Assembly (NCBI GenBank): GCA_050253075.1
Contig: JBFWJS010000002.1
Location: 591,571-655,570 of the forward strand
Direction of reading: 5' to 3'
Origin: Deferribacterales bacterium
GTDB lineage: Bacteria; Chrysiogenota; Deferribacteres; Deferribacterales; Geovibrionaceae
DNA length: 64,000 nt
In this document: positions 1 to 64,000 of the stretch, in pieces
How the letters are laid out: every line of letters begins with the position of its first letter
Position numbering within the stretch: the first letter of the stretch is position 1
The notes under the pieces: model-generated
Databases searched by the model: none
Told to the model about the DNA's origin: nothing
The model's input: only the letters and a program-made list of their open reading frames with translations
Position numbers and translations under genes: made by a program

Positions 1-1
1 A

Positions 2-199
2 GACATACTTACTAAGATACTTATGGAGCTGTTCGACGAACAGCGCACCATACTTATGGTCACACACAACATAAAGCAGGGCTACGATGCGTCTTCCAGA
101 CTTGCGATAATCCGCAGGGGTCAGATAGTCTTCGACAGGAAGAAATCAGATATTGCCATAGACGAATTTGAGCATGCATATACAGAGGCGGTGAGCTGA
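2..199 (+). CDS. ccmA: Heme exporter ATP-binding subunit CcmA, C-terminal part (truncated by window edge)
   Basis: Manual translation from position 2: DILTKILMELFDEQRTILMVTHNIKQG...; ABC H-loop (MVTH); its TGA (197-199) overlaps the ccmB ATG. Confidence 0.8.
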   Translation, partial: DILTKILMELFDEQRTILMVTHNIKQGYDASSRLAIIRRGQIVFDRKKSDIAIDEFEHAYTEAVS

Positions 200-876
200 T
201 GAACTATTTAGGATCAATTCTCGCCATTGTGCGCAAGGACATCTTACATGAGCTTAAATCAAGAGAGATAGTGGTCTCTATGCTGCTTTTCTCTGTGCTT
301 ACTGTTGTGGTATTCAGTTTTATATTCGAACCAGGCTCAGAATTCAAGAATCGTGTCGTGGGCGGCATACTCTGGATGTCTGTTATTTTTGCAGGTCTGC
401 TCGGACTTAATAAATCCATGATGAGCGAGATCAGCGGAGGAAACTTTTCCGCACTTCTCCTTGCTCCGGTGGACAGGTCTGCTATATTTTTCGGTAAAGC
501 TATAAGCAACTTCCTATTTATGGCAGTTGTGGAGGCTATCACCATACCTCTTTTCATGATTTTATATAACATCCAGATATTCAACTCCGGCCCCATGCCG
601 CTGGCAGTTTTCTTTATGGGGACTTATGGGTTTGCCATATTAGGAACACTTTTTTCTATCATTTCCGTGAGCACACGGACACGTGAAGTTATGCTTCCGC
701 TGCTCCTGCTCCCTGTTATGGTTCCTGTTATACTTGCATCCGTGCAGGCTCTGAATATCTATATCTTAGGGCTCGACATAGCTGAGTCTTATAAATGGTT
801 GAAGCTTCTCGCCGTATTCGATATTATATTTACAGTAGTTGTTTTCGCAGTATTTGATTTCATAGTAGAGGATTAA
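199..876 (+). CDS. ccmB: Heme exporter membrane subunit CcmB
   Basis: Hydrophobic 225 aa with KD..ELKS, G+LW and LLPLLLLPV.VPV patterns; directly upstream of ccmC. Confidence 0.9.
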   Translation: MNYLGSILAIVRKDILHELKSREIVVSMLLFSVLTVVVFSFIFEPGSEFKNRVVGGILWMSVIFAGLLGLNKSMMSEISGGNFSALLLAPVDRSAIFFGKAISNFLFMAVVEAITIPLFMILYNIQIFNSGPMPLAVFFMGTYGFAILGTLFSIISVSTRTREVMLPLLLLPVMVPVILASVQALNIYILGLDIAESYKWLKLLAVFDIIFTVVVFAVFDFIVED

Positions 877-877
877 T

Positions 878-1534
<657 letters not shown>

Positions 1535-1538
1535 TACT

Positions 1539-1670
1539 ATGCAGAATTTTTCATACCTGTTTGCAGGATACACAGCTATTTTCGTACTTTTAGGAATTTA
1601 CTTTATGATTCTCGGCTCTAAGGTCTCTGACCTGGAGAAGCGTGTCGAAGCTCTCGACAGCGAAGATTAA
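1539..1670 (+). CDS. ccmD: CcmD-family small membrane protein (43 aa, absent from the ORF track)
   Basis: Manual translation MQNFSYLFAGYTAIFVLLGIYFMILGSKVSDLEKRVEALDSED; GGAGG RBS upstream; TM helix plus charged tail after ccmC. Confidence 0.8.
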   Translation: MQNFSYLFAGYTAIFVLLGIYFMILGSKVSDLEKRVEALDSED

Positions 1671-2800
1671 CGACGTAAAGCCATCCTGCCCAGCAGCAGA
1701 GTGGATAACATTATTACAGCTAGGAGCACCAGAAAGGTGTTCCAGCTGTAGTTTTCATATATCATACCCGGAACGACTGATCCCAGTGTCCCGCCTGAAT
1801 AATAAAAAGAAACATACAGTCCGTTTGTAACGCCCTTCCTGCTGTCTGCCATCTTATTTACATAGCCAGATGCTATTGTATGGCTCATAAACATTCCTGC
1901 GCAGAATATAAACATCCCAACGAACATAACGTATATATTTGAGGATACAAACAGCCCCAGTGATAGCAGATACACACTAAGCCCAACGAATATCGCATTC
2001 ACTTCACCTCTGAATATCTTTATCAGCTTCAGAGAATTAAGGGATGTGACAATACCCATTATATATCCTGTGTACATAACACCGATAAGCATCGCATTTG
2101 ATGAAGGGTTTATCTCTCTCAGTCTGAAAGGGATAAAGTTCAGCACAGCGGCAAACATAAAGAACATGCTGAAGATCATTATATAGGTGATGAGAAAACG
2201 CTTTTGCGCAAGAACCTCAAGGGCTGCACGCATATTCAGCTTAGTCATTTCAGCTTTATTATTATCCAGCTTACCTATCATAAGCACAGAGGCAAGGAGG
2301 CTGAATCCGAGTATAGTAAACATCACACGCCAGTTGGTATAATAAGAGATAAGACCGGAAAAGAATCTGCCAGAGAATCCGCCTATTATTGTTGATGATA
2401 TATAAATTGCCATTATCTTCTGTACGTTTTCTTTAGTCGTCATTGTAGCAATGTATGTCATAAGTCCGGTAAGTATAGCAGGTATCGCAAGCCCTTCGAC
2501 CACTCTCAGTGCCAGCAGTAAGCTAAATGAATTCGACACTGAAAAAACGAACTGACTGACGGCAAGTATGATGATAGATATCAGCAGCATCTTCTTGGCC
2601 GAGACAGACTCCAGTATATATCCGTAAAATATCGGAGATATACTAAGAGGAAACATCGTCAGTGTCGTAAGCAGGGCAGACTGAGACTGTGATACTTTGA
2701 AATACTCCATGATGATCGGCTGGATCGGCTGTGGAGCATATAGAGCCGAAAATGTAAGTATGGTGGTAAAAATAATTATACCGAGCTTTAACCTATCCAT
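1667..2800 (-). CDS. MFS transporter (YnfM-like)
   Basis: About 12 hydrophobic segments; LYAPQP N-terminal motif; YYSGGTLG. Confidence 0.85.
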   Translation of the reverse strand: MDRLKLGIIIFTTILTFSALYAPQPIQPIIMEYFKVSQSQSALLTTLTMFPLSISPIFYGYILESVSAKKMLLISIIILAVSQFVFSVSNSFSLLLALRVVEGLAIPAILTGLMTYIATMTTKENVQKIMAIYISSTIIGGFSGRFFSGLISYYTNWRVMFTILGFSLLASVLMIGKLDNNKAEMTKLNMRAALEVLAQKRFLITYIMIFSMFFMFAAVLNFIPFRLREINPSSNAMLIGVMYTGYIMGIVTSLNSLKLIKIFRGEVNAIFVGLSVYLLSLGLFVSSNIYVMFVGMFIFCAGMFMSHTIASGYVNKMADSRKGVTNGLYVSFYYSGGTLGSVVPGMIYENYSWNTFLVLLAVIMLSTLLLGRMALRR

Positions 2801-2855
2801 TGAGACAGATTAATCCAAATATAAGAGTTAGGAAAGAATTAATATGTGTAGAAAC

Positions 2856-2885
2856 AAAAAAGGCTCACCCGAAGGTGAGCCTTTT
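2856..2885 (-). terminator. Intrinsic terminator after the porin gene
   Basis: AAAAAAGGCTCACC-CGAA-GGTGAGCCTTTT perfect stem with A/T tails. Confidence 0.85.
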
Positions 2886-2916
2886 GATTATCATTGAACT
2901 TTAACTTAGTTCTAAA

Positions 2917-4203
2917 TTAGAAGCTAAGGTTAAGTGTGTTGATAAGACCGATAGCTGGGTCAACATCATAAGATGTGTCTGTATCAATTTCAGCATAGCC
3001 GAGTTTTACAGTGTAAGACATAGCATCTGTTATAGCGTAAGTAGCCATGATGTCGATTTCGAAAGCTGTAGCATCTTCGAATTCTGTATCTTCAAGTGTA
3101 GACACAGCGTAGAAAGCTCCACCTGTGATGTTAAATTTTGCGTTAACATCGTAAGAAGCGTAGAGACCGTTAGCCCATATACCAGCAAGACCGGAGTAAC
3201 CGTCTATACCAAGTGTATTAGCAAGGTAGCCTTCATCACCAAGTACGAAGAGAAGGTCATCATCGAAGTCATCGCCCATGTCGTAAGCTTTGCCAGCATC
3301 TTCATCGAATGAAGAGTAAGCTGTGATGAAGCCAAGTTTAGCGCCAGCTACTTTTGTGTATATATTACCATAGATACCGTATGCGCTGTAATCATCAGCA
3401 CCACTTACGTCTGTAGTAACATCATCGTAGTCGAATTCTAATTCGAATCCAACAGCACCGAGGTCACCGCCAACAGCGAGGTCGAAAGATACAACTGTAT
3501 CGCCATCGTTATCGCCAGACTCTGCAGATGTAGCAGGAGCCATAACAACAAGACCTGTTGCAGGATCAAGTGAGTAAGAAGCAGCAGATGCTTCGTGGCC
3601 TTTTACTTTCTGAGAGTTGTTAGCGTATGTGAAAAGAGGAGCTACAGTGATACCGCTGAACTTGCCTGTGTAGCCAAGAGCGTAAAGGTCACCATCATCT
3701 TTCTCTTTATCTTCGTAGTCGCCGATGTTGTTGCTTTCAGAAGATTTCTGAACGAAAGCGATTACTTTACCAACTGTCACTGGGATTGTAGCTTTAATTC
3801 TGTATTTACCTTCTACGTTGTTACCAAAGTTGTATGACCAGCCGCCGCCGTTCATAAGACCAACTTCGAGAAGAACAGAACCGAAGTTATGTCCCATCCA
3901 AGCTCTCTGTACAGAGAACTGTGTTTGGTCAGCGTAGTCACCGTCGCTAGCTGGGCTTCCTTCCCATGTTCCATCAAGGAACTCGAATTTAGCTTTGAAG
4001 AATGTGTCTTTGTCAACCTGAGCGTTCAGCCAAAGGTCGAAGTCGTGCTCGTAGAATCTCTGAGTGTAATCAGAATCCTCAGATCCCTCTACGTTGTCAA
4101 GGTATTTACCGGATACTTCATAAGCACCGGAGAATGTGATGTCAGCAGCAAATGCTGTAGCAGCAAAAGCTACCATCATGAGAGCAACAAGAAGTTTTCT
4201 CAT
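2917..4203 (-). CDS. Outer-membrane porin / beta-barrel protein
   Basis: Signal peptide (AFA-A), alternating beta-strand pattern, C-terminal Phe (LNLSF), codon usage typical of highly expressed genes, long AT-rich upstream region. Confidence 0.75.
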   Translation of the reverse strand: MRKLLVALMMVAFAATAFAADITFSGAYEVSGKYLDNVEGSEDSDYTQRFYEHDFDLWLNAQVDKDTFFKAKFEFLDGTWEGSPASDGDYADQTQFSVQRAWMGHNFGSVLLEVGLMNGGGWSYNFGNNVEGKYRIKATIPVTVGKVIAFVQKSSESNNIGDYEDKEKDDGDLYALGYTGKFSGITVAPLFTYANNSQKVKGHEASAASYSLDPATGLVVMAPATSAESGDNDGDTVVSFDLAVGGDLGAVGFELEFDYDDVTTDVSGADDYSAYGIYGNIYTKVAGAKLGFITAYSSFDEDAGKAYDMGDDFDDDLLFVLGDEGYLANTLGIDGYSGLAGIWANGLYASYDVNAKFNITGGAFYAVSTLEDTEFEDATAFEIDIMATYAITDAMSYTVKLGYAEIDTDTSYDVDPAIGLINTLNLSF

Positions 4204-4588
4204 TTCTTTTCCTCCTGTAGGTTTTTACATTTTAAAGGCGTTAACCTTTTTTTCTCTTTCTATCTGTATACAGTCTACTGCATACATATAATCGTTGTGA
4301 TGCTACCACAGCAAAAATGCCCTGTCAACATCAAACACGATTTTTTTTATCCTGCATGACATACACTTATATGAAACCTGCCGTACACAGGTGTATACTT
4401 TTTTAAACAGCTAAGCATATAATATGTATCTCTTTTAAAACAGTATGTGGTTTTCAAACAACTTTCAGCCTCTTAGTGTATCGTCCTTTATTACGAACAC
4501 TTTAGATAAACGATAATCTTTTTTTTATCTATACCCTGTTCGAGGCAGGCTAATTAATTAGTTATTAAAGAGCATATTACGTGCCAAA

Positions 4589-6208
4589 TTATTTTGTTTC
4601 AATATATATAAACTGTGACCTGTCTCCGGACATCATGCTCTCGCTGAAATTTCTCAACAGGAACAGATATGTTCTGCCGAATTCCTCATACATATAGTAA
4701 TCAGAGATGACAGGCTCCATAATATCAGAGTACCAGAGGTTACTGATCCTTCTGCCGTCCCATCTATATATTGCGAAACGAGAACCTTCATACCCGTGAG
4801 CCTGAAGGAGCATTTTATATTTCTTTTCATTCTGAACGAGGTAGATGTTGCCGTCGGAGTTAACAAACACCCTCCCCTTTATGTATTTCTTGTGGTTTTC
4901 AAATGTGAAAGGATCATCCTCGCCTTTACCTGACTTGCGCTCCACCTCATCATCGACCACTTCATTTTTGAGGATAAAGAAATAAGGTGTCTGACCAAAT
5001 TCTTCCAGAGAAGTATATTTGAGACTTGAGCCATTATAAACATTCAGCCTGTAATCTTCACCGATGTGGAAGACTTCGTTCGTACCGTCGTTGTCCAGAT
5101 CGCTGTATCCGAATCCGTATATGTTAACATCTCTGCTGGATGAAACAGCAGGTCCTCGCTCGTATACACCATTAGAAACAACCAGCTTGTGAACCATACC
5201 TATATAGTTACCTGTGGTTGATATCTTCTGAGCTAAGACGCTCTTAACACCCTTTACGTGTGTGGTGCGGAAGATGTAAGGCATATTTGTCTCGAGTTCG
5301 GCAAATCTGCTGCCGTTATATTCATATATAGCTGAGCTGATGTTTGTGTTGTACTTAAGCTCAGTGACGAATATCTCGTCTACGCCGTCTTCATCCATAT
5401 CAGCAAGCTCTACGTTCTGAATATTGTCGAATTTAACGCCGAGGTCTCCGGCAGGCTGGAACTCCTTACCTGTGAATACATAAAAGTCCACGCCTTCTTT
5501 ATCTGCCGCTGCTATATATATATTACCGTCCTGCTTTACATGGCCTACGGCAATGGATTTATATGTCTTGTCTATCGCTTTGCTGCGGAGTATGTCTTTC
5601 GTTGCCAGAGCTGTCCCGCCGGTGAGGTTTATATCCTGATCTGAAAAGTATCTGGAATAGACCAGAGCCCCTGACTTACTGTCGGAGACGGTATATCCTA
5701 TGCCGCCCTCTTCCTGCTGTGTGAATGTCAGCGTGAGCGGAGCAGAGTCTTTTATCATAATATTTCTGGCATTGCTGAGCTCTTCCTTAAGGAGCAGCTC
5801 AAGACGCACGGGGAGCTTCTCTATCTTAACAGCCACTTCTATAGGCGGATTCATAGTGAGGATATCGCCCGGCTTAACCGCACGCACCTGCTTTGTGATC
5901 TTCGCATTGGAATATCCGTCGAAGACCTCGCTGATCTGTATGTCGCCTATGTAAATCTTTTTATTTCCGAGAACCTGCTTTGTGATGGGGTGTATGATAG
6001 GTTCGCTCTGGCGGTATATCTTCATATCCAGACCGTCATAGACACCTTTATCCCTGCCGAGGTCAGTGATCATATCACTATCTTCGACACTGACGACATA
6101 GCCTGTAAATCTCTCAAACATCTGGTCGATGTCGTCTGTCAGCTTCTCAAATCTTGCGAATGCAAGTGACGGAATCAGTATCAGTAGTAATAAAAAGATT
6201 CTTTTCAT
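4589..6208 (-). CDS. Secreted protein with FlgT-C-like N-terminal domain and FG-GAP/VCBS-like repeats
   Basis: Signal peptide; DLG...G...IIHPITKQVLG segment; ADMDEDGVDEI and SDLDNDGTNEV repeats. Confidence 0.6.
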   Translation of the reverse strand: MKRIFLLLLILIPSLAFARFEKLTDDIDQMFERFTGYVVSVEDSDMITDLGRDKGVYDGLDMKIYRQSEPIIHPITKQVLGNKKIYIGDIQISEVFDGYSNAKITKQVRAVKPGDILTMNPPIEVAVKIEKLPVRLELLLKEELSNARNIMIKDSAPLTLTFTQQEEGGIGYTVSDSKSGALVYSRYFSDQDINLTGGTALATKDILRSKAIDKTYKSIAVGHVKQDGNIYIAAADKEGVDFYVFTGKEFQPAGDLGVKFDNIQNVELADMDEDGVDEIFVTELKYNTNISSAIYEYNGSRFAELETNMPYIFRTTHVKGVKSVLAQKISTTGNYIGMVHKLVVSNGVYERGPAVSSSRDVNIYGFGYSDLDNDGTNEVFHIGEDYRLNVYNGSSLKYTSLEEFGQTPYFFILKNEVVDDEVERKSGKGEDDPFTFENHKKYIKGRVFVNSDGNIYLVQNEKKYKMLLQAHGYEGSRFAIYRWDGRRISNLWYSDIMEPVISDYYMYEEFGRTYLFLLRNFSESMMSGDRSQFIYIETK

Positions 6209-6240
6209 TTATATCTCCAAAATATGTTTACTAAACAAAG

Positions 6241-6354
6241 GTCATTGCGAGCCTCAAGGAGGCGTGGCAATCTTCCAAGTTATAGGATTCCTAGCCAAAT
6301 ATTAATATTCAAAACGGTATCAGATTGCTTCGTCACTGCGCTCCTCGCAATGAC
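6241..6354. repeat. Palindromic REP/MITE-like element, GTCATTGCGAG type
   Basis: GTCATTGCGAG...GGCAATCT / AGATTGC...CTCGCAATGAC inverted arms. Confidence 0.85.
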
Positions 6355-6359
6355 TTAAA

Positions 6360-7679
6360 TTAGAGGACGTATCTGCTGAGATCCCTGTCCTCTACAATAT
6401 CCTTCAGATGGTCGTTCACATACTGCTCGTCCACCGTTACTTTATTGGTCTCAACATCGGGCGCTTCATATGATATCTCTTCAAGGAGCTTTTCCACGAT
6501 GGTGTGCAGTCGCCTTGCGCCGATGTTTTCCAGCGAACGGTTAAGTTCGTCTGCCATCTCAGCTATGCGCTGTATCCCTTCGTCGGTGAATGATACTTCA
6601 ACACCGTCCGCACCCAACAGTGCAGTATACTGCCTTGTGAGTGAATTTTCCGGTTCTTTAAGTATACGGACGAATTCTTCGGCAGTGAGGCTGTCCAGCT
6701 CTACCCTGATAGGGAAACGTCCCTGAAGCTCAGGGATGAGGTCAGTAGGCTTCGCCATATGGAAGGCACCTGCCGCTATGAACAGTATATGATCCGTACG
6801 GATCATGCCGTATTTTGTATTAACGGTTGAGCCCTCGACGATAGGCAGAAGGTCACGCTGAACCCCCTCTCGGGAGATGTCGCCCCCCTTTGTACCCGTG
6901 GAATGGCTCACACATATCTTATCTATCTCATCCAGAAAGATGATGCCGCTCTGCTCCACCCTTTCTGCTGCGATGTCTTTCACATCGTCCATATCTATGA
7001 GGCGGTTTGTCTCCTGCTGTTCCAGGATGGTAAGTGCCTCGGCGACTTTCATTTTACGTTTGCGTTTCTTAGCTGGGAAGATGTTCTTCATCATGTCGCC
7101 CAGCCCGGCGCCCATATCTTCCATCCCCATGTTTGTAAACACTTCGACCTGCGGCGCAGCGTCCTCAACCTCAACCTCGACCATGCGCTCATTGAGCTCG
7201 CCGTTGATGAGTTTTGTCCTCAGCTTGTCCCTTGTGCCTGTCTCCTGCTCTGCAAAGCCTGTGGTCGAAGGGAGCAGAAGGTCGAGCACACGCTCGATGG
7301 TGTTCTCTTTCGCCTTGTCTATGACGCTTGATTTCTTCTCTTCCTTGACCATGCCTACGGCTATCTCTACGAGGTCGCGAACCATGCTTTCGACATCACG
7401 TCCCACATAGCCCACTTCCGTGTATTTGCTGGCCTCGACTTTTATAAATGGTGATTTTGCGAGTTTTGCGAGGCGTCTTGCCACCTCGGTCTTACCCACG
7501 CCGGTGGGCCCGATAAGGATGATATTTTTAGGCGCTATTTCGTCCTGCAGATATTTAGGCAGCTGCAGTCTTCTGTATCTGTTTCTCATGGCGACAGCGA
7601 CGGCCTTCTTGGCATTGTGCTGCCCTACCACGTATTTATCTAATTCTTCTACGATTTTCTTGGGGGTATAGGATTCCAT
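6360..7679 (-). CDS. hslU: HslUV protease ATPase subunit
   Basis: [43 protein letters not shown]. Confidence 0.98.
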
Positions 7680-7686
7680 CTGAGAT

Positions 7687-8232
7687 TTACATCTCCTCTA
7701 CTATTATGTTGTCGTTAGTATATATGCAGATATCCGCCGCAATAAGCAGCGCTTTTCTGACAATTTCAGCGGGTGAAAGTTCGGTATTTTGAATAAGTGC
7801 AATGGCAGAAGCCTGAGCAAAAGGTCCGCCTGAACCTATCGCCGCTACACCGTTCTGAGGCTCGACTACGTCACCGTTCCCGGTGAGGATATAAAGCTCT
7901 TTTTCATCGGCCACGATCATCATAGCCTCGAGAGCTCTGAGGTATTTATCCGTACGCCAATCCTTAGCCAGCTCAACAGCCGCACGCAGAAGCTGCCCGC
8001 CGTGCTGTTCCAGCTTTGCCTCGAAACGTTCCATCAGCGTAAATGCATCCGCAGTGGAACCTGCGAATCCGCAAATTACCTTATTATTATATACTTTACG
8101 CACCTTCTTTGCGTTATGCTTAAGCACCGTATTACCGAAGGTGACCTGTCCGTCAGCACCGATTGCTGTTTTTCCGTCTTTTTTAACTGCGACTACAGTA
8201 GTTCCTTTCATCATATCCGGCATTTTTACCAC
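7687..8232 (-). CDS. hslV: HslUV protease peptidase subunit
   Basis: GTTVVAV...[21 protein letters not shown]; exact start uncertain. Confidence 0.98.
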
Positions 8233-8368
8233 TCAAACAGACATAGGTGCAAGACAAAAATGTGTGAACCGTCAATATATCCATATATACCATTTCTATT
8301 TGCATCGTTTTGAAATATAGGATATTCTGAAAAGCTGTACTTAAAAAGCTCGGGCGGTTTTGGGGTAG

Positions 8369-8992
8369 ATGAAAAGTCTTTTTATAAGATTAGTTCTTAG
8401 GTTATACATTTCGACATTCCGCTACAACCTCGTAGTGGATGAAGAAGTGAACAGGCTTGCCTCCGAAGGCAAAAGGCTTGTCTTCTTCATATGGCATAAT
8501 CAGCTTGCCCTCACACTCGCCAAAAGCGGTGCTTTCAAATTTGTCACTATGGTTTCACGCAGCAAAGACGGCGATCTGGTCGCACCTCTCATAGAGAGCT
8601 TCGGTCACAAGGTCGTCAGGGCATCATCGTCAAAAGGCGCCAGCGCAGGCGTTATGGAGATGCTGGGGCATATGGGCGGCGGATTCCACGGAGCAATGGC
8701 AGCAGACGGACCGAAAGGCCCCGTCTATGAAGCAAAGCCGGGGGCTCTGTATCTGGCGAAAAAGGCAGACAGCATCCTTGTCCCCGTACTGGGAAACTGT
8801 AAAAGCTTCTTCCGCTTCAACAGCTGGGACAAGTTCATAATGCCGAAGCCGTTTGCAAAGATAGACCTGCACGTTTTCGCCCCGATAATGCTCAGTGACT
8901 CGATGGAAAAAGACGACGTAGAGAAAGAACTTAAAGACGTACAAAATAAGATCATGGAAATGACACGTGTTTATTCTAAAGACATTATATAA
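8369..8992 (+). CDS. DUF374 lysophospholipid acyltransferase-family protein
   Basis: WHNQL, SRSKDG, DGPKGP, SWDKF..PKPF motifs. Confidence 0.85.
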   Translation: MKSLFIRLVLRLYISTFRYNLVVDEEVNRLASEGKRLVFFIWHNQLALTLAKSGAFKFVTMVSRSKDGDLVAPLIESFGHKVVRASSSKGASAGVMEMLGHMGGGFHGAMAADGPKGPVYEAKPGALYLAKKADSILVPVLGNCKSFFRFNSWDKFIMPKPFAKIDLHVFAPIMLSDSMEKDDVEKELKDVQNKIMEMTRVYSKDII

Positions 8993-10190
8993 CCTCGCAA
9001 TAGCCGCCATTGTGCCTGTTGCCGTGCCTGTGGGATACATAGTAGCTCTCAAGCGCAAAGAGGACGAAGACTACTTTCAGCGTTTCGGCATGATAAACCT
9101 GCCTGAACCGACGGAAAAGAGCATCTGGTTCCACTGTGCCAGCGTGGGAGAGGTGCGCAGTCTTAAATCTGCACTGGAATACATCCGTGCGGAATTCCCC
9201 GACATAGACGTAATAATCAGCACAACCACAGCCACAGGTAAAAAGATGGCGAACGCAGAGCTTGAGCCCTATTTCGCTTTCCTTCTTCCTTTGGAAAACT
9301 CTATGGCGATAGAACACATCATAGAATACATGAGCGTCAAAGCCGTTTTCATCGTGGATACGGAGCTATGGCCGAATATGATCCGCATAGCATCAAAACG
9401 CTCAAAGCTGTATCTGCTGAACGGCAGGATATCCGATAAAACATTCGAAAACTATAAGCGTTTCAGCTTCCTGTTCAAAAGACTCCTCGGTAAATTCGAG
9501 ATAATATTCACTAAAAGCGACGAAGACACAGAGAAATTCGCCTCAATCAAGGGTGACAAAAACAATATCGTCACAATGGGTAATATAAAGTTTCAGTCCC
9601 GAGCGGAAAAGATCGACAGCGGCATCTTCAACTTTATAAGAAACCACCGCATCTTCGCCGCTGCCAGCACCCACGCACAGGAAGAAGAAACTATAATAAA
9701 AGCATTCATAAAGCAGAACAGATGCGACCGCATGGTTCTCGCCCCCAGACACATAAACCGTGCTCAGGAAGCAGTGAAGATGTGCAGAGAGCTCGGGCTC
9801 ACAGCCAGCCTGCTGGCAGAGCGTGACGGCGCAACGGATGTCGTCGTCATAGACAGGTTCGGCACACTGGAGGAGCTTTTCATCTTTTCCGAAAAGGTCT
9901 TCGTGGGCGGTTCATTAAATGACACTGGCGGGCACAACATCTTCGAGGCTCTCCAGTTTGAAAAGATCACCTGCACCGGACCAAACATGAAGAACTTTCA
10001 GGAGATATCCGAACTCGCAGATAAATTCGGCGTAAGAGCCGTAGCAGAAAACGAAGACGAGCTGGCGGAATTCCTCGATAAAGACTGTAAAAAAGCAGAC
10101 TTCGACGGATTCTTCGAAGCTCTCGACTCCGACAGAGCAAACAAGCTGGAATACATCAAAGAGGTACTCTCGGGTGTATCTGATAATTAG
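8967..10190 (+). CDS. waaA: Kdo transferase
   Basis: WFHCASVGE, DTELWPN, ASTH, PRH, GGHN. Confidence 0.95.
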   Translation: MFILKTLYNLAIAAIVPVAVPVGYIVALKRKEDEDYFQRFGMINLPEPTEKSIWFHCASVGEVRSLKSALEYIRAEFPDIDVIISTTTATGKKMANAELEPYFAFLLPLENSMAIEHIIEYMSVKAVFIVDTELWPNMIRIASKRSKLYLLNGRISDKTFENYKRFSFLFKRLLGKFEIIFTKSDEDTEKFASIKGDKNNIVTMGNIKFQSRAEKIDSGIFNFIRNHRIFAAASTHAQEEETIIKAFIKQNRCDRMVLAPRHINRAQEAVKMCRELGLTASLLAERDGATDVVVIDRFGTLEELFIFSEKVFVGGSLNDTGGHNIFEALQFEKITCTGPNMKNFQEISELADKFGVRAVAENEDELAEFLDKDCKKADFDGFFEALDSDRANKLEYIKEVLSGVSDN

Positions 10191-11052
10191 AGCGGCATAC
10201 GCCGTTTTCAGCCGACTCCCACTGCGAACTCTCCACACCATAGGAAACATCACAGGCGGCATCATGTATCATCTGCTGAAAGGCAGGCGTGCCGTAGCCG
10301 AAAAAAACTGTGAGATAATAGGCATCCCATCAGCCAACATAGAGAAGACCGTCAAAAGCTCATTCAGACAAACATTCTGCTCATACCTTGAATCATTTTA
10401 CGTAAAAAACATCGACCGGAAATTCTTAGATGAAAATGTAGACGTGGTATACATGGGCGAACGCCCCGATACAAATGCATGCTTTATGGTCTCTGCCCAT
10501 TTCGGCGCATGGGAGCTTTCCCCATACATAATGACAAAGAAACTAGGGCTGAAAGGTGCGGCAGTAGCCAGAAAGATAAAAGACCCAAAAGTAGACAAAT
10601 TCATACTCAGCCAGAGGGTAAACTCTGACGTGGCATATATACACCACAGGAACGCTACGGACACCATAAGGGAATATATGGACAGGGGCGAGGCTGTCGG
10701 CGTACTCCTCGACCACAGCTCTATGCCGAAGGACAGCATGACCGTCCCATTCTTCGGGCTGGAGACCACCTTTATAAAGGGCATCCCGCTGCTCTCCGTA
10801 CGCAGGGACTACCCTATCCTCCCCGCATTTATCCTGAGAGAGAACGGTAAGTATAAGCTGATAACTTATCCACTGATATACCCTGATAAATCCTTAAAAC
10901 CTAAAGAGAGAGCGTACGATATCGCCCTTAAAATAAATCGTTTATACGAAGAGATGATAAGACAATACCCTGATCAGTGGTACTTGATACACAAGAGATT
11001 TAAACGTGTCGCAGACGAAAACGGAAAGCTCAGGAAAGGAATCTATTCATAA
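10174..11052 (+). CDS. Lipid A late acyltransferase (LpxL/HtrB family)
   Basis: AHFGAWE, VPFFG, YPDQW..HKRFK. Confidence 0.9.
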   Translation: MYLIIRAAYAVFSRLPLRTLHTIGNITGGIMYHLLKGRRAVAEKNCEIIGIPSANIEKTVKSSFRQTFCSYLESFYVKNIDRKFLDENVDVVYMGERPDTNACFMVSAHFGAWELSPYIMTKKLGLKGAAVARKIKDPKVDKFILSQRVNSDVAYIHHRNATDTIREYMDRGEAVGVLLDHSSMPKDSMTVPFFGLETTFIKGIPLLSVRRDYPILPAFILRENGKYKLITYPLIYPDKSLKPKERAYDIALKINRLYEEMIRQYPDQWYLIHKRFKRVADENGKLRKGIYS

Positions 11053-11773
11053 GAGCCCCAAGTATAAACTGAACGAGCTTATACCCAGCCACAAAGACCA
11101 GAAGAGCAAATATGCCGAGTATCACACCGAAATATATGAAGCTGTCCGGCGCTTTCAGCACCGTGCTCATCAGTGAATCCTGATAATAGAAAAACCACTT
11201 ATGCCCCTCTGGGAAGACCATTCGGTGCAGAGCGTAAAATATCGACACAAAGCCGAACTTGCTCACTGCCAGCCATAAAGCACCGCCCAGCAGAGCACCG
11301 CTCCACGCCAGAGCAGTCAGACCATACGGCCTGTAACGCCCGTATATCATAATACCGACGACAGAAAGCAGCATTATAAGCATCAGCCTCCAGAAAGACC
11401 TGAGCAGACTTATCAGATCCGCCACGTCCTGCAGGTGAACCACTTCGTCCGGTGTCAGCAGTGCTTTTTTGCCGTTTCGACCTGCGGGGTATGTTATCTC
11501 TGCGAGACCTTCGCCGTCATTTTCAACAGATTTCAGCATTTCAGAGAACATCTTCATATGTGTTCCGCTGCCGACAAATGCGAAGTCAGCCTTGCCCATT
11601 CTGTTCTGCGGGGCGAATTTCAGCACGTGTCCGTGTATGTCTGTCATCTGGTAAATAACAGGGAAGAAGAAGTAGTTAGAGTAAGAGATGTACCAGCCAG
11701 CAAAAAGAGCATAGTACACGAGCGTAGCAATAAGGAGGAGATTCAGCAGAAACCTATTCGTCGTTCTCATCAT
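11030..11773 (-). CDS. DUF1461 / Lit-like integral membrane protein
   Basis: E.VHLQDV and ALHRMVF..HKWFF motifs; four TM segments. Confidence 0.65.
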   Translation of the reverse strand: MMRTTNRFLLNLLLIATLVYYALFAGWYISYSNYFFFPVIYQMTDIHGHVLKFAPQNRMGKADFAFVGSGTHMKMFSEMLKSVENDGEGLAEITYPAGRNGKKALLTPDEVVHLQDVADLISLLRSFWRLMLIMLLSVVGIMIYGRYRPYGLTALAWSGALLGGALWLAVSKFGFVSIFYALHRMVFPEGHKWFFYYQDSLMSTVLKAPDSFIYFGVILGIFALLVFVAGYKLVQFILGALMNRFLS

Positions 11774-11942
11774 TATTAGTCTTATCTACATCCTTATCTT
11801 TTTTAGCATAATACACCAAAAAGGCTATAAAACCGGCAAGTGCGAGCAGCACCAGAACCTTCTGGATATTCATCCCCGAAGAACTGAAATGCTCATGCGC
11901 TGCGGTCAGCCTGTCGGCGGGGGTAACAGTTAAAAAATCCAT
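11754..11942 (-). CDS. Small single-TM hypothetical protein
   Basis: 62 aa, one TM helix and charged tail, GAGGG RBS, overlaps the start of the next gene. Confidence 0.5.
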   Translation of the reverse strand: MDFLTVTPADRLTAAHEHFSSSGMNIQKVLVLLALAGFIAFLVYYAKKDKDVDKTNNDENDE

Positions 11943-12097
11943 ATCAAGCCCTCTTATAAAAAGTTTATAACAAAAAGATATATTTTTAAAGCCCCACTAT
12001 TGTTTTTTCTATGAAATATGATTCGGATGGGCTAGAAAAACCTTGAACTAATATGTGGAATATGCTTTTAATATTAATTTCACAGCTTCAGGGTATT

Positions 12098-12178
12098 GTC
12101 ATCCTGAGCACCTGCGAAGGATCTGTGTAATGAGCCGTATTTCGCTTTTTCCGGATTCTTCACTCCGTTCAGAATGAC
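12098..12178. repeat. Palindromic REP/MITE-like element, GTCATCCTGAG type, in the argD leader
   Basis: GTCATCCTGAG...CGAAGGATCT / GGATTCTTC...TTCAGAATGAC. Confidence 0.85.
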
Positions 12179-12219
12179 AGCCTATATACAGGAGCTGGCA
12201 ATAAACATATAGGTGGTAT

Positions 12220-13389
12220 ATGTCCGCGATCTTTAAAAATTATTCGCGCTACCCGCTCACTTTTGTAAAGGGTGAAGGGTGCAGACTCACTGATGACAAA
12301 GGCGATACTTACATCGACTTTGGAAGCGGCATATCTGTTGTTAACCTCGGCCACTCGTTCACACCCGTGACAGAGGCAATTTGCAAACAGGCAGGCACGC
12401 TTATCCACACATCCAATTTGTACAATCTCCCTGTACAGGAGCGACTTGCGGATAAACTGAGCCGACGATCCTTTGGCGGAGACGTATTCTTCTGCAACTC
12501 CGGTATGGAGGCAAACGAGGCAGCCCTTAAACTGGCACGTATATACGGCAACACCCACTACGAAGGCAAAAGGCTGAGAGTGATAACGCTGGAAAACTCT
12601 TTCCACGGACGCTCATACATGACACTCTCTGCCACAGGGCAGGAAAAGGTTAAAAAAGGATTCGAGCCGGTGGCCGACTTCTTTAACCATATCCCAGTGA
12701 ACGACTTCTCAGCTTTTAAAGCGGAAGCGGACAAGGGCGATGTGGTGGCTTTCATGCTGGAGCTCGTACAGGGCGAAGGCGGACTTGAAGCCGTTAATGC
12801 CGAATATCTGAAAGAGTGCGCCGATTACTGCAAGGAAAAAGGCATCCTGCTCATCTTCGATGAAATACAGACAGCCTTTTGCAGGACAGGAACATTCTTC
12901 GCATATGAGCAGTACGGCATAGAGCCTGATGTGATCACATTGGCGAAGGGTATAGCGAACGGCGTCCCTATGGGCGCAATGATAGCAAAGCCCGAAGTGG
13001 CAAAATTTCTCGCACCGGGCACACACGGCACGACATTCGGCGGAAACATGCTCGCATGCGCCGCAGCGGATGCTGTGTTTGAAACGATGAATGCAGACGG
13101 CTTCCTCGAAAGCGTTGCCGACAAGGGCGCATACATGCGTGAGGCTCTGGAGAACATCTTCGAAGGCTCTGACGTCACAGTCAGGGGCATCGGCATGATG
13201 CTCGGGGTGAAAGTACCGGGCAAGCAGAAGGAATTCATCGCTAAAGCTATGGAAAATAAGATTTTGTTCGTTCCCGCAGGGAATGACGTGGTGCGTATAT
13301 ACGCTCCTCTTAATATATCTCAGGAAGACCTCGACACGGGGCTCGAACTGATAAGCAAAACCGCCTCAGACCTGGGGCTGGGAGGCTGA
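12220..13389 (+). CDS. argD: Acetylornithine aminotransferase
   Basis: NSGMEANEAA, FHGRS, DEIQT, LAKG, HGTTFGGN; precedes argF and argG. Confidence 0.95.
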   Translation: MSAIFKNYSRYPLTFVKGEGCRLTDDKGDTYIDFGSGISVVNLGHSFTPVTEAICKQAGTLIHTSNLYNLPVQERLADKLSRRSFGGDVFFCNSGMEANEAALKLARIYGNTHYEGKRLRVITLENSFHGRSYMTLSATGQEKVKKGFEPVADFFNHIPVNDFSAFKAEADKGDVVAFMLELVQGEGGLEAVNAEYLKECADYCKEKGILLIFDEIQTAFCRTGTFFAYEQYGIEPDVITLAKGIANGVPMGAMIAKPEVAKFLAPGTHGTTFGGNMLACAAADAVFETMNADGFLESVADKGAYMREALENIFEGSDVTVRGIGMMLGVKVPGKQKEFIAKAMENKILFVPAGNDVVRIYAPLNISQEDLDTGLELISKTASDLGLGG

Positions 13390-13390
13390 T

Positions 13391-14311
13391 ATGAAGAGAG
13401 ATTTTCTCACACTGAAGGACTTCAGCTCCGACGAGCTGAAAGATATGATACAGACAGCCATCAGGCTGAAAGCCGAGAATAAGAATGGTATAACACACCA
13501 TCATCTCGCAGGTAAAAAGCTCGCTATGATCTTCGAAAAACCGTCCACAAGGACACGTGTTTCCTTCGAGGTCGGCTTTTACGAGCTGGGCGGACACCCG
13601 CTCTACCTCAGCAGCAACGACATACAGCTAGGCAGAGGCGAAACAGTGAAAGACACTGCACGCACACTCTCCAGATTTGTCGACGGCATCATGATACGTA
13701 CAAAGGGTCATGATATAATAGAAGAGCTTGCAGAGTATGCCACAGTGCCCGTCATCAACGGTCTCACAGACGACTTCCACCCTTGTCAGGTAATGGCAGA
13801 CGTTCAGACCATATACGAGCACCTCGGCACATACGATGTGAAAGTAGCCTTCATCGGCGACGGAAACAACATGGCGCAGAGCTGGCTTTACGGTGCGGCT
13901 AAATTCGGCATGGATATATCCGTAGCATCTCCGGAGGGTTACGAATGCAAACCTCATGTGGTTAAATCCGCAGTAGAGGCAGCTAAGAGCACAGGTTCAA
14001 AAATAGAGCTCGTGCGTGACCCATATGAAGCTGTCAGAGGTGCAGATATCATCTATACTGATGTATGGGCCAGCATGGGACAGGAAGCAGAAAAGGAAGC
14101 ACGCAAGAAGATATTCGCAGGCTATCAGGTCAATGCCGACCTCATGGCTGCCACAGGCAAGAAGACGCTCTTCATGCACTGCCTCCCTGCATACATGGGG
14201 CTAGAGGTCACAGAGGACGTTTACGAATCTGAGGCTTCCATCGTCTGGGACGAAGCAGAGAACAGGCTGCACGCTCAGAAAGCTATCATGCTCGCCGTAT
14301 TCGGCAAGTAA
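13391..14311 (+). CDS. argF: Ornithine carbamoyltransferase
   Basis: STRTR, HPCQ, WASMG, HCLP. Confidence 0.98.
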   Translation: MKRDFLTLKDFSSDELKDMIQTAIRLKAENKNGITHHHLAGKKLAMIFEKPSTRTRVSFEVGFYELGGHPLYLSSNDIQLGRGETVKDTARTLSRFVDGIMIRTKGHDIIEELAEYATVPVINGLTDDFHPCQVMADVQTIYEHLGTYDVKVAFIGDGNNMAQSWLYGAAKFGMDISVASPEGYECKPHVVKSAVEAAKSTGSKIELVRDPYEAVRGADIIYTDVWASMGQEAEKEARKKIFAGYQVNADLMAATGKKTLFMHCLPAYMGLEVTEDVYESEASIVWDEAENRLHAQKAIMLAVFGK

Positions 14312-14320
14312 GCGTTTAAG

Positions 14321-14406
14321 GTCATTGCGAGCAAAGCGAAGCAATCTTCCAAGTACATTAACGTAAAAGTATTGGAAGATCACTTCGACTAAAGCCCCGT
14401 GATGAC
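14321..14406. repeat. Palindromic REP/MITE-like element, GTCATTGCGAG type
   Basis: GTCATTGCGAGCAAAGCGAAGCAATCTTCCAA / TTGGAAGATCACTTCG...CGTGATGAC. Confidence 0.8.
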
Positions 14407-14450
14407 GCATATGGATAATATAAATATATAATTCTCACAAGGAGATAAAA

Positions 14451-15662
14451 ATGGCAAAAGACAAAGTGGTTCTCGCCTATTCAGGCGGTCTGGACACATC
14501 AGTTATCCTGAAATGGCTCCAGCTTAAAGGTTATGACGTTGTAGCATACGTGGCAGACCTCGGTCAGCTTCCGGATGTTGAAGCTATCCGTGAGAAAGCA
14601 ATGAAGTCCGGCGCAGTAGATTTCTACGCTCTCGACCTTCAGGAAGAATTTGTCAAAGATTTCGTGTACCCTGCGGTTAAGTTTAACGCCCTTTACGAAG
14701 GACGCTACTACCTCGGTACTTCTCTGGCACGTCCTATCATCACAAAAGGTATGGTGGACGTAGCTAATAAAACAGGTGCGAAATTCCTCGCACACGGCGC
14801 AACAGGCAAAGGTAACGACCAGGTTCGCTTCGAGCTTTCCGCTGCCAGCCTGAACCCTAAACTTAAAACTATCGTCCCATGGCGTATCCCTGAGTTCTTT
14901 AACAAGATCAAAGGACGTAAGGAAGCTATGGAATTTGCAGAAGAGCACGGCATCCCCGTTAAAGCTACTGTAAGCCAGCCGTGGAGCTCTGATGACAACC
15001 TGCTCCACATCAGCTTTGAAGCAGGTATCCTCGAAGACCCTGCTATGCGCCCTCCAAAGGAAATGTTCGAATACACAACAGACCCTAAGGACGCACCAAA
15101 CGAAGCAGAGATCATCGAGCTCGAATTTGCTCAGGGCGAGGCTGTTAAGCTCAACGGCGAAAAACTCTCTCCTGCAGAAATGCTGAAAGCACTTAACAAA
15201 ATAGGCGGAAAGCACGGTATCGGACGTGTGGACATGGTAGAGAGCAGATACGTGGGTATGAAATCACGCGGTGTTTACGAGACGCCAGGCGGAACAATAC
15301 TTTACGCTGCACACAGAGACCTCGAAGCACTCACTCTCGACGGCGGTACTATCAACCTGAAAGAGACACTGATGCCTCGCTTCGCTACACTGGTATACAA
15401 CGGATACTGGTACTGTCCTGAGATGGATGCTATGATGGCACTCCTTAATAAGACTCAGGAATTCGTTTCAGGTAAAGTTAAACTTGAGCTCTACAAAGGA
15501 AACATCACATGTATCGGACGTGAGTCTGAATACTCACTCTACGACATGAAAGTGGTTTCCATGGAAGATGATGAGGGAGCTTACGATCAGACAGACGCAG
15601 CAGGATTTATCAAACTGCACGCTCTGCCTCTGAAAGCTCACGCTCACCGCGCGAAGAAATAG
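14451..15662 (+). CDS. argG: Argininosuccinate synthase
   Basis: AYSGGLDTS, HGATGKGNDQVRF, KSRGVYETP. Confidence 0.98.
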   Translation: MAKDKVVLAYSGGLDTSVILKWLQLKGYDVVAYVADLGQLPDVEAIREKAMKSGAVDFYALDLQEEFVKDFVYPAVKFNALYEGRYYLGTSLARPIITKGMVDVANKTGAKFLAHGATGKGNDQVRFELSAASLNPKLKTIVPWRIPEFFNKIKGRKEAMEFAEEHGIPVKATVSQPWSSDDNLLHISFEAGILEDPAMRPPKEMFEYTTDPKDAPNEAEIIELEFAQGEAVKLNGEKLSPAEMLKALNKIGGKHGIGRVDMVESRYVGMKSRGVYETPGGTILYAAHRDLEALTLDGGTINLKETLMPRFATLVYNGYWYCPEMDAMMALLNKTQEFVSGKVKLELYKGNITCIGRESEYSLYDMKVVSMEDDEGAYDQTDAAGFIKLHALPLKAHAHRAKK

Positions 15663-15749
15663 CACTTCAGGCGGAGCACTATACTGTGACCGTAAGCAGA
15701 GAGCCGTATTTTACGCTCCCGCCGGTCGCTTACTAATGACTATATTTGC

Positions 15750-15811
15750 GTCATTCTGAGGAAGCATTACGAAGAATCTGAACACAGATCCTTCGCTAAG
15801 CTCTGGATGAC
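15750..15811. repeat. Short palindromic REP/MITE-like element, GTCATTCTGAG type
   Basis: GTCATTCTGAG...CGAAGAATCT / AGATCCTTCG...CTCTGGATGAC. Confidence 0.8.
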
Positions 15812-15831
15812 AATAACAGGAGTTTTGATAC

Positions 15832-16704
15832 ATGTATTTTCAGGATGTGATACTGAATCTTCAGAAATTCTGGGCTGAGAGAGGTTGTATAATCTATCAG
15901 CCTTACGACATAGAAGTCGGTGCGGGTACATTCAATCCTGCGACATTCCTTAAGTGCCTCGGTCCCGAGCCGTGGAACGTTGCTTATGTTGAGCCTAGCC
16001 GCCGCCCCACAGACGGACGCTACGGCGAAAACCCTAACAGACTTCAGCACTACTACCAGTTTCAGGTTATCCTGAAGCCTTCACCGGACAACATTCAGGA
16101 GCTCTACCTTGAGTCTCTGAAAACACTCGGAGTAGACCCGAAAGACCACGACATCAGATTTGTCGAGGACGACTGGGAATCACCTACACTCGGTGCTTGG
16201 GGTCTCGGATGGGAAGTATGGCTGGACGGTATGGAGATCACTCAGTTCACATATTTTCAGCAGGCGGGCGGTATCGACCTGAAACCTGTTTCAGGCGAGA
16301 TAACATACGGTCTGGAGCGTATCACTATGTACCTTCAGGGTGTCGAGTCCGTTTACGACCTTAAGTGGAACAAAAACGTGACATACGGCGATGTTTACCA
16401 CGCTAATGAGGTTCAGTACTCTGCACACAACTTCGAGCACGCTGATGTTGACATGCTCTTCAAGCTGTTCGAAATGTATGAAAAAGAGTGCATCAGCATA
16501 AACGGAAAAGGGCTCCCCCTCCCCGCTTATGACTACTGTCTGAAATGCAGCCACACGTTCAACCTGCTCGACGCACGTAACGCTATATCCGTTACAGAGC
16601 GTACGGGCTACATCGCTCGTGTGCGTAACCTCGCAAAGATGTGCGCTGAAAACTATCTGAAACACAGAGAAGAACTCGGCTTCCCACTACTTAAAGATAA
16701 ATAA
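15832..16704 (+). CDS. glyQ: Glycyl-tRNA synthetase alpha subunit
   Basis: [41 protein letters not shown]. Confidence 0.99.
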
Positions 16705-16706
16705 AT

Positions 16707-16762
16707 GTCACTGCGAGGAAGCTCACAGAGCTGACGCGGCAGTCCTAGCCCCCGAGCATGAC
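16707..16762. repeat. Internally deleted/degenerate REP-like element
   Basis: GTCACTGCGAGG...GCGGCAGTC left arm; remnant right end GCATGAC. Confidence 0.6.
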
Positions 16763-16778
16763 AGATAGCACTAATAAT

Positions 16779-16806
16779 AAAAAGCCCCTCAACTGAGGGG
16801 CTTTTC
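16779..16806. terminator. Bidirectional intrinsic terminator after glyQ
   Basis: AAAAGCCCCTCA-AC-TGAGGGGCTTTT. Confidence 0.85.
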
Positions 16807-16831
16807 TGTTTCTATACTATCTTTATTAATA

Positions 16832-16964
16832 GTCATTCTGAGCCTGTACACAGGCGTAAGAATCTAAAGCTATTGCTTATCAAACTCTAAAGCCACAGTG
16901 ACTTTAAGATCTCAATTATCAAAAGGTATCAGACTCTCACGTCGCTAACGCTCCTCAGAGTGAC
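16832..16964. repeat. Palindromic REP/MITE-like element, GTCATTCTGAG type
   Basis: GTCATTCTGAG...GTAAGAATCT / AGACTCTCAC...CTCAGAGTGAC. Confidence 0.8.
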
Positions 16965-17005
16965 GGTTATTCGATTGGGGAGCTTTTCTGTTTCTATACT
17001 ATCTT

Positions 17006-17085
17006 GTCATCCTGAGGTTTATACCGAAGGATCTGACCACATCTTTCCTATTGTAGTTCATATTCTTCGTTTCACTCAGAATGAC
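17006..17085. repeat. Palindromic REP/MITE-like element, GTCATCCTGAG type
   Basis: GTCATCCTGAG...CGAAGGATCT / ATATTCTTCG...CTCAGAATGAC. Confidence 0.8.
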
Positions 17086-17094
17086 CAATTGATT

Positions 17095-17625
17095 TTAATC
17101 TTCTTTATAAAGGCTGAGGTAGCCGTCTCCATAGAGGTATACCACGTGCATGTCGGCAAAGGCGGGTGCGTTCTCTTCCTCCAGAGCCAGCAGAAGCTGG
17201 TATGTCTGCCCCGCTATGGAGAGCAGAGTGAGCAGTCCGTCACGTATCTCGCTGTCTTCGTTCAGCAGTTTATTGATCTTTCTGATGTCCTTTCGGGCCC
17301 CCTTCACCTGAATGCGGTTTCCGCTTTTGGCGGTGTCTATTTCGAATGAAGGCTCGTTGGTCAGACCGTTCATATTAAGGAGAAACTCCATCCTGTCGCG
17401 TAAATAGGAAGAGAATTCCATAATGTTTTCCAGACTGGGAAGAAATGACTCGATGTCATAGTCTATCACTTCTTCGTTTACGGCGAGGTTTTCCAGCCTG
17501 TCCAGATCCTCGAAAGCAGTGAGTGTATTTAATAAAACAGCCGATGCATCAATGTCTTGAGCTACTGTATAGCTATGCTGATGTCCGCTGTTGTTACCGT
17601 TAAAGTTAGAAAAATCGTGATCCAT
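17095..17625 (-). CDS. Acidic hypothetical protein, paralog 4 of tandem family
   Basis: NGLTNEPSFEI...VKGARKD..I.KLLNEDSE motif shared with the three upstream ORFs; GAGGTG RBS. Confidence 0.8.
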   Translation of the reverse strand: MDHDFSNFNGNNSGHQHSYTVAQDIDASAVLLNTLTAFEDLDRLENLAVNEEVIDYDIESFLPSLENIMEFSSYLRDRMEFLLNMNGLTNEPSFEIDTAKSGNRIQVKGARKDIRKINKLLNEDSEIRDGLLTLLSIAGQTYQLLLALEEENAPAFADMHVVYLYGDGYLSLYKED

Positions 17626-17648
17626 AACGCACCTCTTACTCTGTAAAA

Positions 17649-17664
17649 AGCAAGAGGCGCGCCA
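17649..17664 (-). promoter_or_regulatory. Sigma54 (-24/-12) promoter
   Basis: Minus strand TGGCGCGCCTCTTGCT = GG-N10-GC, about 25 nt upstream of the ORF start at 17625. Confidence 0.7.
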
Positions 17665-17676
17665 GTTTTTAAATGA

Positions 17677-18285
17677 TTATAATGAATAAGTTTTTCCGTC
17701 CGATAAAATGTCGATGCCTTCACCGTATCTTATGGATGGCTTATGGTCTGATCTGTTCTCGTCAAAGAGAAAGGCATATCTGTCGAAAAGGTCTTCTGCA
17801 TCATCGCCCGCAGCGTATTCCCCCTGAAAAGCAAGGGTCTCCGCCATGTTTATGATGTCAGATGCGACATTCATTGCGCCCTTGATAAAGTTCACAATAT
17901 CTGAGTCGCTGTTGATCATCTCGGCTATCTGCTCGATGTCCTCTCTGTCCCCCGTGACAACAACCTCAGTCTTTGTATAGCTGTAGGATATCTCTACCAG
18001 CGGGTTCCTCGGGATGCCGTTTTTCATAAACAGCCTGTCGAGCATGTAGTCGAGCCTTTCGGATATCTCCTTCAGGCTGTCGAACTCTGTTATCGGGTTT
18101 TCTGTTCCATAGACGGCTGTACCTGTGACGCTCACCTGCTTGATGGATATCTGAGTATTTCCTTCGCTCATCATCTCCATCAGGGCTTCTTCAAAGGCTT
18201 CGCTGTCGCCGGATTTTTTCTCACTGCATTTGCCAAAGCCCATATCGGCTGCGGCATTGCCGTTTACCATAAACGGGAAATTCAC
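17677..18285 (-). CDS. Acidic hypothetical protein, paralog 3 of tandem family
   Basis: NGIPRNPLVEISYS...VTGDREDIEQIAEMINSDS; GTG start overlaps the upstream stop. Confidence 0.85.
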   Translation of the reverse strand: MNFPFMVNGNAAADMGFGKCSEKKSGDSEAFEEALMEMMSEGNTQISIKQVSVTGTAVYGTENPITEFDSLKEISERLDYMLDRLFMKNGIPRNPLVEISYSYTKTEVVVTGDREDIEQIAEMINSDSDIVNFIKGAMNVASDIINMAETLAFQGEYAAGDDAEDLFDRYAFLFDENRSDHKPSIRYGEGIDILSDGKTYSL

Positions 18286-18911
18286 GCATCACCTCCGCTA
18301 TTTATAAAATCATAAAGCTCGGAATACACCTGACCGTCAGACAAAAGTGCAGGCTCGGAGCCATACATGTAAGACGCTTTTGCATTCACCTTATTATCGT
18401 TGAAGAGGTAGGCATACTTGGCGACAACAGCCTCGGGATTGTTACTATTGCGGTATTCTTCCTGAAACTTTATAGACTCCTGTATGGCCATAGCCGTCTC
18501 GGAGATCGCCAGATATGTACGGGTATATTCCTTCATCTCAGGGTCAGAGTTTATCAGCTCTTCGATCTCGGCTGCGTCCTCTCTGTTCCCTATCACTTTG
18601 ACCTTATTATCAGCATATGAATATGACAGCTCCACAGGCGGATTCTTGCTGATGCCGTTCTCTTTATAGAGATTGTCCATCAGCTCGTTCATCCCCTTTG
18701 TCAGCATAGCCACATTCCCCATGGAGGGTAATAACAGCTCAGAGTCTAAGAGCCCTGTCTTCGTGGTGTCCATGTCGGATTTATCAAATGATATCTCGCC
18801 GTTTTCAGACATCTCTGCCAGAGCATCGTCAAAGCTGACATAGTCCGCATTGACGTTTACCGAGGACTGCTGAGCAACATATGTGCTGTGTTCGGATGAT
18901 GTTACATACAT
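18282..18911 (-). CDS. Acidic hypothetical protein, paralog 2 of tandem family
   Basis: NGISKNPPVELSYS...VIGNREDAAEIEELINSDP. Confidence 0.85.
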   Translation of the reverse strand: MYVTSSEHSTYVAQQSSVNVNADYVSFDDALAEMSENGEISFDKSDMDTTKTGLLDSELLLPSMGNVAMLTKGMNELMDNLYKENGISKNPPVELSYSYADNKVKVIGNREDAAEIEELINSDPEMKEYTRTYLAISETAMAIQESIKFQEEYRNSNNPEAVVAKYAYLFNDNKVNAKASYMYGSEPALLSDGQVYSELYDFINSGGDA

Positions 18912-18921
18912 GCCGTACCCC

Positions 18922-19911
18922 TTATGCGCTTTTCACTACTGAATCAGATGCGTCTTCTGCATCTTCAGTGTCGATGTTGTTAAGGGAATTTTTGTTCTCT
19001 GCTTCCTCTTCTCTGTACATCTTCATGCTGTAGCTTTCGATGGCCATGGCGTATTTGTTCTTATCAGTTCCGTGATTGAACATAGCCGCCGCCCTCGTGC
19101 GCTCGATACTCAGCATAAGCTGCTGATATGATGTGAGTGCGTCTGTCTCATCCGCATTCTCATCAACATCATCGGCTGCTTCCTCGCTTGCGCCGTTATC
19201 GTCACGGGCTGCTGCTTTTGTTTTCTTCTCTTCCTCTTCCTCCGGGTCTAGCTGGAGAAAGACCATAAGCATCAGTTCCTTGATCTTTTCGAAAAGTTTT
19301 TTGAGCTCTTCGGATTCGGCGGCTTCCGCATCGGCAGCTTCATAGATCTCTTGTGCAGCACCGAGAGGTCTGTCTGTGGTCACGGACGTTTTTGTACCGT
19401 AAATCAAACCGACTGTCGGCGGAGGCTCTTCGAGCGAGTCCATATAGTCTTTGTACTTAAAGATATTATCAGCGATAGTGACCAGCATCTGAGCTTTATC
19501 AAGGGAGGCTTTCAGCTCTTCCTTGAGCTCACTGTCACCGTTAATAAGCTCGGCTATCCTGTCTGTGTCTTCTCTGTCGCCCTTTACGGTTATCTCATCA
19601 GACACGGCATCATACCCCAGCTCCACAGGCGGGTCTTTGGGCAGACCGTTAGCATCGAAAAATCCGCTAAGGGTTCCTTTCAGTTCCTGAAGGATCGATT
19701 CCATAGTGACAAGCTGAGAGACAAGCTCTTCCGCCTGCTCTTTGATATAGCCGTCATTTTCGGTGGAAGATTTTTCCGCCTCAGAAACTTCGTTCATAAC
19801 TTCATCAAGTGTGTCGGCAAATGATGTTTCCGCTGTATACCCCTGTCTCTGGGCATTTGCGGTTTGCGTCGAAGGTGATATACTGTCAGATACCACGACT
19901 GCGTTATTCAT
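18922..19911 (-). CDS. Acidic hypothetical protein, paralog 1 of tandem family (with C-terminal extension)
   Basis: NGLPKDPPVELGYD...VKGDREDTDRIAELINGDS; GGAGGTG RBS. Confidence 0.85.
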   Translation of the reverse strand: MNNAVVVSDSISPSTQTANAQRQGYTAETSFADTLDEVMNEVSEAEKSSTENDGYIKEQAEELVSQLVTMESILQELKGTLSGFFDANGLPKDPPVELGYDAVSDEITVKGDREDTDRIAELINGDSELKEELKASLDKAQMLVTIADNIFKYKDYMDSLEEPPPTVGLIYGTKTSVTTDRPLGAAQEIYEAADAEAAESEELKKLFEKIKELMLMVFLQLDPEEEEEKKTKAAARDDNGASEEAADDVDENADETDALTSYQQLMLSIERTRAAAMFNHGTDKNKYAMAIESYSMKMYREEEAENKNSLNNIDTEDAEDASDSVVKSA

Positions 19912-19935
19912 GGCTCACCTCCTTTCACATCTAGT

Positions 19936-19951
19936 AGCAAGAAGTAAACCA
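19936..19951 (-). promoter_or_regulatory. Sigma54 (-24/-12) promoter
   Basis: Minus strand TGGTTTACTTCTTGCT = GG-N10-GC, about 25 nt upstream of the ATG at 19911 (same spacing as the site at 17649). Confidence 0.6.
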
Positions 19952-20050
19952 CAAAAAATACAAAATTTTTCCTTATTTCATTCAGAAGAGGCCGAGGCCT
20001 GAAAGACCCCGGCATTATTTATGCGTGGATGAATGAGCAAATCACAGCTT

Positions 20051-20214
20051 TAGAGCATGAAAGTCATTGCGAGAAAGCCAGAGGCTGACGAAGCAATCTT
20101 AGGGTTAAGATTTTACTAAGACTAGCTCGGCAATAACCATCATGGACTCGTACAGCCTTCGGCTAGTGCCACAGCCCTACGGGCTTCGCAGTGACGCTTT
20201 TTGCATATGCTCTA
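20051..20214. mobile_element. Composite MITE: TAGAGCAT...ATGCTCTA termini with apparent TA duplication, enclosing a GTCATTGCGAG...TTCGCAGTGAC element (20063-20195)
   Basis: Terminal inverted repeats are visible; removing the element restores the palindrome CACAGC-TTTA-GCTGTG. Confidence 0.65.
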
Positions 20215-20302
20215 GCTGTGACAACGAAGTTGTAACTACGTGCGTTAAGCATAATGGAAACATAGAACTCCTGGTTTACCCGGAGGAATCTATAGAAAGG
20301 TA

Positions 20303-20854
20303 TTAATCTTCAAAAAGCATAGCGTCACGGAGCTTCTGTGCGGTATCTTCCTCCACAAGCAGCTCCACAAGTGTGAATGCGAACTCTGCCGCCGTGGCAG
20401 GGCCTCGGCTGGTGATGATGTTCTCATCCACCACTACTATCGCTTCCTGATAGTCGCTGTCCGCCTCGACAGCATCACGGAAGGAAGGATAGCTGGTGGC
20501 CATACAGCCTTTCAGCAGTTTTTTCTCAGCGAGTACGGCGGGAGCAGCACATATGGCGGCGATAAATTTTTCTTCCTCGGCAAATTTTCTCAGGAGGGCA
20601 TCGGCGTCCTTGCTGGCGGCGATATTCTTCGCTCCTGTGCCTCCGCCGGGGAGAACCACCATCTCGTAATCGTCCTCTTCGACATCTTCGAGGGATTTAT
20701 CAGGCTTTATAAGCAGCCCGTGGGCGCCCTTCACCATCCCTTCTTTCAGCCCGGTAACACAAACATCGACCTCTGCTCTGCGCAGGATATCTATAACGCT
20801 GACAGCTTCGATCTCTTCGAAACCGTCCGCAAGCAGTACTATCACTTTAGCCAT
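20303..20854 (-). CDS. thiJ: DJ-1/ThiJ (YajL) family glyoxalase/deglycase
   Basis: GFEEIE, LPGG, AICAAP, TSRGPATA. Confidence 0.93.
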   Translation of the reverse strand: MAKVIVLLADGFEEIEAVSVIDILRRAEVDVCVTGLKEGMVKGAHGLLIKPDKSLEDVEEDDYEMVVLPGGGTGAKNIAASKDADALLRKFAEEEKFIAAICAAPAVLAEKKLLKGCMATSYPSFRDAVEADSDYQEAIVVVDENIITSRGPATAAEFAFTLVELLVEEDTAQKLRDAMLFED

Positions 20855-20967
20855 TTGCCACCTCTGTTTTCATATATCACATAGAATACCAAAAACGGTT
20901 GAAATGAAACACCTGAATAATGTAAAATTTTGATAGTTTATTCAAAACCAAAGAAAAGGAAAATATT

Positions 20968-22317
20968 ATGAAGAAGATTTATCTGAGCCCCAGCGATATG
21001 CCTACACAGTGGTATAACGTTCTGGCTGACCTCCCGCAGATGGCGCCGCCTATCAGCCCAATGACAGGCAAGCCCGCCACACCTGAAGAAATGCTCGCTA
21101 TATTCCCCGCTCCTATCCTCGAGCAGGAGATGAGCACCCAGAGATACATAGACATACCCGAGCCCGTTATGGACATCCTGACACTGTGGAGACCATCCCC
21201 AGTGGTCAGAGCCGAAAAGCTCGAAAAAGCTCTCGGCACGAAATGCCGCATCTATTACAAATACGAAGGCGTTTCACCATCGGGCAGCCATAAGACAAAC
21301 ACAGCCGTTGCACAGGCTTACTATAACAAAATATCCGGCATCAATAAGCTCACGACAGAGACGGGTGCAGGACAGTGGGGGAGCGCACTCTCTTTCGCCA
21401 CGAACATCTTCGAAATGTCTCTGAAGGTGTATATGGTTAAAGTGAGCTACCACCAGAAACCATACAGAAAATCTTTCATGAACATGTTCGGCGCAGAGGT
21501 TATCCCTTCTCCGTCTACATTTACAAACGCAGGTAAGGCAGAGCTGGAGCGTGACCCTAACTCTAACGGTTCACTCGGACTCGCCATCAGCGAAGCAGTG
21601 GAAGAAGCTGTGATGAATAAGGACACTAACTATGCACTCGGTTCCGTGCTGAACCACGTCATCCTCCACCAGTCCCTCATAGGACTAGAGGCTAAGAAGC
21701 AGATGGAGATAGGCGGAGACTACCCGGACATGGTATTCGCATCATGCGGCGGCGGGTCAAACTTCGGCGGTATCGCAGCGGCATTTGTAAAAGATAAACT
21801 CGAAGGTAAAAAGGTAGAGTGTGTGGCTATGGAGCCCCTCTCATGCCCTACCCTGACAAAGGGCGAGTTCGCTTTCGACTACGGCGACGTGGCAAAAATG
21901 ACGCCTATCATGCAGATGTATACCCTCGGACACGACTTCATGCCTCCCGCTATCCATGCGGGCGGTCTCAGATATCACGGCGACAGCCCTATCGTGAGCA
22001 AGATGTATAAGGAAGGGATAGTAGACGCCAGAAGCGTAGGCCAGCTCAATGTCTTCAAATACGGAACACTCTTCGCTAAGACAGAAGGTATCATCCCTGC
22101 TCCTGAGTCTTCACACGCTATCGCAGGCGCCGCTATGGAAGCTCTCGAGTGTGATAAAAGAGGCGAGTCGAAATCGCTCCTTTTCTGTCTGTCAGGCCAC
22201 GGTCACTTCGACATGGCATCATACGACAGCTACTACGAAGGGAAGCTCGAAGACTATGCATACCCCGAAGAGGCTATCAAAGAATCACTGAAAAGCCTCC
22301 CGCAGGTCGAGCTTTAA
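20968..22317 (+). CDS. trpB2: TrpB2 / TrpB-like PLP enzyme
   Basis: GSHKTN, TETGAGQWG, HAGGLRYHG, PAPES, SGHG; stand-alone 449 aa. Confidence 0.93.
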   Translation: MKKIYLSPSDMPTQWYNVLADLPQMAPPISPMTGKPATPEEMLAIFPAPILEQEMSTQRYIDIPEPVMDILTLWRPSPVVRAEKLEKALGTKCRIYYKYEGVSPSGSHKTNTAVAQAYYNKISGINKLTTETGAGQWGSALSFATNIFEMSLKVYMVKVSYHQKPYRKSFMNMFGAEVIPSPSTFTNAGKAELERDPNSNGSLGLAISEAVEEAVMNKDTNYALGSVLNHVILHQSLIGLEAKKQMEIGGDYPDMVFASCGGGSNFGGIAAAFVKDKLEGKKVECVAMEPLSCPTLTKGEFAFDYGDVAKMTPIMQMYTLGHDFMPPAIHAGGLRYHGDSPIVSKMYKEGIVDARSVGQLNVFKYGTLFAKTEGIIPAPESSHAIAGAAMEALECDKRGESKSLLFCLSGHGHFDMASYDSYYEGKLEDYAYPEEAIKESLKSLPQVEL

Positions 22318-22326
22318 AATTAAAAT

Positions 22327-22896
22327 ATGAAAATATTACTTCATCAATGCTGTGGTCCTTGCTCCGTATACCCTGTAAAAGTGCTGAAAGAGCAGGGTCA
22401 CAGCATTATGGGTTACTGGTATAACCCAAACATACACCCCGTCACCGAGTTTTATAAAAGGCTCGAGACACTGAAACGTTTCAACGACGAAGAGGACATC
22501 AAGACCATCGTGGACGAAACCTACGGGCTCACGGAGTTTGTCCGTATGGCTGCGTTCAGAGAGACCGAGAGATGCAGATTCTGTTATCAGATGCGTATAG
22601 AAAAGGCCGCTCAGATAGCCTCAAAGGGGAACTTTGACGCCTTTACCACTACGCTGATGTACAGCAGATGGCAGGATCACGACATGATGAAAGAATTCTG
22701 CGAGATAGCATCGAAGAAGTTTAAGATCGCTTTCCACTATGAGGATTATCGTGAAGGCTGGCAGGAGGGGATAGACACCTCCAAAGAGCGCGGAATGTAC
22801 CGCCAGCAGTACTGCGGATGCATCTATTCAGAGGAAGACAGATACAGAAAACAGCTTTCGAAATACTTCGCCGAGGGACGCTCGGTCTTTTTATGA
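22327..22896 (+). CDS. queH: Epoxyqueuosine reductase QueH (DUF208)
   Basis: LLHQCCGPCS, YNPNIHP, RCRFC, YRQQYCGCIYS. Confidence 0.93.
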   Translation: MKILLHQCCGPCSVYPVKVLKEQGHSIMGYWYNPNIHPVTEFYKRLETLKRFNDEEDIKTIVDETYGLTEFVRMAAFRETERCRFCYQMRIEKAAQIASKGNFDAFTTTLMYSRWQDHDMMKEFCEIASKKFKIAFHYEDYREGWQEGIDTSKERGMYRQQYCGCIYSEEDRYRKQLSKYFAEGRSVFL

Positions 22897-23619
22897 CATA
22901 CTGAGGGGCTTTTCCAGCCCGCATTCGTAAAGCAGCTTTTCATCTGAGAATATATCCGACGGCGTACCGTCTGCGGCTATGCGTCCTTCATGCATGACCA
23001 TTATCCTGTCGCACATCTCATACGCCATATCCAGATCGTGGGTTGCTATTATCTTTGTATGCTTAAAGGTTTTCAAAAGTTCTATCATGCGTCTGCGTGC
23101 TCTAGGGTCTAGCCCTGCCGACGGCTCATCCATAACGAGTACATCGGGCGACATGGCGATAACCCCCGCAAGGGCGGCTGCTTTCTTCTCTCCGCCGGAG
23201 AGCTTGTGCGTCATCCTGTCTTTCAGGTGCAGTATGCCCACGGCATCGAGTGATTCCTCGACCTTTTTATACGCTTCCTCAGGGGGGAAGCCCAGATTCA
23301 GCGGTCCGAAAGCCACATCATCTGCCACTTTCGGCATAAAGAGCTGGTCATCACTGTCCTGAAACAGCATACCGACAGTCTTTCGTATATTATTCAGAGT
23401 AGATTTTGTCACGGGCATTTCGCCTATGCGCACCTCGCCCTTTTGTGCGAGGAAATATCCGTTCAGGTGCCTCAGCAGGGTCGACTTCCCCGCTCCGTTC
23501 GCACCCACCAGCCCCACAGACTCGCCGTGGGTAATGCGGAAAGATATATCATGCAGAACTTCTCTGCCTGTGCTGTAAGAAAATGAGAGGTCAAAAGCCT
23601 CGACTAAATGATGACTCAT
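22891..23619 (-). CDS. cbiO: ECF Ni/Co transporter ATPase (NikO/CbiO)
   Basis: GANGAGKS, FQDSDDQLF, LSGGEKK, DEP; probable start at MSHHLVE (23619). Confidence 0.92.
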   Translation of the reverse strand: MSHHLVEAFDLSFSYSTGREVLHDISFRITHGESVGLVGANGAGKSTLLRHLNGYFLAQKGEVRIGEMPVTKSTLNNIRKTVGMLFQDSDDQLFMPKVADDVAFGPLNLGFPPEEAYKKVEESLDAVGILHLKDRMTHKLSGGEKKAAALAGVIAMSPDVLVMDEPSAGLDPRARRRMIELLKTFKHTKIIATHDLDMAYEMCDRIMVMHEGRIAADGTPSDIFSDEKLLYECGLEKPLSMS

Positions 23620-24428
23620 CAGAGCACCCCTGTGACAGCCCCGCCTAAAAGCATGGGCACATTGTATATTCTGAAAATAATGAAAAGTCCGCACCAGAAA
23701 AGCACGAACAGCATATCGCTTCTGCTCATTCCGCAGTCTCCGCTACACCTGATCGTTCCGTCAAAGCCACGGGAAAACATCGCAAGGTGTATCCGCTGCG
23801 CCCTGTCCATAGTGCGCAGGAGCAGATGACCGAGGAACGACACATACAGCCTGAACCCCATCTTTTTACCGAAGAGCCGCATGGAGCTCGCCGTGAGCAT
23901 CCTGTCCGCCTCCTCCATCAGCACAAAGATGTATCTGTAGAGGAACATAAGCTGAACCACGAAAACCTTCGGCACGTACAGAGACTCCATAGCACTGCAT
24001 ATGCGTGTGAACCCCGTGAGGCTGATGAGCACCAGAGCAGCCGTTACCGTAAGTGTGAAGCGGAGCAGTATGGATAAGAACGACACCCACCCGCCGGAGA
24101 TATCCAAACCGCCGATATTCGCCACCACATGATGGTCTATCAGAGGATTAAATATGCCTATGACCACGGCAAAAGGAGATACTATCAGCACGCTCTTCAT
24201 GAAAAAACGGGCAGAAAGCCCCCCGTAGGATATCATCACCGCAGGGAAGATATAAAAAGGTAAAAGCTGAAGAACAGTATACTTATCAAACGAAGCGACT
24301 GTGATGATAAAGAACAATGTCGCTATCAGTTTGGCCTGCGGGGCAACCCTGTGTAAAGGGCTGCCCATCTCGGCCATTTCGTCTATGTATCTGAATCTTA
24401 GGAAATGTCTTTCTATGCTGGACATCAA
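23619..24428 (-). CDS. cbiQ: ECF Ni/Co transporter T component (NikQ/CbiQ)
   Basis: LYRYIF, A...SRGF, membrane protein between the M and O components. Confidence 0.9.
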   Translation of the reverse strand: MMSSIERHFLRFRYIDEMAEMGSPLHRVAPQAKLIATLFFIITVASFDKYTVLQLLPFYIFPAVMISYGGLSARFFMKSVLIVSPFAVVIGIFNPLIDHHVVANIGGLDISGGWVSFLSILLRFTLTVTAALVLISLTGFTRICSAMESLYVPKVFVVQLMFLYRYIFVLMEEADRMLTASSMRLFGKKMGFRLYVSFLGHLLLRTMDRAQRIHLAMFSRGFDGTIRCSGDCGMSRSDMLFVLFWCGLFIIFRIYNVPMLLGGAVTGVL

Positions 24429-25451
24429 TTAGATACCGGTGACAACACCGCTTTTCCTGCGGAGCAGCGCACCCGCACCGAATGCCAGCAGGAGAGTAAG
24501 ACCGCCGCCGACAATACCTGAAACTGATGTACCCGCACTGACAGCAGGCCAGCTCTCTTCGCCCCCCTCTTCTTCTCCGGATGTTTTAAACCCGTAGTCG
24601 GGGAGGAAAGATGTTTTCTCCTGAACACTGCTTGCGGAATTATAAATGCCGTTGTCCGGTGTTGCGAGCTCTTCATGCCCTGATGTTTTAAACATGGACC
24701 ACTCGAGTCCGTCCGGATTGCTTGATGCGAACCAGCTGAGCACTGCACCTGTGAAAACAGCAAGGATGAGTATTGATACCATAGTCTTTTTCAGGCTGAT
24801 GGCTGAGAGTGAAGCCCCTGTGAGAACCTCAGGACGCTCTCTCCATACAAACATAACAACAGCCGCAGTAACGAGCCCTTCCACAACGCCGATAGCGAGG
24901 TGAACAGGCTGCATCATCAGCACAAATGTACTGAAAGGAAGCTCTGAAATGCCTGAGAAGACTGTCTCGAGAACCACAAAGAAAGCACCGAGCTGGAGAC
25001 CTATCACAGCGGCAGTAAATGAGCCCGCCGTGATCAGCTTGCCCGATGTTTCATCCTTTGCTATCAGCTTATATATAAAAGGATAAGCGACAAAACAAGG
25101 GAAGAACCCGAGATTGAAAATGTTGCAGCCGAGGGCGAGTATACCGCCGTCAGCGAAGAAGAACGCCTGTATCGTCAGAACAGACGCTATGGTAATGAAT
25201 GCCGCATATGGTCCGAGCAGAATAGCGAGGAGCATAGCTCCGCCTAAGTGCCCGCTCGAGCCTGTGGCCGGGATTGTAAAATTGATCATCTGCGCCGCGA
25301 AAACGAACGCACCAAGGACACCCATAAGAGGGATCTTTTTCTCATCTAGTGACTTTTTAACCTTTGCCGAACAGTAAGCAAGCAGCCCGCCTGAAACAGC
25401 CCATCCCGCAGCGCCAACGGCAGGGGAGAGTAATGCATCTGCCATGTGCAT
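24429..25451 (-). CDS. cbiM: ECF Ni/Co transporter S component, NikMN/CbiM fusion
   Basis: N-terminal MHMAD, SSGHLGG, ADGG, C-terminal PDGLE domain. Confidence 0.92.
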   Translation of the reverse strand: MHMADALLSPAVGAAGWAVSGGLLAYCSAKVKKSLDEKKIPLMGVLGAFVFAAQMINFTIPATGSSGHLGGAMLLAILLGPYAAFITIASVLTIQAFFFADGGILALGCNIFNLGFFPCFVAYPFIYKLIAKDETSGKLITAGSFTAAVIGLQLGAFFVVLETVFSGISELPFSTFVLMMQPVHLAIGVVEGLVTAAVVMFVWRERPEVLTGASLSAISLKKTMVSILILAVFTGAVLSWFASSNPDGLEWSMFKTSGHEELATPDNGIYNSASSVQEKTSFLPDYGFKTSGEEEGGEESWPAVSAGTSVSGIVGGGLTLLLAFGAGALLRRKSGVVTGI

Positions 25452-25487
25452 AAAACACCTCTAAAAAAATAATTGTGCAGAAAAATA

Positions 25488-25910
25488 TCAGCCGAGATTG
25501 CTGCCCGTAGTACCCTTTGTCATTGTGCAGTGCTTTAAGCCTTTGATAGACTTCAGCCCCGCATAAAGACTGTTTATACGGCCGGCGTCCCCTTTGACCA
25601 CAAGTACCTCCATGCAGTTATGATGATCCAGATGCACGTGCTGGGAGCAAAGCACAAGATTTTCAAAATCGTGCTGTGTCGCAACTAGCTTCTCCATCAA
25701 ACCGCTCTTGTGGTGGTCGTACACGATGCTGATAGAAGCAGCCACTACACTCCCTTCCTGCCATTCGTCCTCCACCAGAACATTCCTTATCAGGTGCTTC
25801 ACACCCTCGGAGCGACCGGGGAATCCGTTTTCGTCGAGAAACTTTTCAAATTTCTCAAGGAGAGATTCTTCTATCGATACCGTAAAACGTACAACCTTTG
25901 ACATACACAT
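25488..25910 (-). CDS. nikR: Nickel-responsive regulator
   Basis: RHH N-terminus (RFTVS...RSE), YDHH, HVHLDHHNCME. Confidence 0.95.
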   Translation of the reverse strand: MCMSKVVRFTVSIEESLLEKFEKFLDENGFPGRSEGVKHLIRNVLVEDEWQEGSVVAASISIVYDHHKSGLMEKLVATQHDFENLVLCSQHVHLDHHNCMEVLVVKGDAGRINSLYAGLKSIKGLKHCTMTKGTTGSNLG

Positions 25911-25913
25911 CCC

Positions 25914-25940
25914 GTAATACTTTTCTTAAAATAATATTAC
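25914..25940. promoter_or_regulatory. Putative NikR operator
   Basis: GTAATAC-N13-ATATTAC inverted repeat immediately upstream of the nikR start. Confidence 0.65.
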
Positions 25941-25990
25941 CACGCTTCAAGCCCCTTGCATAGAAAAAACTTACGGGTTAATATTCATGT

Positions 25991-26212
25991 ATGAACTTTG
26001 ATCTGGGTAAAACATTAATAACAATCGGCGTAGTGATAATAATAGCAGGCATTTGCGTCGTCATAGCCGGTAAGCTGGGGATAAACTTCGGCAGGCTCCC
26101 CGGCGACATTAATATCAGAAAGGACGGCTATTCTTTCCACTTCCCTATAGTCAGCTCTATCATCATCAGCATAGTACTGACAGTCATACTGAATTTATTC
26201 TTCAGAAAATAG
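25991..26212 (+). CDS. DUF2905 small membrane protein
   Basis: GRLPGDI...F.FPI.S.I..S motif. Confidence 0.88.
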   Translation: MNFDLGKTLITIGVVIIIAGICVVIAGKLGINFGRLPGDINIRKDGYSFHFPIVSSIIISIVLTVILNLFFRK

Positions 26213-26327
26213 TGATGCAGTAATATTTTCTGCTTGAATATTTGAAAATAAAGAGTATCTTTCAGAAATTCACCATGAAAAGCAGTGCAAACTGCGTATC
26301 TGGGCTTATATTTCGGAGGCTCAAGAA

Positions 26328-27038
26328 ATGAGGTTTCGTATCCCGGATTTTCACATCAGCAGACAGCCTGATGAGACCACATGCGGTCCCACATGTCTGC
26401 ACTCGGTCCTTCGCCACTACGGTGATGAAACACCGCTCAGCGAAATCATACAGAGCATACCCGACCTCGAAGCAGGCGGTACGCTCTCTGTCATGCTTGC
26501 GAACTACGCACTTAAAAAAGGCTATTCTGCAACAACCTACACCTATAACCTGCAGGTCTTTGACCCGTCATGGTTTAAAGGCAATGTCGACATAGCGGAC
26601 AAACTGCGCCAGCAGGCAAAGTTTAAGACCAAGGCAAAACTGAGGACAGCAACAGAGCACTATCTGAAATACCTCGAACTGGGAGGTAAGCTGCTCTTTG
26701 AGGATATGTCGCCCTATCTGCTGAGGAAGATACTGACATCGGGCAAACCGATCATCTGCGGGCTTAGCTCCACATACCTGTATAACTCAAAGAGAGAGTA
26801 CGGAGACAACTGTGACTATGACGACATACGCGGACTTCCCAGCGGACATTTTGTGGTAATATATGGCTATGACAGCAAGAGGCGAAAGGTCTATATAGCA
26901 GACCCTCTGCTGCCGAACCCGATAAATAACAGCCAGCTGTACAGCGTATCTATGAGCCACCTTATATGTTCCATACTATTAGGCGTGCTCACGTATGATG
27001 CGAAGCTGCTTATCATAGAACCAAGTGGAGAGAGATGA
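26328..27038 (+). CDS. Peptidase C39-like (papain-fold) protein
   Basis: QPDETTCGPTCL (Gln/Cys), GHFVV.YGY, IADP. Confidence 0.85.
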   Translation: MRFRIPDFHISRQPDETTCGPTCLHSVLRHYGDETPLSEIIQSIPDLEAGGTLSVMLANYALKKGYSATTYTYNLQVFDPSWFKGNVDIADKLRQQAKFKTKAKLRTATEHYLKYLELGGKLLFEDMSPYLLRKILTSGKPIICGLSSTYLYNSKREYGDNCDYDDIRGLPSGHFVVIYGYDSKRRKVYIADPLLPNPINNSQLYSVSMSHLICSILLGVLTYDAKLLIIEPSGER

Positions 27039-28501
27039 GAAAGATAATAATCGTAAACACCCCTGCCGAATGGGGGTTTGAGACACCCGATGTGGATGTC
27101 GTATCGGCTCTGGACTACCTGACGAAGCAGGAATGGCTGGATGCTAAAAAGCTGGAGATATTCAACCTTTGTAAATCTTACAGCTATCAGAGCTATGGAT
27201 ACTATGTGTCGCTTCTGGCTGAGGCGCGCGGTCATAAGGCTATGCCTTCTGTAAAGACCATACAGGACATGAAGTCCCGCACTATCATCAAGGCGCTTTC
27301 GGACGAAAACGACGCCATGCTGCAAAAGCTGCTCGGGCCGCTTGCATCCGAAGAGTTCACCCTCAGCGTATACTTCGGCAAAAACGTTGCGAAGAAATAT
27401 GAAAAACTCGCAAATACTCTCTTCCGTATGTTCGATGCTCCGTTCCTTCAGGCGCACTTTGTAAAGACAAAGAAGAAATGGCTCCTGCAGAACGTCGAGC
27501 CTATCCCTGCGAGCAAGATACCCGAAGACCACAGAGACATAGCTGTCGATGCGGCAAACGAGTATTTCAAAGCACAGAAGAGATATACGGGTAAGAAGAA
27601 AAACTACCTTTACGACCTCGCCATACTGGTGAATGACAACGAGGCGCATGCGCCGTCAGACACCAGAGCGCTGAATAAATTCATCCACGCTGCAAAGGAT
27701 CTGGGCATAAACGCCGTCCTCCTGCAGAAGGATGACGCAGTGAAGATATCCCAGTTTGACGCTCTCTTCATCAGAGAGACCACAAACGTGAACCACCACA
27801 CATACTCACTCGCACGTAAAGCCGAGGCAGAGGGGCTGGTGGTCATAGACGAGCCGACATCCATCATGAGATGCACAAACAAGGTGTATCTGGCGGAGCT
27901 GCTCAATGCAAAACACGTTCCCACGCCGAAGACCGTCATCATCCATAAAGGAAATGTGAACGAGATGCCGTGGGGGCTCGACCTGCCCGTAATACTGAAG
28001 CTGCCCGACAGCTCATTCTCTCAGGGTGTGATAAAAGTGAAGACCATGGAAGACTGCAAGACAGCCGTGGCGAAGATGCTGGAAAAATCTGCCCTGATAC
28101 TGGCGCAGGAATTCATGCCGACAGACTATGACTGGCGTGTGGGCGTCATCGACGGAAAGCCTCTGTACGTATGCAAATACTACATGGCGACAAAGCACTG
28201 GCAGATCATCAAAACCGACGAAAAGGGCAAACTGCACGAAGGAAACTTTGAGACTATGTCAGTGGCAGACGCACCGAAAGGTGTCATATCCACAGCGCTG
28301 AAAGCATGCAATGCCATAGGAAAGAGCCTGTACGGTGTGGATATAAAGCAGGTGGGCAAGAAGTTCTATGTGATAGAGGTGAACGACAACCCAAGCATAG
28401 ACGGCGGTGTGGAGGATAAGGTGCTGAAAGACGGACTGTACGACAGCATCATGAAAGTGTTCAGGGACAGACTGGACAAAACAATGCAGTGGAAGGGCTA
28501 G
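27035..28501 (+). CDS. RimK-family ATP-grasp ligase with RLAN N-terminal domain
   Basis: NLC.SY.YQS.GYYVSLLAEARGH (RLAN); PDSSFSQGV, QEF, YDWR, YGVD, EVNDNP. Confidence 0.9.
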   Translation: MRKIIIVNTPAEWGFETPDVDVVSALDYLTKQEWLDAKKLEIFNLCKSYSYQSYGYYVSLLAEARGHKAMPSVKTIQDMKSRTIIKALSDENDAMLQKLLGPLASEEFTLSVYFGKNVAKKYEKLANTLFRMFDAPFLQAHFVKTKKKWLLQNVEPIPASKIPEDHRDIAVDAANEYFKAQKRYTGKKKNYLYDLAILVNDNEAHAPSDTRALNKFIHAAKDLGINAVLLQKDDAVKISQFDALFIRETTNVNHHTYSLARKAEAEGLVVIDEPTSIMRCTNKVYLAELLNAKHVPTPKTVIIHKGNVNEMPWGLDLPVILKLPDSSFSQGVIKVKTMEDCKTAVAKMLEKSALILAQEFMPTDYDWRVGVIDGKPLYVCKYYMATKHWQIIKTDEKGKLHEGNFETMSVADAPKGVISTALKACNAIGKSLYGVDIKQVGKKFYVIEVNDNPSIDGGVEDKVLKDGLYDSIMKVFRDRLDKTMQWKG

Positions 28502-29701
28502 ATGGGAAGATACAACCTCTTTGAAGGTTACGGTATAGAGATAGAATACATGATAGTAGACAGGGACACGCTGAAGGTGCGCCCTGTGGCAGATAAATTA
28601 CTCGAAAAGCTGGCGGGCGAGCTCGTGAACGAAGTGTTCATCGACGGCATAGGCTACTCCAACGAGCTGGTAAAGCACGTGATAGAGATAAAGACCGAAG
28701 GCCCGCAGAAATATAAAGATATGGCGGACAACTTCAGCAATGCGGTGGACAGGATAAACGGCATACTGGCAGAGATGAACTGCATGATAATGCCGACAGC
28801 TATGCACCCGACGATGAATCCGCTGACAGAAACCGAGCTCTGGCAGGATGAAAACGCCGAGATATACGAAGCCTATGACAGGATATTCAACTGTAAGGGG
28901 CACGGATGGTCTAACCTGCAGAGTGTGCATATAAACATGCCGTTCAACGGCGACGACCAGTTTGAAAAGCTCCACGCAGCCATCAGGTGCGTACTGCCTA
29001 TCATCCCCGCTCTCTGCGCCTCATCGCCTATGGTGGAGGGCACTCAGACAGGGCTGGCGGACAACAGGCTGGACTTTTACCGTAATAATCAGCGCTCCGT
29101 ACCTTTCGTAGCGGGGAATGTTATCCCCGAGAGGGTATTCAGCGAGGCTGAGTATAACGAAAAGATATTTGACGAGCTCGCAAAGGCGATAGCCCCCCAC
29201 GACCCCGAAGAGATACTGGAGCCCATCTGGCTGAACAGCCGTGGTGCGATAGCACGCTTCGACAGGGGCGCAGTGGAGATACGCCTTGTCGACGTACAGG
29301 AATGTCCTCAGGCAGACATAGCAGTGGTGAAGCTGATATCCGAAACAGTGCGCCATCTCAGCCTGACAGGCGACCTCGAAAAGATGAAAAAGATAGACGA
29401 AGCCGAGATGTATACCATACTCCTCTCATGCATAAGAGAGGGCGAAAATGCACTCGTCAGCCATAAAGACCTGCTCGATATATACGGCATGCCGGAGGCA
29501 AAGGCCGTCGAGCTATGGCGTGCGATGTTTCTCCGTACGGGGATGGACGCAGACAAGCAGTATGCACCTGCCCTGCTGAACATCTTCTCCCACGGAACAC
29601 TGAGCACCCGCATCAAAGAAGCGCTCATCAGCAGAAGCATAGAGGCAGTTTATGCCGAGCTGTGCGGATGCCTTAAGGAGAACGAGCTTTTCAATGGCTG
29701 A
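28502..29701 (+). CDS. Glutamate-cysteine ligase family 2 (GCS2) carboxylate-amine ligase
   Basis: GIEIEYMIVD, NELV.HVIE, MHP, SVHIN, ASSP, ARFDRG.VEIR. Confidence 0.88.
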   Translation: MGRYNLFEGYGIEIEYMIVDRDTLKVRPVADKLLEKLAGELVNEVFIDGIGYSNELVKHVIEIKTEGPQKYKDMADNFSNAVDRINGILAEMNCMIMPTAMHPTMNPLTETELWQDENAEIYEAYDRIFNCKGHGWSNLQSVHINMPFNGDDQFEKLHAAIRCVLPIIPALCASSPMVEGTQTGLADNRLDFYRNNQRSVPFVAGNVIPERVFSEAEYNEKIFDELAKAIAPHDPEEILEPIWLNSRGAIARFDRGAVEIRLVDVQECPQADIAVVKLISETVRHLSLTGDLEKMKKIDEAEMYTILLSCIREGENALVSHKDLLDIYGMPEAKAVELWRAMFLRTGMDADKQYAPALLNIFSHGTLSTRIKEALISRSIEAVYAELCGCLKENELFNG

Positions 29702-30344
29702 TATTATAATAACTTGCGAGCATTCCTCCCCGCACATTCCAAATATGTACCGTGGCAAGATGCTCATACCGAACAACATTGACGAACACAGAGTATATGA
29801 TAAAGGTGCTTTTGAAGCAGCAGAGAACTTTGCCTGTATAAAAGGGGGGAGCGTCATAGACTTCCCCTGTTCCAGGCTTTTGATAGACGCCAACAGGAGC
29901 ATAACAAACAGCTCACTCTTTTCAAAGTATTCCGCAGGGCTCCCGTCCGTGGACAGATACACCCTGATAGAGGAGATATACATCCCCTTCCGCATGAAGA
30001 CGGTGAAGGCGGTGGAAAAGAGCGCAAAGGCCATTCACCTGTCATTTCACAGCTATACCCCCGTGCTGAACGGTAAAGTGCGCAACTATGACGCAGGGAT
30101 ACTCTACGACCCGTCCAGAGGCGAAGAGGCGGAGCTGGCCGGAAACCTTATAAAGCACATGAACTCACACGGGATAAGAACCGTCGCAAACAGACCGTAC
30201 AAAGGGACTGCCGACGGGCACACCACTGCTCTGCGGAAAGAATTCCCCGCCGATAGATACATCGGCATAGAGATCGAGCTCTCGCAGAAATTCAGTGTGA
30301 AGGAAATGATAGGTATTTCCACCGAAATCGCTTCATTTTTCTAA
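29694..30344 (+). CDS. N-formylglutamate amidohydrolase family protein
   Basis: TCEH, HRVYD.GA, SRLLIDANR, HSYTP, NRPY, IEIE; probable start ATG at 29694. Confidence 0.85.
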   Translation: MADIIITCEHSSPHIPNMYRGKMLIPNNIDEHRVYDKGAFEAAENFACIKGGSVIDFPCSRLLIDANRSITNSSLFSKYSAGLPSVDRYTLIEEIYIPFRMKTVKAVEKSAKAIHLSFHSYTPVLNGKVRNYDAGILYDPSRGEEAELAGNLIKHMNSHGIRTVANRPYKGTADGHTTALRKEFPADRYIGIEIELSQKFSVKEMIGISTEIASFF

Positions 30345-30401
30345 CCCATTATTGCAACATCTCTCTATGTAGTTTAAACTTTTAGCACAAGAGAGGAGTT
30401 T

Positions 30402-30821
30402 ATGAAGTCATACCGTAAAGAACTGTGGTTTAACACCACACAAAGGATGGAGTTCATCAACATCACCCATGATGTGGAGCAGTGCATCAGAGAGAGCGGG
30501 ATAAAAGAGGGGCTTTGCCTCGTGAACGCCATGCACATCACTGCATCCGTCTTTATAAACGACAACGAGTCAGGACTGCATCAGGACTATAAAGACTGGC
30601 TGGAGGAACTGGCTCCCCACGAGCCCCTTTCCAGATACCGCCACAACCGCACAGGGGAAGACAACGGCGACGCACACCACAAACGCCAGATAATGGGGCG
30701 TGAGGTGACTGTTGCCATCACGGACGGACGTCTTGATTTCGGCCCGTGGGAGTGTATATTCTACGGAGAGTTTGACGGCAGACGCAGAAAGCGTGTGCTG
30801 GTAAAGATAATCGGCGAGTAG
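30402..30821 (+). CDS. yjbQ: YjbQ/UPF0047 family protein
   Basis: [27 protein letters not shown]. Confidence 0.92.
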
Positions 30822-30843
30822 ATCTGCACCTTACTGCTCGTAA

Positions 30844-30907
30844 GTCATTCTGAGCTTCTGCGAAGGGTCTGTTCTTTCAGATCCGGCTATGAATTCCTCA
30901 GAAAGAC
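30844..30907. repeat. Degenerate palindromic REP/MITE-like element
   Basis: GTCATTCTGAG...CGAAGGGTCT / AGATCC...CTCAGAAAGAC. Confidence 0.7.
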
Positions 30908-30936
30908 TATTAAAACATAAATGGAGAACATAAAGC

Positions 30937-31791
30937 GTGATTTTACACATTTCACATAACGACCTCGACGGGGTGACCTGCGGGGCAATGACGAAGCGCT
31001 TTCTGAAAGATGTGGACAACCTCTTCTGCAATTACGGAGAGATAGACCCCATCCTGGCGGAAGTGTCTCTGAAAAAATACGACCAGATACTGATAACAGA
31101 CATGTCACCGGGCAAGCGCGGCCTGCAGGAGATAATGGGCGAGATAGAGGTTACGCTCATCGACCACCACGAGACATCAAAGTGGCTGACAGAGATGATC
31201 CCCGCCGTACACGACATCACAAAATGCGCAACACTCCTTACATGGGAGTGGCTGCGTGATCAGGGGCTCGACGTTTCCGAATATAAAGAGCTCGCCGAAT
31301 GCGTGAACGACTACGACATGTGGCACCTGAAGCGTACAGACAGCCTTCAGATGAACATGCTCTTTATGAAGCTGGGCGTGGACAGATACCTTGAGCGTTT
31401 TTCAAAACGCCCGTATCAGGGCTTCACCGATGACGAAAAGCTGATAGTAGAGCTCGAGACAGAGCGCAGGGATAAATATATCTATGCCGCTTCTAAAACT
31501 GTCGAGGTTTTCAAAGACCCTGACGGACTCGAGGTTCACGTTGTCTTCGCAGAGGAATATAACTCTGAGCTGGGCAACCATATAATACAGGAGCTCGGCG
31601 CAGACTATGTCGTGCTCGTAAACATGCAGAAGCGCAAGGTTTCGCTCCGCTCCAGAAAGGATGTGGACGTGCGCAGCATAGCCGAGATGAACGGCGGCGG
31701 CGGGCATAAGAACGCCTCGGGGTTTGCCATGAGCTATGAGTTCAACACTGTAGAATTTTTAAGAGAAGCGGGGATACTGAATGAAAGCTGA
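30937..31791 (+). CDS. DHH/DHHA1 phosphoesterase (NrnB-like nanoRNase)
   Basis: SHNDLDG, ITD, IDHH, SLRS, GGGGHKNASG. Confidence 0.9.
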   Translation: MILHISHNDLDGVTCGAMTKRFLKDVDNLFCNYGEIDPILAEVSLKKYDQILITDMSPGKRGLQEIMGEIEVTLIDHHETSKWLTEMIPAVHDITKCATLLTWEWLRDQGLDVSEYKELAECVNDYDMWHLKRTDSLQMNMLFMKLGVDRYLERFSKRPYQGFTDDEKLIVELETERRDKYIYAASKTVEVFKDPDGLEVHVVFAEEYNSELGNHIIQELGADYVVLVNMQKRKVSLRSRKDVDVRSIAEMNGGGGHKNASGFAMSYEFNTVEFLREAGILNES

Positions 31792-32353
31792 GTTTATAAC
31801 ATCTGCGAAAGAGCCTAAGGGCTATCCGCCGACAGAGTACCCCGAGATAGCTTTTGCAGGGCGAAGCAACGTGGGTAAATCTAGTATGATAAACACCCTT
31901 CTGGGCACTAAAAAGCTGGTAAAAGTGGGTAAAACACCCGGTAAGACAAGGCTCGTGAACTTCTTCCTCGTGAATGACGAGGTCATGCTTGTCGACCTCC
32001 CCGGATACGGCTTTGCGAAGGTTTCCAAAGAGGAGAAGAAGCAGTGGGGAGAGACCATAGAGAACTACTTCACCGAGCGGGAGCAGCTCACCGCATGCGT
32101 GCTCATCCTCGACATACGCAGAGACCCGAACGAAGACGACCTCGGCATGCTCTACTGGCTGCAGCATTATAACGTAACGGCTCTGATAGCCCTGACAAAG
32201 TGCGACAAGCTGTCGAACAATCAGCAGGCATCAAGACTGGCGAAGATAAGCAAACAGCTGAATATCTCGAAAGAGAACTTCATACTGTTTTCATCGCTGA
32301 CACGCAAAGGGAAAGAGGATGTCTGGGATAAGATCGAAGAACTCACGCATTAA
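31781..32353 (+). CDS. engB: Ribosome biogenesis GTPase YihA/EngB
   Basis: GRSNVGKSS, TPGKT, DLPGYG, TKCDK. Confidence 0.97.
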   Translation: MKAEFITSAKEPKGYPPTEYPEIAFAGRSNVGKSSMINTLLGTKKLVKVGKTPGKTRLVNFFLVNDEVMLVDLPGYGFAKVSKEEKKQWGETIENYFTEREQLTACVLILDIRRDPNEDDLGMLYWLQHYNVTALIALTKCDKLSNNQQASRLAKISKQLNISKENFILFSSLTRKGKEDVWDKIEELTH

Positions 32354-32885
32354 GCTGCTCATCTCCTTTCTGGCGATGGCTTGCTTCTTCGTATATGCGA
32401 ATGTTTCCGCAGGACCGAAGAACCATCAGGCAGAGGTCGCCATACTGGCAGACAGCAGCCTCACTGCGGAGCTCGTGAGTGATATAAATAAAGCTCAGAA
32501 GAGCGTTTACATAGCGATATACATGTTTAAAAGCTACGCAAGCACAACATCCGGCGCAGGGATGATAGTCGATGCGCTGAAAAAGGCCGCAGACAGAGGG
32601 CTGGATGTTTACGTGGCTTTCGAGTCGTCCGACGACGGCGACTTTGTTGAAAAAGAGAATAAAAACACGGGGAAACAGCTCGCAGAAAGGGGCGTCACCG
32701 TGGTTTACGACTCGCCCGACAACAGGATGCACTCCAAATGCGCCGTGATAGATGAACATATATCATACGTGGGCAGTCATAACTATACAAACAGTGCGCT
32801 GAAGCACAACAGAGAGATAACCGCCCGCATAGTCTCCGCAGAGACCGCAGCGAAAGTGCTCAGCCACATAAGATCAGTGAAATAA
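32319..32885 (+). CDS. Secreted PLD-family (single HKD, Nuc-like) protein
   Basis: HSKCAVID...GSHN; N-terminal hydrophobic signal; start uncertain. Confidence 0.85.
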   Translation: MSGIRSKNSRIKLLISFLAMACFFVYANVSAGPKNHQAEVAILADSSLTAELVSDINKAQKSVYIAIYMFKSYASTTSGAGMIVDALKKAADRGLDVYVAFESSDDGDFVEKENKNTGKQLAERGVTVVYDSPDNRMHSKCAVIDEHISYVGSHNYTNSALKHNREITARIVSAETAAKVLSHIRSVK

Positions 32886-32896
32886 CGGAGGCAGAC

Positions 32897-33139
32897 ATGA
32901 AGAAGACAGTGTTCATAATACTGGCTACTGTATTGGCGGCGGGCGCATATGCGGCACAGAGCGGCAGCGATATCTTTTACTCGAAGTGTACCTCATGCCA
33001 CGGGTCTGCTCTATCATTAAATAAAAAGAAATCCACGCAGCAGTGGGAAGATACCGTCCGCAGGATGACAAAGCACGGACTGAGCATCTCATCCTCTGAG
33101 ACAAAAGCTGTGGCGGAATTCCTTAGCGGAGGAAAATAA
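32897..33139 (+). CDS. Small monoheme c-type cytochrome
   Basis: Signal peptide, CTSCH, W..TV.RM distal Met. Confidence 0.85.
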   Translation: MKKTVFIILATVLAAGAYAAQSGSDIFYSKCTSCHGSALSLNKKKSTQQWEDTVRRMTKHGLSISSSETKAVAEFLSGGK

Positions 33140-33140
33140 T

Positions 33141-33668
33141 ATGAGATTCAAAGAACTAGAGCCCGGCAAGCTGACAGGAAACACCTTTAAGATGATCGGC
33201 GAGCAGTGGATGCTCGTTACGGCAGGCGAAAAGGATAACTTCAACACTATGACAGCCAGCTGGGGCGGTCTCGGTGTTATGTGGAATAAAAATGTTTCGT
33301 ACGTTGTGGTACGTCCGACCAGATACACATACGAATTCATGGAAAAATACGATCACTATACGCTCTCTTTTCTCGATGACGAATACAGAGACGCTCTGAC
33401 TCTCTGCGGTACAAAATCAGGCAGAGACATGGACAAGGTAAAGAAAGCAGGGCTGACACCCGTTTTCGACGGGAAAGGCATCTATTTCGAACAGGCAAAG
33501 ATCGCTATGGTTTGTAAGAAGCTCTACTGGCAGGACCTCGAGCCGAACAACTTCTTAGACGAAGCCATCATGACCCACTATAAGACAGATGATTATCACA
33601 GACTCTATATCGGCGAAATAGTTGATATGTATGAGCAGATGATCATAAACCCGCTAGACCTGCAATAG
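33141..33668 (+). CDS. Flavin reductase / flavoredoxin family
   Basis: NTMTASWG, RPTRYT, CGTKSGRD.DK, H..YIGEI. Confidence 0.9.
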   Translation: MRFKELEPGKLTGNTFKMIGEQWMLVTAGEKDNFNTMTASWGGLGVMWNKNVSYVVVRPTRYTYEFMEKYDHYTLSFLDDEYRDALTLCGTKSGRDMDKVKKAGLTPVFDGKGIYFEQAKIAMVCKKLYWQDLEPNNFLDEAIMTHYKTDDYHRLYIGEIVDMYEQMIINPLDLQ

Positions 33669-34998
33669 CCGGCGATTCGTCCGAACAGTTCGGGCAGACC
33701 CAGTCTACTGCGTTGCGGGCTTCTCTCTTGATGCCCGTGCGGAATTCAAATATATCGTCAACGGCCTGCAGGTTTGATTCTTTCAGCCTGCGGGTCATTA
33801 CGGATTTCAGCATATACTTCCTGTCATTCAGCTTTTTAAAAGATTCGGGGTTATTCGCCGTAACGCGGAAAGCCGCTTTATACGTCTTCCCTTTTGTCTC
33901 CACGGCTATGGGGGCGATTATTATAAACGGATAATTCGGCGCATCCTTCCTTATCACTGTGGATTTCGCCGTCATTGTAAAGTCCTTCCTCTCCGGCGCT
34001 GTGACGGGTGGCTCTATATTCAGGGATTCGTCTATCTCACGCAGGCGTGCCACATACTTTTCAGCATCTGGCGAATGCGGATTTTCCTTTATCTTCTCAA
34101 TTAGCCGTTCCTTTTCGGTCAGCCTTTTATCTATCTTTTTCTCTGTCTGTCCTTCGGGCTTCTTATCCACCATGAAGACGAATTCGCCGTCGTATCCACG
34201 CAGTTTGCCGTACATAGGCGTCTGTGTGCCTGCGGAATAATGCGTTACCGAGTCTCTCAGATATTCCCCCAGCTCCGACCCTGTAATAACGGAATTGCCG
34301 TCTGTGTCGGCATCCCCTGCTATCCCTCCGATGAATCTCTCACGAAATATCGATACGTCGGGCACCATCTCGTCCTCTGAGCCTGAAGAGATGAACTGCC
34401 TCACGGGTTTCTGAAGGAGCTCCAACATCAGCTCGGGGACAGAGCGCATAGAGGAAAAAACCGTCCCTGAAAAGCAGGAATCGAATACAAACAGCACAGA
34501 CCTCTGGCGCAGGTCTTCGGCACGTTCGGAAAAATACGTCATGGGGATGCTCCCCTCTTTGAACCCGCCCACATCCTTAGACGGCAGTTTCGCATCTTTC
34601 AGGACGATGTAGCCCGTCTTTCCGCTTGCTTCCGTCATGGTGTGTCCGTGCCCTGCGTAATATACGAGGAGACGTGCATTTTTAATGTTCTTATATTTAT
34701 TAAGGAATTGTTCCAGTTTATTTTTGAAGCCTGTTTTGGTGAGGTTGCTGTATTCATCTACGGTGAAGCCCGCACTTCTCAGAGATTCGCTGACTGCGTC
34801 GATGTCCATCCGCACACCGGGGAGATCAGGCCATCCGCCGCTGTAGTCATACACCCCTGCGACAAAAGCGGCACTTTCACTGTACAGCTCGTCGGCATTG
34901 ATGTTCACTGCTGCTGCGGAGGATTTAATAGCACGTTCCTGTCCGTAAAGCGGCAGGCATGCCAGTGTGATGAGTGTGATTATTAAAAGGCGAAGCAT
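33643..34998 (-). CDS. Secreted caspase-family (C14) peptidase with C-terminal FliL-like domain
   Basis: Signal peptide; YYAGHG and FDSCFSG catalytic dyad; last ~100 aa resemble the local FliL by eye. Confidence 0.8.
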   Translation of the reverse strand: MLRLLIITLITLACLPLYGQERAIKSSAAAVNINADELYSESAAFVAGVYDYSGGWPDLPGVRMDIDAVSESLRSAGFTVDEYSNLTKTGFKNKLEQFLNKYKNIKNARLLVYYAGHGHTMTEASGKTGYIVLKDAKLPSKDVGGFKEGSIPMTYFSERAEDLRQRSVLFVFDSCFSGTVFSSMRSVPELMLELLQKPVRQFISSGSEDEMVPDVSIFRERFIGGIAGDADTDGNSVITGSELGEYLRDSVTHYSAGTQTPMYGKLRGYDGEFVFMVDKKPEGQTEKKIDKRLTEKERLIEKIKENPHSPDAEKYVARLREIDESLNIEPPVTAPERKDFTMTAKSTVIRKDAPNYPFIIIAPIAVETKGKTYKAAFRVTANNPESFKKLNDRKYMLKSVMTRRLKESNLQAVDDIFEFRTGIKREARNAVDWVCPNCSDESPAIAGLAGL

Positions 34999-35270
34999 CA
35001 GCGCCCCAGGTACTGTCCGAGGTTATTAAAGAGGTTTATGGTGTATGCCATCATCTTATCCACCATCCACGGGGCGAATATCATAACGGCAACAACGACA
35101 CCGATGATCTTCGGGATGAAGGTAAGGGTCATCTCCTGAATCTGTGTGACAGACTGAAAGATACTGATGGTTAAGCCGATGATAAGCCCAACACCGAGCA
35201 TGGGAGCGGCGATTATCAAAGACATCTGAAGCGCACTTACCAATAGGTCAATGACAAGGTCAGCATTCAT
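34998..35270 (-). CDS. fliQ: Flagellar export gate protein FliQ
   Basis: FQSVTQIQEMTLTFIPK. Confidence 0.97.
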   Translation of the reverse strand: MNADLVIDLLVSALQMSLIIAAPMLGVGLIIGLTISIFQSVTQIQEMTLTFIPKIIGVVVAVMIFAPWMVDKMMAYTINLFNNLGQYLGR

Positions 35271-35273
35271 ACA

Positions 35274-36005
35274 TCACCCGAAACTCTTTACAATTGATGT
35301 TACTATCAGTCCCCATCCGTCCACCAGTACAAACAGCATGATCTTGAACGGCACCGATATCATTACCGGAGGCAGCATCATCATACCCATGGACAAAAGG
35401 ACACTCGCTACTACAAAATCTATGATCAAAAACGGTAAAAACAATAGGAAACCCATCTGAAACGCAGTGGAAAGTTCGCTTACCACAAACGACGACAGGA
35501 GAACAAGGTCAGGGATGTCGTCCGCAGTGCCCGGTCTCTCTGCACCGCTGAGGTTCAGGAATGTGCGCACGTCCTTCTTTCTGGTGTTTGCCAGCATGAA
35601 CTTACGCAGGGGCTTTTTCGCCTCGGAGAGCATCTCCTGAAAGGTTATCTTCTCTTCGAAGTAAGGCCCGAGACCGTTATTATACATCTCTGTGAAAACA
35701 GGGTTCATAACATAAAAAGTAAGTATAAGCGCAAGGCTGAGAAGCACCTGTGAAGGGGGCATCTGGGGCGTACCCATAGCCGTACGCAAAAGTGAAAAGA
35801 CTATGACGATACGGGTGAACGATGTCATCAGCACGAGGAAGCCTGGGGCTATCGTGATGAAGGTGAGCAGGAGCATTATCTGTATAGTGACAGCGACATC
35901 CTGCGGATTGTTCGCCTGCTCCATGCCGAATCTGAAAGCGGGGAATGGTATAGGGTCTGCTGCCAGCACCGCCGTGAGAGGGAGCGCAAGCAGGAACAGC
36001 ACCAT
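35274..36005 (-). CDS. fliP: Flagellar export gate protein FliP
   Basis: TSFTRI, PP.QVL, SEL.TAFQMG, GMMMLPP, FVLVDGW. Confidence 0.98.
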   Translation of the reverse strand: MVLFLLALPLTAVLAADPIPFPAFRFGMEQANNPQDVAVTIQIMLLLTFITIAPGFLVLMTSFTRIVIVFSLLRTAMGTPQMPPSQVLLSLALILTFYVMNPVFTEMYNNGLGPYFEEKITFQEMLSEAKKPLRKFMLANTRKKDVRTFLNLSGAERPGTADDIPDLVLLSSFVVSELSTAFQMGFLLFLPFLIIDFVVASVLLSMGMMMLPPVMISVPFKIMLFVLVDGWGLIVTSIVKSFG

Positions 36006-36787
36006 CAGCGTTTTCTTAATGACTCTAACCTCTCGTTTATCGTTCCGCGTGAAATCTCGACCTCGTCTTTTATGCTTGGTGATTTCTTAAAGAAATTCAT
36101 ATAGGTAGCGAAGTCGTTCTTTTTATTCAGGCCGTTTTTTATACGTCCGACCTCGTCTTCGTTCGATATCTTATCTATCAGCGTCATAGATGTGTCTGTG
36201 ACACCTATGATGTATATTGTCTCGTCTATCTCGTAGAAATACAGGCTCTTGCGGATGTCAAGGTCTGCCTTGCCCAGCAGTCTGCCAGTACCGGGGATGT
36301 CTGTGTTCACCTGCTTTTTAAAGAAGGATTTCAGCAGCCAGAAGACTATCATCATAATAGCAAGTATGATGAGCAGTCCCCAGACCATCCTTGCGTATGC
36401 TTTTTTGCCTACTACGGGGTTTTCTATCGTCCCCTTAGGGAAAGGGAATGTGATCTTTAAAAGACCTTCCTGAGAGATGACCTCAGGCACTATGACGCCT
36501 GTGTCGAACTCTGCTATCAGCCTTTTACGTGTGCCGTCTGTGGTGGTATAGATGGATGTGACGGGCATATCCCAGAAGGACTGTTTGAAATCTATCTCTT
36601 CGACAGTCTCAAAGCTGACGACATAGCTTGAGTCGAGCTTCAGCGTCGTAACGTTTGAGTAGCCTTTGTCAAAGTTGATCCTTACCATCAGGTTCGACTG
36701 ATCCACGTCATACATCACACTCGCCGCATAAGCGGGAATGGATGCGAGGAACAGTAAAAGAACCAGAAATCTAGCGGTACATGCCAT
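36005..36787 (-). CDS. fliO: FliO-family protein with periplasmic N-terminal domain
   Basis: Signal peptide, TM helix, then FliO-like cytoplasmic segment (IIGVTD); lies between fliN and fliP; start placed at MACTARF. Confidence 0.75.
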   Translation of the reverse strand: MACTARFLVLLLFLASIPAYAASVMYDVDQSNLMVRINFDKGYSNVTTLKLDSSYVVSFETVEEIDFKQSFWDMPVTSIYTTTDGTRKRLIAEFDTGVIVPEVISQEGLLKITFPFPKGTIENPVVGKKAYARMVWGLLIILAIMMIVFWLLKSFFKKQVNTDIPGTGRLLGKADLDIRKSLYFYEIDETIYIIGVTDTSMTLIDKISNEDEVGRIKNGLNKKNDFATYMNFFKKSPSIKDEVEISRGTINERLESLRKR

Positions 36788-37058
36788 TTTTATACATCTC
36801 TGTGAGGTCTTCTTTCTCGAGTATTTCCGTGATACGAATAGCAAAGTGCTCGTCGAGAACCATAATCTCCCCGAGTGCGAGAGGCTTGCCGTTTACAAGG
36901 AAATCCACGGGCTCACCGGATGTTTTGGTAAACTTTAGGATGGTGCCCTTTTCCCAGTTGAGCAGTTCGCGCACCTTGACCAGCTTGCGCCCAAGCTCAA
37001 CATCGATATTAAAAAGAACTTCGCCAAATTCGTTTTTGGCAAGCTCCACTTCTTTCAT
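36771..37058 (-). CDS. fliN: Flagellar motor switch protein FliN
   Basis: VELG, GEPVD.LVNG...A.GE, FAIRITEI (SpoA domain). Confidence 0.9.
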   Translation of the reverse strand: MKEVELAKNEFGEVLFNIDVELGRKLVKVRELLNWEKGTILKFTKTSGEPVDFLVNGKPLALGEIMVLDEHFAIRITEILEKEDLTEMYKNGMYR

Positions 37059-37070
37059 TCAAAAAACCCC

Positions 37071-37604
37071 TTACTGAGCGACAAACTCAGTGAAATATAT
37101 GTTCACAATGGTTCCTTCCGTTATGAGGCTGTTGAGCCTGCGCAGAAGTTCCTGTTTAAGTATCAGCTTGCCCTGTGCGGAGCTGACCTCTTCGTATCTT
37201 TTGGATGCGAGGACAGTAAGAATGGCGTCTCTGAGCTGCGGTTTACGCAGGTCGAGTGCTTCGGCGAACTTCTTAGTTTCGTCCAGCTCCAGCTGGAGTG
37301 TAACACGCAGGTATCTTGTACCGCCGGTGTCTGCCATGTTCACGATGAAGTTTTCGAGAGGATACAGCGGTCCTATACCGCCCCCTTCTTTCACTTCTTT
37401 CTTAGGTGCTGCGGCCTGTTTTTTCGCAGGCTGTGTCTCTGCCGTGTCTGTCGGTTTAGGTTTAAGGAACATCATGTATGCAGCCCCGCCAAGTACCCCA
37501 AGTATGATAAGGAGGAGCAGTATGATAATGATGAGCTTTAAAGCGCCACCTTTCTTTTTCTTCCCACCTTCGGATTCGTCGGCTACATTTTCTTCGTCTG
37601 CCAT
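37071..37604 (-). CDS. fliL: Flagellar basal-body protein FliL
   Basis: Basic N-terminus and TM helix, FIVNM, RYL, LRDAI, GK..LK.E, IYFTEFV.Q. Confidence 0.95.
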   Translation of the reverse strand: MADEENVADESEGGKKKKGGALKLIIIILLLLIILGVLGGAAYMMFLKPKPTDTAETQPAKKQAAAPKKEVKEGGGIGPLYPLENFIVNMADTGGTRYLRVTLQLELDETKKFAEALDLRKPQLRDAILTVLASKRYEEVSSAQGKLILKQELLRRLNSLITEGTIVNIYFTEFVAQ

Positions 37605-38353
37605 TATTCCTCTCCTTCACCCTCTTCGTCGAAAAGCTGTTTATTTGATTCGGCAAATTCAGGACTAATAAAGTTGACCTCTACTCGCCTATTCTTCTCT
37701 CTGCTGGCTGCGCTGATGTTCGGTGTTACGGGATGGTTCTCAGCATAGCCCGAAGCGGAAAGCCTCTGCGGGCTCACCTCTTTGCTCATAAAATATTTTA
37801 CCACGGAAACGGCTCTCGCAGTGGAGAGCTCCCAGTTAGACGGGTATAAAGCCGTGCTGATAGGGATGTCGTCCGTGTGTCCTTCAACCATGATGTTGAA
37901 AGGCGATTCTTCTATAACAGCCGCCAGCTTGTCCAGCAGGGGCTTCGCCTGATCGAGTATCTCTGCACTGCCAGGCTGAAAAAGCATTTTATCAAGTATG
38001 CGTACGGATACGCCTTTTTTAGTCTCTGCGATGGTAACCACCTGAGACATCTGTGCGCTTTTGACATATTCCTTGAGGCTCTTTGTCACCTTTTTCTGTA
38101 CGGAACGCACGTTCTGCACGAAGGAAAGGCGGGACATGATGTCCTCCTGCGTCATCTCTGTTTTGTTACCCTCTTTCAAAACACCGAGGGAACCCTGCAG
38201 AGATCCAAGAGCGACCTTGATCTTCCTCTTATCCATAGAGGCCATAGAGAGGAGCAGAATAAAGAATGTCATAAGGAGTGTAGCCATGTCACTGAAGGTA
38301 CTCATCCACATGGGAGCACCGGGCTTACAATCCTCGCACTTTTTTTTACCCAT
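37604..38353 (-). CDS. motB: Flagellar stator MotB
   Basis: WMSTFSDMATLL.TFF, EGHTD, NWELSTARA, NRRVE. Confidence 0.95.
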   Translation of the reverse strand: MGKKKCEDCKPGAPMWMSTFSDMATLLMTFFILLLSMASMDKRKIKVALGSLQGSLGVLKEGNKTEMTQEDIMSRLSFVQNVRSVQKKVTKSLKEYVKSAQMSQVVTIAETKKGVSVRILDKMLFQPGSAEILDQAKPLLDKLAAVIEESPFNIMVEGHTDDIPISTALYPSNWELSTARAVSVVKYFMSKEVSPQRLSASGYAENHPVTPNISAASREKNRRVEVNFISPEFAESNKQLFDEEGEGEE

Positions 38354-38409
38354 AATTACCTGTTATTTATACACAGAGCAGATGCGTATGATCTGCTTTA
38401 TATATGCTG

Positions 38410-39174
38410 TTAGTCAAACTGGGACTTACGCTGGCTCGGCGGCAGATACGCATTGAGCTTCTGCTCGACGATACGCGGGTTGTCGCCTGCCTGAATAGCC
38501 ATGATACCGCCTATCATGATCTCTCTGATAAGCTGTTCCTTAGCTGAATAGCCCTCGATCTTAACCTTATAAGGACCTGCGAAAAGGTTCGCCATCATAG
38601 CACCGTACATGGTTGTAAGGAGCGCAACAGCCATCGCAGGACCGATCGTACTGGGGTCTTCCATAGACTGGAGCATCGCAACGAGACCGATCAGCGTACC
38701 GATCATACCCATCGCAGGGGCGAATCCTTCCATAGAGCCGAGCACGTTTGCGCCTATTTTATGCCTTGCGGCCATGTATTCGAGCTCTGTTTCGAGAATA
38801 TTTTTGATGACCTCGGGCTCTGTACCGTCCACGGCGAGCCTGATGCCTTTTTTGAGAAATTCGTCGTTAACTTCGTCTTCGGCAGATTCCAGAGAGAGGA
38901 TACCGTCTCTACGAGCCTTCACAGCGAACTCTACGAGCTGGCTGATAAGGTTTGCAGGATCGTCGAGAGGGTACTTCAGCGTTTTCATCGTGTACTTCAT
39001 GATACCCAGGGCTCTGTCCATAGGGTAAGCCATGAAGATAATGGCAAATGTACCTGCCACAACGATGAGGACAGACGGAATGTCGATATAAGGGCCGACA
39101 CCTGCTCCCATAAGCATCGCTGCAACAATGAGAACATAAGCCAGTACTGTACCTATAAGGGTTGCGATATCCAT
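38410..39174 (-). CDS. motA: Flagellar stator MotA/PomA
   Basis: ARRDGIL.LE, APAMGMIGT, IGPAMAVALLTT.YG. Confidence 0.96.
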   Translation of the reverse strand: MDIATLIGTVLAYVLIVAAMLMGAGVGPYIDIPSVLIVVAGTFAIIFMAYPMDRALGIMKYTMKTLKYPLDDPANLISQLVEFAVKARRDGILSLESAEDEVNDEFLKKGIRLAVDGTEPEVIKNILETELEYMAARHKIGANVLGSMEGFAPAMGMIGTLIGLVAMLQSMEDPSTIGPAMAVALLTTMYGAMMANLFAGPYKVKIEGYSAKEQLIREIMIGGIMAIQAGDNPRIVEQKLNAYLPPSQRKSQFD

Positions 39175-39328
39175 AGGCTCTCCACATTTAGTCTATACCG
39201 AAAGGGCACATGCCTCTCAGCGGATTAATACAATGATATTGTATAACTTTTCACTATAAAGATACAGGAGTAAGCCCGCATCAGTCAACAGAAATAATGG
39301 TTTTATATATATGACAGAAAACAGGAAT

Positions 39329-39359
39329 AAAAAAGCCGCAGCGTTTTAACTGCGGCTTT
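39329..39359 (-). terminator. Intrinsic terminator after flgE
   Basis: AAAAAAGCCGCAG-loop-CTGCGGCTTT. Confidence 0.8.
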
Positions 39360-39383
39360 GACGTTTAGAATTGTGATTACCGA

Positions 39384-41873
39384 TTAACGTTTCAGGCTCA
39401 TAAGCTCCTGAAGCATTTCATCTGATGTCGTAATGACCCTTGAGTTCGCCTGGAAGCCCCTCTGGGTAGTGATCATATTTACAAACTGACTTGAAAGGTC
39501 AACGTTTGAGTTTTCAAGTGTACTGGATGCTATCTCACCGCGGAAACCTGTTCCCGGTTTACCGATGGATGCATCACCGGAGTTCGATGAATCCTGGAAT
39601 GTTGTATCACCGACTTTGATAAGACCGCCCGGGTTTGTGAATGTGGCAGTGGCTATCTGTGCGATGGTAGCAACCTGTCCGTTAGTATAGTAGCCGATGA
39701 TCTCACCTGCGGTGTTGAAGAGTGTCGACTCCAGAAGTCCTGTCGAGTATCCGTCCTGAGAAGAGCTGTTGATACCGCCCTCATCAGCAGAGATGTATAT
39801 ACCGTCGAAGCTGCCCGCTGTACCAAGCCCCATTTCTATATCACTTACGACGCCTGCACCTGAGCCTGTGTCATAGTTCATAGAAAGGCTTGCGATACGC
39901 TGTCCGCCCTCTGTGGACAGATAGTTGAACGAACCGTCAGCGTTAAAGTGCATAAACACAGTGTTGCCTGTTGTCTCGTTGAAAGAAACGCTGGCACCGT
40001 CGTCGGGAGTAGACATAGTCAGCTTCCATACGTTATCCATAGAGTCTTCCAGTTCAAATCTGTACTGAAGAGTGTGTGGATTACCCTGAGCATCAAAGAT
40101 GGTCTGGGATGTCGTAAGCGAACCGCCGCTGGCAGTCTGTACTGTATCATATTCGTAGTAGTCATAGAATGTGTCGTATGTGCCTGCTCCTACAACTTCG
40201 AATTTAACATAGTCGATCTCGTTGCTCTCGCCCTTCTCGCCTGTTATCTGGAGCTTACCTGAGTTCTGGTCGAAGCTCGCTATGTGCTGAAGCACATCTT
40301 CGTCTGTGGCAGAGTCATAGCCGAGGTATGAAGCTATCGCCACACGGAGATCATCGAGTGTAGATGTCGCCGCAGGGATAGTAGCCACACCGGGGAGCTC
40401 AGAACCCGCTACGGAGGCGGAGAACTGTATGATGGCAGTAGGGTCGAGGCCGAGACTGTTACCCGAACTGGTGAAAAGCTCTGTAAGCGGGTCGTCGTCC
40501 TGTGCCGTACGCAGGAATGTGTTACTGTTTCCGGTGTCTGTTGCACCGAATGCAGCCTGAATGACCATACCTGAAGGTACGATGTTATTTTCGAAAACTG
40601 TACCGCTGTATGACTTATCCAGAGAGAATCCTGAAAGTCTGAGCGTACCGTTTGCGGAGTTTGTGTTGTTGTCTATCTCATATGCGAACTGACCTGTTAC
40701 GCTGTCGTATGTGACGTTGAAGTCGTCAGTCGGGAGAACGTTACCGTCGATAACCTCTTCGATAGCCACAGCCAGCTCAGTCATTGTGCTGAAGTCTCTG
40801 CCTGCGTATATCTGGCTTTCGAAGTACATCTCGTCACTGGACTTTGTATCACTTATGTCGTCATAAACAGATGCGAGGTCAGAGAGAGCAACCGCAAGGA
40901 GCGGTGTACCGCTGAAGGAGTCGATGGATACGTCTATACCCGCAACGCCTGTTCTCTCTACTTTTATAGTGCCGTCAGTGACATAAACGCTGAAGTCGGC
41001 AGCACCTGCCGCTGTGTTCAGCTCTGTTTCAAGAGCATTTGCGAGACCGCCCATAGTCGTATAGTCCGCACCGTACTCTATTGTCACAGGGTTAGAGTTT
41101 ATATATACGAGAAGCTGAGTATCTTCAGGCAGGTCCATGTTTACGTCTGATGTGTTGTAAACATAGCCCATGTCTGTCATAGCAGCAGCGTGAGCCTTGA
41201 CCTTTATCGCTTCGTTATCTGCGAGGTCCATGTTTGCGCCGTCGTCGCTATAAACTTCGAAGATGCTGTCGCCTGTATCAGCATAGTGGAGCAGCGATGG
41301 ATACTCAAGGATAGAAGGGTCTGCCTCTGTATCGAGGACACCTGCTATCTCAACCTCTGTGGTTGCCTGAGCCTGTGCTGTCTGGTATGCGGATGTCAGT
41401 ACGATATCCTGTGTTGTACCTTCTGTTAAGAGTTCGCCTGTCTCAGGGTCTACCATCCATCCCTGAACATAAAGTCCGGATGTGGTGGTAAGTGCACCGC
41501 TGGCGTCAAAGCCGAAGTCCCCTGCTCTGGTATAGAGGAAGTCGTCTTCGGAATCCGCACGGAGAACGAAGAAACCTTCACCCTGAATAGCAAGGTCGGT
41601 GTTTACAGATGTACTCTGCATTGTACCTGTTTCAAATATTGTATCCACACCGGCAAGGCTCGTACCCAGACCGACCTGAGTAGAGTTTGTACCGCCTCGG
41701 GTACCTGACGGAGCAGTTGAGCCGACGATAGTCTGGCTGAGAAGATCTTCGAAGACCGCCCTTCCCGACTTATAACCGACTGTGTTCACGTTTGAAATGT
41801 TGTTACCCAGTACGTCCATCGCCTGCTGGTTTACACCCAGACCGCTGATGGCTGAATAAAGTGACCGCATCAT
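39384..41873 (-). CDS. flgE: Flagellar hook protein FlgE (long form, ~830 aa)
   Basis: MMRSLYSAISGL...GNNISNVNT.GYK, DLAI.G.GFF, YTRAG.F, LENSNVDL...QRGFQANSR; start placed at ATG 41873. Confidence 0.96.
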   Translation of the reverse strand: MMRSLYSAISGLGVNQQAMDVLGNNISNVNTVGYKSGRAVFEDLLSQTIVGSTAPSGTRGGTNSTQVGLGTSLAGVDTIFETGTMQSTSVNTDLAIQGEGFFVLRADSEDDFLYTRAGDFGFDASGALTTTSGLYVQGWMVDPETGELLTEGTTQDIVLTSAYQTAQAQATTEVEIAGVLDTEADPSILEYPSLLHYADTGDSIFEVYSDDGANMDLADNEAIKVKAHAAAMTDMGYVYNTSDVNMDLPEDTQLLVYINSNPVTIEYGADYTTMGGLANALETELNTAAGAADFSVYVTDGTIKVERTGVAGIDVSIDSFSGTPLLAVALSDLASVYDDISDTKSSDEMYFESQIYAGRDFSTMTELAVAIEEVIDGNVLPTDDFNVTYDSVTGQFAYEIDNNTNSANGTLRLSGFSLDKSYSGTVFENNIVPSGMVIQAAFGATDTGNSNTFLRTAQDDDPLTELFTSSGNSLGLDPTAIIQFSASVAGSELPGVATIPAATSTLDDLRVAIASYLGYDSATDEDVLQHIASFDQNSGKLQITGEKGESNEIDYVKFEVVGAGTYDTFYDYYEYDTVQTASGGSLTTSQTIFDAQGNPHTLQYRFELEDSMDNVWKLTMSTPDDGASVSFNETTGNTVFMHFNADGSFNYLSTEGGQRIASLSMNYDTGSGAGVVSDIEMGLGTAGSFDGIYISADEGGINSSSQDGYSTGLLESTLFNTAGEIIGYYTNGQVATIAQIATATFTNPGGLIKVGDTTFQDSSNSGDASIGKPGTGFRGEIASSTLENSNVDLSSQFVNMITTQRGFQANSRVITTSDEMLQELMSLKR

Positions 41874-41874
41874 C

Positions 41875-42573
41875 TTAAGCACCTCCGAGAGTAGCGTCTC
41901 TCACCGATGTTATGTCTTCGGCAGGAATGTCGCTGCCGTCTACTTCGTATACAAGTGAACCGTCAACAGTCTTAACGCCTGTTACCAGTCCGTTTCCGTA
42001 TGTCTGAACATCTATCTCAGCACCGTCTGTGTCGTATGCGATAACTGAGAAGCTGTATTTACCGTTCTGTACTGTATTTCCGTCCTGATCAGTTCCGTTC
42101 CAGTAGAATGTCTGCATGTCTGTGTCTGTTACAGACGGCTGGAATGTCCTGATGATCTTACCGTCAGAATCTTTGATAGATACTATTGTTTTAAAAGGAA
42201 CTTCGTCTGTTTCGAAAGACACGGCAGCGGCTCCGTCAGAGAGATAAGTATTATTACCCTCGAACTCCACCAGCTTGCCTATGTATCCTGAAGCGGACAT
42301 CATGAGCTCCTGAGCGTTAACCGCAGCAGATCCGTTTGCTATGGTCTCTATGTTCTCCTCGATGCTGGTGAGCAGCTCCACCTGTGTGAATGTCGCTGTC
42401 TGCTCCATCATCGCAGAGTCGTCCATAGGGTCTGTCGGGTCCTGGTTCTGAAGCTGTGTAACAAACAGGTTAAGGAAATCTGTTTGCGACAGCTCGCCCT
42501 GATTATTATCGTAATCGATCTTGTCAGAGCTGTATGTTGTAGTGTTTACTGCTGTTGAACTTGATATTTGCAT
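41875..42573 (-). CDS. flgD: Hook capping protein FlgD
   Basis: FL.LFVTQLQNQDPTDPMD, W.GTD..G. Confidence 0.96.
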   Translation of the reverse strand: MQISSSTAVNTTTYSSDKIDYDNNQGELSQTDFLNLFVTQLQNQDPTDPMDDSAMMEQTATFTQVELLTSIEENIETIANGSAAVNAQELMMSASGYIGKLVEFEGNNTYLSDGAAAVSFETDEVPFKTIVSIKDSDGKIIRTFQPSVTDTDMQTFYWNGTDQDGNTVQNGKYSFSVIAYDTDGAEIDVQTYGNGLVTGVKTVDGSLVYEVDGSDIPAEDITSVRDATLGGA

Positions 42574-42596
42574 TTTATACCTCCGGCATCGACCTA

Positions 42597-43763
42597 TCAG
42601 GCGTAAATACCGTTATCCTCCTCTGATGTTTCCTCGTCGGACTCGTCAGAAAGGAGACCTGCTCCATTCGCACTTCCGCTTTTCTTACCTTCTTTCCCTT
42701 CCCATCCGGCAAATTCATGCTGTTCGAAATCTTTGAAGACGAACTCAAGGTTCTCTACAATGATCCCTTTGTCTGCAAGCTGCTGACGGAGAGCTTCAGA
42801 GTTAGAGGTAAAAAGGTGCTTGGCGGCATCGGACTCAAAGGTTATCTTCCCTGAAATCTTACCTGCCTGCTCAGTCAGCTCAATGTTGACTTTACCGAGC
42901 TCCTGCGGAGTAAGCTGAACTGTCAGCTTATTTGCTTTCTGACCTTTTGCCAGTTCCATAAGCTCCGCGAACTTCATTATGTCCTTAGGACTCTCTATTT
43001 TTATCTCAGTGGTGATGACCTTTTCTGTGGTTTCGGATTTGATTGTGAATCCGCTCTCAGAAGTTTCTGTGGTCACTTTTTCCGTTTTCTGTCCTTTTGC
43101 TGCTTCGGCCAGCTCAGCTATCTTCTGCTTCATATCAGCGGAGAGCTGCTGTTCTGAGCTTTTCTCCTGAGCGAGGTTTAAGAGCATCTCTCTTTTTGAT
43201 GTCCCCTCGTCACCTTCTGCTGAAGCCTGTGCCGCTGCGTCTGTGGCGGTTGTAGCTGTTGTCTCATTCTTTACCAGAGTGAGCTGTGGCTGAGTATTTG
43301 TCTGAGCCTGAATAGCGGCTATCTGGTCCAGAGCCTGTTCCAGGATCATAGTGTCCTGCTCGGTCTGGGTGCCTTCTCCGCCGAGAACGCTCAGTGCAAG
43401 TTGTGTTAAAACGTCCTCTGACTCATCCTGTGCCGCGATCATCAGCTCGTCTATGAAAGCAGAAACATCTTCTTCGGTCTCTGCCTCAGCAAGCATACGC
43501 TTAAGCTCCGCCTTCTGCTCCTCGGGAATATCTAGGTTATCTATTACTTCCTCAGGCGTTTCGGGTTCTTCCGCTTTAACGCTCTTCTGATCTTGTGCCG
43601 CAGATGTGTCTTTGGTTTTCAGTGTCTGTGCGTCGTCTCCGGAACGGTCAAGGTACTTTTTGAATACGTCTTCAAACTGTCCCTGTCCTGTATCCGCAGC
43701 TGCTTTAGGCATTTCTACGTTTACCTGTGCACTGAAAAGATTAAGGATGGAAATATTCTCCAT
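42597..43763 (-). CDS. fliK: Hook-length control protein FliK
   Basis: Low-complexity acidic N-terminus; C-terminal LTPQELGKV.I domain; first gene before flgDE. Confidence 0.88.
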   Translation of the reverse strand: MENISILNLFSAQVNVEMPKAAADTGQGQFEDVFKKYLDRSGDDAQTLKTKDTSAAQDQKSVKAEEPETPEEVIDNLDIPEEQKAELKRMLAEAETEEDVSAFIDELMIAAQDESEDVLTQLALSVLGGEGTQTEQDTMILEQALDQIAAIQAQTNTQPQLTLVKNETTATTATDAAAQASAEGDEGTSKREMLLNLAQEKSSEQQLSADMKQKIAELAEAAKGQKTEKVTTETSESGFTIKSETTEKVITTEIKIESPKDIMKFAELMELAKGQKANKLTVQLTPQELGKVNIELTEQAGKISGKITFESDAAKHLFTSNSEALRQQLADKGIIVENLEFVFKDFEQHEFAGWEGKEGKKSGSANGAGLLSDESDEETSEEDNGIYA

Positions 43764-43786
43764 ATAGACACCTCCGCATCTATAGT

Positions 43787-43802
43787 AGAAAATCGTGTGC
43801 CA
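43787..43802 (-). promoter_or_regulatory. Sigma54-like promoter of fliK-flgD-flgE
   Basis: Minus strand TGGCACACGATTTTCT (perfect -24 TGGCAC, -12 TTTC variant), about 24 nt upstream of the ATG. Confidence 0.55.
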
Positions 43803-43834
43803 TTTTTCTGAAAAATAAAAAAGTAAGGATTATC

Positions 43835-43861
43835 TAAAGTTTTAGAACTGAATGCCGATAC
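43835..43861 (+). promoter_or_regulatory. Near-consensus sigma28 (FliA) promoter pointing antisense into lpxB
   Basis: TAAAGTTT-N11-GCCGATAC. Confidence 0.5.
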
Positions 43862-45021
43862 TAGGAGGCAGTTTTTTCCTGAGCTATTTTTTCCATGAAG
43901 GAAGATATTTCCTCAGCCGCATTCACAGAGGCATCCGTGTCGGGGAAGAACTCTCCTACCTCTCTCAGCCCCTCTTTCACCTGAGCATATTCTTCGAAAA
44001 CTTTTTCGGTATATTTCAGCAGGTTGAATGATGTGCAGTCGCTCTGGACGAGCTCGGGTATCACGGGTTTGTTCAGCACTATGTTCGGCATGCCGATGTA
44101 TTTCAGCCTGTAGACCATGCGCCCGATGTTATACGTCAGGAATCCCGTCTTATACATAAGTATCAGCGGGGTGCCGACGATGGCTGCCTCCAGCGTAGCA
44201 GTGCCCGAGCATACCCACAGCAGGTCGCTGTGCTTCATTATGTCGTGGGTCAGCCCCGTGGCAAAGCGTATACGGGTTCCTTTTATCTTGTCTTTTATGT
44301 ATTCCTCGTCCACGCCGTCTGCGGCTCCGAGGACAAATTCATAATCAGGCAGTGCAATGGCCGTGTTTATCATGATAGGGAGCAGTGCCTCTATCTCACG
44401 CTTTCTGCTGCCGGGGAGCATTCCTATCACTTTCGCATCGGGTGCGAATTTCCCTTTATCCAGAAACTCGGCCTTGTCTGCACATTTATAAACTATCCCC
44501 TCACGCACGGGGTTTCCGATGTATTTCGCATTTACCCCTTCCTTGATGAGTATCTCCTCTTCGAAAGGATATATGCATAGCACAAGGTCGCAGAACTCAC
44601 GCAGTTTATTCACACGCTTATAGTTCCACGCCCAGAATGTAGGCGAGATAAAGAATATTACAGGTAATCCCAGCTTCTTCACCTCTTTGGCAAAGCGCAG
44701 GTTAAACCCCGGGTAATCGACGAGGATTACGGCATCAGGTCTGTCCGCCTGAAGCTCTTCCACCAGCTTATCACGCACCTTGAAGAGGAAGCGGAGCTTC
44801 TTTATCGCTTCGTCCAGCCCTATAACACTGAGGTCGTTTATATCGAAAAACTGCTTCTGTCCGTGCGCCTTAAGGTCTGGACCGCCAGTGCCCGAAAGGG
44901 TAAGGTCGAACCTCTCCTTAAGAGCGGATACCAGAGCAGATGCATGGGCATCGCCTGATTTCTCCGCAGCCATGATGAACAGTTTAAGTTCTTTCAAGCT
45001 GTCACCTGTAGAAAACGACAA
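43861..45021 (-). CDS. lpxB: Lipid-A-disaccharide synthase
   Basis: AEKSGD, DYPGFNL, SP..WAW, PFE, GNP, PGSR..E, SGTATLE; true start probably the TTG near 44998. Confidence 0.96.
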   Translation of the reverse strand: MSFSTGDSLKELKLFIMAAEKSGDAHASALVSALKERFDLTLSGTGGPDLKAHGQKQFFDINDLSVIGLDEAIKKLRFLFKVRDKLVEELQADRPDAVILVDYPGFNLRFAKEVKKLGLPVIFFISPTFWAWNYKRVNKLREFCDLVLCIYPFEEEILIKEGVNAKYIGNPVREGIVYKCADKAEFLDKGKFAPDAKVIGMLPGSRKREIEALLPIMINTAIALPDYEFVLGAADGVDEEYIKDKIKGTRIRFATGLTHDIMKHSDLLWVCSGTATLEAAIVGTPLILMYKTGFLTYNIGRMVYRLKYIGMPNIVLNKPVIPELVQSDCTSFNLLKYTEKVFEEYAQVKEGLREVGEFFPDTDASVNAAEEISSFMEKIAQEKTAS

Positions 45022-46024
45022 AGAACTTGTCGCCCGAGTAATATTTTCTGTATTTCAGGTCGCCGTTGTAAAGGAACACAAGCCACAGCTTGCCGTCTTT
45101 CTCCCTGACTTCGACCTTATAAACGTCTCCGTCGTTAAATCTCTGGAGCACTTTTGAAAACAGCTTTGTATCGTCAAATCCGAATGCGGCGAGTCCGTCC
45201 GACTCACGCACGGTCATCTCAGGCCTGCCCGGCAGAGATACCTGAAAAGATTCGGTCTTGTCATTCTTATCACGTCTGAATCCCCACATGGATGAATAGC
45301 CCGCACACTGCTTTCCTATGGTCAGGCTGTTCCCCTCGGGGCATACGGATACAGGCTCGGAAAATATCAGCCTTGTCTTTCCGTTCAGGTTATTGGATGC
45401 CAGCAGGGTTTTATATTTAACCGTGCCAGGCAGTAGATTTACATTGAATATGTCCAGATAATATCTTCCCCCTGCCGTCCCCTGAGAGTAGATAACAGGG
45501 TTGTCGAACATTATCTCTGTCTCTCCGCCCCTCTGCATCACACCCTGAAATGTCTGTGCAGGGGTCTGCGGGTCTGCCCATCCGCCGAAGGTCTTCATCG
45601 AGAGGAGCTCGGTGTCGGGGCGTGTGGATGTCAGCCTGACATGCAGACCTGTCTCACTGCGGGATGTAGAGAGCAGATGTGTAGTCGAGAGATGGAATAC
45701 CAGCTTGAAACCGCTGGGGTACTGTGTCTTTTCTATCTTTAATATAGGACGTATGATATTGATCTTCATGAATTCGTCTATCGGTCTGTCGAGGTTCTTC
45801 ACCACGAGGGTGAATGTCAGCCCGTCGTTGCTGAGCACGGCTGTATAGTCCCATCCGCCCTTCGGTATCACAAAGTCCATGTTCAGGTCACCGCCAGTGC
45901 GGTATATATCTGTGCTGACAGGTGCATCCTGCGGGGCCTGCATCTCTGCCATCATGGCTGTCTCTGTACATGCATACAGCATCACCATTGCTAAGAGCAC
46001 CGTAATGATGCGGATAATTTTCAT
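45002..46024 (-). CDS. Hypothetical lipoprotein, possibly with AMIN-like beta domains
   Basis: Lipobox LYAC; beta-rich repeats; coupled to pilM and lpxB. Confidence 0.55.
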   Translation of the reverse strand: MKIIRIITVLLAMVMLYACTETAMMAEMQAPQDAPVSTDIYRTGGDLNMDFVIPKGGWDYTAVLSNDGLTFTLVVKNLDRPIDEFMKINIIRPILKIEKTQYPSGFKLVFHLSTTHLLSTSRSETGLHVRLTSTRPDTELLSMKTFGGWADPQTPAQTFQGVMQRGGETEIMFDNPVIYSQGTAGGRYYLDIFNVNLLPGTVKYKTLLASNNLNGKTRLIFSEPVSVCPEGNSLTIGKQCAGYSSMWGFRRDKNDKTESFQVSLPGRPEMTVRESDGLAAFGFDDTKLFSKVLQRFNDGDVYKVEVREKDGKLWLVFLYNGDLKYRKYYSGDKFFVVFYR

Positions 46025-47043
46025 GCTTTCCTCATGGCGAGCCCTGTCGCAAGGGCGAATGTGCCCGCACCGCAGTCGTCTATGACACCGCGGAGTGCAT
46101 CGGGCAGTTCGATATATTTAAACGGGTCTATGTGGGTCACGCCCACACCCATAGATGTCTCAATATTTTCAACAACCTCGGCAACGTAAGAAACGGCACC
46201 GCAGACGAAGAAGTCCACGGGCTCCTTACTGCGTTCCTGCATGTATATATCCACAAGGGTCTCTATCTCTGACCCGAGGCTGTTCCCGTATGCCATAGCA
46301 GCGGCCTGTGCATCGGCATCGGTGCTCATGGATTCACTGCTTCTTATTATCGCTTCCGCCTTTTCTGGGTCGCTGTCCATGTCGGATGCGAGCTCCTCTG
46401 CGAGGGATTTCCCCCCTTTCGGCAGAGTTTTTATCATATCGACGACACCGTTTTCAAAAAATATGACACGGACTTCATCGTAGCCGATGTCTATCACGGC
46501 GTTCACGTGCTTCTGGCTACCTTTCAGCTTTGTCACCAGATTCACCAGTGCGAGGGCTTCTATGTCCATCACCACGGGGTTCAGCCCCGCCTGTGATGCC
46601 ACATTCAGCAGATCCGCAACCTTATCTTTCGGTGCGGCCGCCACGACAGCCTCTGCGGACTGACGCTCAGGGTCGAATCTGAGCAGTTGTGCGTCAAAGG
46701 TCGCCTTTTCTGTGGAGAGCCCGATGTACTGCTCGGCGCTCCAAAGGAACTCTTCGGTGAAGTTTCCCTTGCCGTTCCACGGCAGATGCACCTTTTTCAC
46801 TATCACATCATTTCCTTTCAGGGCGAATGCGGCATCTTTCTCAGTGCCTTTTGCGGAGCGTACAAGGTCGTGCACGGCTTTCGCCAGTGCTCCGTGGTCT
46901 ATCACGGCACCCTCAACGTATACGCTGGGCGGTGTAGGGGCTATGAGAACGTGGGAAACGACAAAGCCGTCCTTCTTCTCTTTCAGCCCGATGACCTTAA
47001 TGTTTGATGCTCCGATATCCACGCCTAAAAGGAGTTTGCTCAT
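46021..47043 (-). CDS. pilM: PilM-family actin-like ATPase
   Basis: GVDIGASNIK, AAAPK, DIE.LAL.N, IDIG, A.GLA.R. Confidence 0.85.
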   Translation of the reverse strand: MSKLLLGVDIGASNIKVIGLKEKKDGFVVSHVLIAPTPPSVYVEGAVIDHGALAKAVHDLVRSAKGTEKDAAFALKGNDVIVKKVHLPWNGKGNFTEEFLWSAEQYIGLSTEKATFDAQLLRFDPERQSAEAVVAAAPKDKVADLLNVASQAGLNPVVMDIEALALVNLVTKLKGSQKHVNAVIDIGYDEVRVIFFENGVVDMIKTLPKGGKSLAEELASDMDSDPEKAEAIIRSSESMSTDADAQAAAMAYGNSLGSEIETLVDIYMQERSKEPVDFFVCGAVSYVAEVVENIETSMGVGVTHIDPFKYIELPDALRGVIDDCGAGTFALATGLAMRKA

Positions 47044-47375
47044 ATATTAATATCCTCGGCATTTTCCAGTTTAGTAAAAAAGCATGTGCGCTCGCCCGTG
47101 TGGCATGCCACTCCCGTCTGCTCCACCATATACAGTATGGTGTCGCCGTCACAGTCGAGGTACACAGCGTACAGTTTCTGCAGGTGTCCCGATGTTTCGC
47201 CCTTTTTCCAGAGCTCGTCCCTGCTGCGTGAGTAATAGTGCGCATAGCCTGTCTCCAGAGACAGCTTCAGCGCTTCTTTATTAACATAAGCGAGCATAAG
47301 GACCTCTTTCGTATTAACGTCCTGCGCTATGGCAGGCAGCAGTCCGCCCTGCTTTTCCCAGTCTATCTTTATCAT
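47040..47375 (-). CDS. hisI: Phosphoribosyl-AMP cyclohydrolase
   Basis: SRSR..LW.KGETSG, DCDGD, ACHTG..TCF. Confidence 0.97.
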   Translation of the reverse strand: MIKIDWEKQGGLLPAIAQDVNTKEVLMLAYVNKEALKLSLETGYAHYYSRSRDELWKKGETSGHLQKLYAVYLDCDGDTILYMVEQTGVACHTGERTCFFTKLENAEDINI

Positions 47376-47668
47376 CTGGTCTCACTTCCAAGTTTATTGT
47401 AGAGTTCGCTTTTCAGCAGGCTTTCCTCAGCCTCGGTGATCTTCAGTCCGCGCACTTTCATGCCATAGACCACCCTGTCCCACTCGGCGTTGGCGCGTTT
47501 CCTGTTGTAAACGATCTCCGCCGTGTGGCATGTGCCGCATTTCTCTTCGACAATCTGTATCTTCTGTTCTCCGCAGCCTGTCAGCAGGCTAGCAGATACG
47601 AGGAAGAAGCTCACCGGCAGGCATTTCAATATGCCTTTTACCGCCGATTGCAGTTTCGAGAACAACAC
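47372..47668 (-). CDS. Small monoheme c-type cytochrome lipoprotein
   Basis: Lipobox LTGC, CGTCH, W.RVV..M; true start probably downstream of 47668. Confidence 0.7.
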   Translation of the reverse strand: MLFSKLQSAVKGILKCLPVSFFLVSASLLTGCGEQKIQIVEEKCGTCHTAEIVYNRKRANAEWDRVVYGMKVRGLKITEAEESLLKSELYNKLGSETR

Positions 47669-48572
47669 CTTTACCCTCTACCCTTCCCACGATAGCGGCA
47701 CGTTTGCCGTTTTCGCAGTTTTTTATATTTTCCAGAGCCTTTTCGGCATCTTTTTCACTTATAATTATAACAGCTAGCCCCTCATTCGCAACTGCCAAAG
47801 GGTCAAAGCCGAGCATATCGCACAGATAGCCTACATTTTCGTCCATAGGCAGGTCGGTCTCTTTTATCAGAAATCCCTTACCGCCGTCAGCGGCTATCTC
47901 GTTCAGCACTGCTGCCACACCGCCCCTTGTGGCGTCACGGGCAAATTTTACATCCATATCAGCAACAGCGGAGAAGACATCCACGAGGCACGCACAGTCA
48001 GAGAGAACCTCACCGTCGAAGCCGAGCTCGCCCCTTGCGAGCATGACGCTCATGCCGTGTCTGGCTATGTCTGATGTGAGGATGACGACATCACCCTCCT
48101 CTATCCTGCCGTGGTCTGTATAGTCCTTTACCGAGCGTCCTATGCCCGATGTGTTTATCATCAGTCCGTCGCATCCGCCCTTATCCACCACCTTCGTATC
48201 TCCGCAGACGATATTCACGCCTGCTTTCTTACACTCCTCTGCCATGCTGTCTATCACACGCTCAAGGTCGGCAACGGGGTATCCCTCGGGGATGATAAGC
48301 CCGAATGAGAGATACTGGGGCACTGCGCCCGAAACCAGAAGGTCGTTCATAGTGCCGCAAACGGCTATTTTGCCTATGTTTCCGCCGGGGAAAAATTCTG
48401 GGCGGACAACATAGCTGTCTGTAGTAAATGCTGTTTTTGATGTGGTATCGAGGAGGGCAGCATCGGATGCTTTTAACAGATGCTCGTTACCCAGTCGGGA
48501 AAATATTATATCTGAAACGAAACTGCGGGATGCAGAGCCTCCGCTCCCCACAGACATTGTAACTCTGTCCAT
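47589..48572 (-). CDS. hypE: Hydrogenase maturation carbamoyl dehydratase
   Basis: TTDSYVV.P.FFPGG.IG, GDTKVV, RDATRGG, NEG, C-terminal LPRIC. Confidence 0.97.
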   Translation of the reverse strand: MDRVTMSVGSGGSASRSFVSDIIFSRLGNEHLLKASDAALLDTTSKTAFTTDSYVVRPEFFPGGNIGKIAVCGTMNDLLVSGAVPQYLSFGLIIPEGYPVADLERVIDSMAEECKKAGVNIVCGDTKVVDKGGCDGLMINTSGIGRSVKDYTDHGRIEEGDVVILTSDIARHGMSVMLARGELGFDGEVLSDCACLVDVFSAVADMDVKFARDATRGGVAAVLNEIAADGGKGFLIKETDLPMDENVGYLCDMLGFDPLAVANEGLAVIIISEKDAEKALENIKNCENGKRAAIVGRVEGKGVVLETAIGGKRHIEMPAGELLPRIC

Positions 48573-48704
48573 CTTATCACCTGTCTTAAATTAACGTATT
48601 ATACCTGTTTATGAAGATTTTAACAGACTAAATTCTATTCACCGAAAGGGTACTTGCCACCCCCCGCAAGCATATAGTATAATACAAAACCTGCAGGAGA
48701 CTTT

Positions 48705-49982
48705 ATGAGCTATATTGAATTCTTCGAGTTTAAAGATCATCCTTTCAGAATCACCCCTGACGTGGAATTTTACTATACATCCCAGACACATCTGCAAGCA
48801 TACGACTCGCTCGTATACTTTGTCGGTTCGGACGAGGGTTTTTTCACACTGATAGGCGAACCGGGCACGGGGAAGACCATCACCATCAGGAAGTTTCTGA
48901 ACAATCTGCCCGAAGACGTGGAATACGCCTATATCCTCTTCCCTTCGCTGAAGCCAGAGGACATGTTCAAAGCCGTCCTTGAAGACTTCGGATATCAGGT
49001 GGACGGTAATGTTTCGAAAAACTCGCTCTTTGCAGGATTTCGTGATTTTCTCACTGAAAAGAATAAGCAGGGGAAACGCATCCTGCTGATAATAGACGAG
49101 GCGCAGAACCTCCCCGTGGAGACACTTGAGGAACTCCGCATCCTTTCAAATCTGGAGACGGAGAAAGAGAAGCTCATCAGGTTTGTACTGGCGGGTCAGC
49201 CCGAGCTGGCGGATAAGCTGGAGTCCACAGAGCTGAGACAGCTCCGCCAGAGGATATCACTCATCAGCGAGCTGAATCTGCTGGATGCATCCGAGGTTGA
49301 AAAATACGTTATATTCCGCCTGTCCAAAGCGGGATTCAGCGGTAAATACCCCGATGAAAAGTTTTATAAAAGACTGATGCTGCTCACACAGGGGAATCCG
49401 AGGCTGATAAACCTGACGATGGAGCGGGCACTTATGTCTGCCTTCCTCAGCCAGAGCAAGGCGCTAGTCATGACAGACCTCAGCAACGCCGCAGAGAGCC
49501 TTAAGCTCGAGCGTGCCGTCACGGACAAACAGCGAAAGAACACCATAAACACGGCTCTCGTCGCTGTCATTCTACTCCTGTGCATAGTATCTGGCGGGCT
49601 GTTGGTGTATAAGCATACCGAAACCCTAAATGCCGAAAAAGCCATGCAGAAACTGATAGAAAAGAACACCATGCTCGAACAGCATGCGGCAGACATCGAA
49701 CAGAAAGCAGCAGCCGAGCCCGAACCGGAAGTTAAAGAGATCATCAAAGAGATAGTCACAGAGACCAAAGCCGAAGAAAGCAACGTAATAAAAGGATATG
49801 TGATAACAAACAACCTTAACATCCGCTCCACCCCTGAGACAGACAGGGACAACATCCTCGCCAAGCTGGGCAGAGGAACCCCCGTCATAGTGGAAAAGCG
49901 TGAAGACAGCTGGCTGTATATAAATGTCGCAGATCAGCTTTACGGATGGGTTTACGAAGACTATATCCTCATCCCCGAATAG
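48705..49982 (+). CDS. ExeA/GspA-family AAA ATPase with TM helix and SH3 domain
   Basis: PFRITPD, GEPGTGKT, IIDEAQ, GQPEL, QRI, GNPRLIN; C-terminal LNIR...W...GWV SH3b. Confidence 0.88.
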   Translation: MSYIEFFEFKDHPFRITPDVEFYYTSQTHLQAYDSLVYFVGSDEGFFTLIGEPGTGKTITIRKFLNNLPEDVEYAYILFPSLKPEDMFKAVLEDFGYQVDGNVSKNSLFAGFRDFLTEKNKQGKRILLIIDEAQNLPVETLEELRILSNLETEKEKLIRFVLAGQPELADKLESTELRQLRQRISLISELNLLDASEVEKYVIFRLSKAGFSGKYPDEKFYKRLMLLTQGNPRLINLTMERALMSAFLSQSKALVMTDLSNAAESLKLERAVTDKQRKNTINTALVAVILLLCIVSGGLLVYKHTETLNAEKAMQKLIEKNTMLEQHAADIEQKAAAEPEPEVKEIIKEIVTETKAEESNVIKGYVITNNLNIRSTPETDRDNILAKLGRGTPVIVEKREDSWLYINVADQLYGWVYEDYILIPE

Positions 49983-50063
49983 CCTTGCTGTAATAAGTTT
50001 TTCTTGAAATTTATTCTCGTTCGTTTATATTCTTTTTTCTCAATATATGCATCGGAGTTAGAA

Positions 50064-50306
50064 ATGCCTATTTACGAATATGCGTGTGCATCATGCGGAA
50101 AAGTAACTGAGAAGCTGGTCAGCATGTCCGGAGACAACCAGACAACAGAGTGCGAATGCGGAGCTATGGCGGAAAAGATAATGTCTGCGTCTGCGTTTCA
50201 CCTGAAAGGCGGCGGCTGGTATTCACAGGGATACGGCAAAGATAAGTCCTGCCCTATGAAAGATACAAAGCCTGCATGCAGCAACTGCCCGGCAGCAGAC
50301 GTTTAA
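50064..50306 (+). CDS. FmdB-family zinc-ribbon protein
   Basis: MPIYEYAC..CG, F.LKGGGWY; start at ATG 50064 after GGAG. Confidence 0.88.
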   Translation: MPIYEYACASCGKVTEKLVSMSGDNQTTECECGAMAEKIMSASAFHLKGGGWYSQGYGKDKSCPMKDTKPACSNCPAADV

Positions 50307-50725
50307 GCCTGTCTTTTCTGCTTTACCAGTTTTGCTTTCAGGAAATCGCCTAAAACCTTATCAGACTTGCTCACGTGGCGCATGAGCCACCCTGCCATCA
50401 TCCTCTGCACAGCGAGAGGCGTCGCATGGTCTGCGCCTGATTCCTCGCATCTTTTCATCAGAGCGATGACATCCTCACGCAGTTTTGCATGCGCTTCGGT
50501 ATGGTTCGCATAGTCGTAAAAGTCGTATTGAAGCATTACTTTATTTTCGAGAGCGAGATGTGTTTCGCAAAAGTCCTTTAAGAAATCAAGAGCAAAAAAG
50601 ACATATTCGCGTCCCTCACCGTTTTTCATGGCGTCGGAGAGCTTATTCAGCTCAGAAATAAATCTCTTAGTAGAGTTATCCATGAAAGGGATCCCGCTTG
50701 AAAACTGTTCGTTATAAACAGCCAT
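50303..50725 (-). CDS. Bacteriohemerythrin-like protein (degenerate)
   Basis: H...E, H...H, WL..H....D motifs; first His ligand absent. Confidence 0.75.
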   Translation of the reverse strand: MAVYNEQFSSGIPFMDNSTKRFISELNKLSDAMKNGEGREYVFFALDFLKDFCETHLALENKVMLQYDFYDYANHTEAHAKLREDVIALMKRCEESGADHATPLAVQRMMAGWLMRHVSKSDKVLGDFLKAKLVKQKRQA

Positions 50726-50843
50726 CCTCACCCGCCTTAGATTTTGATCGATTATGTCATTTTATATGTTGTAATTCAACCAAAATAGTATATTTTGTTA
50801 CTTTATATCGCCATAAAAATGGTAAAGTTTAGCAAGGATTTAA

Positions 50844-51287
50844 ATGTCAGTATTTGCAAAAAACAAAAAAGCATTTTTTGACTATGAGATACTCGAGACC
50901 TTCGAGACGGGCATCCAGCTCACAGGCACAGAGGTAAAGTCTATCAAAGACAGCCGTGTCAGCCTGAAGGAAGCCTTTGTAAAGATCATAGGAAATGAGG
51001 TCTTCCTCGTTAACTCCCATGTACCTGAATATCTTCAGGGCAACCGATATAACCATATCCCCACACGCAGCCGAAAGCTGCTCATGCACAGAAAGCAGAT
51101 AGACAGGCTCATCGGAAAGATAAAAGAGGCAGGACTCACTATCGTTCCGCTGAAAATTTATCAGAAGAACAGGCTCATAAAGCTCGAGGTCGCCCTTGCG
51201 AAAGGTAAGAAAACCCACGACAAACGAGCCACCATCAAAGAGCGTGACATACAGCGTGAGATGGGCAGAGACTTTAAGATAAAATAA
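50844..51287 (+). CDS. smpB: SsrA-binding protein
   Basis: NKKA.FDY, G..L.GTEVKS, RKLL.H, AKGKK.HDKR. Confidence 0.98.
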   Translation: MSVFAKNKKAFFDYEILETFETGIQLTGTEVKSIKDSRVSLKEAFVKIIGNEVFLVNSHVPEYLQGNRYNHIPTRSRKLLMHRKQIDRLIGKIKEAGLTIVPLKIYQKNRLIKLEVALAKGKKTHDKRATIKERDIQREMGRDFKIK

Positions 51288-51364
51288 ATCTTATTTTCCC
51301 CCTTGACTTTTGCCTCCAGAGTTATATCTATTTAGATATATACCACATGCTTTAGGAGGCAACC

Positions 51365-51916
51365 ATGAAAAATGTTCTCGTAGTGCTCGGTCACTCAAAT
51401 TATGCAAATTCACTTTCAAACAAAACTATAATAGACACCATAAAGGACGCCCCGAACGTAACAGTGCGCAATCTTGACGATGTCTCGGAAAACTATGTCT
51501 TCGACGTTGAGGCAGAACAAAAAGCTATGGAAGCGGCGGACGTCATCGTCCTTCAGTTCCCGTTCCACTGGTATGCAGTACCTTCCATCATGAAGAAATG
51601 GTTCGACGATACACTGCTCTACGGCTGGGCATACGGCGAGGGCGGAGACAAGCTCGCAGGGAAAAAGCTCGTGATATCCTTCACCACTGGCGCACCTGAA
51701 ACAGCATACGTAGCAGGCGCAGGCAAAGGACACACAGCAAGAGAATTCCTGGCACCGATAACAGCAAGCGCAGCATTGTGTAATCTGGATCTGGCAGAGA
51801 TAATCGGTTCATACGGCATGATGTACATCCCCGGATTTGCAGGGGATAAAGATGAAGTAACAGCAAAGGCGAAACTCCACGCTGAGAAACTGGTCAGACT
51901 TTTCGAATCATTATAA
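51365..51916 (+). CDS. Flavodoxin-fold NAD(P)H:quinone oxidoreductase (KefF/YwrO family)
   Basis: DV.AEQ, QFP.HWY..P...K.W.D, GWAYG. Confidence 0.9.
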   Translation: MKNVLVVLGHSNYANSLSNKTIIDTIKDAPNVTVRNLDDVSENYVFDVEAEQKAMEAADVIVLQFPFHWYAVPSIMKKWFDDTLLYGWAYGEGGDKLAGKKLVISFTTGAPETAYVAGAGKGHTAREFLAPITASAALCNLDLAEIIGSYGMMYIPGFAGDKDEVTAKAKLHAEKLVRLFESL

Positions 51917-51932
51917 GAACGATATTCCATAT

Positions 51933-51971
51933 AAAAAATGCCTGCACGGCCGAAAGGTCATGCAGGCATTT
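51933..51971. terminator. Bidirectional intrinsic terminator
   Basis: AAAAAATGCCTGCA...TGCAGGCATTT between convergent genes. Confidence 0.8.
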
Positions 51972-51991
51972 CTATTTATCACCCGAAAATC

Positions 51992-53911
51992 TTACATGTA
52001 CTTACTGATAACTGCGTCTATACCTTCGATGAATTCCTCCACCGTGGACTGGAATCTGGACATCTCGTCCTTATAATCCCCGCCCGAGCGCACTCTGTTA
52101 GCCAGATCGGATGCATGTTCGTGCATCCTTTTGTGCTTTTCATCCAGAGCCGTGTAGTCTCTGTCTGAGCCGAAGAGCTTCATTCCTTCATGCCTGTAGT
52201 AGCTTGTGAATTCGCAGTTGTCGTATGAGCCTATTCTGAAGTCTTCGCCGTTGGTGATGCCGTGGAAGATGGTTCTCACCATCAGTACGTGGCTGACCTT
52301 TGCGTTTATCAGAGGGAGCACTTTTGACTCCAGCTTAAACTTTTTAAGCTCGTTCTCTGTGTCCTGCAGGAGGTTCACGACGCTCTCCACCCTGCCTATC
52401 ATGTCTTCTATACCGCCTGAGTTTTCACTGCTCATAACGGCTACGTTCTCTATGTTCACGGCAATCTGCGTCATCGCTGCGGACTGCTGCTGCACAGAGG
52501 AAGATATGTTTATCAATATAGAGTTCAGCTCTTCCACCGAGTCTTCGATGGTTTCGAACTTGCTGTTTGCCAGCTCGACCTTTTCAAGCTGCATGTTTAC
52601 GTTGTCGAGGGTGCTCTCAGCCTTTTTCACGGCGGTGCCTACCTTCGTCTGAATACTGCCGACGACCTTTGCTATGTCGCCTGCGGATGTGTTCGTCTTT
52701 TCCGCCAGCTTGCGCACTTCGTCTGCCACCACGGCAAATCCACGCCCGTGCTCGCCAGCTCTGGCGGCCTCTATTGCGGCATTCAGCGCCAGCAGGTTTG
52801 TCTGCTCGGTGATGTCTGTTATCACCATGATGATCTCGCCGACCTCTTTGGAGGCTTTCAGCAGTTCGCCCATCTCCACGGCGAGCCCGTTCACCATTGC
52901 GCTCACCTCGTTTGAGATGTCCGTGGTTTCTTTCATCACCACAACGCCCTCTTTTGAAACTGCAAGGGTCTCATTTGCCTTTACGGATGAGTGGCTTATA
53001 TTTTCCGCCGAGTCACGCACTGTCACGCTTATCTGCTCACTCGCAGCGGCGACCTCGCCCGCCAGCCTGTGTGTTTCCTCATTCATACTGCGCAGAGCCA
53101 GTGCAGAGAACGACAGCGGGAACACCTGCTCCATTATGTTTGATATAGAGCGGAATGTTTCGGATATATCCTTGCTTATGGTCTTCATAAAGCTGTTGTA
53201 GCTGTCTGATATCTCGCCCAGTTCGTCTGATGTGTTTATCTTCGACTCCAGCCCGAGGTCAAGGTTTGCCGCTGCCATCACGATTGTGTTCTGAAGCGAC
53301 ATGACCTTTTTAATGATCAATGTGCGAACAAGGAAATATATCAGCCCTATCAGAGCGATACCACCCAGCAGGATGAATATATCGGATATCAGAGACATCC
53401 TCTGGAATGCCACCATCGGCTCACGGCTGAGTTTCACTAGGTAATAGGAATTGACCTTTCCCTCTTCCCAGCTAGTGTGGCATCTGATGCAATAGCCTAT
53501 GGTCTTCACGGGGAAGTGATACGCCATAGCCATTCCGTCTATCTCAACCTCTTCATTTTCGCCGAAGCTGCTGGTGTCTATCTTCGCCCCGACCCTATCG
53601 GGGAGAGACGAGTATGATATAGTTCCGTCGGGCTGTACGAGGGAAAATTCGTTAACGTCCTCATACCTGCCTATCTCACTTATCATAAGCTGGAAGGAGT
53701 TCATGTTCCCCTTCTTCAGCGTGTCGTATGTAGACATATATATGATATCTTTCAGATAATTCATGTATCCGCTGAGGGAGTTTTCAGCCATTCTCAGCTT
53801 TACATTATCCAGGAATATCGTGCCGATGACTGTGATGCCCACCACGATAACGGTGGCCAGAGCCATCTTTTTATTCAGAGATATCTTCCGTTTATTCTTT
53901 CCGCCTATCAT
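51992..53911 (-). CDS. Methyl-accepting chemotaxis protein with periplasmic heme-c sensor domain and C-terminal CZB domain
   Basis: Two TM helices flank CIRCH; HAMP (DELGEI); [36 protein letters not shown]-terminal H...C.F...H..MH. Confidence 0.92.
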
Positions 53912-54870
53912 TTTTCACCCCTTTTCGCTGAGAGTGATTTAAAGTCGTTCCACTGAAGGTCTTTCACGTCCTTGGCCTCGACATAGATATTTTCTTTGAA
54001 CGGCCATTTCTCGTTTATACAGCCCACGCACGGAGCATTACTCTCCACACACACGTTTACGCTGCCGTTCCATCTGCGAAGCGGACAGTCGGATTTTGTG
54101 ATTGTGCCTCTGCACCCCTTTTTCAGCAGGCATGAGTGCTGGTCTTTTGCGTAGTCTTCCAGATATATGTCCTGCGAAAAGAACTGATATCTCGGGCAGT
54201 GGTTATGTATCAGATCGCCGAAATACTGTGTGGGGATGCCGTTTTCCATCTTCGGCATTTTACCCGTGCCGACGATGTATGCCACAGTGCCCATCAGCCT
54301 GTCAGGATGCACGGGACACCCGGGAATCTTTATCACAGGTTTGCTGATGTTTTCCCTTTTCATGTATTCTTCGATGGTTATGGCGCCTGTCTCATTTCTG
54401 CCTGATGCGGGGATACCGCCGTAGCAGGAGCACGAACCGCAAGCTACAACGGCAGAAGCTGTCTTTATGTGTTTCGCCAGCCCTTCGTAAAGGGTATCTT
54501 CACCGAGGAGGCACGCACGCTTCATCTTTGCGGGGATGCTCCCCTCCAGCACGAGGACATGCCCGCCCTCTGCCGTCACGCTGTTGAGCTGTTCGATGTA
54601 TTCCTCGCCCTGCGAAAATGACAGGGTCGGATGCACCTGCAGCCTCACCAGCTTCATTATAAAATCTATGAAGTCTATCTCGTTTCCGTATGCCGTGGAT
54701 GTAGTACACCCTGTACAGCTCTGCCCCTGTATGAATACGAGCTTTGGTCTGTCTGAGGAGCTTATCCTCATGAATCCTTCGGCTATCTGCGCTCCGAATA
54801 TCTCCGAACCGAAGACCGCAGCCGAGAGCCCCATGCAGTTTTTTAAGAAATTTCTTCTACTTATCATCAT
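53908..54870 (-). CDS. [NiFe] hydrogenase small subunit with Tat signal
   Basis: [34 protein letters not shown]...GC.G, DCP...WN, C...APC.GC. Confidence 0.93.
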
Positions 54871-54877
54871 GCACCGC

Positions 54878-56311
54878 CTAATGAACCGAACATGCAGTGC
54901 ATGGGTCGAAACTTCTTATCACTCTGCCCACTTCCACGGAACTGCCTTCGTAGTTTACGGGCGTTCCGAGGACTGCCTTTTCGGCTACCCCAGGCTTCCC
55001 GCCTACGGATGGGCCGAAATTCCAAGTGGAAGGAACTATCATCTTATAGTCCGTCACCTTGCCCTTCGATGCTTTTATGTGGTGTATAAGAGCGCCTCTG
55101 GCAGCGATGGAGAATCCTATCCCCTCGCCTGAAACAGGCTTGCTCAGGTCTATGCTTTTAATGGACGGATCGCCCATGACAAACTCTTCCGTGCGTGCAA
55201 AAAGGTATTCGCACAGCTTGACCGACTCAGTGGCACGGGCGAGTATCCTGCCCATGACAGACGACTTCATCTCTTTCTGCCCCAGCTTAGACATTGCTTT
55301 TTTGAACTCTGCATCGTCTGAGATTACAGCTCTTGCGAGGGGGCCTGTTTCGAGAGGTATGCCGTCATACACAGGAGTCTTTATCCAGCTGTATGCGCCC
55401 TTCGCATTTTCGTCGGGGCTGCCGTCGGGTTTGTAATATGAAGAATCTATCAGCTCTTTCACTTTGGAATAGTCGAAGTCCTGCTTCTTTCCGTCGGCAA
55501 TGACTCCCTGTGTGAACAGAGTGCCTTTCTTGGATGTGAATGCGCTGTGTGCATAGAATGTGTTATATGCTTCGCCTATGTCGAAATATTCGGGAAATCT
55601 CTCCGCTATCTCCATGACATCAGGCAAAAAGGAGCTGGTTACGAAATCCGCCGTCTTCTCAAGGGATTTGTAATACTTCATTATGGTGTCGGGGGTCATC
55701 TCTGTGGTTATACCGCCCGGCAGGAGCGCATGGATGAAAGGCACCTTTGCCCCGAGTATCGCAAGCCCCGATGCCGCCTCGCTGCGTATCTTTAAGGCCT
55801 GAAAATAATTCAGCACAAATCTGCGGGCAGAGCCTGCGTCTTTGATATAGTTGCCTTCGGTTTTGTTTATGAGGAATTTTGTACCCGACGAAGAGAGCCA
55901 GTCGGATATATCACGCAGAGCTTTGTCTCTGCCTGTGTAGCCTGCTGCTGCGGACAGATCGACATAGTCCGGCAGGCATAGGTTATAAAAATGGAGCAGG
56001 TGGTCTGTTATGATGTGCAGTCCCAGTATCATATCACGGAGAACCAGTCCGTTATGGGGCGGTGTTACACCGAATATCTGCTCCAGAGCCATAACTGACG
56101 AGACTCCGTGCACCTCGTGGCACACACCGCATATACGCTGGGCTATTCTGGCAGAATCTACGGGATGTCTGCCTATCAGCATACGCTCAAAGCCCCGATA
56201 CATATTTCCGGAAATCTTAACTTCTGTGACCCGCCCTCTCCCGACAGAGGTTTCCACACTCATATGCCCTTCTATACGAGTGATCGGGTCCATCTTAATA
56301 ATATTAGACAT
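54878..56311 (-). CDS. [NiFe] hydrogenase large subunit without C-terminal extension
   Basis: DPITRIEGH, RGFE, QRICGVC (L1), ARGAL.H, VPSTWN, RSFDPCTACSVH followed by stop (L2). Confidence 0.96.
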   Translation of the reverse strand: MSNIIKMDPITRIEGHMSVETSVGRGRVTEVKISGNMYRGFERMLIGRHPVDSARIAQRICGVCHEVHGVSSVMALEQIFGVTPPHNGLVLRDMILGLHIITDHLLHFYNLCLPDYVDLSAAAGYTGRDKALRDISDWLSSSGTKFLINKTEGNYIKDAGSARRFVLNYFQALKIRSEAASGLAILGAKVPFIHALLPGGITTEMTPDTIMKYYKSLEKTADFVTSSFLPDVMEIAERFPEYFDIGEAYNTFYAHSAFTSKKGTLFTQGVIADGKKQDFDYSKVKELIDSSYYKPDGSPDENAKGAYSWIKTPVYDGIPLETGPLARAVISDDAEFKKAMSKLGQKEMKSSVMGRILARATESVKLCEYLFARTEEFVMGDPSIKSIDLSKPVSGEGIGFSIAARGALIHHIKASKGKVTDYKMIVPSTWNFGPSVGGKPGVAEKAVLGTPVNYEGSSVEVGRVIRSFDPCTACSVH

Positions 56312-56618
56312 TTACGACCTCGATAATAATTTGGGTTCTTGTTTTTTAAATGAATCAATTGCAACCGACTGTTACTATTAGAGGTTTCACCATACGCCAC
56401 ACCACACGGCAATAGAAAACGCAGAAATAGAATGATAAACGCAAAAAATGCGCCTTTGAATTACAATTAAATTTTAGATTATGCAAATAAGGTGAGGATA
56501 TCGCCGATATTCTTCGGCCGATGTGAGCAGTAAATTAACATATATAACAAAACTGTGCAATATTTATGTAGAATGAGGCAGACAGAATTATTTAATACCT
56601 AAATTAATATTATAAGCA

Positions 56619-56655
56619 AATATCCCGATGAGACTCTCGCCTGCATCGGGATATT
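56619..56655 (-). terminator. Hairpin downstream of tatA
   Basis: AATATCCCGATG...CATCGGGATATT inverted repeat. Confidence 0.6.
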
Positions 56656-56689
56656 CCACTTTTATTACTACCACTTAAGTACTAATTGC

Positions 56690-56887
56690 TTACGATATTG
56701 CTTCGACGCTTTTCTCCGCCTTTTCGGGTGTGATGTCCATTGCATCTTCTGCTTCTTTTGTAGCCTTTTTAAAGTTGGTGAGCGCCTTGCCCATCCCTTC
56801 ACCTATCTGAGGGAGCTTTTTCACTCCGAACAGAAGCACAGCTATTACTAAGATTATTATTATCTCCTGAGAACCTAATCCAAACAT
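56690..56887 (-). CDS. tatA: Twin-arginine translocase TatA
   Basis: MFGLG..E....LLFG.KKLP..G..MG....FKK. Confidence 0.95.
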   Translation of the reverse strand: MFGLGSQEIIIILVIAVLLFGVKKLPQIGEGMGKALTNFKKATKEAEDAMDITPEKAEKSVEAIS

Positions 56888-56912
56888 ATATGCCTCCTTT
56901 ATCGGCTGTTCA

Positions 56913-57917
56913 CTATGCTTTTACCCCTTGCACAGTTATCGCCTTTGCCATACAGGAAAGTGCGCATATGCCGCACCCTGTACAGCTGTCTTGGTCTACT
57001 TTTATATTTACTATCTTCTTTCTGCCTTTTACCGTTTCGTACTCGCAGGTGTATACGCCGAATGCACACATTCGCTCGCACACACCGCATTTTCTGCATT
57101 TATCTGAATCTACACACACTGACGGCATCATGCCGCCTTCTCTCATTTTCCCGAGCAGTTCCTCTCCGCCCAGCAGTCTGATGTCATCGGCGAAACGTCT
57201 CTTAACGCCCGTGCCCGTGAGCACTGTCTTTGCCCTGTTCGCATCATTCTCTGATAGAGAATATACCACCTGTCCCACTGACTTCTTGGTCCGCCTGCCC
57301 ATAAGGCTGAAAAATTCCCGTCTGCTGACGAGCTGGCTGTCTTCGAGCCTCTTTTTTGCCTTACTTCTAACTTCTTTCTCGTAGGGAGCTGTCTCAATGG
57401 TCACTTTCCTGTCTGCAGAGGCAAAGATATCCTCTGCATGCCTCATCTCTTTTACTGCGGTTGCCATGCATTTATGCTTACATTCTCCGCAGTCGCCTGT
57501 CTGAAGTATTATCCTCTCTGCTCCTGCGAGGGCGGCCTTTACCAGTATCTTCCTGTCGACATATGCGAGGGTAGGCACGCCTATGGTCTTATCACCCCAT
57601 TTGTCTTTACAGGCGAAGACAGCCTGACTGTCTTCAGATATGCTCTCTTTCAGAGTGGAGAAGAGGCGGCTTTTGTCGGCGAGCTTTATCTGAAACACGC
57701 CGCTCTTACATGCGGAATAGCACTCTCCGCAGGCGGTGCACTTGTCCCAGTCTATGAGAACTTTGCCCCCTGCTTTGGTGATAGAGACTGCCCCGTGCGC
57801 ACATGCATCCATACAGTCGCTGCATTCAGATTTTTTATTCCTTACCCTGCTGCACAGACGGCTGTCTATCACGATAGTTTCATTCAGCCTGTCCAGCAGT
57901 CCGCCGAGAACACCCAT
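56913..57917 (-). CDS. Poly-[4Fe-4S] ferredoxin-like protein
   Basis: Multiple CxxCxxCxxxC motifs at both ends; internal SRREFF. Confidence 0.85.
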   Translation of the reverse strand: MGVLGGLLDRLNETIVIDSRLCSRVRNKKSECSDCMDACAHGAVSITKAGGKVLIDWDKCTACGECYSACKSGVFQIKLADKSRLFSTLKESISEDSQAVFACKDKWGDKTIGVPTLAYVDRKILVKAALAGAERIILQTGDCGECKHKCMATAVKEMRHAEDIFASADRKVTIETAPYEKEVRSKAKKRLEDSQLVSRREFFSLMGRRTKKSVGQVVYSLSENDANRAKTVLTGTGVKRRFADDIRLLGGEELLGKMREGGMMPSVCVDSDKCRKCGVCERMCAFGVYTCEYETVKGRKKIVNIKVDQDSCTGCGICALSCMAKAITVQGVKA

Positions 57918-57920
57918 ACG

Positions 57921-58643
57921 CTACTCCGTGATTTCGCTCAGGAAAATCATATCGTCTTCAAGAAACCCTTTAAGCATCAATGCGAAAGCCGGATAAAACT
58001 TTGTAGAAAGATCTTTTTCGGCAGATGCTACCTTGTCACAGAACAGGAAGGCCCAGCGAGATATATGTTTATTCAGAAACTCAAGCTGGGCTACTATAGC
58101 TTCCTCCGCATCATCGAAGTTGTTAGCTTCCATATAAGCAGCAGCCTTGCTGCTCATACGACCTACAAACTGAAGCTCCATTGCTAAGTGATCTTCCATC
58201 GTTCTGTCTTCTTGCGCTCGTTTAAAAAAGTGAGATGTAAAAAATGCTTTTACCTGCTCCCATGATTCCTGCTTTGTCAGGTGCTGAGGAGATGTATAAA
58301 CAGACTCATAGATAGGCACGGAAATCTTGCCCAGTATGAACAGTCTTGTATATTCCTTTGCTCTCTCATCCCTTGTCTCATCCAGAATGTCTGTTATGGA
58401 GAACTTCACCCCCATGAAGTCACGGAGCATTGCTGCCCCTTTGATCATGTTTTCGTTTTCTGAGCTTTCGGCTATCTCCAGCATCAGCTCGAATGTTTCG
58501 GCATAGAATGCATCCGCCTCAGCGTCAGAAGTATCTATAAATACTCTCGAAAAAACATTGTAAGCTACACTTCTGCCTGCAAATATATTCTGCATTTCCA
58601 GTGCTTGCATAATCCACCTCTTAGATATCGTTTGTAAAATCAA
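57921..58643 (-). CDS. TorD/DmsD-family redox enzyme maturation chaperone
   Basis: Y.RLF, P.YESVY, EDHL.MEL.F, FL..H...W. Confidence 0.9.
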   Translation of the reverse strand: MILQTISKRWIMQALEMQNIFAGRSVAYNVFSRVFIDTSDAEADAFYAETFELMLEIAESSENENMIKGAAMLRDFMGVKFSITDILDETRDERAKEYTRLFILGKISVPIYESVYTSPQHLTKQESWEQVKAFFTSHFFKRAQEDRTMEDHLAMELQFVGRMSSKAAAYMEANNFDDAEEAIVAQLEFLNKHISRWAFLFCDKVASAEKDLSTKFYPAFALMLKGFLEDDMIFLSEITE

Positions 58644-59934
58644 ATTCGTCCGGTCTGATGAGGTCTATCTTTATCTCTCTCATCGTCTTATATCCGTCGG
58701 TCTCTTCCACCACGTTATAAGTTAACGCCGCTTCGGAGACGCCCTCTATACTGCTCAGGTGCTTAGGGTGAAATTCGACTTTCAGCCCCCTTGCCTCTGA
58801 TATGTAATCCTCTATTCCATTTTTTCTAAAATATTTGACAGCCTTTGTGGCACTGCTTCCGTACAGCCTGACCGTCTTTATGAAGTGATCCCTTTCGGAA
58901 AGGTATTCAAAAGGCATGAGCTTCACGCCCGTGTTCTGTCCGTATATCTGCGATGTAAGCTTGTTTTCCAGACTGCAGTAATGAACGCCCATACCCAGAC
59001 CCTCCTCCGAAGCGTAACGGAGAAGTTCTATGCACTCCTCAGCACTGCCTGTGACCGGGAGACCGCCTGCATAGCCGTAGTCGTAAAAGACCTTGTATGG
59101 GCGTTCCTTTACTTTGAATCCGCGTGATCTGAACTTTTCATTGTTTATCCACGGGTAAAGGAATTCAAGTATATTGATCCCCTTACACCCCGCAGCGTCC
59201 AGATCTTTCAGGAGCTTTTTCATGACATTCAGCGTGCCCGGGATGACGGGCATCTCCACCATAGCAGAAGGTATATACCTGACTGCCAGTGCTACCTTAT
59301 CCACTGTTTCCTGCGGATATCCCGTGTCGGCAGCCTTTACACTTATTCTTATCTCGTCTAGTCCCGCATCGGCCAGTGACGCTGCCATTTCATCATCCAG
59401 AAAATCTCCGTTTGTATAGAGTCTCAGATGTGCTTCAGGGTATCTTGATCTGCACTCTTTAAAGAACTCCAGTGCCTTTTCAGGGAGTAGGAGCGGTTCT
59501 CCGCCCGTGAGAGCGATAGACCTGAACCCGCTGCCCGTGTCTGATGCAATCAGCTCTTCCAATGCATTGTTTATATTCTCGACAAAATAGTCGTAATTTT
59601 CCTGATTCATATTTGCGCAGAAGTAGCAGTCCTTATTGCACTTCAGCGTTTGAAAGACTGTCTTGGAACCTGCGCCTGTTCGGCAGTGTTCGCAAGCAGG
59701 GGATAGATGACCATAAGACAGGCTATGGCCGGAATTCCAGGAGATGATGCCGGCCATATCACGTAGCCTGTCAGGAAAAACATAAATAAAGGAGGTTTTT
59801 CCGTCGGTGTCGATTCCTGATTCTTTGACACTCTCCATAAAGTTTTCGTACGCTTCGATATGCCTTTCGGCATCTTTACGGAAAGTTTCATTATTTATTT
59901 CTGAAAGATTATTGCGGTCTAAAAATCTTATCAT
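58621..59934 (-). CDS. Radical SAM protein (COG2108-like)
   Basis: CNKDCYFC (CX3CX2C), upstream SPACEHC, TGGEP, LYTNG, EMPVIP, HYCS. Confidence 0.9.
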   Translation of the reverse strand: MIRFLDRNNLSEINNETFRKDAERHIEAYENFMESVKESGIDTDGKTSFIYVFPDRLRDMAGIISWNSGHSLSYGHLSPACEHCRTGAGSKTVFQTLKCNKDCYFCANMNQENYDYFVENINNALEELIASDTGSGFRSIALTGGEPLLLPEKALEFFKECRSRYPEAHLRLYTNGDFLDDEMAASLADAGLDEIRISVKAADTGYPQETVDKVALAVRYIPSAMVEMPVIPGTLNVMKKLLKDLDAAGCKGINILEFLYPWINNEKFRSRGFKVKERPYKVFYDYGYAGGLPVTGSAEECIELLRYASEEGLGMGVHYCSLENKLTSQIYGQNTGVKLMPFEYLSERDHFIKTVRLYGSSATKAVKYFRKNGIEDYISEARGLKVEFHPKHLSSIEGVSEAALTYNVVEETDGYKTMREIKIDLIRPDEFDFTNDI

Positions 59935-59948
59935 TTGCTTTCCTATTT

Positions 59949-59983
59949 AAAAAAAAGCGGAAGGGAGGGGCACTCCCCTCCGC
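59949..59983 (-). terminator. Intrinsic terminator between dmsB and the radical SAM gene
   Basis: Minus strand GCGGAGGGGAG...CTCCCTTCCGC followed by T8. Confidence 0.8.
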
Positions 59984-60001
59984 CATAGTTTTGGTTTACC
60001 T

Positions 60002-60616
60002 CTAGCTCTTTGGTTTAAAGAAGATAGATGGTAATGTATCGCCTGAATCGAGTGTATTGCCGTTTGCATCTCTATCTGTAGCAGGGAATCCTGTCACAGT
60101 TCTCACTGCTGTCGGATACTTTGCTGCGATCTCTTCGGCTGTACCGTAGTCGATAGCTCTCTGCGGGCATGATGCCACACATGAAGGAGCGAGCCCCTCT
60201 TCGAGTCTGTCCCAGCAGAAAGTACATTTCTGCATTGGGTGATCTACTGCCCAGCTTGAGTTTGGTACCGGTTCGCTCTCATCATCGCCGAACTGAGGTG
60301 CGCCGTAAGGGCAAGCCACAGCACATGCTTTGATGTTCTGACAGAGGTCACGGTTTACGATAACGATACCGTCCTCTTCTCTTTTATATATCGCGCCTAC
60401 CGGACAAGCTGCTGTACAAGCAGGGTTTTCACAGTGGTTACAGGATAAAACAAGGTTGAACACGTTAACGTTCGGGAATGTTCCTGATTCTTCTGTGCTC
60501 AGTCTTCTCCATCTAGCCTGACCGGGTTGAACATCGTTCCAGTCCTTACAGGCTACAACACAGGCATGACAGCCCATGCATCTATTTTGGTCAAAGTAAA
60601 ATGCCATTTGAGCCAT
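60002..60616 (-). CDS. dmsB: DMSO-reductase-family iron-sulfur subunit DmsB
   Basis: RCMGCHAC..ACKDWN, SCNHC.NPAC...CP, ACPYGAPQF, KC.FC, P.CV.SCP. Confidence 0.9.
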   Translation of the reverse strand: MAQMAFYFDQNRCMGCHACVVACKDWNDVQPGQARWRRLSTEESGTFPNVNVFNLVLSCNHCENPACTAACPVGAIYKREEDGIVIVNRDLCQNIKACAVACPYGAPQFGDDESEPVPNSSWAVDHPMQKCTFCWDRLEEGLAPSCVASCPQRAIDYGTAEEIAAKYPTAVRTVTGFPATDRDANGNTLDSGDTLPSIFFKPKS

Positions 60617-60626
60617 TTTAGTCCTC

Positions 60627-63551
60627 CTATGCTTTCGCTATTGTAACTTTACAGTCGTTGGCAGAAGTCATACCTTTACAGATCCTCGATGGACGTGCAG
60701 TTGTCAGTGTGTTTGCACAACCGCCGATATCGATACCGTTGGAGTTCTTCTGAGCCCATGAGCCCTGTCCGATGTATATGATCTTAGCAGGGACTCTCTG
60801 AGTTACATGTACTGATGCATACATCTTTCCTCTGTCGTTCTGGATGAGAACTTTGTCTCCGGATGTAACACCGATGTCGTTTGCATCTGACGGGTTGAGC
60901 CATATAGGTTCATACACGCCGTCGTCCCATACACCGTCGCCCCAGTCTCTGTTAGGATCGAGGAAGGCTTCGTTACCGTTGGCATCCTGTTTGAAGTTTT
61001 CGTTCAGGTATGCAACGTTGTTCAGTGTAGAGTGTGAACGGTACATTACGTGCCATGTGTGCAGAGTGTAATCGTATCCGCTGCCTTTTGTATCGAGCGG
61101 GTCATCGTGTACATACGGGCTTGTAGGGTCGGATTCGTCAACAGCGTGACGTCCTTCCACAGTCGGGATGTACATAGGGATAGGATATACGAATCTTCTC
61201 GCATCTGTTTTACCCACAGAGTCAGCATACGCACTGTAGATGTTTCCGCCGATAACTGCTGTACCGGGGCCTGCGTCTGTTGTAACTTCGTCGATGTTGT
61301 CATGATGTCTGGCTTCATAGTCTTCCATCATGGCAAGTGAGTAAGCCTCGAATTTACCTGTAGGTGTCGCAAGAGGACTGGCCTCAGGGTCGAGACGGAA
61401 AGCCTGGAACTGAATGTTGTATTCGTTTTCGTTGTATGTGGTATGGAGAGACGCAACGCCTTTCTCTACCCATTCATCATATGTCATGTTGTACTTGGCA
61501 GACAGGTTGGATGCTTCCCAGCCGTCTCTGAGACGTTCGTCCATACCTTCCTGACCTTCTGAATAACCGTCATAGTAGTCAGATTTAAGTCCGAGTTTAT
61601 CGGCGATACCGCCGCATATGTCGTATTCGGAAAGGACTTCACCGGGGATGTCTTTCACCTTATTCAGCCTGATACAAACTTCACCTGTACCCCAAGCATT
61701 TACAGCGCCCGGTTTTTCACCCTGCATTGTAGATGGGAGTATATAGTCTGCAATAGCTGCAGATGGTGTGAGGAAGTGGTCGAAGTTGACTATCATCTCA
61801 CATTTTGTTTTGTCGCTAAAGACGCCCATGTTGTAGTCTACGTCACCGGACTGGTTAACCATGATGTTACCGCCTGGGACGAAGATGATCTTACCGAATC
61901 CTTCGTGGATGGCTTTTACCTGACCGTCGTTCCATCTGGAATTTCCTGTACCTGCATTATCAACAGCATCAGGGATAACGAAAACAGGTATATCTGTTCT
62001 CGGACCTGAAGCAAGGTAGCTGATAGGAGATGTAACTCTTGTTGCATCGTAAAGTACAGATTCAAGATCAACACCGTTTCCTGCGCCCATGCCTACTCCA
62101 GGTGTGGATGCTGTTACGTTGTTTGTGTTACGTCCTGAACTCTGACCTGCAGCACCGAAGTTTTTAGAGAATACGCTGAAGATTCTGTTCAGCCATACAG
62201 CCTGCTCAGATTCAGTATGTCTCTGGTAACCGCCGCCGATCCATGTTGTTACTTTGTTGTTCATGTATGTAAGGGCGAGTTCTTTGATCTTAGCCACCGG
62301 AACACCTGTTATAGCAGAAGCCCACTCAGGTGTTTTAGCTCCCTGACCCCAGATCTTAACAGTTTTTTCGTAAAGCTCGTCAGCAGGATTTACGTTGTAA
62401 CCGATAGTATCGGGATAGATAGACACGGCATTGTTCAGACCTGCGAGTACTCCGCCGCCTGCTGGTGTAAGGTCTGTATCTGTACCCATAATGAATGCAG
62501 ATAAAGAACCGCCGTCAGGCACGCCGTAGTTAGCAGCAGGAACGTCTGCGTGTGCAGCAGCAATAGTGTTGCCTGTGTCGAAGAAGCCGTAGCAGTATTT
62601 TTTGATAAAGTCCGGATCAACGAGATCAGGATGCTCTTTCATGATGTAGTACATCATAGAAAGGAGAAGAGCTGCGTCTGTTCCCGGCATGATGTTTATG
62701 TATTCATCAGCGGCTGTTGCCACTGTTTTTGATACTCTTGTATCAACAGCGATAACAGGTACACCGCTCTCTTTAACCTGCTGGAGGTACCAGTTTGTGT
62801 TAGTACCGAATACAACCTCGTTAGGGTTGTAGCTCCAAAGAACGAGTACGTCAGCATTTTTAGCATCCTGACGTCCGTTACCGTAAGGTGAGCCGGTGTT
62901 TTTACCGTCTACGAAGTAGGATACGTGCTGCAGAGCAGGGAAGCTGTAGTTAGAGTAGTAGTATGTGTATCCGCCGGAAAGACCGAGAAGTCTGTGAAGA
63001 GAGTTTCCCGCCCAGCCGGATGCATCACCGGAAGAATAGATAGAATGTATACCTTTGCTTCCGTATCTGCCTATTACTTCGTTCATTTTAGCAGCGATCT
63101 CTGAGAACGCCTGATCCCATGAGATTCTCTGGAATCCGTTGATGTCGCCTCTGTTTCCTGTCTGTTTGAGAGGATACATGATACGGTCGTTACGATAGAA
63201 CCACTGTTTACGTGAACGGCATCTTACGCATGAACGGTATTCAGGGTCGTCACCGTTATTGAGCGGCTTGTCGCCTCTTTCATCTGTTACGATACGCTTA
63301 ACAACGCCGTCTTTTACATAATAACGGCTGACGCATCTACCGCCACAGTTGTGAGGTGTTCCCCCGGGGATTATCTCTTCCGTGATGGTAGGTACTTCGA
63401 TAGTATCGTCTTCTTCCATATATGTCTTGCCGCTTGAGCTTCCGCCGCCGCAACCGTAAAGGGCAGCAGTAGCACCGACAGCACTCGCTCCCTTAAGGAA
63501 GGTACGGCGAGTTACGTCTCTTGTGTTAAGAAGTTTATCTTTAAAACTCAT
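60627..63551 (-). CDS. dmsA: DmsA/YnfE-type molybdopterin oxidoreductase catalytic subunit, Tat lipoprotein
   Basis: RRTFLK and LYGC lipobox; HNCGGRC...C.R, NYS (putative Mo-ligating Ser), PGTD.A, TPEWA..ITGV, TPTGKFE, RSHST. Confidence 0.88.
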   Translation of the reverse strand: MSFKDKLLNTRDVTRRTFLKGASAVGATAALYGCGGGSSSGKTYMEEDDTIEVPTITEEIIPGGTPHNCGGRCVSRYYVKDGVVKRIVTDERGDKPLNNGDDPEYRSCVRCRSRKQWFYRNDRIMYPLKQTGNRGDINGFQRISWDQAFSEIAAKMNEVIGRYGSKGIHSIYSSGDASGWAGNSLHRLLGLSGGYTYYYSNYSFPALQHVSYFVDGKNTGSPYGNGRQDAKNADVLVLWSYNPNEVVFGTNTNWYLQQVKESGVPVIAVDTRVSKTVATAADEYINIMPGTDAALLLSMMYYIMKEHPDLVDPDFIKKYCYGFFDTGNTIAAAHADVPAANYGVPDGGSLSAFIMGTDTDLTPAGGGVLAGLNNAVSIYPDTIGYNVNPADELYEKTVKIWGQGAKTPEWASAITGVPVAKIKELALTYMNNKVTTWIGGGYQRHTESEQAVWLNRIFSVFSKNFGAAGQSSGRNTNNVTASTPGVGMGAGNGVDLESVLYDATRVTSPISYLASGPRTDIPVFVIPDAVDNAGTGNSRWNDGQVKAIHEGFGKIIFVPGGNIMVNQSGDVDYNMGVFSDKTKCEMIVNFDHFLTPSAAIADYILPSTMQGEKPGAVNAWGTGEVCIRLNKVKDIPGEVLSEYDICGGIADKLGLKSDYYDGYSEGQEGMDERLRDGWEASNLSAKYNMTYDEWVEKGVASLHTTYNENEYNIQFQAFRLDPEASPLATPTGKFEAYSLAMMEDYEARHHDNIDEVTTDAGPGTAVIGGNIYSAYADSVGKTDARRFVYPIPMYIPTVEGRHAVDESDPTSPYVHDDPLDTKGSGYDYTLHTWHVMYRSHSTLNNVAYLNENFKQDANGNEAFLDPNRDWGDGVWDDGVYEPIWLNPSDANDIGVTSGDKVLIQNDRGKMYASVHVTQRVPAKIIYIGQGSWAQKNSNGIDIGGCANTLTTARPSRICKGMTSANDCKVTIAKA

Positions 63552-63565
63552 ATTATACTCCCTAT

Positions 63566-63988
63566 CTATTTACTGTATTCATTGGGTGCGTGTGCACTCT
63601 TATGGCATGTAAAGCAGGTTGTCTCCTGAATCGGGTAATGACAGCTGCTTGTACAGTGACGATTTACAGGTTCTCTCCAGCCCGGTCTGTGAGATGCAGG
63701 CGGAGTCTCCTGGTGACACTGTATACATGAGTCCTCTCTATGGCAGGAACTGCAGGAATCGCTGTCCCATCTGGCCTCAATACCGTGGCCTTTCTTTATC
63801 CAGCCGTTGGTGTGGTTTCTCGGAGGTGTGTCCTGATGACACTTAATGCATGAAACCTCCTCCACGTGGCACTGGAGGCACTCGGATTTATCTATCTTGC
63901 TGGCATTGCCGTGACGCTCGATCCATGAAGTGTCGTGTGTAGACGGCTTCTCGGAGCTCACTGCATAAGCCACAAGAGACGTTGCCAT
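63566..63988 (-). CDS. Multiheme c-type cytochrome (5 CXXCH plus 1 CX3CH); probably 5'-truncated by the window edge
   Basis: CLQCH, CIKCH, CSSCH, CIQCH, CTSSCH, CFTCH; the frame stays open to position 64000. Confidence 0.88.
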   Translation of the reverse strand: MATSLVAYAVSSEKPSTHDTSWIERHGNASKIDKSECLQCHVEEVSCIKCHQDTPPRNHTNGWIKKGHGIEARWDSDSCSSCHREDSCIQCHQETPPASHRPGWREPVNRHCTSSCHYPIQETTCFTCHKSAHAPNEYSK

Positions 63989-64000
63989 AGTAATTAATAA

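Follow-up and report, generated by a model that had tools for sequence, protein, structure and literature searches.

A tail-less, group-1-like [NiFe]-hydrogenase recurrently paired with a heme-c Cache receptor, most likely for extracytoplasmic H2 sensing

To our knowledge, the characterised H2 sensors are cytoplasmic enzymes of [NiFe] group 2b. These RH systems (HoxBC-HoxJ of Cupriavidus necator; HupUV-HupT) share with the locus described here a tail-less large subunit, encoded together with a signalling protein, a likely low abundance and three FeS clusters. They are cytoplasmic and kinase-linked, whereas our module carries a Tat signal and is paired with a periplasmic heme protein. According to the available part of PMC7294309, the RH large subunit matures without a protease.

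Closest in sequence are the group 1a NiFeSe enzymes (HysAB of Desulfovibrio and Desulfomicrobium), which likewise have a Tat-bearing small subunit, three FeS clusters and no transmembrane (TM) anchor. The module differs from HysAB in lacking both tail and protease, in a large-subunit gene that precedes that of the small subunit and in having Cys instead of Sec; compared with group 1a, it also has its own L1 motif, a fixed receptor partner and low codon adaptation. HydDB further holds [FeFe] group C2, 'chemotactic (putative)', and [NiFe] group 2c, 'DGC-linked (putative)', in which a hydrogenase is similarly tied to an MCP or diguanylate cyclase output; MCP- and DGC-linked hydrogenases carry only this 'putative' label there. 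Unlike the module, C2 combines an FeFe enzyme and an MCP in a fusion, the L1 motif of the HydDB 2c row (CGICSTTH) differs from ours, and the parts of the descriptions available to us mention neither export nor a heme-c receptor for C2 or 2c. On the receptor side, the sCache_heme sensors (GSU0582, GSU0935, DcrA, Tll0287; PF11845, PF21563) also combine a single Cache domain, with CxxCH between two TM helices, with a fused MCP, kinase, GGDEF or EAL output. An NO-sensing role is reported for signalling-type sCache_heme domains (PMC12889525), and neither of the two 2026 sCache_heme preprints mentions a hydrogenase partner.

The locus lies in the window, the whole stretch of 64,000 nucleotides that was analysed. 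ORF calls give three minus-strand ORFs in the order large subunit (54878..56311), small subunit (53908..54870) and MCP (51992..53911). The first two are spaced by 7 nt and the last two overlap by ATGA at 53908-53911, so ORF coordinates and sequence bear out the three-gene unit of the preliminary description, as they do the absence from it of a cytochrome b or maturation protease gene. Both HycI-type proteases of the genome adjoin its two tailed hydrogenases. A terminator had also been proposed, and an intrinsic-terminator-like hairpin with a U-run is indeed found 20 nt beyond the MCP stop (51930..51972, minus strand; -25.3 kcal/mol, z -3.99), with 1 of 200 shuffles folding as well. It is probably common to the unit and a convergent flavodoxin-like gene; its absence from the list of our terminator scan is probably due to the loop-size limit of that scan. 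The AT-rich intergenic region of 378 nt at 56312..56689 (GC 34%; no strand assigned) is the likely candidate promoter region of the unit, and sigma-70-like matches were at chance level (14 versus 10.9 +/- 3.0 over 8 kb).

The large subunit (477 aa; PF00374, E 9e-96) carries the L1 motif AQRICGVCHEVH and the L2 motif SFDPCTACSVH, and its ORF stops right after DPCTACSVH, confirming the tail-less end. A cleavable tail and a maturation protease are typical of group 1; both are absent from the module enzyme, and the tail is absent in 117 of the 120 large-subunit homologues listed. Residues E14, C61, C64, D103, R405, C471, C474 and H477 are invariant in a 55-row alignment, and the catalytic residues resemble those of an ordinary active enzyme.

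The preliminary description had noted that tail-less ends typify sensory hydrogenases (HupUV/HoxBC) and had raised a group 2c-like enzyme or a new clade as possibilities; classification supported neither the RH type nor 2c. In both NCBIfam and the PDB, NiFeSe/group 1a enzymes are the best matches (top PDB match, periplasmic NiFeSe enzymes, E 2.6e-82). The closest named relative, 78% identical, is filed in HydDB as group 1a with a predicted anaerobic uptake role, and the Denitrovibrio and Flexistipes relatives are likewise filed as [NiFe] group 1a. At L1, the module reads CGVCHEVH versus CGICSxSQ in the HydDB 2b rows. In quick trees of 65 rows chosen from 109, the large subunit falls on the group 1 side, in a clade with 98% support and its own L1 motif, unlike four RH-like rows (labelled by motif), which make up a separate branch with 100% support. 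The tail-less receptor-linked enzymes fall into two lineages in these trees; a single clade is compatible with the data (AU p 0.39). At what we take to be the Ile/Phe gas-channel positions of RH, visible in the HydDB 2b rows, the large subunit has Val63 and Leu111 in place of the residues of the narrowed channel, although Ile occurs in part of the clade at the first of these positions. Judged by sequence, the hydrogenase is group-1-like and belongs neither to the HupUV/HoxBC type nor to group 2b, and we rejected 2c membership on the HydDB 1a filing of the relative, the L1 motif and the tree placement. A plasmid search returned distant enzymes only, none of the 30 matches listed exceeding 32% identity.

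The small subunit (320 aa; PF01058, PF14720, TIGR00391 at 179.9 bits) carries in alignment the ligand set for three FeS clusters, and an extra cysteine, C274, presumably points to a [4Fe-4S] medial cluster, on the position mapping that we assume. As had been claimed, it has a Tat signal and no C-terminal TM anchor: a twin-arginine signal peptide (54775..54870, minus strand) carries the S-R-R-x-F-L-K motif, here SRRNFLK, and the highest 19-residue hydropathy is 1.28. Cleavage probably follows AEG. All 22 aligned small subunits carry RR-x-F, several with classic AEA or ADA sites, and so differ from the cytoplasmic, Tat-less small subunits of groups 2b and 2c. Hydrophobicity of the signal peptide is weak and acidic residues are present in it, and small subunits of the lineage share a conserved C-terminal DxxW helix. 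The genome encodes the TatC family.

The third gene encodes a chemoreceptor of 639 aa with the order TM1, heme-c Cache, TM2, HAMP-like stretch (recognised by eye; no Pfam match), MCP signalling domain (52439..52876, minus strand; PF00015, E 3.8e-43) and CZB. TM prediction and sequence agree with the claim that a heme c attachment motif lies between two TM helices: these span residues 16-34 and 177-195, and CIRCH occupies residues 141-145 (53477..53491, minus strand), its C, R, C and H being invariant in 27 of 27 aligned receptors. The makeup is that of a chemoreceptor, with two TM helices, an MCP signalling domain and Che machinery in the genome, which encodes flagellin, CheW and cytochrome c assembly families. 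The claimed CZB zinc-binding domain (start at 52106..52291, minus strand; PF13682) stands as to its His/Cys/His/His ligands, H541, C566, H593 and H597, kept in 10 of 10 aligned CZB-bearing relatives including our own MCP, while its Pfam score falls just short of the 29.4 cut-off (24.7 bits for the whole protein, 28.7 for the domain; 35.1 in a relative).

The periplasmic single Cache domain (53405..53794, minus strand) bears the signature GxM (M70) plus CxRCHxxW and was modelled by AlphaFold with a pLDDT of 89. The model gives Cache-fold matches, including Tll0287 (Z 10.2, rmsd 2.9, 112 residues aligned) and, among the Foldseek matches, GSU0935/GSU0582, and places the CxxCH on a short helix (H102-105) between strands E89-97 and E114-123. 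As modelled, the input domain is of the sCache_heme fold: a single Cache with a CxxCH helix, outside the membrane. At the sequence level, a single-sequence PDB search with the heme domain gave nothing useful and a profile search reached GSU0582 only at E 0.35; this weak alignment puts Met60 of GSU0582, by inferred numbering, on Leu65, five residues before the invariant Met70. The Atlas lists PF11845 and PF21563 as neighbour families (0.87-0.91). Unlike the known sCache_heme sensors, neither of the genome's two hydrogenase-linked receptors matches these families at E 0.1; four PF11845 domains and one PF21563 domain occur elsewhere in the genome. Complex prediction for the small subunit, receptor domain and heme gave a median of 0.25, below the mark of 0.32 (runs 0.00, 0.44 and 0.25, for the target complex only).

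We then examined the pairing across genomes. A single-protein search of the genome contigs found two loci, and the order-level set comprised 23 matches in 17 of 63 genomes. The heme receptor is the next gene after the small subunit in 22 of 22 evaluable loci, the 23rd lying at a contig edge. Outside the class, all three genomes chosen by large-subunit similarity alone (G063-G065) have a tail-less large subunit, a Tat small subunit and an MCP with two CxxCH motifs; these diheme receptors lack a Met70-type Met, and their second heme fits an electron relay. Among metagenome loci, also chosen on the large subunit alone, a receptor lies behind the small subunit in seven of the eight tail-less loci that extend 1.5 kb or more downstream (two being the same sequence). 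Other group-1 enzymes made up most of the metagenome matches and served as a control: none of 64 tailed metagenome loci has the receptor, nor do any of 20 tailed uptake loci in the order, 13 of which have a protease. No protease was found at any of 30 module loci. The loci counted belong to related genomes and cannot be taken as independent events. They uphold the arrangement that had been put forward for checking.

Exceptions occur on both sides. One receptor with the full signature (L127, in G020) and two looser homologues (L128, L129) have no adjoining hydrogenase, and one tail-less enzyme (L066) has no receptor. Three tailed enzymes (L062, L086, L093) lie near a tetraheme cytochrome and a distant heme MCP. 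An apparent CxxCH gene at L074 was dropped as a receptor candidate, looking FolD-type by eye. Receptor outputs in the order are MCP with CZB (10), MCP (8), GGDEF with EAL (3) and truncated (1); two genomes without a flagellin match (G014, G016) have the GGDEF-EAL output. In these sequences, the conserved unit is the hydrogenase plus the heme-Cache input domain, with taxis one output among several.

Besides the module enzyme, each of the 17 carrier genomes encodes one or more further group-1 large subunits. In codon adaptation, the six module genes rank at percentiles 23-52 and the four uptake subunits at 77-98; the module large subunit ranks below the uptake one in 13 of 14 other genomes, scored with the weights of the studied genome.

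We propose, at a probability of about 70%, that the module senses H2 in the periplasm and hands electrons on to the heme of the receptor. In this mechanism, the sensor would be dedicated, of low abundance and periplasmic. The common Hyp proteins would supply the NiFe site of the large subunit, which would need no proteolysis and would pair with the small subunit before Tat export. Electrons from H2 oxidation would pass through three FeS clusters to the Cache c-heme, directly or by a short relay, and the change in heme redox state or ligation would be relayed via TM2 to the cytoplasmic output: in the studied genome the MCP domain and the Che pathway, most likely for H2 taxis, and in relatives a GGDEF/EAL enzyme. 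The periplasmic pool would reoxidise the heme and reset the sensor. The H2 couple lies near -414 mV. Geobacter homologues undergo a redox-dependent ligation switch at -156 and -251 mV (PMC8396549, available in part), potentials above that couple, which we counted in favour of H2-to-heme electron transfer.

The sensory role with a heme receptor, as first suggested, is well supported because of the synteny, the controls, the output swapping and the low codon adaptation; the group 2c part fell away and taxis was narrowed to one output. Counted against it are the orphan receptors, the receptor-less L066, the Leu65/Met70 distal-ligand ambiguity, the diheme receptors without Met, the NO-sensor relatives, the HydDB uptake prediction, the ordinary catalytic residues and Val63/Leu111.

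Some of these points would suit an NO/CO or general redox receptor of the sCache_heme kind, with a hydrogenase that merely keeps the heme ferrous or is co-expressed since such gases poison hydrogenases, H2 not being the signal. Tight NO binding is reported for a signalling-type sCache_heme protein (PMC12889525), GSU0582 and GSU0935 bind NO and CO (PMC8396549, in its available part), the apparent Leu at the Met60 equivalent could leave the distal site open, and orphan receptors occur. Yet this reading explains neither the fixed pairing with a partner-less hydrogenase nor the second heme in G063-G065, and the PF11845 and PF21563 domains of the genome lie elsewhere and do not match the hydrogenase-linked receptors; we consider it unlikely. 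The same receptor might instead report the redox state of a cytochrome c pool (energy taxis), fed without specific coupling by an ordinary soluble periplasmic group 1a uptake hydrogenase. The HydDB class and predicted role of the 78% identical relative, the periplasmic NiFeSe enzymes among the PDB matches, 17 ORFs with at least three CxxCH motifs in the genome, and the tailed L062, L086 and L093 with their cytochrome and distant MCP fit this picture. The missing tail in nearly all homologues, the protease-free module loci, the constant presence of other group-1 hydrogenases and a receptor family that tracks tail-less enzymes only do not, and the low codon adaptation argues against cytochrome delivery for growth, so that we give this account a slim chance.

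Very improbable, in our judgement, is signalling by contact or conformation without electron transfer to the heme, or by a hydrogenase whose Tat motif is vestigial and which, remaining in the cytoplasm, addresses the receptor's cytoplasmic portion in the way that HoxBC addresses HoxJ. The acidic, weakly hydrophobic signal peptide and the DxxW helix could be read this way, as could the tail-less large subunits that typify cytoplasmic RH (PMC7294309, available part), but it is the cytoplasmic outputs that vary and the periplasmic heme domain that is the constant partner, and RR-x-F is kept throughout, with several AEA/ADA sites.

Building on the periplasmic H2 sensor, we favour, by a modest balance of evidence, an undescribed class of group-1-derived, tail-less, Tat-exported [NiFe]-hydrogenases that would act as the H2-binding front end of dedicated heme-c Cache receptors, with the electron as signal and outputs that swap among MCP, GGDEF/EAL and probably histidine kinase. 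Our literature search turned up no account of the module, with Greening et al. 2016 (ISME J), which could already note the arrangement, outside its coverage. The available part of PMC12727194 tabulates 87 MCP genes near [NiFe] large subunits and does not describe the module itself.

Hydrogenase and heme receptor are paired again and again among anaerobic bacteria, most likely for extracytoplasmic H2 sensing. Methanococcus maripaludis has been shown to perform H2 taxis; the available part of the report (PMC3817446) names no receptor. The module is a concrete three-protein candidate for an H2 sensor, directly testable because its heme can be read out optically in a simple way, and the tail-less, protease-independent and putatively Tat-exported enzyme is also relevant to maturation studies. 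If our reading is true, the locus would give bacterial hydrogen taxis a named receptor, a block of HydDB group 1a would be wrongly classed as uptake enzymes, and sensors may be among the group 1a 'uptake' hydrogenases counted in metagenomes.

The window, part of a Deferribacterales genome, carries three adjacent minus-strand genes, encoding a hydrogenase large subunit (54878-56311), a small subunit (53908-54870) and a chemoreceptor (MCP; 51992-53911). The three reading frames and their junctions, the tail-less end of the large subunit (at the L2 His), the Tat motif of the small subunit, the two transmembrane (TM) helices enclosing CIRCH in the MCP and the terminator hairpin after it are all present as the preliminary description gave them. 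Its CZB domain stood in part: the His/Cys ligands are there, but the domain match falls marginally below the Pfam cut-off. A flavodoxin-like oxidoreductase gene (51365-51916, plus strand) converges on the terminator, and hemerythrin and presumably HypE-like (AIRS domains) genes lie at 50303-50731 and 47589-48572, both on the minus strand. The upstream minus-strand operon (56690-63988) encodes a multiheme cytochrome, a Tat molybdopterin oxidoreductase, an FeS subunit, a radical SAM protein, a chaperone and a polyferredoxin, followed by what we take, from its motif, to be a TatA-like gene.

A regulatory hydrogenase (RH, group 2b) was ruled out, the best PDB and NCBIfam matches being NiFeSe/group 1a proteins. 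The group 2c-like placement first considered gives way to one on the group 1 side of a quick tree, with four RH-like rows as outgroup, where the large subunit falls in a 98%-supported clade, with 1a relatives in the accessible part of HydDB. The nearest named large subunit is that of Denitrovibrio acetiphilus (78% identity); in the HydDB supplement, as far as available, this and the Flexistipes relative are group 1a, anaerobic uptake, and are the only two rows with the motif CHEVH. Among the best 120 homologues listed, the window's included, 117 stop at the L2 His, two are fragments and one has six extra residues. Near this clade in the quick tree lies a second lineage of tail-less enzymes accompanied by the same receptor; a single clade for both is neither rejected nor demonstrated (AU p 0.39). 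By eye, and judged without their C-termini, four HydDB group 1a entries (Desulfobacter postgatei, Desulfobacula toluolica, Desulfurivibrio alkaliphilus and Desulfotalea psychrophila) look similar to this second lineage. Because the metal ligands, E14, D103 and R405 are all intact in the window's large subunit (477 aa), its sequence predicts H2 turnover. Residues 402-405 read IAARG in place of the usual EAPRG; throughout the clade Ala, Ser or Gly stands in for the Pro beside the canopy Arg, and AARG is seen in other groups too.

The window's genome encodes four group-1 large subunits, two tailed (with a cleavable C-terminal extension) and two tail-less, together with TatC, cytochrome c assembly, flagellin and CheW families. 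Both tailed uptake enzymes have their own proteases and resemble relatives filed as groups 1c and 1f in the part of HydDB available. A paralogous module at C2:448157-452143 repeats the gene order with a 52% identical large subunit, CLRCH and an MCP lacking CZB; the two copies may differ in the H2 or redox range that they sense.

We surveyed 63 genomes of the order for large subunits (E <= 1e-100) and found 23 matches in 17 of them. A TM-CxxCH-TM receptor is the next gene after the small subunit in all 22 evaluable loci, the remaining locus running into a contig edge. Output domains vary: MCP with CZB in 10 loci, MCP in 8, PAS-PAS-GGDEF with EAL fused or next to it in 3, and a truncated form in one; two genomes lacking a flagellin match (G014, G016) have the GGDEF-EAL form. 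The receptor is absent from 20 tailed uptake loci of the order, 13 of which have a protease, and the protease is absent from 30 module loci. Since the compared genomes are kin, these counts are not independent events. In genome G018, an insertion element (L026:6421-7950; 15-bp terminal inverted repeats, 7-bp target duplication, 473-aa transposase-like ORF) lies between the small subunit and MCP genes and splits the 3' end of the former, so that this locus is a naturally mutated copy of the module.

Outside the class, three genomes picked on the large subunit alone likewise encode a tail-less large subunit, a Tat small subunit and an MCP bearing this same receptor domain. In these receptors (L134:4550-6397; L135:6301-8145; L136:6628-8454) an insertion in the domain carries a second CxxCH, and GxM is missing. 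Among 79 metagenome loci picked by large-subunit patterns (13 tail-less, 64 tailed, 2 unclear), eight tail-less ones have downstream sequence of 1.5 kb or more, and the receptor is found in seven of these (six distinct); in the exception, L066, the small subunit precedes the large one and has no RR motif. The window's heme domain matches none of the 64 tailed loci (downstream sequence of 1.5 kb or more in 44, of 3.5 kb or more in 32). Three tailed loci (L062, L086, L093) have a distant heme-Cache MCP, in the order small subunit, large subunit, protease, tetraheme cytochrome c, MCP, and L062 and L086 also hold what looks by eye like a TatC gene; this separate arrangement may be a parallel system for H2 or redox taxis in which a cytochrome acts as relay.

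The receptor domain is predicted to be a single Cache fold (pLDDT 89) matching WalK (Z 12.1) and Tll0287 (Z 10.2), with GSU0935 and GSU0582 among the Foldseek matches, so the model suggests kinship to sCache_heme. PF11845 and PF21563, which match other loci of this genome, do not match it. G68, M70, C141, R143, C144, H145 and W148 are invariant in 27/27 aligned domains, and GxM with CxRCHxxW occurs in 113/113 further proteins drawn from the same profile, a few of them probably training members. A weak alignment sets Met60 of GSU0582, a distal ligand, on Leu65, five residues before the invariant Met, which the diheme forms lack. A protein search found 346 proteins of this type, from sources including Desulfobacterales, Magnetomorum, Desulfosarcina and Omnitrophota; those listed are mostly MCPs, with two kinase-type.

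The receptor profile finds 30 places in the order, of which 22 are module loci (21 in the training set). No hydrogenase lies beside any of the seven that we examined of the other eight, among them L127:6628-9306, L128:6378-8303 and L129:6693-8552. Of these, L127 alone carries the full signature, in a genome that also holds the module at another place. Such orphans make the hydrogenase-receptor pairing strong, not absolute. The L129 receptor adjoins a multiheme cytochrome c gene, a hint that domains of this type also partner other redox proteins of the periplasm.

We propose, with a probability of roughly 0.7, that an exported hydrogenase oxidises H2 and passes electrons to the receptor heme, whose change would be relayed through TM2 to the MCP domain. 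By analogy, reduction by H2 would be thermodynamically open, since in Geobacter homologues reduction is tied to a change of ligand and spin state, at -156 and -251 mV (available portion of PMC8396549). With 11 CheW-domain matches in the genome, flagellar control is likely, not certain. That the receptor instead senses NO or CO, a reading drawn from the accessible part of PMC12889525, seems unlikely to us.

A plain uptake hydrogenase merely standing beside a redox receptor is improbable. On a self-consistent codon index (top set, by eye, including GroEL-, EF-G- and ribosomal-protein-like genes), the six module genes rank at the 23rd-52nd percentiles and four uptake subunits at the 77th-98th; the module large subunit scores under the uptake one in 13/14 other genomes, with this genome's weights applied, and all 17 carrier genomes have another group-1 large subunit. 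As a proxy, this fits a minor signalling enzyme, not a respiratory one. Signalling by contact only, or in the cytoplasm, we regard as very improbable beside the proposed electron transfer.

The sensors in the accessible part of HydDB are kinase-linked (2b), putatively DGC-linked (2c) or putatively MCP-linked ([FeFe] C2); none is of group 1, unlike the window's enzyme. Naturally tail-less [NiFe] enzymes are given as 2b, 2d, 4c, 4e and 4g in the available part of PMC7294309. Our search of the accessible literature found no description of the module; the main text of two 2026 Cache_heme preprints never mentions hydrogenase. We conclude that the module is real and conserved, and most likely a sensory hydrogenase variant that is new in its compartment, its ancestry and its coupling. 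Nitrogenase-like genes (by eye; C3:294830-297285 region) are among the most codon-adapted of the genome, and nitrogen fixation would supply H2 internally.
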